A program made the translations under genes and the position numbers. The notes under the pieces are model-generated. The model saw only the letters and a list, made by a program, of their open reading frames with translations. It had not been told where the DNA came from and did no database searches. A DNA stretch of 40,620 nucleotides, taken from contig CAZSWP010000004.1 of NCBI GenBank assembly GCA_964610875.1, positions 65,469-106,088 of the forward strand. Direction: 5' to 3'. Position 1 is the first letter of the stretch, and each line of letters starts with the position of its first letter. Source of the DNA: an uncultured archaeon. Lineage in GTDB: Archaea > Asgardarchaeota > Thorarchaeia > Thorarchaeales > Thorarchaeaceae. Positions 1 through 40,620 of this stretch are shown here, one piece after another.

Positions 1-2
1 TA

Positions 3-596
3 AAAGAGATATTCAAAGCATTTGGTATCCCTTCATTAACAGCTCCGTCGGAAGCTGAGATGCTTGCTTCTAAACTTGCTCTTGATGGAGTCGCTGGTAC
101 AGTATTATCAAATGACGCTGATGCTCTATTATTTGGCAGTCCACATGTCACTCGAAGCTTGAATATCACAAAGCAAGAGATTGAAAGATGTCTTCTCCAA
201 GACTTGATGACCGCAATAGAGCTCGATCTTGAGGGATTGAAGAATCTAGCAATCCTGTCCGGTTGCGATTTTCATAATGGCCTGAGAGGAATCGGGCCAC
301 GAAAGGGATCACAATTACTGAAACGGTTCGGCTCGCTTGATGGTGTGTTGAAATCCAAAGGAGTAAAGCTAAGTGAGAGAGAAGCATTTCTAGAGGCAAG
401 AACGGTCTTTGACGAAGCTATGCATCTATCCATTGATTCAATTCAAACAACGTTTCGTCCACCTTCAGTACCCAAAATTAATTCCCTTTTAACACCAATC
501 ACTGGTCAAGAACGTGCTGAGCAAATTGGACGAGAATCTGTGAGTCTGTGGAAGAACTTTGGGAGGGAACAACTAACTCTGGAGACATGGGTATGA
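3..596 (+). CDS. fen: Flap endonuclease 1 / XPG-family nuclease, 5'-truncated by the window edge
   Basis: The frame is open from nt 3 (KEIFKAFGIP..APSEAE). It carries SNDADALLFG, an H3TH motif (LSGCDF..GLRGIGPRK) and a C-terminal PCNA-interaction-like motif QLTLETW. The ATG at 60 is internal. Confidence 0.85.
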   Translation, partial: KEIFKAFGIPSLTAPSEAEMLASKLALDGVAGTVLSNDADALLFGSPHVTRSLNITKQEIERCLLQDLMTAIELDLEGLKNLAILSGCDFHNGLRGIGPRKGSQLLKRFGSLDGVLKSKGVKLSEREAFLEARTVFDEAMHLSIDSIQTTFRPPSVPKINSLLTPITGQERAEQIGRESVSLWKNFGREQLTLETWV

Positions 597-666
597 TCAT
601 GGAAGACACAAGTCCGTGTATCAATTGCGAATTTGCAAAATATTACGGATGTTCCTTAGGTTATGA

Positions 667-1062
667 ATGTGCGAAGAAAATTGTATGGCGAAGCGTATCT
701 TTACGGAGGAGAACAAAGGAATGAATCCAAAAACAAAGATTGATGAAACTGATCTTAGTAATCTCGAAGCTTCCATATGTGAACTTTTGAAGCATCTACA
801 AATGGATCCGTCTGACACAAGCAGTTGGCTTAAGCTTGCCGCTCTATTTTTAGAAGAAAAGGAATGGGCTAAAGCAGAAGCGGCATTAGAAGAAGCTAGA
901 ACACATGGTGCCAAGCTTGATGATATTCTTTTACGATTAGCATATGCAATGATACACCAACGAGATATTGTACATGCTCAATCAGTTATTCAGAAAGTCA
1001 CAGAGGTTCGAATTGAACGACTGCTAGAAGGTGCTAACTGGCGACCAAGGGTCTCTCCATGA
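667..1062 (+). CDS. Small tetratricopeptide-repeat protein (start may be ATG 685 or 721)
   Basis: TPR-like helices: LQMDPSDTSSWLKLAALF..EWAKAEAALEEA and ILLRLAYAMIHQRD. Its 3' end overlaps the convergent ORF by 39 nt. Confidence 0.65.
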   Translation: MCEENCMAKRIFTEENKGMNPKTKIDETDLSNLEASICELLKHLQMDPSDTSSWLKLAALFLEEKEWAKAEAALEEARTHGAKLDDILLRLAYAMIHQRDIVHAQSVIQKVTEVRIERLLEGANWRPRVSP

Positions 1063-2709
1063 ACCCTCCTCCTCGTCAAACATTCTCCAAGCCAATGAGA
1101 GATAGTATGTTCTTGTTGTTCCAAGAACTGCTACCTCTGCATCAATATCTTCGGCTCGCAATTCCTCTCGGATGAGGTTGGCTGGTAAGACGGAGGAAAA
1201 CATTGGCGTCCGTAGAAAGGCGATCACATTGCCTTCCTCTCTGGAAAAAAGAATGTGTGCGAGTGGAAAGGACGAAGCAAACCATTCTAGCATATGATTC
1301 AGCCTTTTCCTCTTGATGTTTCTGATGACAACTAGAATCACATCCGGAATATGTGAGTGCTCTGGGTCCAATACTTGTACATAGGAAAACACGTTATCAT
1401 CAAGAAGCTCATTTACTCTGTCCAATCGGAATCCTGCAAGTTTTTGTAACAACCAACGGTCACCAATGTTACTTTTGTGTGCCCATAGGTCTACTGCTGT
1501 CTTGACTTGTGCTGGAAAAAGAGAGAGACCTTCTCTCTTTGGTGGACTCTCAATGAATAACCATTGGGGGTTCTCTTCATATTTTTCAGGATCCTTCCAG
1601 GGTCTAATCTCCCATTTCATATTCACTTCATCAAACAGATCATACCGATATGATAGCAGTTCTTCATCAGCTGTGGCAATATACATTGAAGGGTTCTCAA
1701 AGAGGTTCGATTCTAATGGTTCTGCATATAGACTGACTCCTCGAAAAGATGATTCGAGTGTCTTAGCTTTCATCACTAATGCTCTATTCTTAGGTAGAGC
1801 TTTGAATCTATTAGAAATAACAAGTCTATAGCGTAGTCCTAGAGCCGTTATTGAAGGAATAAAGCACTCTGTCATGAGAATCTGAATGTTCTTTGTATCT
1901 GTCATCGATTGTCTATATGACGACCCACAGGTCTTACGGACCCAGTCCTTCTTGAATTCAAAGGGCTGTCTTTTATCAATGACTGCAAGTGCTGCTTTTC
2001 TTGCTGGATCATAACCATGGATATTCACTGAAGCTCGGAGTTTTTCAATCAATTCTCTCCTTGCATCCTCAAAAAAGGAAACCCCTTTTGTCAAGGGTAG
2101 ACTCTCTTCGTCTGGTCGATGCAATGTCCGAAGCCACAATAAGTCGGATTTGGAGAGTCTGGCGAGGATGCTTATGTAGAAAAGCTCTCGAGTGAATCTG
2201 TCTAAACCTTCCGCTTTCTGGAGCCATTCGAGATCTAGGGGAAGGCCTTTTGGTGAGGTAGATATGTATCTCATCATCACGTAGGCTATACTGAATCTCG
2301 TGTTCAATTCAGTTGCCATTGACTCTTTGAATCCTTCATCTGCAGAAGTAACAAATGTTGGATTACTCCCTTGAATTCGAAAGACCTCTCGATTCTCTTT
2401 CGTGTCTTGTACGTCCTCTAGTATTGGTGCCTTGGGTAATAATGAGTACACTTGCTCCCAGAGTGTTGCTCCACTTGGAAATATCCCTACTTCTCTGATG
2501 TCAGCTAGCTGGGAGATCATAACAGTTCTTGAAATAACTTCATCATCTACCTGTTTTAATTGCGAAGACTGCTCGAAGAGGTCATGATTGAAAGCCTCGA
2601 TAGTATTTCCGTACAATAGTTCCTCCTTTAATCTATACATCACTAGTTCATCATCCACAAAGTTGTTTAGATGCCTCAGTGATGCTTTCATTTTACTCGG
2701 TATCTCCAA
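1024..2709 (-). CDS. Hypothetical protein, possibly with degenerate tandem Lrp/AsnC-like modules
   Basis: Long ORF. Segments FIPSITALGLRYRLVI and LDPEHSHIPDVILVVI are each followed by alternating beta/alpha patterns, loosely like Lrp/AsnC RAM domains. Confidence 0.55.
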   Translation of the reverse strand: MEIPSKMKASLRHLNNFVDDELVMYRLKEELLYGNTIEAFNHDLFEQSSQLKQVDDEVISRTVMISQLADIREVGIFPSGATLWEQVYSLLPKAPILEDVQDTKENREVFRIQGSNPTFVTSADEGFKESMATELNTRFSIAYVMMRYISTSPKGLPLDLEWLQKAEGLDRFTRELFYISILARLSKSDLLWLRTLHRPDEESLPLTKGVSFFEDARRELIEKLRASVNIHGYDPARKAALAVIDKRQPFEFKKDWVRKTCGSSYRQSMTDTKNIQILMTECFIPSITALGLRYRLVISNRFKALPKNRALVMKAKTLESSFRGVSLYAEPLESNLFENPSMYIATADEELLSYRYDLFDEVNMKWEIRPWKDPEKYEENPQWLFIESPPKREGLSLFPAQVKTAVDLWAHKSNIGDRWLLQKLAGFRLDRVNELLDDNVFSYVQVLDPEHSHIPDVILVVIRNIKRKRLNHMLEWFASSFPLAHILFSREEGNVIAFLRTPMFSSVLPANLIREELRAEDIDAEVAVLGTTRTYYLSLAWRMFDEEEGSWRDPWSPVSTF

Positions 2710-2746
2710 TCTAGGAACTTAATAAGCATGAGAATGACTCACTTAC

Positions 2747-3121
2747 ATGACGCTCACACCATCTCTATCTTCTGACCTCTGGACGAAAGCCAAGAATCAA
2801 CGGCTCCATTATGTTTTTCGTGAGCAGGCTCTTCTCAACCTTTTGGATTTTGATATGAACCAAGTTGTCACTTATTGTCATACTCTTCTCAAGTCATCTG
2901 ATGATGAGGAGTGGTTCATGGCGTTGAAAGTCTTGTCCTCTTCAGTCGACGAAGCCGCACTCAATATTTTGAGCGATTATTACAGTGCGTTAACTGACCG
3001 TCGTCGATATATTGTTCTTCAATACATCCAACGCGCATTGCAACGACGAGTCCAAAACCAAACAAAAATGAAGCAAAAAAGCGTAATAGGTGTTACGGCT
3101 GTGCAAATGACTCGATTTTAG
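2747..3121 (+). CDS. Hypothetical alpha-helical protein (HEAT-repeat-like)
   Basis: LLKSSDDEEWFMALKVLSS..DEAALNIL resembles a HEAT/PBS repeat. It is divergent from the upstream gene. Confidence 0.55.
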   Translation: MTLTPSLSSDLWTKAKNQRLHYVFREQALLNLLDFDMNQVVTYCHTLLKSSDDEEWFMALKVLSSSVDEAALNILSDYYSALTDRRRYIVLQYIQRALQRRVQNQTKMKQKSVIGVTAVQMTRF

Positions 3122-3310
3122 AGCAATCATATTACTTATTTTATCATTTAGAGGCTTATTTGTAATACGTTTTGCGTAGCAGTTTCAATAATATCTCAAA
3201 ACCATATTCAGAGATATATGGCATATCAATCGTATAAAGCGTAACCTCTTTTTTCCAACTTGTGTTCTACATACACAGATGACAAGAAAGGTTGACACGG
3301 AGAAAAGGCA

Positions 3311-3907
3311 ATGCAAGAACAGATGTTCCTACTGATGATAGCGAACCTCTACTTCGCGGTAGCATGGACACCCGCAATCGTGATAGGAATAACAATAGTC
3401 AGAGGGATCCTCCTCCTGCGTGGAAGAAAGAGAGAGTTTGAGGACTGGACAAGGAACCCACTGATGACTGCTTTGTCAATAATCTTTCTCCCTGGGACAC
3501 TGGTCTACTTTGGCATCAGATATGTTCTCTCAAAACTTGCCAGAATACGCATTGGACACGTGAGAGGATCTGCAACATACGGGGAAGTGAATCTTTTCCT
3601 TGAGGTTGAAAAGCCGCCTCGCGTTGGTGTGGTGTTAGCTACCCTTTATGCTAGCATTGTTCTCACACTCTTCATCGCACTGACACTGCTTACCCTTCCT
3701 GCAATGTTTATTTTGGAACCGGTGTGGGTCCTAATTGCTTGGTATGTATCAGTTGGCGTTTTTTTCAATTCGTCTCTTCGCAGTGGGGACCTCTCATTAT
3801 TTGTCAGTAGTTTGAGAGACCATCCTCGGTCTGGTGTAATAGAGCTCTTTGTCTTTCTTGTCATACTAATGGTGATCTATTCACAGGTCTGGAGTGTAGT
3901 AATTTGA
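3311..3907 (+). CDS. Multi-pass membrane protein; looks like an M50-like/DUF3267 zincin peptidase homologue lacking HExxH
   Basis: About 5 hydrophobic segments. IFLPGTLVYFGIRYVLSKL aligns by eye with the family pattern (F)PGT.VHE..H...(C)KL. It overlaps the next ORF by 4 nt (TTGA). Confidence 0.7.
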   Translation: MQEQMFLLMIANLYFAVAWTPAIVIGITIVRGILLLRGRKREFEDWTRNPLMTALSIIFLPGTLVYFGIRYVLSKLARIRIGHVRGSATYGEVNLFLEVEKPPRVGVVLATLYASIVLTLFIALTLLTLPAMFILEPVWVLIAWYVSVGVFFNSSLRSGDLSLFVSSLRDHPRSGVIELFVFLVILMVIYSQVWSVVI

Positions 3908-6900
3908 GCATCAATAAGAAGCCAATAATAATCCTAGTAGTATTGTTACTAGTACTTCCTATCATCTTCCAAGAGAATGCTATTGCTGATGTTGCACTTG
4001 AAGAACATGGAGTTTCAAATATTGCTCCTGACCCTATTCAGGAATTCACGACCTCATCAGTGACAGGCTCTCTGATAGACTATGGGGAATTCCTTGTTAT
4101 TCATCAAACAGGACAATCTATTGAATCAAAGGGAGCGGAACTCACTTCGCTGCTCAATCAATGGGGTGTGTCTTCGATAAGTATCATGCCCTCCGAGCTT
4201 GAGTCATCGCCTCCTATCTTGAGTGATGCTCCCTGCCTGATTCTAGATGCAAGCTTGGGCTCAGAAAATGCTTCACTCCTTACAGACTCATTCATTCAGC
4301 TCCTCATACAATATGACCGTCCAATTGTTGTGATGGGACGGGCTGCATGGCTTCTCCATCGTCTCCACAAGCTGAGTTCACCCACTCTGACCATGTCGGT
4401 GGCGACCACAACCCAACTTGACCCCACCGACGTGGTCTACCTATCATATCCCTATAGCATTGATCAAAGTGCTACCTTAACATCTGAATCATTGGAACTA
4501 CCCAAAGATCGGGTTCAATCAGTTAGATCTCGTATCATTACTTTAACTGGTGGAGAGACCTCAAATCAATATCCTATCTTGCGATATGATTCATTTCCAC
4601 TGGATACATTTCTATTGGGACAAGAAGACCCCACTCTCTGGACAACCACAGGTGAAGAGATTTTCATTAACATTGTAGCCTATTCAACCGCATTGGGTGA
4701 ATCAACTACAAGTGATATTGTTTCCACTGCACAGAGCAATGGAACTATCGGTGGGGGCTTTGCGTATGGTCATGAGCCCTGTCTTGAGCCTGCTTACTAT
4801 TCGGTTCATATCATAAGGTCTCTCCTCAGTGGAACTGAATGGACAGATTGGAGTGCTACAAATTCCGAATTTGTAGAAAATGTTCTTACTCCATTATATG
4901 TTGATAACGGAACGCATGCTTGGTTTCTGAATCATTTCACAGATACAATCGAGAACTTGGACACAACCGCAATGGGACTATGGCTTGTTGAAACAATGAG
5001 TCTATCATCATCATTCGACTCATCACTTCTATCTGCATATCTTGCGGATAGTCAGAAAGGCGATGGTGGTTTTAGTAGTGTTCCCAATGCTTTCTTTGTA
5101 CTTGAAGCACTGAATGCCTCAGGCTCAATTGGTTTGATTGACAGTACGAGCCTGTATAACTGGCTAGTTGATTGCAGGGTGAACAGTGATGATACTAGTG
5201 ATGCTCAATACTGGGGCGGAATCGCCAAATCTCCTTATAGTGCACTACCAAAGAATCAGTACTCAGCTCTGTATCTGCAGTGTCTCGAGATTTTGGAGAA
5301 ATCACATCCTGATATTTTGAAACTTGTTGATTGGATTCTGGATGAGACCCAACAGGCTGACGGTTCTTTTTCTGATAGAAATACACCTGATAAGGATGTG
5401 GTAAGAGGTACATCGTCTGCACTGACTTCGCTTGAGATGCTTGGATATCTGAGTCCTGAGAATAGAACAAGTAGTCTTGGATGGTTAGAAGATAACCAAC
5501 TACCCTCAGGTGGATTTGGCACCAATACTGCATCATTAGATATAGTTGGAAAACCTCTTGAAACCTTCTATGTTGCAACTACCCTTAACGAATTAAATGA
5601 AATATCGTCAACCATGGCAAATAGAATATCCGACTTTGTTGAGAGTATTAGGAGTGACACAGGATTCGAGGGTATGGAAATGATTCCTTCACTATTATGG
5701 GGTGACTGGCTCGGACAAATCGCTCGATTCTCTCATGCAGGAACTTCATTAGGTATTGAAAACCTCACATCCTATTATCAAAAACATGAATCATTCTCGT
5801 TCTATATGCCTTGGACAAACGTTACAGTCCTTCCCGCTGAAGAGTACATGTATGATAATTACAGAACAAAGAGTGTCTGGTCTATCTACCATGGTCTCTT
5901 GATGGGTGCTCAATCGGCAATTGAACCTAAATCGGGGGCTTCTGTTGATAGTACCACATTTACTCTTGCTGCTCAATATCCCACAGGGCATTTCCGACTC
6001 TATGCTGGTGGAAGTGCTCATATGCAATATACTGTAGCCGCAGTTGAATCTCTGTATCTTTTGGATGAGATTGATTCTATTTACTATCGAAGCGCATTGG
6101 ACTCTCAAGTCCTTGCAATGTACTCATCCGGAAGCTGGTCTGATGCAGGTTGGACTTTGCGTCCATATACTTCATCACAATCAGCTATTGATTGGCTCTC
6201 TACAAGGACAGCTCTTCGATTGGGATTGATTGATCAGACGATGGCTTCAGAAATTGCATCTGTAATTGAATCCAGGATTCAGTATTCAGACCTCTGGGAT
6301 TTGAGCCGTGATGTTGCAACTCTTGCATTATTGAACGAGTCATTCAGCATTGATCTTGAGAGCATAGATAGTGCAAGCATATTGAGTACTTTAGGGTCAA
6401 GTCCATTCTCAGATGGCTGGTACAACGAATCGGCAGAGTGGCAACCGGTGGTTACAGCAGGTGTTCTCGAGATGCTCTCGATATTTGGTCTAAGGACTGA
6501 GGTGCTGGATATTACTGGTAACCGAATATCTGGTACTTCTCCTGATGGTGAATTGGGAGATGTTCTTGAAGTAACTGTATCCATCACATCTAGTAGTTAC
6601 ACACATGATGTGATTCTACATGCTTTTGGCCATGACCTTTTGTATGAGGATGTTGGAAATTCCGATATCCTACTAGTGAATGTTCCGAGCAGTTCTTCAT
6701 ATCTTGGAATTCAAAATATCTCACTTATGTTGCTAGATAGAGGTGACTCTCGTGCATTCAACAGAATTGAAATATCAATAAACACAACTATGACAGGGTT
6801 TCTCACAGTTGATACTCCAGAGATTCTACTTGGTGACTTGATTAACGGGTCTGTTTCATGGACTCTCGAAAATCTCGAAGACGTCGGAGAATGTACTGTA

Positions 6901-9900
6901 ATTATACGTCTTGGAGATCCTCCTTCTTATCAACAATGGACAGAGGATAGCTCTAGTCCGTATAGTTTCTCAATTCCCACTGTGGATTTCGATCCAGGTG
7001 TGTATAATCTTAGTGTGTTCATTAGTAGAGAATTTTGCACTACACTTGTACTTAGAGAAGAAGTAACAATTAATTCACCCATTGATACCTATATAGAATC
7101 TGAAACCGATCAGGTCTTGGATGTTGGAGATGTTCTACAGATTCCCATATTATTACGGTTTTCCAATAATGACTCGTTGGTAGCTTCCCAGAACATCACA
7201 CTCACTATCAGAAACTCAATTGGTACTATAGTACATACAGACTATCTAATAACTGAAGAAACAGAGTCCATGTTCGATTGGACCCCTGACCAGCGGGGCT
7301 CTTACTCATTTGATTTAGTTTTCGAGAGAAATGGTACTCTTGAAGGCTGTGAGTACAATGGTGCGTTCATTGCAATGGAGAATGCAACGCTTCAATGGAT
7401 ACTATCAAGTCCTCAAGAACAGTATTCTATGTATACTACTTCAGTTCTTCTCCAGACAATTAATGGTGCCCCACTTGTGTCTGAATCTATCTCAATATTA
7501 GTAAAAGCACCAAGTGGTCAAACCATAATTGATAGCGATTTCACAACAAATTCATCTGGACATATCGAGTTCTCCATTGTACTTGGTGAAAATGGTATCT
7601 ACACTTTGGATGCGGAATTTCTTGGTAAAGAATATGTGAGATCAATATCCAACAACACATCGCTAGTATCATGGTCATCTACAAATCTGGTCATTGATGG
7701 CATTCCATCAGATGGCTTGGTAAATGACAGCTGGACTATATGGGCTCAGTTATCTGATTCCATAGGTCAACCAATCGTTGGAGAAGCCGTCACTCTTAGG
7801 GTGACTTTGCTTCCTTCGACAATTGTTTATCAAACAACTCTGACGACGAACTCTACCGGTCATGTCAGTACTTCGTGGAGTTCATCCACACCTGGCAGCT
7901 TCCAATACACAGCAGAATTTGCTGGCACGCTTTCACTTGACCAAAGTGGAGACTCTAGGGGGACCGATCTGTACATTCCTGTGCAACTTGTCGTCCAACA
8001 ATTTTCCAGTTTGCAGGTTGGTTTTGAGGGGTGGGTTCTAGTCTATGCCACAGATCACACCCAATCGCCTGTATCGGGAGTATTAGCTGAATTCGTCGTC
8101 AGGGATCCTTCTAATTCCATTATCTTTCAGACTTCAGGTATCTTTGAGAATGGCTATTATAATGTAAGTTGGACTCCTTCCGTGCGAGGAGTCAATAACT
8201 TTACTGTGAGTTCGGACAGACAGTCTTGGTTTGAAGCCGCTTGCAACTCCGAATTGCTTGATGTGTTTGAATCTTCTATAATCACATGTGAATTCACAGA
8301 AACATTACTTGCACCTGCTAGAAATGTGTTACAGATTGAAGTTCTGGATACCTCTTCAACACCCGTTTCGGGAATTGATGTGAGCATCATAATAACTTTG
8401 AATGGCCTGATAATTACTGATGTCATTAAGACAACAAATATCGATGGTAGTATCGAAATATCAGTAGATTTCAATGAACCCGGCGAATTAGAAATTCTAA
8501 CTGAGAGTACAGCTGGAAATTGGTTACTTGAATCAGGGACATTCATTGAAGATACTGTGCTGGGGAAAACTACAATCGATTTGTTGATGAATGGCCTACC
8601 AATCTCTCAGGGAAAAGATCCGGGAATACTTGTAGAAGTAATCAGTTGGGACCTATCTCCACTCAATGGAGCCCATGTCAATATCACCATCGAACGGGCT
8701 TCTGATGGGTCTCTTGTCACACAAGCATTGCGGACTACCGGTATGGATGGTCGATGTGCTTTTGCTCATAGTTTCAATGAGATTGGTGACTTCATCATTA
8801 GGGCCGTATACATGCCATCTGGCATAAATGCAGAGAACAGTACCTTTCTTGTCCAGAGGGTCACTGTTGTACCTGATGTAATTCTCATTCATCCATTGGA
8901 TGCTACCGTGGGAGGGCAAGTATCATTTGAGGTTGGGATTCTAGATAATCTAGATTCTTATGTTCCAAACAAATCACTACAACTTGCCGTCATTTATCAG
9001 GGAAACCCAATTTTCGAAAGCCAAGTTGAATCTGATAGTGACCTTGTGATAATACACTGGACTGCTTCCCAACGTGGAAGTCTTACAATTACACTCTCGG
9101 TATTTGGAGGTACGTACTGTTTAGCAAACTCGACATCTTCAGTAACGTCATGTTTTGAGAATGTGTCTAGTGAATTGACGCTTAACGCAACTACGATTGA
9201 TTTGTTCGAGTCAGTTCTACTGGAATATCAAATCAGTACCTCTGGAGACCCTGGAGGAATCGCAGTAATATTTGAGGTTCTGGATGTAAATCTCCTGCCT
9301 GTCTGGGATATGGAATTATTTACTAATGAATCTGGGTATGTTTCTACGCTGTATGTTGCTAATGACACACATGGCATACTAAAAGTCAGAGTTGCTCCAA
9401 ATGAGAATCAGTATCTCTCTGGTGGGATGAACCAGATTGATTTGACTGTTAAAACATCATGTATCGTGGATACAAACTTCAATCCATATCCACCAATAAT
9501 CAATGAAGAAGTGAATGTTACCATCAATATAGATAGTGAATTAGGATCACCTATTGATGGTCTTACAATATCAGTGAGAATAAGAAATCCAAGTGGAGTC
9601 TGGGTGGAGTATAATCCCTATGTTTCTGTGATAGAGGGATTGGCGTGGATTGTCTTCACTCCCGAGAACCATGGTGCATATCTTGTTAGGGTTGCTGCCA
9701 ACACTGAACCTACAACTCACTCGTTCACGATCGATGAACAACATACAGTATTTCATCCGACATCAATCGACCTTCAAATAGTATCTAGTCTGTTGCAGGT
9801 CAATGATAACCTGACAGTATCTGCACAGCTTTTCAATAGTTTTGGAGTAGGGATGAGTGGAATGAGGCTTACAATAGAACTCAATGGCAAAAACCCTGTT

Positions 9901-11679
9901 GAATTGACTACAAACGAAACTGGAATGGTCACTTGGATCAGTCAGATATCGGATGAAGGGTATTACATTGTGTCCGCGTCCTTCACTCTGACTGGAGTCT
10001 ATCTCTCCTCTGTAGCTTCTAAAGAAATTCATGTTCGACAATCAACTCAAATTCAGCTTTCCTATGATGATAAGACAGAGGTCATTGCAGAACTGATTTC
10101 ATTCAGTGCTCATATTCTCCTTGAAGATATAGATGGAGCTGCTCTTGAAGGAAATACGGTGTACTACTCTCTCTATCATGATGAGTTAGGTATTGTAAAA
10201 AATGGCAGCTTCATCCAACCTGGTCCGAGTGGAATAGATGTGGATATCACTATCCACCAAATGGGTGATTATACGCTTGTCTTCTACTTCACTGGGACTG
10301 AACATTATCATCCATCAAGTACAGCACTGGACTTGTTTGTTCGAGGAACATCACTGACGATAATTGATGGCATAGGTTCTATCCCGAGGAACAGCTCAGA
10401 ATTGATATCGATAGAGGTTCTAGATGAAATTGGATTTGCAATTGATACATCAAGTCTTTCCTATGTACTGAATCTCTCTGGTCCTACATCCTCTTTAGAC
10501 GGTCGAATCACGTCTAGTGGGACATCATTGTATGTGAATATTACAGGCTTACCTATTGGCTCTTACACACTTAATACAACAGTAATTGAAACCATACAAC
10601 GTTTGGGCTCAAGTGCAATATTTGAATTCAATGTAACAACCTGTGTAATTCTGAATGAAATTGAGTTATATCTTCCCGGTCTGGTTGGTGAAGAGCATAT
10701 CATGACTCTTCAAATGGTAGACTCATATGGAGAGAATGTCACAGACATACCTCTCTATGTTAGTCTATATGACTCAGAGGGACGGGAGATTTTCGGTAGT
10801 TCTCTGAGCAAAACAACAAAGATTGACACTGTAGAATCTTTGGCAACCATATCATGGACTCCGCTTCGTGCAGGTAATTATACACTTCACATCAGTTGCC
10901 TCGATGCTGAGTTTATCGTAGGTATTGAAAAGGAAACAGTTGTTTGGACCCGTCATAAGAGTACTATGAGTTCGGAAGGTCTTGATTCACTTCTCTCAAC
11001 CGAAGGCTTAGAATTCGCTGTCATACTAAAATCTGGGAGTTCTGGTCTAAGAGAACGCAACATTATCTTTACACTCATCTTGAATAACGAGCTCTACTTT
11101 CAAGTAATCCGGCTCACCAACTACGGAGGTCAATCAGACTTGGTGCTTGATCGGATACCTGCTGGCAATTTGACCATCGAAGCAAGATTCCTGGGTGATA
11201 GCAGTTATTCATCTTGTGAATACTCAGTCACAGCTGTTGTCCAACCAGTAATTTCAGTGATCGTAGAAGAGGCATACGGACTATATCTTGGTGTAAATTC
11301 ATCAGTCACGTTGAGTGTGAGTGTACACTGGCTGCAGATGGCTGATGTTCTCTTAGAAGCCTCTGTCTATGATAGTGTAGGAAACCTTCTCATCAATACT
11401 GAAGATTCTATTGGAAATGATACTGTGATCACAGTTTATTTCGTTCCTACAATAACGGGCAATTACTCGCTTCTAATATCAATGCAGGGAATCCCGGTAA
11501 TCAATAATTATACAGAGGAATTCAGATTCATGATACTCGAAGCACCTATTCAGATACCATTAGATGCTGGAATAACTCCAATATTAGGATCAGGTATGAT
11601 TCTAACTGTCATCGCGTTTGTTGTAAGGAAGAAATTAAACACCATAATAACAGACCTTCCTACTGAGTGGGAGTCGTAG
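3904..11679 (+). CDS. Giant surface protein: signal peptide, prenyltransferase/squalene-cyclase-like alpha/alpha-barrel repeats, tandem Ig-like domains, C-terminal membrane anchor
   Basis: N-terminal KK plus a hydrophobic stretch. Q..DGGF-type repeats (SQKGDGGF, QQADGSF, NQLPSGGFG, AQYPTGHF). Repeated T(N/D)..G...(W/F)...G.Y...A.F.G beta-sandwich motifs. C-terminal TM followed by RKK. Many N-X-S/T sequons. Confidence 0.85.
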   Translation: MSINKKPIIILVVLLLVLPIIFQENAIADVALEEHGVSNIAPDPIQEFTTSSVTGSLIDYGEFLVIHQTGQSIESKGAELTSLLNQWGVSSISIMPSELESSPPILSDAPCLILDASLGSENASLLTDSFIQLLIQYDRPIVVMGRAAWLLHRLHKLSSPTLTMSVATTTQLDPTDVVYLSYPYSIDQSATLTSESLELPKDRVQSVRSRIITLTGGETSNQYPILRYDSFPLDTFLLGQEDPTLWTTTGEEIFINIVAYSTALGESTTSDIVSTAQSNGTIGGGFAYGHEPCLEPAYYSVHIIRSLLSGTEWTDWSATNSEFVENVLTPLYVDNGTHAWFLNHFTDTIENLDTTAMGLWLVETMSLSSSFDSSLLSAYLADSQKGDGGFSSVPNAFFVLEALNASGSIGLIDSTSLYNWLVDCRVNSDDTSDAQYWGGIAKSPYSALPKNQYSALYLQCLEILEKSHPDILKLVDWILDETQQADGSFSDRNTPDKDVVRGTSSALTSLEMLGYLSPENRTSSLGWLEDNQLPSGGFGTNTASLDIVGKPLETFYVATTLNELNEISSTMANRISDFVESIRSDTGFEGMEMIPSLLWGDWLGQIARFSHAGTSLGIENLTSYYQKHESFSFYMPWTNVTVLPAEEYMYDNYRTKSVWSIYHGLLMGAQSAIEPKSGASVDSTTFTLAAQYPTGHFRLYAGGSAHMQYTVAAVESLYLLDEIDSIYYRSALDSQVLAMYSSGSWSDAGWTLRPYTSSQSAIDWLSTRTALRLGLIDQTMASEIASVIESRIQYSDLWDLSRDVATLALLNESFSIDLESIDSASILSTLGSSPFSDGWYNESAEWQPVVTAGVLEMLSIFGLRTEVLDITGNRISGTSPDGELGDVLEVTVSITSSSYTHDVILHAFGHDLLYEDVGNSDILLVNVPSSSSYLGIQNISLMLLDRGDSRAFNRIEISINTTMTGFLTVDTPEILLGDLINGSVSWTLENLEDVGECTVIIRLGDPPSYQQWTEDSSSPYSFSIPTVDFDPGVYNLSVFISREFCTTLVLREEVTINSPIDTYIESETDQVLDVGDVLQIPILLRFSNNDSLVASQNITLTIRNSIGTIVHTDYLITEETESMFDWTPDQRGSYSFDLVFERNGTLEGCEYNGAFIAMENATLQWILSSPQEQYSMYTTSVLLQTINGAPLVSESISILVKAPSGQTIIDSDFTTNSSGHIEFSIVLGENGIYTLDAEFLGKEYVRSISNNTSLVSWSSTNLVIDGIPSDGLVNDSWTIWAQLSDSIGQPIVGEAVTLRVTLLPSTIVYQTTLTTNSTGHVSTSWSSSTPGSFQYTAEFAGTLSLDQSGDSRGTDLYIPVQLVVQQFSSLQVGFEGWVLVYATDHTQSPVSGVLAEFVVRDPSNSIIFQTSGIFENGYYNVSWTPSVRGVNNFTVSSDRQSWFEAACNSELLDVFESSIITCEFTETLLAPARNVLQIEVLDTSSTPVSGIDVSIIITLNGLIITDVIKTTNIDGSIEISVDFNEPGELEILTESTAGNWLLESGTFIEDTVLGKTTIDLLMNGLPISQGKDPGILVEVISWDLSPLNGAHVNITIERASDGSLVTQALRTTGMDGRCAFAHSFNEIGDFIIRAVYMPSGINAENSTFLVQRVTVVPDVILIHPLDATVGGQVSFEVGILDNLDSYVPNKSLQLAVIYQGNPIFESQVESDSDLVIIHWTASQRGSLTITLSVFGGTYCLANSTSSVTSCFENVSSELTLNATTIDLFESVLLEYQISTSGDPGGIAVIFEVLDVNLLPVWDMELFTNESGYVSTLYVANDTHGILKVRVAPNENQYLSGGMNQIDLTVKTSCIVDTNFNPYPPIINEEVNVTINIDSELGSPIDGLTISVRIRNPSGVWVEYNPYVSVIEGLAWIVFTPENHGAYLVRVAANTEPTTHSFTIDEQHTVFHPTSIDLQIVSSLLQVNDNLTVSAQLFNSFGVGMSGMRLTIELNGKNPVELTTNETGMVTWISQISDEGYYIVSASFTLTGVYLSSVASKEIHVRQSTQIQLSYDDKTEVIAELISFSAHILLEDIDGAALEGNTVYYSLYHDELGIVKNGSFIQPGPSGIDVDITIHQMGDYTLVFYFTGTEHYHPSSTALDLFVRGTSLTIIDGIGSIPRNSSELISIEVLDEIGFAIDTSSLSYVLNLSGPTSSLDGRITSSGTSLYVNITGLPIGSYTLNTTVIETIQRLGSSAIFEFNVTTCVILNEIELYLPGLVGEEHIMTLQMVDSYGENVTDIPLYVSLYDSEGREIFGSSLSKTTKIDTVESLATISWTPLRAGNYTLHISCLDAEFIVGIEKETVVWTRHKSTMSSEGLDSLLSTEGLEFAVILKSGSSGLRERNIIFTLILNNELYFQVIRLTNYGGQSDLVLDRIPAGNLTIEARFLGDSSYSSCEYSVTAVVQPVISVIVEEAYGLYLGVNSSVTLSVSVHWLQMADVLLEASVYDSVGNLLINTEDSIGNDTVITVYFVPTITGNYSLLISMQGIPVINNYTEEFRFMILEAPIQIPLDAGITPILGSGMILTVIAFVVRKKLNTIITDLPTEWES

Positions 11680-11681
11680 AC

Positions 11682-13403
11682 TCAGACGAGTCCAGCCTTT
11701 TCAGCTATCGGAAAGGAGAGGATGAACTTACTACCAACAGATTGTTCATCTCTAGAAAAGTCATCAATAGCAATATCTCCATCATAACGTCGCGCTAATT
11801 CTCTCCCTAAGCCTAACCAAATCCCATGTATCGGTACTTTTGCTTTCATACGCCAGTCGAAGACTTTACCCTTTACACTATCAGGAAATTCTCCATGATA
11901 CGGTCCAATCTCTATATTGACTTCAGATCTCTCGATTGCAACGTTTGCTGCGATATGAATTGTAACAGTGTCTGACTTATGACTTGCTATACATTGTGCT
12001 ATTAGAGATACGAATCCTTGTTCAAGTTGTTCTTCAGCTTGAATAATGGCTGGTCTATTTGGAGGGTGATAGTCCAATATCGCTTCTCTTGCTGAATATT
12101 TCAAAGCAGCTGCATCAAAGGCTCTCAACAGAAGGGGCTCCACATCAAGTGGTTTCGTTTCTAACTCGAGACCTCTTGCTTCGGCAAGAGTTTCCACATC
12201 TTTAACCAAGTCTATGGACCGCCCTAGTTGGTTTTTCAAGATCTTATAATTCTCACTATTTTGGTCAAGTTCAGGATTCTCGAGATAGAGTAATTCCATA
12301 CCAAACAGTATTCCCTGTAACAGGTTATTCATATCGTGGCCCAAGAGATCCAGATAGAACTCTGCCCGGTCTCTTTCTTCAACAACCGCTGCAAGTAGCT
12401 CTGCAAGAGCCTCTGTTTCCTTTTCGGCAACAGTAATTGTCACATCGTTGATTAGCATCAATACAAGACTTGGTTTTCCAGTGGAATCTAGTTCATGCGG
12501 GACAATATCTATTTGGTAAAGTCTTCCTGGGTCTAGAATATCTATCACTCTGTATGGTAGTACCCAACTTTTTCCTGTGTTGAATACTTGAGTGATTGCG
12601 CCAGCGTAATCTTTTACCAACTGATTAGCAATCTTAATCGTATTCGTTTTCATTCCCATTACTTCGATTTGACCCCCTAGGTTCGTCATCTCTACTTGAC
12701 GGTCCCTTCGGATTACAATCAATCCAATTTTGATGCGTTCAAATAGATGAATGAATGTTGAGGTTCCTTGGACTATGCCTCCCACTGAAGCTACAATGAG
12801 TCCAAACGTCTGTAGTACTACTGCTTGACTGTTGAAACGAAACACTCCCGCTAGAATGCCTTCAGCGAGATAGAGGATGAGAAAACCAAAAATGACCATG
12901 AGTGAACCTTTTGCGTATTCTGGTTTTGACTGACGATATGGATTGCCCTTCATCAGATAGAGATAGTAAAGAATGACTGTAATGACCATTGGACCTATTG
13001 TGACAACACCAAGTATTCTGACGAATTCCAAATCAAAAATAAGAAAGAAACTGGCTACCACCGGAATACTTACTCCTGGAATCAAGTATGTCAACTTATG
13101 TTTCCAAGGCTCCACTCCTCTGAGCTTTACGATTGTACTGGATCGTAACATTTCAAGTCCAGCGAGGATCAATGGTGTGATAAGCATAAAATCAATGAAT
13201 CTTAGAAATGGTAGTGAAGGATCTCCTTCAGGCAGATTCATCCAGATGTAGAAATTAAGGAATCGCAATGCACCTGCAAGTGAAAATATAGCATATGCTG
13301 CATCCACCCACAATCTACGACGAAATGCTGAGTAGACATAATAAGATGAAACAAAAAGCGCTATACCAGTTGTTGCTAGCGCAATCTCATACATTGGTGG
13401 CAC
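11682..13403 (-). CDS. Membrane sensor histidine kinase-like protein (about 7 TM, PAS-like, HisKA, degenerate HATPase)
   Basis: Hydrophobic N-terminal ~210 aa and an H-box EFYLDLLGHDMNNLLQG. The C-terminal HATPase-like region ends GSKFILSFP. Confidence 0.85.
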   Translation of the reverse strand: MPPMYEIALATTGIALFVSSYYVYSAFRRRLWVDAAYAIFSLAGALRFLNFYIWMNLPEGDPSLPFLRFIDFMLITPLILAGLEMLRSSTIVKLRGVEPWKHKLTYLIPGVSIPVVASFFLIFDLEFVRILGVVTIGPMVITVILYYLYLMKGNPYRQSKPEYAKGSLMVIFGFLILYLAEGILAGVFRFNSQAVVLQTFGLIVASVGGIVQGTSTFIHLFERIKIGLIVIRRDRQVEMTNLGGQIEVMGMKTNTIKIANQLVKDYAGAITQVFNTGKSWVLPYRVIDILDPGRLYQIDIVPHELDSTGKPSLVLMLINDVTITVAEKETEALAELLAAVVEERDRAEFYLDLLGHDMNNLLQGILFGMELLYLENPELDQNSENYKILKNQLGRSIDLVKDVETLAEARGLELETKPLDVEPLLLRAFDAAALKYSAREAILDYHPPNRPAIIQAEEQLEQGFVSLIAQCIASHKSDTVTIHIAANVAIERSEVNIEIGPYHGEFPDSVKGKVFDWRMKAKVPIHGIWLGLGRELARRYDGDIAIDDFSRDEQSVGSKFILSFPIAEKAGLV

Positions 13404-13631
13404 TGCTCCCTTTCAAATCCGAATATTATTTTGTGCTGATTTGGTTTGAATAACTAACTACTTCAATAAATCGATGATATATAACAGTCGAATTTCATAT
13501 AATTATGAAGTGATTCATTCTGGTTATTTTGTTGAATCTATCATTCATTAATGGTGTAATTAGACCCTCACCATATTTCTCAGATATTGCAGCATCATTT
13601 GCTCTGTTGGGACAAAACAATTGATGTGAAG

Positions 13632-13767
13632 TTAAAAACACCCAGTGGCCTTGCTGGACAGACGACACAAGACTCCTTCGTCTAGGTTACAATCAACGGT
13701 GAAAGATAAAAGGGCTGGTGTCGTTGCCCGCCAGAAGCTGTACAAACAATTTGACGATGTGAGTGCT
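13632..13767 (+). promoter_or_regulatory. Putative TATA-like box (TTAAAAA 13632-13638) plus a structured 5' leader of the CoA-transferase operon
   Basis: A GC-richer segment after an AT-rich intergenic region, with several complementary stretches (see findings). Confidence 0.35.
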
Positions 13768-14682
13768 TTGACTGAAGCTGAAGTACAGGACAAAATAATA
13801 ACTCTGGCAGAAGCAGCCAAGAAGGTCCAGGATAACGACGGCCTTTTCTGGGGTGGTTTTGGATACCAGAGAGCTCCAATAGGTTTTGCTGCGGAGCTTG
13901 TGCGAAAAAAGAAGAAGAACCTGACCATCTATACCTGTGGTTCTGAAGTGGACTTGGAGATAATGGCGGGTACAGGGGTTGCAAAACGTTTCGAAATTGC
14001 CTTCGTGGCTATCGAAGCTTTAGGCCTTGCAAATAATATGCGAAGACGTGTTGCAGAAGGCAAAGTCGAGATTGAAGACTATAGCAATCTGGCAATGGCA
14101 ATGCGTTTTCTTGGTGGCGCATTAAATGTGCCCTTCATGCCAATCAGAAGTCTCATGGGAACGGACATGGCAAATCTCTCTAGATACCGCGGTGATGATA
14201 AGCTGAAGATCATCGACGATCCATTTGGAAGTGGAAAGATCTGTCTAGTACCATCCATACAACCTGATTTTAGTATAGTCCACGTACAACGCGTAGACAA
14301 TATGGGAAATGCTCAGATTGATGGTATTGTGGGAGAAGACATTGAAGGGTCTCGCTGTGGAAAGACACTGATTGTCATTGCAGAGGAGCTGATTGATGTT
14401 GAAGAGATCAAAACAAAACCTGACCAGACAAAGATTCCTGCAATGTATGTGGATCACGTCGTAATTAATCCGTATCAGGCTCATCCAATGCAATGCCACA
14501 ACTACTATGATTATGACCTAGAACATCTAATGCTATTTCATAAAATGACCAAGACTGAAGAAGGCTGGCAAGACTATCTTGAGAAATACATCACTGGCGT
14601 AGAAAATCACGAAGAGTACTTAGAACTAATCGGTAAAGAGAAATTAGGACAGCTAAAGGCAAAGGAGCCTTATGGATATTAG
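13768..14682 (+). CDS. gctA: Family I CoA-transferase subunit A (glutaconate CoA-transferase-like); probable start TTG 13768 or GTG 13759 (track ORF starts at 13645)
   Basis: DKIITLAEAA at the N-terminus, GGF..RAP, EDYSNLAMAMRFLGGALNVPFMP, HVQRVD..GNAQI and HP..C..YYDYD. Confidence 0.85.
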   Translation: MTEAEVQDKIITLAEAAKKVQDNDGLFWGGFGYQRAPIGFAAELVRKKKKNLTIYTCGSEVDLEIMAGTGVAKRFEIAFVAIEALGLANNMRRRVAEGKVEIEDYSNLAMAMRFLGGALNVPFMPIRSLMGTDMANLSRYRGDDKLKIIDDPFGSGKICLVPSIQPDFSIVHVQRVDNMGNAQIDGIVGEDIEGSRCGKTLIVIAEELIDVEEIKTKPDQTKIPAMYVDHVVINPYQAHPMQCHNYYDYDLEHLMLFHKMTKTEEGWQDYLEKYITGVENHEEYLELIGKEKLGQLKAKEPYGY

Positions 14683-14693
14683 GAGGTAAGAAC

Positions 14694-15467
14694 ATGGTAG
14701 AATATTCTAAAATCGAGTTTCTAACAGCATGTGCATCTCGTCATGTACGAGACGGAGAGAATGTATTTGGAGGAACTGGACTTCCGCTTCTCGCTGCTCT
14801 ACTTGCCAAGGAGACCCACGCTCCTAATATCAACCTGATATCTGAGGCGGGATTCATCGATGCTAGACCTCAAGAGGTTCCCCTATCGGTAGCTGATAGC
14901 AGATACTACTTCGGTTGTTCTGCATCAATTGGTTTGATTGAAACATTGGGTTTCATTCTTCAAGGAGGGAATATTGATGTCGGATTTCTTGGAGCTGCAC
15001 AAATTGATGAATATGGCAACCTGAATACTAGCTATATAGGTCCATATGAAAACCCGAAAGTCAGACTACCAGGGAGCGGTGGTGGGAATGACATCGCCTC
15101 ATCTGCGAAACGGTTAATCATTATGATGACTCATGATAAAAGAAAATTCGTCAAGAAACTAGATCATCTCACAAGTCCCGGTCATCTGACAGGACCCAAT
15201 GCTCGAGACGAATGGAATTTAGTGGGAAATGGTCCAGAAGTTGTCATTACGGATATGTGTCAGTTTGATTTTGAGCCCGACACAAAGAAGATTCGGCTAA
15301 AATCCGTCCATCCATGTATCTCTGTGGATGATGTTTTGGAGAACGTCATGTTTGACATTATCGTACCTGATGATGTCCCAATAACGAAGGAACCAACTCA
15401 AGACCAAATCGATATCATGCATAAGCTGGATCCAAAAGGCATCTATCTTGGTAAGGGTGCGAAATAG
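14694..15467 (+). CDS. gctB: Family I CoA-transferase subunit B (glutaconate CoA-transferase-like)
   Basis: GTGLP, a catalytic-Glu motif LISEAG, GFLGAAQIDEYGNLN and RLPGSGGGNDIAS. RBS AGGAGG upstream. Confidence 0.9.
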   Translation: MVEYSKIEFLTACASRHVRDGENVFGGTGLPLLAALLAKETHAPNINLISEAGFIDARPQEVPLSVADSRYYFGCSASIGLIETLGFILQGGNIDVGFLGAAQIDEYGNLNTSYIGPYENPKVRLPGSGGGNDIASSAKRLIIMMTHDKRKFVKKLDHLTSPGHLTGPNARDEWNLVGNGPEVVITDMCQFDFEPDTKKIRLKSVHPCISVDDVLENVMFDIIVPDDVPITKEPTQDQIDIMHKLDPKGIYLGKGAK

Positions 15468-15485
15468 CATCAATGGACTAAGGGG

Positions 15486-16229
15486 ATGGATGCACTGCAA
15501 CTCAGCAGTTTCGAAGCAGTTATCTTTGACCTTGACTCCACACTCACAGATACCCATAGGTATCCCAGTAAAGCTGTGATGTGGGTGCTCTCACAGTGTA
15601 CTGAGGATGTTGCTGCGCTAGGAGATGAGTATGTAGAAACTCTTGTTAGAAGCTATTTTGCTCAGATAGTTGACATCGTTAATGGTGCTCAATATCGATC
15701 TGCCTTTGAGATAGTACGGACTGCGATAAAGACTGCTGTGGATTCAGTGTGTCTACAGGCAGATGATGAAATCATCCTTGAAGGGACGAAGCTATTCAAA
15801 AGACTGCATGTTGAAATGTCCACACCTTATCCTGGCAGTAAAGAACTTCTTGAGAGGCTGAGTGAATTTGAAGTTAAGATTGGGGTTGTGACAAATAGTT
15901 TTGGCGGAAATATGTCGAGGATTCTAAAGGAAGTAGGGCTTCTCGAATATGTTGATTCAATCGTTGATGAAGATGATGTGAAATCGTTCAAACCAATGCG
16001 TCCTCCCTTTGAAGAGATTCTCAGAAGACTACAGGTGAGTCCTTCTGAAACAGTTTTTGTAGGGGACGAGTACTTTGCTGACATTGTTGGTGCTTCTAGA
16101 ATGAATATGTCTACTGTCTGGGTGAATTCTAGAGATCAAAATCTTGAGGAACAGAAAGAACGCTATGCTACTGATATCGAACCTGACTTGATAGTAAATT
16201 CCATCAAAGATTTACTCGATTATCTGTGA
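15486..16229 (+). CDS. HAD-superfamily hydrolase (subfamily IA)
   Basis: Motif I FDLDST, motif II VTN, motif III KP and motif IV VGD...D..GA. Confidence 0.9.
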   Translation: MDALQLSSFEAVIFDLDSTLTDTHRYPSKAVMWVLSQCTEDVAALGDEYVETLVRSYFAQIVDIVNGAQYRSAFEIVRTAIKTAVDSVCLQADDEIILEGTKLFKRLHVEMSTPYPGSKELLERLSEFEVKIGVVTNSFGGNMSRILKEVGLLEYVDSIVDEDDVKSFKPMRPPFEEILRRLQVSPSETVFVGDEYFADIVGASRMNMSTVWVNSRDQNLEEQKERYATDIEPDLIVNSIKDLLDYL

Positions 16230-16316
16230 TCCGTGTCCCTAATAATCAGACGAATAAGGATTATTAGAGAGTGACCACGAAGAAAAATTGTCAGCGCCCC
16301 GTAGGAGAAACACCAT

Positions 16317-16766
16317 ATGAGCGATAAGAACAGATTTGTGGGACCACTTAAGGCTCGGTCTGATTTAATTGATATTCTCCGTAGTTGCCCTGAGAATACA
16401 GAAGCCATAGTCGCTCTAATCCAAGCTGAACTAAGTGGCATGAAAGATGGTAGTGCTCTCTCTAGAATAACAGCAGCAATAAACACGATCACAGATAGAA
16501 CTGACGTTTCTGGTGAAACAAAAGACAATCTTCTCTATTGGTTGACAGAAAGTAGTCCTGATGCACGTCAGATGATAATGGTGCGTACAATAGAAGAGCT
16601 TCTTGGCGATAAGATTTGTAGACCAGCGATGATTGAAGCCCTCTCTCAAATATCATCCAAAGACAATGTGGACATGGTCATGAAATGGGTTGATGCTAAT
16701 ATCCTGACTCCGAATCAGGCGGTATTTGTACTACTCTTTCCTGAAGCTTCCCCCTCAATAAAATGA
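16317..16766 (+). CDS. Hypothetical alpha-helical protein
   Basis: Clean 149-aa ORF with an AGGAGA RBS and no recognisable motif. Confidence 0.7.
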   Translation: MSDKNRFVGPLKARSDLIDILRSCPENTEAIVALIQAELSGMKDGSALSRITAAINTITDRTDVSGETKDNLLYWLTESSPDARQMIMVRTIEELLGDKICRPAMIEALSQISSKDNVDMVMKWVDANILTPNQAVFVLLFPEASPSIK

Positions 16767-16785
16767 GTGGACAATGAAAGTCCAC
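16767..16785. terminator. Hairpin between convergent genes
   Basis: GTGGAC (16767-16772) / GTCCAC (16780-16785) inverted repeat directly after the stop codon. Confidence 0.4.
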
Positions 16786-16794
16786 GGATGCGCA

Positions 16795-17085
16795 TTAAAT
16801 GCCTAGATCTGGCATGTATTTCTTTACATACTTTTTCCAAGAAGGTTTGATCTCAATAGCCTTCTTTGCGGCTTTCTTAGCTTCTTCCTTTTGTCCAAGC
16901 TTGTAGCGTGCAAGAGCTAAGTAGTACCAAGCTTTGCCAAACTTTGGATTCAGTTCAACAGCTTTTTCAAAGGCCTCGATGGCTGCTTTGTCATTTCCAT
17001 CCGTTTCTCTACAGCGTCCTTCACCGAACCAATCATATGCTGTCATGTGCTCTTTGGAGTGTGAGAAATAGGTTTTTTTCGTCAT
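16795..17085 (-). CDS. Small TPR protein (probable start ATG 17085; track start 17115)
   Basis: AIEAFEKAVELNPKFGKAWYYLALARYKLGQKEEA..AKKAIEIKP is a canonical TPR consensus. Confidence 0.85.
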   Translation of the reverse strand: MTKKTYFSHSKEHMTAYDWFGEGRCRETDGNDKAAIEAFEKAVELNPKFGKAWYYLALARYKLGQKEEAKKAAKKAIEIKPSWKKYVKKYMPDLGI

Positions 17086-17332
17086 TTCTCTTTCATTCCT
17101 CTCTCTGAATGACACTTCTCCTATGACCTAATAAAGTTGCATACATGCCCATCCCTTTAGACCAATTAGCAAAACATAGTTTTCTCAATACTAAAGAAAC
17201 ATTTAAAGTGTTCATAAAACTTTGATAATGAAAATAATCTATCATAATCTTCATTTATAGCATTGAGAGTCTATCCTCTACAAGAGTCATTATATATATT
17301 CTCTTATCAAGCATAACTAGGTTGATAAAATA

Positions 17333-18481
17333 ATGTACCGCGCACGAACTATTATAGCTGCCACAATGATAGCACTGTTTCTTGTGGCACCTACCATTAT
17401 ACAAGTAACTGCCCAGGGTCCTGGGAGTGGAAACCAGAATCCTCCTCAACAACGACGTGAGAACGGTGCAGTGTTTCTCAATACAGACGTGATAACTGTG
17501 ATGGCCAATGAGGAACTGCCAATGTTTCACTTTTGGTATACCGGTGATGAAAATGGAACCACTGCCAAATTTATGGCATCATATGTCACATTGATTGAGT
17601 TTGAAGATGAGAATGATGATGGAGCCTTTCAGTCTGATGAAATCCTTAGGCATGCTCCGCTTGCAGGGTATGAGTGGACGGTTCAAACAGGGTCTGTGTC
17701 AGATGGTGATGTGACTTCTGAAGTATGGGTAAAATATACTAAAGGTGGGACACGTACTGGTGGCCCTCTTCAAGCCCTTCCAATATCAAGTCATCAAGGT
17801 CCTGGTGCTATGGATGATTTTGAAGATGTGACCATTCAGATATGGGCTCATCTATACCTGGATGATTATGAAGGTGTGGTCACTGATGACCATGGTGTAC
17901 ATACCAACTACACTGTAGTTGGCGGTGCTGAATTGAAGATGGATATCGAGATCGGGAACTTTCCATTCTCTTCAAACAATACTAGTGTGGCTCTCGAAGC
18001 CATGCTAAGAGAGGACCAAGCAACCGGTCCACAATACCAGAATCGCTATCGTTTTGAAACCCGAGAACGTAACAGAAATGTTACTGCTAATTCAGGAATG
18101 AATTGGACGGCTCCTGATGGCAATGAGACTCGTTTTCAGAATAGAAGTGATACTGCAACTGAGAGAATCGACTTTGTAGACACTGAAACCTCATCTCCAA
18201 CAGGATTCTTCAGCTGGCTTGATACTGCTGTGATAACGCATCCTGGTGGCGATACTGAGGCTGTCGAGGTCACTGCATCGTATGTTCCTACTGGAATGGG
18301 ACTTTCAGTATATCTTGCATACCCCAACTTCGGAGAAGGTTCGATTCTGCATGATCCTTCCATTGGATTATTGTCCGATGTTTCATCCACTTTGATACTT
18401 GGCATTGACAATACGGTCCTCCTTATCATAGGCGGTATCATTCTGGTCGGTATCGTAGTAGTAGTTCTTAGAAGAAGGTAA
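17333..18481 (+). CDS. Secreted, C-terminally anchored beta-rich surface glycoprotein
   Basis: Signal peptide, motifs LIEFEDENDDG, KMDIEIGNFPF and HDPSIG, and a C-terminal TM followed by RRR. Confidence 0.85.
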   Translation: MYRARTIIAATMIALFLVAPTIIQVTAQGPGSGNQNPPQQRRENGAVFLNTDVITVMANEELPMFHFWYTGDENGTTAKFMASYVTLIEFEDENDDGAFQSDEILRHAPLAGYEWTVQTGSVSDGDVTSEVWVKYTKGGTRTGGPLQALPISSHQGPGAMDDFEDVTIQIWAHLYLDDYEGVVTDDHGVHTNYTVVGGAELKMDIEIGNFPFSSNNTSVALEAMLREDQATGPQYQNRYRFETRERNRNVTANSGMNWTAPDGNETRFQNRSDTATERIDFVDTETSSPTGFFSWLDTAVITHPGGDTEAVEVTASYVPTGMGLSVYLAYPNFGEGSILHDPSIGLLSDVSSTLILGIDNTVLLIIGGIILVGIVVVVLRRR

Positions 18482-18490
18482 ATTAGTATA

Positions 18491-18509
18491 GGTGGCTATT
18501 CCAGCCACC
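18491..18509 (+). terminator. Intergenic hairpin (terminator or RNA stability element)
   Basis: GGTGGCT-attcc-AGCCACC, a perfect 7-bp stem about 10 nt after the stop. Confidence 0.45.
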
Positions 18510-18563
18510 ACCAACACATTTTAGGATAGCGATAACTATCATGAATGGTATTAATGGGAACGG

Positions 18564-19571
18564 ATGAAACACATGATGCCCAACATACCCCAATCTGCAC
18601 TCGTAGCATTGGTAGGTGTGATCTTGGTCAGTCTTCTTTCTGGTACCGCAACTCCTATCCTAGCACAGGAAGATAATCTACTTTTCTCTCCGGTGAAAAT
18701 GGACTTCAGGATTCATGCAAATGACACTGTCGAAATGATATTCAGTGCTGTAGTGTCGAATCAAGGCTCAGCATCATTGAATCAAATCTCTATTCGGATA
18801 GATTCATTGTCGATGTCAATCCTTGACAGTATGGCAAATGACACAGAGGTGATTTCCAATCTGTTCGATAGAGTAAGATACTCGCAAATTACAGTAATAT
18901 TGCCTGATTCTCTAACAACAGGACAATCAACCAGCATAAGTCTAAGATTACTGTTAGACGACATTGTGACAATTAATGAAGCAATCGAGTCCACTGAATA
19001 TCTTTACAAGGATTTTCTTATGTATATACGCCCTCTTCATCCTTATCAGAACTTGACATTATCAGTCGAACTGCCTGAGCAGGCGGTTCTATCTGAGGTT
19101 TCAGTCACACCTCTCTTCCCAACACCTTCGTCCAATTCCACCGATGGTCTATCACAGACGTATGTTTGGGAAATAGATGAGTTATTACCCGGTCAGGAAC
19201 GTGTATTCATTTCCAAATATCAACAACACATCTTCGATAATGCAATCATCCATGCCTCACCAGTTTGGGTCGTTCTATTGTCATTACTTGGTTTGATTGT
19301 TGGTATTCCTCTAGGATACTATGGTCCTGCTATACTTGAGCGAATTAGAAATGTTGGCACAGTGAGAATTGTGGGTACAACCTCTGAGGAAGAAGAAGTA
19401 GTCGAAGCTATCCGAAGAAAGGGAGGCTCCTGTCCCCAGAAAGAGCTCTATATGAATCTGGACATGTCGCAATCAAAAGTAAGTATTCTTTTAACAAATC
19501 TTGAAGAGAGAGGGCTTGTTAAGAGAATGAAGGATGGTAGAGAGAATTACATCCATCTCATTGAGAAATGA
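18564..19571 (+). CDS. Membrane-anchored winged-HTH transcriptional regulator with an extracellular domain (COG2512-like)
   Basis: Signal peptide, a beta-rich ectodomain, a TM, then a wHTH: EEEVVEAIRRKGG..QKEL...LDMSQSKVSILLTNLEERGLVKR.KDGRENYI. Confidence 0.85.
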   Translation: MKHMMPNIPQSALVALVGVILVSLLSGTATPILAQEDNLLFSPVKMDFRIHANDTVEMIFSAVVSNQGSASLNQISIRIDSLSMSILDSMANDTEVISNLFDRVRYSQITVILPDSLTTGQSTSISLRLLLDDIVTINEAIESTEYLYKDFLMYIRPLHPYQNLTLSVELPEQAVLSEVSVTPLFPTPSSNSTDGLSQTYVWEIDELLPGQERVFISKYQQHIFDNAIIHASPVWVVLLSLLGLIVGIPLGYYGPAILERIRNVGTVRIVGTTSEEEEVVEAIRRKGGSCPQKELYMNLDMSQSKVSILLTNLEERGLVKRMKDGRENYIHLIEK

Positions 19572-19659
19572 GAGTTAACTCGAAGTATTCTGTTATCAAA
19601 AGGCTTTATATCTCAACATAGCGACCCTCCATGTTGACTAAGACTCTTGAGGTGTACCA

Positions 19660-20061
19660 TTGAGTTCATCAAAAAGGATACGCGTATTGGTTGCTAAACC
19701 CGGACTTGACGGACATGATCGTGGGGCAAAAGTAGTAGCTCGTGCTCTCCGTGATGCAGGAATGGAAGTCATTTATACAGGATTACGACAGACTCCTGAG
19801 ATGGTAGTCCGGGCAGCAGTAGACGAAGCCGTAGATGTCATCGGACTTAGCATACTGAGTGGTGCTCACAATGCACTCTTTCCAAAGATCATGGAGCTTC
19901 TCAAAGAAGAAGGAAGTGACGAGGTTCTAGTGGTTGGTGGGGGAATCATCCCGGAGGATGACATTCCTTACCTGAAAGAATGTGGAATAGCTGAGATATT
20001 TGGCCCTGGAACACCACTACAGGAGATTGTTGATTATATCCGGGCCAATGTGAAGAAATAG
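19660..20061 (+). CDS. Methylmalonyl-CoA mutase, cobalamin-binding (small) subunit
   Basis: [11 protein letters not shown] (DxHxxG), [14 protein letters not shown] and FGPGT. GAGGTG RBS and a TTG start. Confidence 0.95.
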
Positions 20062-20086
20062 TCGAATCTTCAGTGGGAGTGTTTGA

Positions 20087-21046
20087 TTGTCTGCATTAGA
20101 ATTAGTCGAGGGCGTTCTGAAGGGACGTCGTCGTGACCTTGCTCAGCTCATCACACTCATCGAAGATGAGGACCCTACTGCTAGTGATGCCTTGAGTAAA
20201 CTCTACAAACATACTGGTCGTGCTCATATTATTGGAGTGACAGGTCCTCCGGGTTCTGGGAAAAGCACTCTTGTCACAAGGATGACCGCTGAATTTAGAA
20301 AACGTGAGAAGACTGTTGGTATTGTTGCTGTTGATCCTTCAAGTCCCTTTAGTGGCGGTGCCCTTCTTGGTGACCGAATCAGAATGCAAGAGCACAGTCT
20401 TGACAAAGATGTCTATGTCAGAAGTATGGGTACTAGGGGACATCTTGGTGGTCTTGCAAGAGCTACTTCTGACACAGTCAGAGCAATCGATGCATTTGGC
20501 AAGGATATTATAATTGTGGAGACCGTTGGTGCTGGACAATCAGAAGTGGAAGTGATTGAGATTTCCCACACGGTGATTGTCACTGACGTACCAAGTAGCG
20601 GTGATGATATTCAAGCTATCAAAGCCGGCATAATGGAGATAGCTGACATTTTCGTAGTGAACAAATCAGATCTTCCTGGAGCTGATAAGAAAGTCACCGA
20701 GATCAATGCAATGCTGGATATTGACCAACATATGGGTCAATGGAGACCTCCTGTACTGCTCGCAAACTCTAGAACTGGAGAAGGGATTGAAGCAATCGTT
20801 GACAAGATTCACGAACATTACGAGTTTCTCACATCAAGTGGTGAGTTGAAAGAGAGAGGTCTGAAACGTAGCAAAGATGAACTCGAGCAACTGATGGAAT
20901 ATAAGTTGACCTTCGAACTCCTCACGAAACTTAGGGGTACGCCTGAATATGAAAAAGCGATAGAAAAGATTACTGAAAGGGAAGATGACCCATACTCTGT
21001 TGCTGAACGCCTAATCACTCGATTTCTTACCGAAATGAGGAAGTAG
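20087..21046 (+). CDS. meaB: Methylmalonyl-CoA mutase-associated GTPase MeaB (ArgK family)
   Basis: GPPGSGKST, AVDPSSPFSGGALLGDRIRM, ETVGAGQSE and NKSD. Confidence 0.95.
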   Translation: MSALELVEGVLKGRRRDLAQLITLIEDEDPTASDALSKLYKHTGRAHIIGVTGPPGSGKSTLVTRMTAEFRKREKTVGIVAVDPSSPFSGGALLGDRIRMQEHSLDKDVYVRSMGTRGHLGGLARATSDTVRAIDAFGKDIIIVETVGAGQSEVEVIEISHTVIVTDVPSSGDDIQAIKAGIMEIADIFVVNKSDLPGADKKVTEINAMLDIDQHMGQWRPPVLLANSRTGEGIEAIVDKIHEHYEFLTSSGELKERGLKRSKDELEQLMEYKLTFELLTKLRGTPEYEKAIEKITEREDDPYSVAERLITRFLTEMRK

Positions 21047-21052
21047 AAAAGT

Positions 21053-22720
21053 ATGTCAAAAGAGAACCTTACTCAGAAAATGGATGAATGGAAGAAGGGG
21101 ACTCTGGAGAAGACAATCAACAAATATCCTGAGAGAAAAGAGGAATTCAAGACTATCTCTGGAATTTCTGTGAAACGATTATACACTCCTCTCGACACAG
21201 AAGGGTTAAACTATCTGGCAGATTCTGGATTTCCTGGGGACTTTCCATTTACCCGTGGTGTCCAGCCAACTATGTACCGCGGTAGACTCTGGACCATGCG
21301 TCAGTACAGTGGATTCGGGACAGCAAAGGAGACCAACGAGAGATTCCATTTTCTTCTAGAACAGGGTCAAACTGGATTGTCTGTTGCTTTTGATTTGCCT
21401 ACTCAAATAGGATATGACTCTGACCATCCTATGTCTCTGGGTGAGGTTGGCAAGGTCGGTGTGGCTATTGACTCCCTCGCTGATATGGAAGTTCTATTTG
21501 AATCGATACCCTTAGATAAAGTCAGTACATCAATGACCATCAATGCTCCTGCAACAGTCTTACTTGCAATGTACATTGTAGTTGCAGAGAAGCAGGGCGT
21601 TTCGATGGACAGACTTCGAGGTACAATTCAGAATGATATTCTAAAAGAATACGCAGCACGAGGCACCTACATTTTCCCTCCAAAACCTTCTATGAGGTTG
21701 ATCACTGATTCATTTGAATTCTGTTCTGAAAATATGCCGTTATGGAATACAATATCGATATCAGGATATCATTTGAGAGAAGGAGGATCAACCGCAGTCC
21801 AAGAAGTCGCATTTACCTTAGCTAATGCTATTGCATACGTTGATGCTGCAATAGAGAAGGGTCTTGATGTTGACTCATTTGCCTCTCGTTTGTCATTCTT
21901 CTTTGGCTCTCATAGTGATTTTCTGGAAGAAATAGCAAAATTTAGAGTAGCACGTAAATTGTGGTCGAAAATCATGCGTGAACGATTCAAAACCAATGAC
22001 GACAATTCATGCAGGATGAGATTTCACACGCAGACCTGTGGATGCACTCTTGCTGCTCAACAACCAGACAACAACATTATTCGCGTAACATTACAAGCAT
22101 TACAAGCTGTTCTAGGAGGGACACAGTCTCTCCATACCAATTCTCGTGATGAAGCTTTAGCACTTCCTACTGAGGCGTCTGTGCAGATTGCTCTTCGTAC
22201 TCAACAGATTATCGGATATGAATCAGGAGTTGCTGATACCGTCGATCCTCTTGCTGGATCATATTATATCGAAGCTCTCTGTAATGAGTTAGAAGCACGA
22301 ATCCTTGAGTATATCAAGCGAATTGATGAGATGGGTGGTGCTCCTGTTGCAATTGAGCAAGGATTCATACAGCGAGAGATACATCAAAGTGCATATGACT
22401 TTCAACGTGATGTTGATGCAAAGAAGAGAATTGTTGTGGGTGTCAACCAATTCACGGTAGAAGGAGATCAGAAGATCGACTATCTTAGAGTTGATCAAAC
22501 CTCTGGGGACGAACAGGTCAAATCGCTAAAAGCACTGAAAGCAAAGCGTGATGAATTTGCAGTAGAAGAGGCATTGAATGAGCTAGAAGCAGTTGCAAAG
22601 AGTGATGTGAATATTATACCCGCGATTCTAAAAGCAGTCAAAGTCTATGCCACCTTGGGTGAGATCTGTGGTGTACTTAGGGATATATTTGGAGAGTACA
22701 AATCACCTGATATTTGGTAG
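21053..22720 (+). CDS. Methylmalonyl-CoA mutase, large (substrate-binding) subunit
   Basis: [43 protein letters not shown] and SISGYH. The Tyr in RQY and the Arg in ARGT are consistent with methylmalonyl-CoA rather than isobutyryl-CoA specificity. Confidence 0.95.
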
Positions 22721-22729
22721 GTGAATACA

Positions 22730-23137
22730 ATGAGTGTAAATAAAATAGACCACATCGGGATTGCAGTGCCTAACATCGAAGAAGCTTTGGTTTATTATAG
22801 AGACACCCTCGGTTTAGAGTTTCATGGAACGGAGGTAGTAGCGGAACAAAAGGTCAAGGTTGCGTTTCTGGGAATTGGTGAGAGTAAGATCGAATTACTA
22901 GAACCTACCTCTGACGATAGTCCTGTTGCAAAGTTCATTGAAAAGAGAGGAAGTGGAATTCATCACATAGCTATCAATGTTGATGATATCGAAAAGTCCT
23001 TGAAAGCACATGCTGAAGCGGGTTACAGACTGATTGACCAAACACCAAGGAAAGGAGCTCATGAGATGTTGATTGCATTTATTCATCCGAAATCCACCTC
23101 GGGAGTTCTGTTAGAGCTCTGCCAGCCATCACACTGA
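22730..23137 (+). CDS. mce: Methylmalonyl-CoA epimerase (VOC fold)
   Basis: IDHIGIAV, EQKVKVAF, IELLEP, GIHHIA and FIHPKST.GVLLEL. AGGTGA RBS before ATG 22730. Confidence 0.95.
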   Translation: MSVNKIDHIGIAVPNIEEALVYYRDTLGLEFHGTEVVAEQKVKVAFLGIGESKIELLEPTSDDSPVAKFIEKRGSGIHHIAINVDDIEKSLKAHAEAGYRLIDQTPRKGAHEMLIAFIHPKSTSGVLLELCQPSH

Positions 23138-23223
23138 AAAAACATGGTTTTGTGCTAATTTTCTCTAATCCCTTAAATTTATTTGATTAATTGTATATAG
23201 TATAGCATTGGAGGTGTGATGAG

Positions 23224-23511
23224 CTGTCAACAGATCAACCTGTCACTCATTTTGATTATTATCGAAGAGCTAAGACTCATGAGAAGCATGGTGAATATGA
23301 GAAAGCGCTTGCAGATTATGCAAAAGCCATAGAAATTAGTACAGATTATGCTCATGCGTGGTTCTACAAGGGAAAATTGCATTATAGACTTGGTCAGTTC
23401 CGAGAATGTGAGGAGTGTGCTCAGAAAGCATTGGAACTCGCACCTGATTGGGCTGATCACTGTACGAAAATGCTGTCTGATGCACGTGCCAAATCAAGAT
23501 TTTCTAGTTAG
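23224..23511 (+). CDS. Small TPR protein (95 aa, CTG start), absent from the ORF track
   Basis: Manual translation: (M)STDQPVTHFDYYRRAKTHEKHGEYEKALADYAKAIEISTDYAHAWFYKGKLHYRLGQFRECEECAQKALELAPDW...FSS*. GGAGGTG RBS at 23210-23216. Confidence 0.85.
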   Translation: MSTDQPVTHFDYYRRAKTHEKHGEYEKALADYAKAIEISTDYAHAWFYKGKLHYRLGQFRECEECAQKALELAPDWADHCTKMLSDARAKSRFSS

Positions 23512-24553
23512 AATGCCTACCTAGAATCTCTTCAATAGCATCAGCGACATAGTCAGTGTCATCTGCGTTTACCATGCGGTTGAATACAAGTCTAGTCCGT
23601 TCCCCATACGCACCATAAACTAGTACTCCTTTCTCTTTCAATTCCTTTGAGAGAGTTGGTGCATCGATTGATAGATTTTGAAGTTCTAGAAATAGAATGT
23701 TAGTATCTGGTTTTTCTACGATAAGGTTAGGGATATGTGATAGGCGTTTGTACATGGTCTGAGCATTCTTGTGATCTTCAGCTAATCTCTCTACCATGCT
23801 CTCGAGAGCAACAATACCTGGTGCAGCAATTATTCCAGCCTGCCGCATCCCTCCGCCCATCTTCTTTCTCCAGCGTCTTGCTTCATGGACAAACTCGGCT
23901 GTTCCTGCAATTAGAGACCCGACTGGAGCCGAGAGACCCTTACTGAGACATATCATTACACTATCAACATTCTCAACGAGCTTCTTTGCAGGAATATCTA
24001 GGGCAACAGCTGCATTGAAGAGTCGTGCTCCATCACAGTGAACTCCAAGTCCGTTGTCATGTGCAACCGAAGCAAGTGCGTTTACTTTCTCTGGAGGGAT
24101 AATCACTCCTCCTGCGTAATTGTGGGTGTTCTCTATGGTCACCATCGATGTTTTTGCATAATGTGGATCATCGGGACTGATGGCGGATTGCAGTGTTTCA
24201 GGAAGGATATATCCCCGTACACCATCCACTGGTTTTGGATAGAGGCCTCCTAAGGATGCCATAGCTCCACCTTCAAAAAGAAATGTGTGTGAATTCCTCT
24301 CTACGACTATTTCTGCTCCACGATTATTCTGTGAGAACAATGAGATGAGATTTCCTTGGGTGCCTGATGTAACGAGTAGCGCTGCCTTTTTTCCAAGCAT
24401 TTTTGCAGCTTTTGCTTCTAGCTCATTGACAACGTCATCTTCTCGAACTACATCGTCTCCCAGTCTTCCTCCTTTGTGTACATCAACAATGGCTTGAATC
24501 ATTTCATCAGTAGGAAGTGTGAAAGTATCGCTTCGAACGTCAATATCTGGCAT
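23504..24553 (-). CDS. ltaE: Low-specificity L-threonine aldolase (PLP-dependent)
   Basis: RSDT, SGTQGN, ENTHN, HCDGARLFNA, the PLP-lysine motif CLSKGLSAPVGS and GGGMRQAG. Confidence 0.95.
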   Translation of the reverse strand: MPDIDVRSDTFTLPTDEMIQAIVDVHKGGRLGDDVVREDDVVNELEAKAAKMLGKKAALLVTSGTQGNLISLFSQNNRGAEIVVERNSHTFLFEGGAMASLGGLYPKPVDGVRGYILPETLQSAISPDDPHYAKTSMVTIENTHNYAGGVIIPPEKVNALASVAHDNGLGVHCDGARLFNAAVALDIPAKKLVENVDSVMICLSKGLSAPVGSLIAGTAEFVHEARRWRKKMGGGMRQAGIIAAPGIVALESMVERLAEDHKNAQTMYKRLSHIPNLIVEKPDTNILFLELQNLSIDAPTLSKELKEKGVLVYGAYGERTRLVFNRMVNADDTDYVADAIEEILGRHSN

Positions 24554-24650
24554 GAAAAATCCAATGATGTGTCCTTGTTTTAGAGTTGTTGTTTCTGCAT
24601 TAAAAGCAATTAATATAGGGAATTCAAAAATCGCTTTTCGTGTTGATTCT

Positions 24651-25955
24651 ATGACTCAGATTGAAGGTGTATCAGAGGAAGTCCAACTTGGTTATGTAGA
24701 CAAGGTTAGGCTCTTTGGTAAAGACGCTAGGCTCTTTATCATATCTAATGCAACTGCATCTTTCGCCTTTGGAATTTCAAATGTCATCTTCAATCTCTAC
24801 ATGGTAGAAGCTGGGTTTAGTGAGGACTTCCTTGGATTCTTTCTCTCAATCTCTATGTTTGCTACAGCAGGTATTGCCATTCTTGCTGGAATGCTTGTAG
24901 ATAGAAGAGCGAGGAAGCCTATCATATTCATTGCTTCAACAATCGCATTTGTAGCATTGGTCATTCAATATACCACCCTAAACCCAACCTATTTACTTCT
25001 CTCTCAAGTTATGATGGGACTTGTAAGTGCATTCAATCAGGTCTCTTGGATGCCGTTCATCACCGATCTATCATCTGAAGAAGAGAGAGCACACCTGTTT
25101 GGATTCAGTGGTGGAATAAGTCTTCTATCGGTACTTTGTGGAAATCTAATCGGTGGATACCTTCCCAGAGTACTTTTGACCATGTTCGGAATTACAAGTC
25201 TATTTGTGGCATATCAATTGACACTCTGGGTCAGTCTTGCTCCTCAGGTGATATCCCTCCTAGCACTTGTACCAATGACTCGTGACAAACCCAGTCCAAG
25301 TAAGTTCAGAATTGGTTTCAGTAATGTTACAAATCGTGGATTTATCGCAAAATACTCCTCGGCAGTAATGACAGTTGGTCTTGGTGCGGGAATGATTGTG
25401 CTTTTCTTCAACATATTCTTTGCTCAAGAATTTGCTGCTGACTCCGCCTTAATCGGAGTTATCTTTGGAATCAATACACTTGTATTAGCTGCTGGAAACT
25501 TTGCTGCACCTGCATTAGCAGATAGGATTGGCAAAGTAAGAACAGTGGTGATAACTGAAGCCTTTTCCATTCCCTTTCTATTGATGATTTCATGGGCTCC
25601 ATATCTCTACATTGCTGTTATTGCATACGTCATGCGAACTGCCCTAATGAATATGGCTGGACCAGTGTCTGGTGCTTTCTTCATGGAGGGTCTCGCGAAA
25701 GAAGAACGTGCTACAGCCATGGGAGTAGTACGAACGTTCGATAGCTTTGTCAGAGGCGTAGCAGCCAATATTGGTGGCGGGCTATTGGCAGCAGGTTTCT
25801 ATCGTGTGCCTTACATTCTTGTTTCGGGACTATACGTAGCATCAGTCATAATGTTCTACATCTTCTTCAAGACAAAAGAGAAGGAACTAGATCGTTTGAG
25901 AAAAATGGAAGTAGTTGTGGAACCGAGTGAGGAGGAACGAATTGAAGCCACCTAG
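24651..25955 (+). CDS. MFS transporter (probable start ATG 24651)
   Basis: About 12 TM segments and motif A in both halves (GMLVDRRARK, ALADRIGK). The track start at 24519 overlaps the divergent ltaE. Confidence 0.9.
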   Translation: MTQIEGVSEEVQLGYVDKVRLFGKDARLFIISNATASFAFGISNVIFNLYMVEAGFSEDFLGFFLSISMFATAGIAILAGMLVDRRARKPIIFIASTIAFVALVIQYTTLNPTYLLLSQVMMGLVSAFNQVSWMPFITDLSSEEERAHLFGFSGGISLLSVLCGNLIGGYLPRVLLTMFGITSLFVAYQLTLWVSLAPQVISLLALVPMTRDKPSPSKFRIGFSNVTNRGFIAKYSSAVMTVGLGAGMIVLFFNIFFAQEFAADSALIGVIFGINTLVLAAGNFAAPALADRIGKVRTVVITEAFSIPFLLMISWAPYLYIAVIAYVMRTALMNMAGPVSGAFFMEGLAKEERATAMGVVRTFDSFVRGVAANIGGGLLAAGFYRVPYILVSGLYVASVIMFYIFFKTKEKELDRLRKMEVVVEPSEEERIEAT

Positions 25956-26782
25956 CTGAAATAGATTTCATTCGCTCGTTTCATTATCTCCTCGTCAGCA
26001 GGGAATATCAGGGGGATGGCTTTGTATTGAGCTTCACAGGGATTACCATGTGCAACATGGAAAACCACCTTTGGTCTAGTGACATCCGTACTGTAATCGA
26101 CCTCAACTACGTAACTCATTATCGTTGATACTTGACGCAGACTGCTTGGATGTCTGCAAATAGACCCCTGTCCTTGCACTTCTCCATGGTCTTTCAAAAG
26201 ACCAAAAACGTCGCTGATCGTCTTTATGTCTTTGATTTTATCATAGCCACGGTAGAATCGCGTTTCTGAGTCCTGATATGTAGTAAAGCCAGTTTTAGTT
26301 TCTTCAGCTCGTAACTTGTGTTCAGTATCAAGCATTATGTGGTGACTTGAACGGATTACCTTTCTTTCAGACCACTCGATTGAATGCTCACTTCCAGCGA
26401 GTTCGATTACAAGCATACTGTCATCATCAGCTAAGACAATATTGCCCCATTGGTACTTTCGATCTTTTTTGAGTGCATCAACTACCAATGCTAGACCATC
26501 TTCTGCATTTTTCGCGAACATGAGAATCTGCTCAGTAAGAAGATGATAGGATGGATTAGGAGTGTTTCGGACATGCGTATTTGCTACAGCCAACCCATTA
26601 CGATTTACTCCAATCGCTAGACCTTCCACTGTCTTGGTCACAGCGTCTACTCCTCTAACCCCAAAGCAATCCACATCGTAGAAGAGCTCGTCTTTGTGGT
26701 CTTTTGAAGACAAATCTCTGTTCTTGAAGAGTAATGTTTTCTTTAATTCCGGTAGGATTACAGCTCCAGCAATGCTCGGCAT
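25952..26782 (-). CDS. Ntn-hydrolase-fold protein (peptidase C45 / acyltransferase-like)
   Basis: LFKNRD, GVNRNGLAVANT, GNIVLAD...VIE, S..R..R and KDH......ICRH......TIMS. Confidence 0.7.
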   Translation of the reverse strand: MPSIAGAVILPELKKTLLFKNRDLSSKDHKDELFYDVDCFGVRGVDAVTKTVEGLAIGVNRNGLAVANTHVRNTPNPSYHLLTEQILMFAKNAEDGLALVVDALKKDRKYQWGNIVLADDDSMLVIELAGSEHSIEWSERKVIRSSHHIMLDTEHKLRAEETKTGFTTYQDSETRFYRGYDKIKDIKTISDVFGLLKDHGEVQGQGSICRHPSSLRQVSTIMSYVVEVDYSTDVTRPKVVFHVAHGNPCEAQYKAIPLIFPADEEIMKRANEIYFS

Positions 26783-26877
26783 GACATCTACTCACTTTGA
26801 TTTTCGCAAGTTCCATATAATATAAGTTCGTGTGGTGAATACCTATGTAGATATTATTATCATGTGGAGAATATCTG

Positions 26878-27672
26878 ATGTTTGATACATCTCTCTTTCA
26901 AGAGCGACTAAATACCACAATAATACGTCCTGAGCTTGTTATCAAGGAAGAAGCAGAATCCACGAACGAGATTGCTAAAGATTTGCTACGAGAGGGAGCT
27001 ACTGAAGGTCTAATTGTGATTGCAGACACTCAAACACGTGGGAGTGGTAGACGAGGAAGGACTTGGGAATCACCCATAGGTGGATTGTACATGTCTTTAG
27101 TGCTTGAGCCCCGAGGCATAGGAGCACCTTATTCAGCATACTCGCTACTTGCAGGTTGTGGTACAGCTGTTGCTCTCAAGAAAGCAACTGGATTGGATGT
27201 CAAACTGAAATGGCCTAACGATTTGTATCTGGACTCTAAGAAACTTGGCGGTATCCTTACTGAGTTGGTGGTTGAAAAGGATGCACTTGGTATGGTGATT
27301 GGGATTGGTATCAATATGAATTTTGATAGTAATGCTCTATCTGAAGTGATGAAACGAGAGGTAACAAGTATTCTTTCTGAGACTGGTGAGAAGTTTTCCG
27401 TTGAACTCATCGCTGCATCAATAATCAACGAGATTGACTTGAGAATAAAGCAAGTTATCTTTGATGAATCATTTCAAAGGATTGCAAATGAATCGAAGTC
27501 ACTCAGTGCAACACTTGGTAAAGAAGTGATTGCCGAAAGAGAGGATGAGAGTATCATAGGTCTTGCTGTAAACATTGCTGAAGACGGTTCTCTTGTCATT
27601 GAAACAAAAGAGGGTATCTTATATCAGGTCACGTCTGGTGAGGTCATACATCTCTTGGAGGAAGATGAATGA
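26878..27672 (+). CDS. birA: Biotin-protein ligase (class I, no HTH)
   Basis: STNE, QTRGSGRRGRTWESP.GGLYMS, LKWPND, KKLGGIL and GIGIN. Confidence 0.95.
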   Translation: MFDTSLFQERLNTTIIRPELVIKEEAESTNEIAKDLLREGATEGLIVIADTQTRGSGRRGRTWESPIGGLYMSLVLEPRGIGAPYSAYSLLAGCGTAVALKKATGLDVKLKWPNDLYLDSKKLGGILTELVVEKDALGMVIGIGINMNFDSNALSEVMKREVTSILSETGEKFSVELIAASIINEIDLRIKQVIFDESFQRIANESKSLSATLGKEVIAEREDESIIGLAVNIAEDGSLVIETKEGILYQVTSGEVIHLLEEDE

Positions 27673-27673
27673 T

Positions 27674-28528
27674 ATGACTCAGTTTGTTGTAAAAGTGGAT
27701 GCTGATCAGCTTGATGAAGTGATGGTCACCTTACTTGACCAAGACCGCACAAAACGAATCAAGGTCACGAATCGATATGAAGCATTCCGCATTGTGTATG
27801 CTGGTAGCGTGATTGTTGGATATACAAGTGGAAAGATTGTGGCTTCGGGACCAGAATCTGAAAGACTTCTGAAGAGTGTAGTTTCCAAGATAGATGTGTA
27901 TCATGATTTCGATGTCACAATTGGTTCTGATGAAGCTGGCAAAGGAGAGTGGTTAGGTCCGCTTGTAATCTCAGCGGTTGCCATTGACCAAGAGATGGAA
28001 CGAGAACTGAAATCTGCAGGTGTAATGGATAGCAAGGACCTTGATGAACAGAGGATTGGTGAACTCGCTTATGTGATTGAAGAGAACAATCTTTGCATTG
28101 AAACCGTTCTGATCTCTCCAGAGAAGTTCAATAGACAATTACAGGAATTTCACGATGAAGGAAAAAATCTCAACGACTTTCTTGCTTGGGCTCATGCGAA
28201 AGCAATCTCACTCGTCATGAAGTCCATTAAGCGACTTGTAGGAAAGAAGAGAATCAGGATAATCGTTGATGAGTTTGCGAAGGAGAAGGCTGAGGATCGA
28301 TTACGACGCGTTGTGGATTTAAATGCAATTGAACTTGTACAGATACCTCATGCAGAAAGTCACGTTGCAGTTGCTGCGGCAAGTATCATGGCAAGAGATG
28401 CACGAGAAGACTGGATTGACAGAAAATCTGGTGAGCTCGGCATTGAGCTTCAGGGAATTTCAAAGGAACGGGCAAGAAAACATGAAGCTGTTTCTTCTTT
28501 TGCCAAGACAAAATATTTGGGCATCTAG
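27674..28528 (+). CDS. rnhC: Type 2 ribonuclease H with an N-terminal TBP-like domain (RNase HIII-like); probable start ATG 27674
   Basis: IGSDEAGKGEWLGPLV, GVMDSK, IVDEF and AES..AVAAASIMAR. The N-terminal YTSGKIV segment is typical of the RNase HIII TBP-like domain. Confidence 0.8.
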   Translation: MTQFVVKVDADQLDEVMVTLLDQDRTKRIKVTNRYEAFRIVYAGSVIVGYTSGKIVASGPESERLLKSVVSKIDVYHDFDVTIGSDEAGKGEWLGPLVISAVAIDQEMERELKSAGVMDSKDLDEQRIGELAYVIEENNLCIETVLISPEKFNRQLQEFHDEGKNLNDFLAWAHAKAISLVMKSIKRLVGKKRIRIIVDEFAKEKAEDRLRRVVDLNAIELVQIPHAESHVAVAAASIMARDAREDWIDRKSGELGIELQGISKERARKHEAVSSFAKTKYLGI

Positions 28529-28608
28529 AAGCGCATATGCTGGAATCAAATAGTTGAGTACCTTTTGTGCGATAGTGTCAGTGTATTTCAAAGATGGAGT
28601 AGCTGAAT

Positions 28609-30459
28609 TTGTGGATTGGAGGATCAAAGAAACAATTTCCCCGATCGTTCGTTTCAATGCTGGTTCTCAGTGTCATCACATTCTCCTTTATGCCATTGCC
28701 CTCTTTAGTTTCCATTAGCGGAGTTGATGACCTCAAATCTGGTCCATATATCGGAAAACTTGTCTTCACACAGGAGCACAGTGATCATATTTTGGCACTT
28801 CTTGATAACGAACTTGACTTATCCACAAATTCTCTTGATGAATCGGCCATTGACACACTAAGTGAATCTGAAAATATCGAGATTGTCAAGACTCTTAGAA
28901 ATGGATATGGTTACATATCCATCAACTGCCTAAAATATCCATATAATTATCCAGCATTTAGAAGGGCTCTTGCTTTTGCCATCGATAAAGAAGCAATTGC
29001 AAGAGAAGTATGGGGGAACAATGCAGAACCCTTAGATTCCTTAATCCCTAAGATAAATCCGTTCTCAATTGACGGTCAACTAGACTATTCTTACTACAAT
29101 GCAAATGTGTCCTATGGGAATTATCTGCTCGATCAAGCTGAGTTTTATGACATTGACAATGATGGCTTCAGGGAAGCCCCAGATGGTTCCGATTTATATG
29201 TTCCAATAGAGGTGCCACAGAGTTCTAGTATTGCCATTCACTGTGGTGAGTATGTTGAAGCAGCGTTAACAAGTCTTGGAATTAATGCAGAATGTCTACC
29301 GACTGATTTCTACGAATATCTGGATCGTATACACTGTCATTTCGATTATGATATCGTCTTCTTTGGAAATTCCTTCTTCAATTTTGATGTTGACTGGATG
29401 GCTTATGAATACTGGTCTGAGTATGTGGGTGAACCATTCTTTAACTTTCCAAATTTTGCAAACGCAACATATGACTCATGGCGTGACCAGCTTATACACT
29501 CAACAAGCTACGACGATGTTTATGAAGCTGCAATAGAGATGCAAAAGATCTGGGTGTATCAGTGTCCAGAGATAGTCCTCTATGAAAATGCCTACTACTA
29601 CGCATATCGCAAAGACAGGTTTGCTGGGTATGTGAATGATGTTATGGAAGGTCCTGCAAGTTTTTGGACTTGCTATAATGTCTATAACTCAGAAAATCCC
29701 AAGTCGTCATTGAATCAGACCTTAAGGATCGGCACATGGTCTTGTATCAATGCTGTGAATTTTATGGTTTCATCTAGCTGCCATTACGAATTCAACAACT
29801 ACCTGCCATGGGACACGTTATTCATCAGGGGGCCTGATGGAAGAGATGTGCCGTGGTTGGTGGAGGAGTTTTTGATTGAAACTCACTCAGATAATGCAGA
29901 TGTTCAAACAGGTCATACTCGTTTTACATTTGACATAATCAAAAACGCAAGTTGGACCGATGGAACACCTCTCACTGCAGAAGACATTGTATTCACATTG
30001 AATTACTATGACCAAGCTCCGGGTAATCCATATGGTGCGAGTCTGCATGACATGTTTAGTGCGTATACTCTCACAAACTACACTATGAGAGTTGAGTTCA
30101 ATGCGGAGTCTTATTGGCATCTACATTCTATCGCTTATCTACCAATTCTACCGAAACACGTTTTTAGTGAAATTGGTCTTGAAGGCTGGAGAACTTGGAA
30201 TCCGGATCCCAATAACGAACCACTTGTTTCATCTGGACCTTTCAATTTCACTTCTGTGAGATATGATTATGTGGAAATGAAACGAAATTCAAATTATTTC
30301 TTTAAACCAAATTGGGATGTTTCTACAACTTATAATCAAACAACAGAGATTGTACCTTTCTATGATCTCCCTTTATTTTCCGTCGTTTTGACAACCTCAT
30401 CACTAGTTATCATTATTGGAGTTATCACACTATGGTTCAAAGAGAAAAACCAAATATAG
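28609..30459 (+). CDS. Family 5 (Opp/Dpp) ABC substrate-binding protein with a C-terminal TM anchor; orphan
   Basis: FRRALAFAIDK, D.DNDGFRE.PDG, WTDGTPLTAEDI.FT, LPKH and SSGPF, followed by a C-terminal TM. Confidence 0.9.
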   Translation: MWIGGSKKQFPRSFVSMLVLSVITFSFMPLPSLVSISGVDDLKSGPYIGKLVFTQEHSDHILALLDNELDLSTNSLDESAIDTLSESENIEIVKTLRNGYGYISINCLKYPYNYPAFRRALAFAIDKEAIAREVWGNNAEPLDSLIPKINPFSIDGQLDYSYYNANVSYGNYLLDQAEFYDIDNDGFREAPDGSDLYVPIEVPQSSSIAIHCGEYVEAALTSLGINAECLPTDFYEYLDRIHCHFDYDIVFFGNSFFNFDVDWMAYEYWSEYVGEPFFNFPNFANATYDSWRDQLIHSTSYDDVYEAAIEMQKIWVYQCPEIVLYENAYYYAYRKDRFAGYVNDVMEGPASFWTCYNVYNSENPKSSLNQTLRIGTWSCINAVNFMVSSSCHYEFNNYLPWDTLFIRGPDGRDVPWLVEEFLIETHSDNADVQTGHTRFTFDIIKNASWTDGTPLTAEDIVFTLNYYDQAPGNPYGASLHDMFSAYTLTNYTMRVEFNAESYWHLHSIAYLPILPKHVFSEIGLEGWRTWNPDPNNEPLVSSGPFNFTSVRYDYVEMKRNSNYFFKPNWDVSTTYNQTTEIVPFYDLPLFSVVLTTSSLVIIIGVITLWFKEKNQI

Positions 30460-30520
30460 AAAATGCGTCCTTGGCATGGATGACATCAGGTACTGTTGTT
30501 TGATATCGTTGTCAGTATTT

Positions 30521-30760
30521 CTATAGTAAGTCTATGATTACATTACCTGAAATTGAGTACATCTTTTTCTGACAATCTCTCCGAACATCAAGTAGTCCTG
30601 CTCTCACAAGCTGGGAGAGATATACTGATACCGTTGACTGTCCTAATCCCATCTTTGAAAAGATATCACACTGACTCATTTCACCATCAAGAAGCGTATG
30701 TACAATTCTAAGGATCTCCGGATTACTTAGAGATTTATGAAAACGTATCTGTGAACACAT
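30521..30760 (-). CDS. ArsR/SmtB-family wHTH regulator (probable start ATG 30760; possibly eroded)
   Basis: KSLSNPEILRIV..L..GEMS..DI....GLGQSTVS.YL..L..AGLL..RR..KK.Y. The track's 5' extension overlaps the LRR gene. Confidence 0.7.
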   Translation of the reverse strand: MCSQIRFHKSLSNPEILRIVHTLLDGEMSQCDIFSKMGLGQSTVSVYLSQLVRAGLLDVRRDCQKKMYSISGNVIIDLL

Positions 30761-30791
30761 ATAGGCTCTAGTTGGCACTAATGAAAAAGTG

Positions 30792-31709
30792 CTAACCTTG
30801 ATTGACTGTTCCACATGATTCGCATCGATAAGTATCTCCAGGGATAAGCATGTGTGGAAGAGATTTATGACAATGGACACAATAATGGATGACCGGTCCA
30901 TCTGAACGGAGTTCTTTTGCTGCCCGAATTGCATCGAGTGAAATGAATTCATCTGTTCTTGGGTCAAAACGTCCAGATAGTTCTCCTTCTCCGACCAGCT
31001 CAAATACAAGCTGTTTAGTTGCATCTATGGGCATCTCAGAATATGCTGTAAGCTCTTCTATACTGACACGAGGTACGGATTTCAAAAGACCCAGTACAGT
31101 CAATTTCACTTGATCGTCTGTCGGGGGGACATCAACACCCGGGGCTCCTCGCACTGTTGTCTGAGCTACTTCATACCACTGCACATGTTTCTTCATTCGT
31201 GACATAGGTCCTCTGGCCATCTGCATGTATCTTCTATCTGCACGTAACTTGACATATCTGTTTATTTTGACCTCCTTCAGTTTTGGACAGGTAAATAGTG
31301 CAGATATATCAAGTTCTGTCAATGGATTATCTTCAATCTCAAAGCGTTCTAATTTGAAATGTCGAGCTAGGGGGGAAACATCTAGTTGTTGAATCTGATT
31401 TCCCCTTAGATCTAGCCTCTCAAGATTTGCGTGTTCTTTCAGAGAACTCAAATCCAGACTCTCTAGTTTGTTATTTCGTAGTATTATCTCTCGAAGACTG
31501 GATATGGAACTTAAAGGTGAGAGATCCAATGAATGAATCTCGTTGTCGTAGAGTTTCAAATACTCTAATCTGATACACCTCACAATGGGCGCAAGGTTGA
31601 TTGAAATGATGTTCTTTCCAGGTGCATTGATTCTTCTAGTTCTGTCATTGACTCTCAATACACGAGTTCTTCCTCTCTTGTCAGTATAGGGGAGATCAAC
31701 CTTCGCCAA
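30792..31709 (-). CDS. Leucine-rich-repeat protein with a C-terminal PCI-like wHTH and a zinc ribbon
   Basis: About 5 LxxLxLxxNxI repeats of ~23 aa, then RVSIEEL...M......LV.ELV.EG.LSGRFD, then CxxC...CxxC. GGAGGT RBS and a TTG start. Confidence 0.85.
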   Translation of the reverse strand: MAKVDLPYTDKRGRTRVLRVNDRTRRINAPGKNIISINLAPIVRCIRLEYLKLYDNEIHSLDLSPLSSISSLREIILRNNKLESLDLSSLKEHANLERLDLRGNQIQQLDVSPLARHFKLERFEIEDNPLTELDISALFTCPKLKEVKINRYVKLRADRRYMQMARGPMSRMKKHVQWYEVAQTTVRGAPGVDVPPTDDQVKLTVLGLLKSVPRVSIEELTAYSEMPIDATKQLVFELVGEGELSGRFDPRTDEFISLDAIRAAKELRSDGPVIHYCVHCHKSLPHMLIPGDTYRCESCGTVNQG

Positions 31710-31848
31710 ATTATTGTACCTCCAGAGTTATGATTGACCTGCTTTGTAACGTAATAAATTCTTATACAAACATAGCTCTGAGTACTTCTTCTATCACTTC
31801 CAATATCAACCTTATCGGAATATACTCTACACTTCTATCAGACTCTGA

Positions 31849-31930
31849 AAATTTATCATAGTTAGAATGAAATCAAAGAATGTCTTCGGATTCGCTGGAT
31901 TATTTGAACACTGGACAGGTGCAGAGGGTA
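31849..31930 (+). pseudogene. Possible fragment of an SRAP (SOS-response-associated peptidase / HMCES-like) gene
   Basis: Translates KFIIVRMKSKNVFGFAGLFEHWTGAEG, which resembles the SRAP motif (F)AFAGLW..W. No N-terminal MCGR and no downstream homology is visible. Confidence 0.4.
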
Positions 31931-32168
31931 TTGCAACCATTTTTGGTTCCATTTCTCTCAGAAAAATGGCGTCATATCAAATCTCAACCTATGTCAATTT
32001 CCCACGCAACACAGGTACACTTTGTATTCGTTCAATAGCCAATTATCTAATATTAGAATAATTGGTTTAATAGAATAGACAATCGTTACTTTTCTGGAAA
32101 TATTATATTGTACTCTGTTTTTGTGCAATTGCAAAAAAACCATTTTTGGGACTAAGGAGACTTAAAAA

Positions 32169-35100
32169 ATGCGTCACCAACAAGTGATACTACTAGTTGT
32201 AACTGTGACTGCCATTATGTTGGTTTTACCTAACATTGGTAATTCTAACACTTCAGGTACCCATCCTTCAGAAATTAATCTCATAGATTCAAATGAAAAT
32301 GTCTTGTCTAATGGAATTCCCCCTCCATACATGTACATACAATATGAGGAAAATTTCACTGATTACGGATGGACTGGTGATGGCAGTGAGGAAACACCCT
32401 ACACCCTTGACGGAGCTGTTATTAGCCACTCGGGAGGAGCAGCAATAGCGATTTGGAACACCAGATCATATTTCAAAATAAGCAATTGTATCTTATCTGG
32501 AGATTCTAGCTTTCAAGGAATATATCTTAATAATGTGACACATGGACATATCCAAGATTGTGATTTCAAATACTTTCAAACTGGTGTATATATTCTCAAT
32601 TCTACAGACATACTAGTAGAAAAGAATCATATCACGGAATCATCGTACGGAATTGATTCCAACGATGTAGTTGATTACATAATACAACACAATACCGTAA
32701 GTCCGGTTGGGTACGGGATACGTACTCGATATACATGTGAAAACCTTACAATATATAATAACTCAATAGCCATGCATAATGGTCTGAATGATTATTCTCA
32801 TGGCATTGAAACAAGAAGCAGCAATACCAACATAACAAACAATCATATCTATGCAGGAAACGGCGTTGGAATTCATCTTGATACTGCGGCAGATTATTGC
32901 AATGTGACTCATAATCGAATTAGCAATATGAGTAGTTATGGGATACATGCATACCAAGGAGATGACCATGCTATCATGTTCAATAACGTCACCTGCACCT
33001 TTGGTGATGGCATAAGACTCACTACTAGTGATTCCAATACTATTACAAATAATCAAATTTCTATCAGTAATAAGACTGGAATTTACATCGACGGGTCCGA
33101 TTTGAACAATGTATCTTCTAATCATGTATGGTATTGTCAGGACTATGGAATTTTCTCGGATGCTACATCCAGTGCTAACATCCTCTACGATAATTCCATT
33201 GGCTGGAATACTCAAAATGCCTGGGATGATGCGGCCACAACACCAAATGCTTGGAGCTATGGAACACAGGGCAACCATTGGGCCAATTGGACTGTCACTC
33301 CGCATCCTATTCCTGGTCTTGCTGGTAATTCCGATGCCTTCGCCGATTTGCTTTCGGATCCAACAGCTCCAAGTGTAAGCGATGAAGAGGATTTTGCCTT
33401 CTTTGAAGGTACGACAGGAAATATTGTCAGCTGGACCTTCTACGATGAGTATTTGGTTACATACACACTGATAGTAAATGACGTAGAGTATACTACAAAC
33501 TATACCTGCTGCAACTACGCTGAGTTTAATGTTGATGAAGCTCCGGTGGGTGAGTACAATCTCACACTAGTTGTTACAGATGCTGCTGGAAACAACGGTT
33601 CTGATCAGGTCATAATGACTGTTGAGGTGGTTGATACAACGCCACCCGTAATTGCCGGAATGAACAATCAGACTATGGAGGCGTACGACGATCAAGTTAC
33701 GTTGGAATGGAATGCCACGGACGCACATCCCGACAAGTACATCATCTATAGAAATGATACAGTCCAGGATAGCGATGATTGGGAGAGTGGGGTCAATATA
33801 ACAGAATGGTTTGCATATAGAGACCCTGGAGCTTACAATTATACCCTCTGGGTGAATGATACTCAAGGATACTCAGCCACACATACTGTCTGGGTCTTCG
33901 TGTACGATACAACCATTCCAATCTATAATTTTGAAGCTGATATGGAATATGAGGTAGGCACTTCAACCAGTACGCTTGAATGGGATGTCAAAGAAACATA
34001 CCCTGATATCTTCATTGTATATTTGAATGGTAGTACGGTTTATGCTAGTGGTGAATACACAACAACTTCTGGGAACTCATTCTACGGTAACATCACAATA
34101 GATGTTGGAGGTCAAGGGCTTGGGTATTGGAATTTCACTGTAGTTGCATATGATGAATCAGGCAACTTCGGTGTGGATACGGTCATTCTCCATGTTTTCG
34201 ACACAGTTGACCCAACTTGTACTTCAGAAGATGATATTCAATTTGAAGATGGAATGAGTCCCAAATTCATCAATTTCACTTGCTCTGATTTGGATCCATA
34301 TATGTGGTATCTCTATAAGAACAAGACACAAATCAATTCTGATGATTGGGATGGCAACGACCTGCAATTCAATGTTGATGATGCAGGTGTGGGCACCTGG
34401 AACTATACACTGCTTATTATGGATGGTTCTGGAAACACTGCAAGCGCAATAGCGTGGGTGGTTGTGCTTGACACGACCGATCCAACACTGAATGAGCCTG
34501 ATGACATTGTCTATGAATCCGGAACAACCGGACACACAATCTCTTGGACTCCAGACGATCTGAACCCAGACTCCTACAAGATTTGGAAGGACGAGACTGA
34601 GTATCTTGAAGGTGCTTGGAATTCGAGTTCTGAAACTATCGTCATAGATATTGACGGTCTTGCTGTTCGTGATTATAATTTCACCATCAAAGTGTGGGAT
34701 ACTTCTGGACTTTGGGCTGTGGATGAAGTTAATGTTTCTGTTGAAGACACCACTGCACCGCAGATAGAGGGACCTAATGATTTGTCTTATACAGTTGGAG
34801 AAACTGATAATGAGATAACCTGGGACTGTTCTGATGCACATCCATCATCCTACACTGTCTATCAAAATGGAACAGTGAACAAGACCGCTTCATGGGATGG
34901 TAGTGATATTGTCTTGGATATCGATGGTCTTGCTGTTGGTGTGTACAATTTCACTCTCTACTTGGAAGATGATTATGGTCAAAGTGCTACTGATACTGTA
35001 ATCGTCACTGTAGAGGAGGAGTCTACTACAACAACTACCACAACTACAGATACAACGACTGACACAACTACCGAAACAACCAGTGAAACAACTACTGAAA

Positions 35101-35234
35101 CTGACACTAGCAGTACATCAACTCCGCCACCAGATGACGGTGGGACCATGTTGATTATGTTAGCAGCTGGTATTGGTGGTGCTGTGGTTGTAATCATCGT
35201 TCTTGTCTATTTCATGAAACTCAAGAAGAAATAG
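32169..35234 (+). CDS. Surface glycoprotein: right-handed parallel beta-helix (NosD/CASH-like), about 6 Ig-like repeats, Thr-rich linker, C-terminal TM
   Basis: GDGS..TPY, then GI......N.I..N.I repeats. Repeats of DTT.P.......W...D..P..Y.(I/V)Y.N.T.....W...G.YN(Y/F)T. Poly-T stalk and a TM followed by KLKKK. Confidence 0.9.
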   Translation: MRHQQVILLVVTVTAIMLVLPNIGNSNTSGTHPSEINLIDSNENVLSNGIPPPYMYIQYEENFTDYGWTGDGSEETPYTLDGAVISHSGGAAIAIWNTRSYFKISNCILSGDSSFQGIYLNNVTHGHIQDCDFKYFQTGVYILNSTDILVEKNHITESSYGIDSNDVVDYIIQHNTVSPVGYGIRTRYTCENLTIYNNSIAMHNGLNDYSHGIETRSSNTNITNNHIYAGNGVGIHLDTAADYCNVTHNRISNMSSYGIHAYQGDDHAIMFNNVTCTFGDGIRLTTSDSNTITNNQISISNKTGIYIDGSDLNNVSSNHVWYCQDYGIFSDATSSANILYDNSIGWNTQNAWDDAATTPNAWSYGTQGNHWANWTVTPHPIPGLAGNSDAFADLLSDPTAPSVSDEEDFAFFEGTTGNIVSWTFYDEYLVTYTLIVNDVEYTTNYTCCNYAEFNVDEAPVGEYNLTLVVTDAAGNNGSDQVIMTVEVVDTTPPVIAGMNNQTMEAYDDQVTLEWNATDAHPDKYIIYRNDTVQDSDDWESGVNITEWFAYRDPGAYNYTLWVNDTQGYSATHTVWVFVYDTTIPIYNFEADMEYEVGTSTSTLEWDVKETYPDIFIVYLNGSTVYASGEYTTTSGNSFYGNITIDVGGQGLGYWNFTVVAYDESGNFGVDTVILHVFDTVDPTCTSEDDIQFEDGMSPKFINFTCSDLDPYMWYLYKNKTQINSDDWDGNDLQFNVDDAGVGTWNYTLLIMDGSGNTASAIAWVVVLDTTDPTLNEPDDIVYESGTTGHTISWTPDDLNPDSYKIWKDETEYLEGAWNSSSETIVIDIDGLAVRDYNFTIKVWDTSGLWAVDEVNVSVEDTTAPQIEGPNDLSYTVGETDNEITWDCSDAHPSSYTVYQNGTVNKTASWDGSDIVLDIDGLAVGVYNFTLYLEDDYGQSATDTVIVTVEEESTTTTTTTTDTTTDTTTETTSETTTETDTSSTSTPPPDDGGTMLIMLAAGIGGAVVVIIVLVYFMKLKKK

Positions 35235-35248
35235 TACAGTCTGTCTTT

Positions 35249-35285
35249 GGGATGGTACAGATTACCATCCCCCTCTTCTTTTTTT
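35249..35285 (+). terminator. Stem-loop plus U-tract terminator
   Basis: GGGATGGTA-cagat-TACCATCCC (9-bp stem) followed by CCTCTTCTTTTTTT. Confidence 0.7.
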
Positions 35286-35671
35286 GAAGTGATTTTAAGT
35301 ACACATTGAACACGGAAATCGAAAATTTATTACTAATTCAGGATAATTTTTCTCAGGGTCGAAATACACGATACGTGGTGGTATTAATGTGTGAAATAAA
35401 GATCCGCAAATTGAGAATAATCCTAATCCTGAAACCTGTCTAGCTTTGTCTGGGATTTTTGGAGCTGCTAGCACCCCTTTTCTTGTATTGAACTCGTATC
35501 CCTTTTTTGCTCCATGTGGAACCAATCTTATTGTAGTATTCACTTAATTATACTAGAAACAACACAAGTAACTAAGCAGTCAGTGACTCATCTCTTGAAT
35601 TCAGACCTTTCCAAAGGATTTAGATGATTCTCTCAGAAAGTCAAGTAGTACATTTCGGGATGATAATCAAA

Positions 35672-37900
35672 ATGACCGATAAATCTCCTATCTACTTGGA
35701 CTTTAATGCAACAACACCCATTGCCAAAGAAGTCGCTGATGAGATGGCCCCTTACCTGTATGAACACTTTGGGAATCCCTCTAGTACTCACTCCTATGGC
35801 GCTTTGACAAAGAAAGCAATCGAAAAGGCAAGAACACAAGTTGGTTCATTGCTAAATTGTAGTCCTCACGAGATCATATTCACAAGTGGTGGGACTGAGA
35901 GTAATAACTATGCGATCAAAGGAGTAGCAAAAGCATACAGGTCAAAGGGCAATCATATCGTCACTTCTGCAATTGAACATCCCGCTGTAGCAGAAGTATG
36001 CAATTCTCTGGAAGAAGAAGGGTTCAAAATCACGGTACTTCCAGTTGATGAGTATGGTCTTGTGAATCCTGATGACCTTCGAAAATCCATGACTCCCGAA
36101 ACGATCCTTGTCACCATCATGCATGCCAATAATGAGATTGGAACAATTCAGCCAATTGCAGAACTGGCTGATATTGCACATGAATATGGTGCATTAATGC
36201 ACACCGATGCAGCGCAGTCCATTGGTAAGGTCCCAGTCGCAATTGATGAACTCGAAGTTGATCTTCTCTCAGTCGCAGGACACAAATTATACGCTCCTAA
36301 GGGAATAGGCGTGCTCTACATGAAATCTGGAGTCAAGCTTGCGAAACTGATGCACGGTGCCAATCATGAATCTGACCGACGTCCTGGTACTGAGAATGTC
36401 TTAGAGATTGTTGGACTCGGAAAAGCCTGTGAGATTGCAGGAAGAGACCTATCGAAGAACATGAAGCATTTCCAAAAGACCCGTGATCGATTACATGAAG
36501 GTCTGTGTGACCAACTTGGTGAAGATAAAGTCAAATTGAATGGTCATCCCGAGAAGCGATTACCAAACACCTTGAGTCTGAGTTTCAGAGGCGTTGAGGC
36601 GAACACATTGCTCTCTGAAATCGGAGATAGAGTTGCTGCATCTGCAGGTGCTGCATGCCATGCAGAGGAGGTTGAGGTCTCCAAGGTCTTAGAAGCAATC
36701 AAGTTGCCTATAGAGTGGGCTATGGGTACAGTCAGATTCTCTGTAGGTCACTCCACAACAGTCAAGGAGGTAGATGAAGTAATCAAGATTGTTGCCGAAG
36801 CTGTGAAGAGGTTACAACCAGAATCAACTAAACTTGTTCTCCCAGAAATGGGGGGAACAAAAGAGTACAAGCTCACTCAGTATACCCACGGTCTGGGTTG
36901 TGCTTGTAAACTTCGGCCACAGGCTCTCGAACAGGTACTAAGAGACCTTCCTATTCCTACTGATGAATCCATCATTGTCGGTGTAGAGACTGCCGATGAT
37001 GCTGCTGTGTACAAGATGAGTGACGAACTCGCTATTGTGGAAACTGTCGATTTCTTCACACCAATTGTTGATGACCCCTATTGGTTCGGAGCAATCTCCG
37101 CTGCCAATTCTCTGAGTGATATCTATGCGATGGGCGCAAAGCCCCTGTTTGCATTGAATATCGTTGGATTTCCATCAAACAGACTTCCCTTGTCTGTACT
37201 CAAAGAGATTCTAAGAGGTGCGCAGGATAAAGCGAATGAGGCTGGCATCAGTATTGTTGGTGGTCACACGGTAGATGACACGGAACCAAAGTTCGGTCTT
37301 GCGGTCACGGGTGTCGTTCATCCAGACATGGTACTTCGGAACAGCACTCCTCAACCTGGTGATGTATTAGTCTTGACAAAACCCATTGGGCTTGGCATCA
37401 TCTCAACTGGGGTTAAGAGAGGTCTAGTTGACCAAAGCATAGCTGATGAAGCAAGAGACCTCATGGCTGAACTGAACAAGAACGCTGCTGAAGCCATGAT
37501 CGCCGTAGGTGTGAATGCCTGTACAGATATCACAGGATTTGGACTGCTCGGACATCTGAGAGAGATGGCTGCTGGTGGAAAGGTGGATATTGAGGTCTAT
37601 GCAAGTAAGGTCCCAGTTATACAAGAAGCGAGGTCTCTTGCAGGGGGAGATGTAGTTCCCGGCGGCACTCTCGACAATCTTGCCCACGTACGACCACATG
37701 TTGAATTTGATGAAAAATTATCGCAGCTTGACCAGATATTACTCGCAGATGCACAGACATCAGGAGGACTTCTAATTTGTGTCCCCGAGAAGCGATGCGA
37801 TAATCTTCTCAAAGAACTTGAGCAGAGAGGAGTTGAGACTCGGGCTGTAGTAGGCAGAGTTTTAGGAAATGGCAGTGGACGGTTATTCGTGAAAGAGTGA
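35672..37900 (+). CDS. selD: Fusion of a NifS-like cysteine desulfurase/selenocysteine lyase with selenophosphate synthetase SelD (probable start ATG 35672)
   Basis: N-half: YLDFNATTP, FGNPSS, FTSGGTESNN, HTDAAQ, the PLP lysine in GHKLYAPKG, RPGTEN and SAGAACH. C-half: GLGCACK, DDAAVY, TVDFFTPIVDDPY.FG.I.AANSLSD.YAMG, GGHT, TDITGFGLLGH and DAQTSGGLL. No stop codon lies between the halves. Confidence 0.95.
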   Translation: MTDKSPIYLDFNATTPIAKEVADEMAPYLYEHFGNPSSTHSYGALTKKAIEKARTQVGSLLNCSPHEIIFTSGGTESNNYAIKGVAKAYRSKGNHIVTSAIEHPAVAEVCNSLEEEGFKITVLPVDEYGLVNPDDLRKSMTPETILVTIMHANNEIGTIQPIAELADIAHEYGALMHTDAAQSIGKVPVAIDELEVDLLSVAGHKLYAPKGIGVLYMKSGVKLAKLMHGANHESDRRPGTENVLEIVGLGKACEIAGRDLSKNMKHFQKTRDRLHEGLCDQLGEDKVKLNGHPEKRLPNTLSLSFRGVEANTLLSEIGDRVAASAGAACHAEEVEVSKVLEAIKLPIEWAMGTVRFSVGHSTTVKEVDEVIKIVAEAVKRLQPESTKLVLPEMGGTKEYKLTQYTHGLGCACKLRPQALEQVLRDLPIPTDESIIVGVETADDAAVYKMSDELAIVETVDFFTPIVDDPYWFGAISAANSLSDIYAMGAKPLFALNIVGFPSNRLPLSVLKEILRGAQDKANEAGISIVGGHTVDDTEPKFGLAVTGVVHPDMVLRNSTPQPGDVLVLTKPIGLGIISTGVKRGLVDQSIADEARDLMAELNKNAAEAMIAVGVNACTDITGFGLLGHLREMAAGGKVDIEVYASKVPVIQEARSLAGGDVVPGGTLDNLAHVRPHVEFDEKLSQLDQILLADAQTSGGLLICVPEKRCDNLLKELEQRGVETRAVVGRVLGNGSGRLFVKE

Positions 37901-37927
37901 TTTATCCTACCGATGGTTTCATTCTAT

Positions 37928-39070
37928 CTATCGACAGAGAATGTCATGGGCGTTCTTTAGCTGCTCAATGATGTCAATACTCTGAGGACACTTTTCCAAG
38001 CACTCGCCGCACTCAACACATGCTGATGCATCTTTTCCTTTAGCCCATGGCACCTGTCCAATTCGCGAATAGAGATATTTCGCTTGGTCCCTAACACCAT
38101 AGATTTGGTATCTCTGTAGTGCATTGAAAATGAAGCTGATATTGACCTCATTTGGACATGGCTCACAGTATTTGCATCCAGTGCAAACTAGATCACACAG
38201 CTCTTTGAATTTCTTCGCGATATTATCTATTGCTTCCTTTTCCTTATCCGATACATGATTGTAATCCTCTCGTGATGTGATGCTGAGATTGTCTTCCAAC
38301 ATCTCATCCGATCCCATTCCAGAAAGTGCAACTGACACATTCGGATTACTCAATACAAATTTCAAAGCCAAATCGACAAAGTTCTTTCTTCTGGGTGATA
38401 GCCAATCTTTCATCTCGTCCGGAAGGTCAGTTCCTGCTAATCGCCCTCCACCAACAGGTCCCATAATAGCAACTGCAAGGCCTTTCTCACCAGCATAATT
38501 GATCATCTCATGATTGACTTGGTCCACGATGTTGTATTGTACAAGCATCAGTTCGAAATGCCCAGAATCGATGATTTCCTTTAAGACCTCTGGGGTGTCA
38601 TGGAACGAGAAACCTAGATGTTTGATTTTTCCTTGCTGCTTTGCTTCCATGGCGCGCTCAATGAGATTCATTCCAAATATCTTCTCTTTGAATAGCTTCT
38701 CGTTGATGGCATGAAATAAGTAAATATCCACAAAGTCAAGATCTAACCTCTCTAGTTGTTCATCTAGAAATCTGTCAAAATCCGACGGTTCAGTGAAGTC
38801 TTTTGATCCGACAGGGGATTTAGTGACCAATGTCACTTTTTCGCGATATCCTTCCTTCAGTGCTAATCCAACTACTACTTCACTCTCTCCTCCATGATAG
38901 GTCCATGCTGTATCCACATAGTTGATTCCACTGTCAATACCTTTACGAATCAATTTGATTGCTTCATCTTGGTCAATCTTACCATCTTCTTCTACTGTTG
39001 GTAAGCGCATACATCCATATCCCAAGGCTGAAACTTCATTCTTTATTTTTCCAAGTTTTCGATACTGCAT
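37928..39070 (-). CDS. Aldo/keto reductase with a C-terminal 4Fe-4S dicluster domain (probable start ATG 39070)
   Basis: MQYRKLGK, LGYGCMRLP, GINYVDTAWTYH, CTGCKYCEPCP and CVECGECLEKCPQ. Confidence 0.93.
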   Translation of the reverse strand: MQYRKLGKIKNEVSALGYGCMRLPTVEEDGKIDQDEAIKLIRKGIDSGINYVDTAWTYHGGESEVVVGLALKEGYREKVTLVTKSPVGSKDFTEPSDFDRFLDEQLERLDLDFVDIYLFHAINEKLFKEKIFGMNLIERAMEAKQQGKIKHLGFSFHDTPEVLKEIIDSGHFELMLVQYNIVDQVNHEMINYAGEKGLAVAIMGPVGGGRLAGTDLPDEMKDWLSPRRKNFVDLALKFVLSNPNVSVALSGMGSDEMLEDNLSITSREDYNHVSDKEKEAIDNIAKKFKELCDLVCTGCKYCEPCPNEVNISFIFNALQRYQIYGVRDQAKYLYSRIGQVPWAKGKDASACVECGECLEKCPQSIDIIEQLKNAHDILCR

Positions 39071-39356
39071 GGTCACCCATCTCATCCTTTTCCCCTGTTG
39101 TGGAAAAGGCTTGTTAAATCCACGCTTTTGTAGCAATCGATTCAGTTTCTGGAAGAATATCCATTTGAGATGTACTCCGAACATATGTTGTGATTTCTAT
39201 TACCTAGTTTAAACAAGAACTAGTATGGTAGAAAAGTATAAATGAATTATTGATTTTTGCATAAAGTTATAAAGCTTGATATGCATGATATTTCCATGGG
39301 AGAGGATGTCAATACACGAATTCTCTTCCAGGAAAAGCAATTGAGGCGAATTTAGA

Positions 39357-40370
39357 ATGAAAAAACAAACAATCGGAGTGCTATTGTTGATGATATTTTT
39401 TGCATCAAGCATAGCGTTCGTTGAGCCTGTTGCGGCAACTCCTGGAGTTGGCGGAGCTCCACCTGACGTTTATACATTAGGAAATGATCTTGAAACGAGG
39501 GCAGTCCAATATGGTTCAGACACCTATTACTATGGTGTGTATACCACTACTGGACTCAGTTATGATCTGTTTCTCGATGGACCTAACGTGAACACCCTCC
39601 ATCTCAATCTGTTCAACAAGGACTATGTCAAAAGCAATGATTTGACGGTTCAGAAGATTGTTGCTTGGAGACCCATCTTCTTGATAGAGAGTGAGTCTTG
39701 GTATTCACACACACTCGAATATGCTAGCTCTGTTTCAACAAAGACCACCACAGAATTCACTACTGAAATTGATATTGGGGATGGTTCAGATGGAGTCACG
39801 CTAGAAGAAGGAGGCACTCAAACCACTTCAAGCACTAGTGCTTATGGATGGAGCGTAACAGCATCCGGTGGAGACACCAAAGTTGTATATGTGAGAATGG
39901 TGTTCCTTCGTGTCACTGGTTCCATCACCTACAACAAATACCTCGGATTCTTCATCTGGAGTCAAGTGACTTACGACTATGATGTCACGGTTCTTGAAAA
40001 CGTAGACATGAGTAATATAGTCACAGTGACCAACCCATCCTCTGATCTTCCTATGACGGATACTGAACTCTTTGAAGTTGAAGGCACTACTCTGGTGAAA
40101 CATTATGGTCTAGGAGATGCTTGGTATAGTTATTCTGAGGTCTCCGAAATATCTGACTATTTTGCTTTATCATTGAACTATGCTGGGGCTACTTTTTCGG
40201 GGTCAGTTGAGATCACATCCAGTACATCAACGAGTGTAAAGCATCATTTTGTAGGAGATTTCCCGAGTTCATACGAGTACTTCTACTACATTGTTGATAA
40301 CTACTTCAGTCTGAACATCGTTTCCATTTATGATGGAGGCGGTGGCGGCGGTGGACCAGTAATAATGTGA
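39357..40370 (+). CDS. Secreted Ser/Thr-rich beta protein of unknown function (aerolysin/ETX-MTX2-like features)
   Basis: MKK plus a hydrophobic signal peptide, Ser/Thr-alternating strands, a C-terminal GGGGGGGPVIM and no TM anchor. Confidence 0.75.
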   Translation: MKKQTIGVLLLMIFFASSIAFVEPVAATPGVGGAPPDVYTLGNDLETRAVQYGSDTYYYGVYTTTGLSYDLFLDGPNVNTLHLNLFNKDYVKSNDLTVQKIVAWRPIFLIESESWYSHTLEYASSVSTKTTTEFTTEIDIGDGSDGVTLEEGGTQTTSSTSAYGWSVTASGGDTKVVYVRMVFLRVTGSITYNKYLGFFIWSQVTYDYDVTVLENVDMSNIVTVTNPSSDLPMTDTELFEVEGTTLVKHYGLGDAWYSYSEVSEISDYFALSLNYAGATFSGSVEITSSTSTSVKHHFVGDFPSSYEYFYYIVDNYFSLNIVSIYDGGGGGGGPVIM

Positions 40371-40400
40371 AACCACCATTTTGGAAATGGTAATAGTGTA

Positions 40401-40440
40401 AAGAGGGATATCTTATTCTGATATTCCTCTTCTTTTTTTT
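40401..40440 (+). terminator. Stem-loop plus U-tract terminator
   Basis: AAGAGGGATATC / GATATTCCTCTT, a 12-bp stem with one G-U pair, followed by T8. A second small hairpin lies at 40375-40391. Confidence 0.7.
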
Positions 40441-40552
40441 CAGCTGTTTTACTAATGATAGGGCAAGATGCACGTCTGAATGCCTGTTTGAATGAATATT
40501 TTTATACTCTCTAAACAACGCTACAAATATTCAATTATTTGGAGGCTTGTGG

Positions 40553-40620
40553 ATGGAGATTGTGGACAAACCGTTCATTGTAAGTTGGACAAATCTGGAC
40601 ACCAAAGCTTTGTCCTCCCA
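40553..40620 (+). CDS. Possible start of a gene truncated by the window end
   Basis: GGAGG at 40541, then ATG 40553 open to the end (MEIVDKPFIVSWTNL...). Too short to assign. Confidence 0.3.
   Translation, partial: MEIVDKPFIVSWTNLDTKALSS

Follow-up and report, generated by a model that had tools for sequence, protein, structure and literature searches.

Proteases of the S2P clan carry an HExxH motif within a transmembrane helix, which supplies two zinc ligands and the catalytic glutamate, and a distal aspartate, located where a later helix begins, acts as the third zinc ligand. In S2P proteases a membrane-reentrant beta-loop comes after HExxH. A bacterial member of the clan is TmcP, a DUF3267 (PF11667) intramembrane leader peptidase from the TMcin bacteriocin pathway. 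It cuts the leader off a membrane-embedded substrate whose gene lies in its own operon, and it needs its histidine and distal aspartate, cleavage being abolished in the H68A plus D158A double mutant (PMC13712780). The concept of an S2P-family pseudoprotease is already known from plants, where EGY3, an Arabidopsis chloroplast protein without HExxH, is reported to be devoid of proteolytic activity and to stabilise other proteins (PMC10978774). Rhomboids have likewise given rise to pseudoproteases, i.e., iRhoms and Derlins (PMC6451368, PMC3149277, PMC8641752), and these, together with EGY3, are important eukaryotic escorts or adaptors derived from intramembrane proteases. Our literature searches found neither an archaeal or bacterial S2P-clan pseudoprotease nor an account of the gene pair described below.

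The pair lies in a 40,620-nt stretch of thorarchaeal DNA (the window), and all features given here are on its forward (+) strand. The first gene (P0001; 3311-3907, ATG start) encodes a 198-aa membrane protein of a Thorarchaeia-specific family, and the second (P0002; 3904-11679, TTG start) a 2591-aa type I surface protein, hereafter the small and the giant protein. The TTG start of the giant gene overlaps the TGA stop of the small gene by 4 nt (TTGA, 3904-3907), with a GGAG 11 nt upstream. An earlier note, made from the DNA letters, had proposed that the small protein is an inactivated homologue of membrane zinc peptidases that serves the giant one. Its reading of the overlap was correct, as was that of PGTLVYFGIR (residues 61-70), in place of the peptidase motif, and we located the later family segment that it had singled out, GVFFNSSLRSGD, at residues 149-160.

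Direct searches gave the small protein no name. Pfam and NCBIfam scans returned no match at E<=1; PF11667, PF02163 and PF13398 each fail to detect it, genome-wide scans with the first two miss its gene, and neither PDB sequences nor a HMMER profile search of 1.84 billion proteins yielded an annotation. Pairwise BLASTP was not significant. At the level of profiles, we aligned the small-protein family (A1) with small M50B/DUF3267-like peptidases that carry HExxH and come from Hermod-, Loki- and Odinarchaeota (A2, including Hermodarchaeota P0090-P0099 and Loki-type L064-L066), whose members match PF13398, PF11667 and PF02163 and one of which is labelled an M50 family metallopeptidase by NCBI. hhalign joined A1 and A2 over 165 colinear columns with a probability of 94.1%, an E-value of 1.2e-7 and a score of 55.2, as against 27.6 and 25.9 for reversed profiles and at most 23.8 for 30 local column shuffles. 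In this alignment PG falls on PG, Y66, F67 and R70 fall on the H, E and H of the active motif, and D160 falls on an aspartate that is invariant in A2 (D147). This alignment, with its score far above the controls, supports the motif correspondence to M50/DUF3267 that the earlier note had drawn.

Matches at the level of structure are weaker. An AF2 model of the small protein (pLDDT 87.5) comprises five long helices and a beta-hairpin, in the order catalytic helix, hairpin and two further helices. Both Foldseek and VIA place residues 47-175 on SpoIVFB, mjS2P and RseP: in Foldseek, SpoIVFB is the top match (probability 0.91, E 0.069) and mjS2P ranks fifth, none reaching E 1e-3, and in VIA the three score Z 4.6-5.1, within the background of helical proteins, with MotA higher at Z 5.9. 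In the ESM Atlas, the closest neighbours are Peptidase_M50B clusters (score 0.86, 179-182 shared features). One could argue that the similarity stems from the composition of hydrophobic helices and that the small protein is an unrelated membrane protein, as the blank family-model, PDB-sequence and HMMER profile searches, the non-significant BLASTP and the background-level Z-scores would allow. However, the real score is twice that of any control, the PG, hairpin and Asp motifs are in register, and the Foldseek top match, the ESM Atlas neighbours and an equivalent Hermodarchaeota locus (see below) lend independent support, which makes this the most improbable of the explanations that we weighed. 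Taken together, the alignments support homology of the small protein to S2P-clan membrane zincins of the M50B/DUF3267-like type.

What the family has lost is the HExxH motif. YFGIR (Y66-F67-G68-I69-R70; 3506-3520) stands at the site of HExxH, aligned with H-E-L-C-H of the active relatives, and none of the 85 family members has HExxH anywhere in its sequence. Position 66 is Y in 59 members, F in nine, N in four and H in three, and 72 of 75 have R at position 70. The protein nonetheless remains strongly conserved, with 23 invariant columns and 48-62% identity between genera, and its ORF is intact in 20 of the 25 genomes of the order. The loss that the earlier note had read from one sequence is thus a property of the whole family, and the absence of the catalytic residues throughout a lineage that keeps the protein conserved and intact is what would be expected of a pseudoprotease.

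Other parts of the ancestral architecture persist. The distal Asp motif NSSLRSGD (N153-D160; 3767-3790) is retained, position 160 being D in 78 of 80 members and E in the other two. The beta-hairpin (residues 81-99; 3551-3607), in which AF2 shows strands E81-87 and E94-99 and Y90-G91-E92 is invariant, is the counterpart of the S2P membrane-reentrant beta-loop. A further segment is specific to the family: the loop KREFEDWTRN (K40-N49; 3428-3457), which links TM1 and TM2, is invariant or nearly so, falls in a gap of the A1/A2 alignment with no counterpart in the active relatives and, by analogy with SpoIVFB-type topology, is predicted to be extracellular. The invariance of the distal Asp and of several buried polar residues, and an overall conservation higher than that of the giant protein, would suit an enzyme that still works through a non-canonical intramembrane polar site (D160, E92, E178, N153, R70) as a hydrolase or transferase on the giant protein or a lipid. 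Against this, the family alignment contains no conserved His or Cys, replacing both the His and the distal Asp of a characterised DUF3267 protease with Ala abolished cleavage (PMC13712780), and no S2P-clan enzyme is known to work without HExxH, EGY3 being classed as a pseudoprotease (PMC10978774). We regard retained catalysis as very improbable.

The giant protein, which the earlier note had described as an alpha/alpha-barrel carried on an Ig stalk, fits that description. A KK-plus-hydrophobic N-terminal signal and an alpha/beta domain (~residues 60-240) precede a double alpha/alpha-toroid ectodomain (~residues 248-860; 4645-6483), which matches Prenyltrans (PF00432) at 47.8 bits (cut-off 26.5). 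AF2 modelled residues 31-880 with pLDDT 85 and pTM 0.84, and Foldseek related the toroid to oxidosqualene cyclase (9.3e-7), the prenyltransferase beta subunit (RabGGTase beta; 5.3e-6) and squalene-hopene cyclase (6.9e-6). Among the 19 orthologues, neither the DxDD motif of cyclases nor the CxEQ motif of the macroglobulin TED thioester is conserved, and the toroid has no invariant Cys of the kind that binds zinc in prenyltransferases, the sole invariant Cys (C1045) lying outside it. There follows a stalk of many Ig-like domains (~residues 870-2535; 6511-11508) with Pfam matches to Big_1 (62.5 bits), MG4, MG2, Filamin, DUF3244, Y_Y_Y and Ig_GEX2_N, and then, as defined by aligning the C-termini of 19 orthologues, a C-terminal TM anchor (residues 2556-2574) and a 17-residue tail (together 11569-11676). 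RKK directly follows the anchor, and the tail contains LPTEW (11656-11670), an instance of a conserved [LF]P.[ED]W motif in which W2589 is invariant. The orthologues in the 18 relatives' loci span 2579-2674 aa at 31-39% identity, stalk conservation being uniform along its length and total length constant between genera.

We next consider how firmly the two genes are tied. Each of the 18 relatives' loci whose flanking sequence was long enough, to which this count is confined, has the small gene directly ahead of a giant-gene homologue, and in a second taxonomic family the small protein, only 29% identical, is still found in that position. Across 24 relatives of the same family the giant gene occurs in 20, the small gene in 19 and neither in four, and no small gene without a giant gene was found among the 41 genomes searched. 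A module of a conserved S2P-clan pseudoprotease and a surface protein is therefore real and conserved across Thorarchaeia, the adjacency partly reflecting shared ancestry, since most of the relatives belong to one taxonomic family. The earlier note had named two findings that would speak against it, no structural similarity to M50 or zincin membrane peptidases and unlinked genes in relatives; neither was found. Its view of the small protein as a pseudo-protease partner of the giant one holds as regards homology, HExxH loss and linkage, and needs tempering on two points. In about half of the loci (10 of 19) the stop codon overlaps or touches the start codon, whereas a 42-165-nt spacer separates the genes in the other nine. 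Moreover, one relative (G010; 98% complete, contiguous locus) has an intact 2608-aa giant gene and only 438 nt at the position of the small gene, with no copy elsewhere in that genome by A1 profile search. The partnership is therefore not obligatory.

Other Asgard classes carry active homologues. In Hermodarchaeota (L077-L080), a 1636-1645-aa Prenyltrans-bearing protein that matches the giant protein at E 4e-11 is preceded, on its own strand, by an HExxH-bearing homologue, an orthologous-looking arrangement; FEN1 is nearby in L080, likewise in the window. Homologues also adjoin Prenyltrans surface proteins in Loki-type and Odin loci, and at L069, L071, L072 and L075 the neighbours of active homologues are RadA, a RadB/KaiC-like ATPase, Hef-like helicases or FEN1, a giant gene being absent in some cases. 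At the thorarchaeal locus itself, blastn-short of positions 3091-3330 against the whole genome revealed an upstream two-box module (3091-3201), consisting of box 1, TGTTACGGCTGTGCAAATG (3091-3109), and a box 2 core, TACGTTTTGCGTAGCA (~3166-3181), ~75 nt apart. The same boxes recur with the same spacing at four other loci (C4:50157-50250, C4:47056-46946, C16:46716-46811 and C79:3179-3269), and the pair and these loci are probably activated jointly.

These observations raise the alternative that the small protein serves a membrane-linked DNA-recombination regulon, for instance as a subunit of a VirB4/HerA-like membrane complex, and that it owes its place in front of the giant gene to inherited gene order with no physical partnership. 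The shared two-box module and the recombination genes beside active homologues accord with this, as does G010, where the giant gene stands alone and its protein still has the LP.DW tail, so that the tail has some other partner. The alternative sits poorly, however, with same-strand adjacency with stop/start overlap in two families, with the Hermod-, Loki-type and Odin loci in which homologues adjoin Prenyltrans surface proteins, and with the small gene never occurring without the giant one, and we consider it fairly unlikely.

The explanation towards which we lean, if only slightly, is that the small protein is an S2P-clan pseudoprotease that now acts as a membrane escort, holder or docking subunit of the giant protein. 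The ancestor would have been an active peptidase with HExxH, its gene already beside that of a large surface protein of alpha/alpha-toroids and Ig domains, an arrangement that Hermodarchaeota still show. On the way to Thorarchaeia, the catalytic Glu and the two zinc-binding His would have given way to other residues (Y-x-x-x-R), the helix/beta-hairpin/helix core and distal Asp being retained and the invariant KREFEDWTRN loop acquired. The resulting protein presumably no longer cuts but may still bind one of the giant protein's TM segments in its former substrate groove; by S2P substrate orientation the likelier ligand would be the giant N-terminal signal/anchor, the C-terminal anchor being the alternative. 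Presumably made from the same mRNA just ahead of the giant protein, the small protein could then act as its escort or, in the terms of the earlier note, as its chaperone, receptor or assembly partner. Against this explanation stand G010, the spacers in nine loci, the weak fold matches and the shared ancestry of most relatives; moreover, a purely passive role does not account for retention of the distal Asp.

The same groove elements, the beta-hairpin and distal Asp, would also suit a decoy or regulator, which would occupy the giant protein's TM segment, or bind an active M50-type protease, and so prevent intramembrane cleavage and shedding. Candidate proteases exist, as the genome keeps three PF02163 proteins and an HExxH-bearing M50B-like paralogue (G000:C31:17771-18826), and iRhoms play a comparable part against rhomboid signalling (PMC3149277, PMC6451368). 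Nevertheless, these other M50 genes have no link to the locus, and a decoy overlaps with an escort, both needing to bind the giant protein and differing in purpose alone. We deem the decoy role improbable.

If the small protein is indeed an escort, a likely role and partner can be assigned to the giant protein, which ranks among the largest conserved surface proteins in Thorarchaeota; we know of no cultured members of this group. The giant protein is also tied to membrane and recombination genes that are probably regulated jointly with it. The presumed client is encoded next door, and a sister lineage retains an active enzyme at the equivalent locus; comparison of the Hermodarchaeota and Thorarchaeia pairs can thus test what the ancestral enzyme cut and what the dead version still binds. 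More speculatively, and with low expectations, the pair may form the surface-facing part of an undescribed, Asgard-wide membrane apparatus in which S2P-type and toroid proteins are tied genetically to spare recombination/repair genes (RadA, RadB/KaiC-like ATPase, Hef-like helicases, FEN1). The small protein of Hermod-, Loki-type and Odinarchaeota might then still relay a surface event via regulated intramembrane proteolysis of the surface protein, a cut that Thorarchaeia would have replaced with permanent non-proteolytic coupling. Were this so, these archaeal relatives of eukaryotes would hold a natural active-to-dead series leading from intramembrane protease to adaptor.

Set against the known systems, the small protein is closest to the Asgard A2 peptidases, with which it shares length class, helix order, the PG that precedes and the beta-hairpin that follows the catalytic helix, the distal Asp and a P..Q/G..E segment; these differ in keeping HExxH where it has Y-x-x-x-R, in lacking the KREFEDWTRN loop and in having one or two extra C-terminal helices. 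SpoIVFB, mjS2P and RseP (PDB 8vjl, 3b4r, 9j83, 7w6z), its best or near-best structural matches, show the same order of catalytic helix, reentrant beta-hairpin, helix and Asp helix as its AF2 model, yet the similarity is weak (E 0.069; Z 4.6-5.1), PF02163 misses the small protein, and it has no PDZ, CBS, gating helices or HExxH. TmcP resembles it in its minimal S2P core without gating helices 5 and 6, in sharing one operon with its substrate and in the distal Asp hallmark, but is bacterial, active and directed at a small peptide, whereas the small protein is archaeal, has neither HExxH nor a PF11667 match and sits beside a 2591-aa protein. EGY3 is likewise an S2P-family member without HExxH; it is eukaryotic, plastid-located and much larger, has no dedicated client gene next to it and lost the motif independently. 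Finally, iRhoms and Derlins offer a parallel in kind, an intramembrane protease fold stripped of catalysis that acquired new conserved segments and serves membrane clients as an escort or adaptor, in eukaryotic proteins whose fold and chemistry (of serine protease ancestry) are unrelated, so that no homology is implied.

The giant gene (2591 aa, 3904-11679, plus strand) begins within the end of the small gene (198 aa, 3311-3907, plus strand), its TTG start sharing 4 nt with the small gene's stop (aTTGA) and a GGAG lying 11 nt upstream. Checked on the sequence, every coordinate in the earlier note proved correct, i.e., those of the two ORFs as called, the 4-nt overlap and the YFGIR site (3506-3520). 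Starting at this TTG, the giant protein opens with two lysines, then hydrophobic residues up to an AIA-DV site, a predicted signal peptide of normal form. In nearly all loci a Shine-Dalgarno-like GGGGTG/GGAGTG string lies 8-12 nt ahead of the small gene's stop (3880-3895 in the window). The string codes for the conserved C-terminal Gly-Val of the small protein, and some of this conservation may be due to a role in giant-gene translation. On the far side, a minus-strand gene (11682-13403) converges on the giant gene, with stop codons 2 nt apart; it encodes a membrane protein of 573 aa that has an H-box of the histidine-kinase type (GHDMNN), no Pfam match at E≤0.01 and no synteny in relatives.

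Upstream of the pair lie two boxes ~75 nt apart (3091-3201), and this module recurs, its spacing preserved, at four more sites of the genome; two of these are on the window's contig, 15-18 kb further upstream. The 3' end of a 124-aa ORF (2747-3121, plus strand) falls inside box 1. The ORF has no Pfam match; its homologues precede the small gene in some relatives' loci (L018, L020 and L022) and follow the giant gene in one (L010).

The small protein itself has no Pfam or NCBIfam match at E≤1, its family profile finds nothing among PDB sequences at E≤10, and neither PF11667 nor PF02163 detects its gene in genome scans. A word-indexed search returned 73 proteins, all of ~198 aa and 48-62% identical, those with a named source being labelled Thorarchaeota apart from one Promethearchaeia. 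When 1.84 billion representatives were searched with the profile by HMMER, the matches were this family alone plus one repetitive junk protein; HExxH-bearing relatives are therefore out of HMMER's reach. A PF11667 scan of the phylum uncovered small proteins with HExxH outside this lineage, in other Asgard groups; their motif context (FPGVV-HELCH) resembles FLPGTLV-YFGIR of the small protein, whose residues 61-70 read PGTLVYFGIR. We aligned twelve relatives of these proteins (A2), the members of which match PF13398, PF11667 and PF02163, and one of which NCBI names M50 family metallopeptidase. When the small-protein family alignment (A1) was compared with A2 by hhalign, the two matched over 165 colinear columns, nearly full-length, with a probability of 94.1%, an E-value of 1.2e-7 and a score of 55.2. 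In this register PG falls on PG; Y66, F67 and R70 fall on the H, E and H of the motif; the hairpin falls on the post-HExxH region; D160, the last residue of NSSLRSGD (residues 153-160), falls on an invariant Asp; and R-P-R-S-G..E falls on a P..Q..E segment.

Because membrane proteins can inflate profile scores, we ran controls: reversed profiles scored 27.6 and 25.9, and thirty column shuffles within 15-column blocks reached a maximum of 23.8. By the measure of these profiles, the small protein is a homologue of the S2P-clan zincins, as the proposed M50/DUF3267 kinship had it. The opposite reading, that the M50B/DUF3267 homology is false, would sit with a pairwise BLASTP against an active relative that fell below significance and a marginal single-sequence hhalign (E 0.039); set against the profile scores and their controls, we consider it most improbable. 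Taken singly, the A2 subgroups scored more weakly (36.3, 30.5 and 23.5), and we therefore leave the closest sister subgroup unnamed.

The AF2 model of the small protein (pLDDT 87.5, pTM 0.81) shows a long helix, a beta-hairpin and more helices, in S2P order. Foldseek ranked SpoIVFB first (probability 0.91) and mjS2P fifth, although even the top match is weak (E 0.069). With VIA, a Foldseek-independent aligner, the matches of residues 47-175 to RseP, SpoIVFB and mjS2P had Z-scores of 4.6-5.1 and MotA ranked above them, all values lying within the helical background. We set aside these top rows (MotA/PomA, Z 5.6-5.9) as generic helical packing, since they lack the hairpin-centred order and do not leave the background. 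The nearest ESM Atlas clusters are Peptidase_M50B (score 0.86), which we treat as a lead only. Model, structure searches and clusters are thus three independent weak lines that agree with M50B/DUF3267-like kinship.

The loss of HExxH first noticed in one protein extends to the whole family: the motif occurs in 0/85 members, and the family is under strong constraint, with 23 invariant columns that include K40-R-E-F-E, W46, R48-N49, Y90-G-E92, N153, S158-G159 and E178. In the family alignment, Y, F, N or rarely H stands at position 66 and an aliphatic residue or Thr at position 67; Arg occupies position 70 in 72 of 75 sequences, and the distal Asp (D160) is kept in 78/80. In TmcP, the one characterised DUF3267 protein, cleavage was abolished when the first His and the distal Asp were together mutated to Ala (PMC13712780). 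Given this result and the missing HExxH, the metalloprotease activity of the small protein has very likely been lost. That the protein might instead be a non-canonical enzyme is very improbable in our estimate; the retained D160 speaks for it, and the lack of any conserved His or Cys in A1 speaks against it. Across the same genomes the small protein is 35-61% identical, versus 31-39% for the giant, and its family has gained a KREFEDWTRN loop where the alignment of active relatives has a gap. The higher conservation and the gained loop fit a new function rather than decay.

The window's own genome retains active relatives elsewhere, namely three PF02163 proteins and, in an unrelated neighbourhood outside the window, a 351-aa HExxH M50B-like paralogue (GPGVALHESSH ... 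NAPSDVD; contig C31, 17771-18826, plus strand). Proteases from which the giant could need protection are thus present, and the small protein could be a decoy shielding it from active M50 proteases, a reading to which we give little credence.

Among the 41 related genomes searched, the small gene was found in 19/24 of the same family and in the one genome available from a second family of the order (30% identity), and in 0/15 of other families. We fetched ~19 kb around each of 20 homologues, and in every one of the relatives' loci whose flank was long enough (18/18), including that of the second family (G025), the small gene lies directly upstream of a giant homologue (2579-2674 aa) on the same strand. 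Upstream of the pair, most loci carry FEN1 and a gene for a cytoplasmic protein of 550-700 aa that no Pfam model matches. The pairing has one exception. Of the 24 same-family genomes, 20 have the giant gene, 19 have the small gene and 4 have neither; the discordant genome, G010, is 98% complete, and its locus is contiguous (FEN1, the upstream gene, 438 nt, an intact 2608-aa giant). The gap (L068, 10814-11250) holds no small-gene remnant, and the family profile found no copy elsewhere in the whole G010 genome. The small protein is therefore dispensable for keeping the giant gene.

At the junction, the 19 loci including the window show a start/stop overlap (8), a 0-2 nt gap (2) or a 42-165-nt spacer (9). 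The spacer contains a conserved inverted repeat with a 5' arm AGTCCCGG and a 3' arm CCGGGACACC, the latter just before the giant start, seen in the comparison of relatives at L018 (11607-11777, minus strand), L019 (6526-6663, plus), L020 (12782-12941, minus) and L023 (6582-6710, plus). The repeat is weaker in L013 and L014, and the window has no spacer. Such a repeat could form a long mRNA hairpin that controls how much of each protein is made relative to the other, or that marks where the mRNA is processed.

The giant protein comprises, in order, a signal peptide, an alpha/beta domain, a double alpha/alpha toroid, an Ig-like stalk, a TM anchor and a 17-residue tail. An AF2 model of residues 31-880 reached a pLDDT of 85, and the Foldseek matches of the toroid are cyclases of the oxidosqualene and squalene-hopene types (E 9e-7 to 7e-6) as well as prenyltransferase beta subunits. 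A search of the toroid for catalytic signatures showed that neither DxDD nor a macroglobulin-type CxEQ nor any Cys is conserved; we therefore rejected a cyclase, prenyltransferase or thioester enzyme, and read the toroid as a putative binding module. Giant length is near constant (2579-2674 aa, the window and L009-L027) across genera at 31-39% identity, and conservation is even along the protein, which suggests that overall size or Ig-domain number is constrained. The cytoplasmic tail bears a motif, [LF]P.[ED]W, with an invariant Trp (11656-11670), which looks like a docking motif for a cytoplasmic partner. As a ligand of the small protein this tail was rejected, since it persists in G010 (LP.DW) without the small gene and, by the inferred topology, lies on the membrane side opposite the KREFEDWTRN loop.

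Scanning one genome per species with A2 gave 11 loci. In Hermodarchaeota/Promethearchaeota (L077-L080), an HExxH homologue lies just upstream, on the same strand, of a 1636-1645-aa protein (in L077, 7995-8822 and 9704-14641, respectively). This larger protein carries a signal sequence, scores 75 bits for a Prenyltrans domain and has a TM segment at its C-terminus, and it matches the toroid region of the window's giant at corresponding positions (E 4e-11 to 2e-5). In three of these loci (L077, 8819-9652; L079; L080) a conserved membrane protein of 277-312 aa, which has a signal sequence and a TM segment at its C-terminus, lies between the protease and giant genes, and a 141-aa zinc-ribbon protein with a weak DUF5817 match directly follows the giant gene (L077, 14634-15059; L079; L080); both are unseen in the window. 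L080 also has RadA between the two genes and FEN1 upstream. At a Loki-type locus (L070), a 909-aa signal/Prenyltrans/Ig/TM protein is encoded divergently from the homologue, followed by a helix-hairpin-helix protein, and at an Odinarchaeota locus (L081) a Prenyltrans surface protein of 778 aa lies nearby, as does a Hef-like helicase. Two homologues stand without a giant gene, one beside a RadB/KaiC-like ATPase and RadA (L071), the other beside a Hef-like helicase (L072).

Across Loki-type, Hermod- and Odinarchaeota, the active homologues adjoin RadA, a RadB/KaiC-like ATPase, Hef-like helicases, FEN1 and a TFB-like zinc-ribbon protein (L071, 9929-13083; L069, 1866-3662; L072, 1748-4143; L080, 4510-9752; L081, 397-8603). 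An S2P-type membrane protein is thus recurrently tied to recombination/repair genes. From the Hermod, Loki-type and Odin contexts it follows that the protease's link to toroid surface proteins and to recombination genes exceeds Thorarchaeia, in a small sample uncorrected for relatedness. The small protein could accordingly belong to a recombination-linked membrane set and never contact the giant, as the homologues lacking a giant gene might suggest; with the pair adjacent in 18/18 loci, we regard this as rather unlikely.

We lean modestly towards a small protein that serves the giant as a non-cleaving escort, holder or docking subunit. It would no longer cleave but would still bind a TM segment in what was once the substrate groove (the hairpin and the R70/D160 region), and the giant would be translated directly after it on a shared mRNA. 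S2P proteases accept TM segments whose N-terminus lies inside, and the giant's signal/anchor would for this reason be a better ligand than its C-terminal anchor. TmcP also removes an N-terminal leader (PMC13712780). If a SpoIVFB-type topology holds, the KREFEDWTRN loop would face outward.

In the literature our searches turned up work on TmcP/DUF3267, the plant pseudoprotease EGY3 and iRhoms/Derlins, and nothing on the small-protein family, archaeal S2P pseudoproteases or the small/giant gene pair. Beside these, the new element is a candidate pseudoprotease of a known protease clan that is tied to a presumed dedicated giant client and of which a living active counterpart exists.
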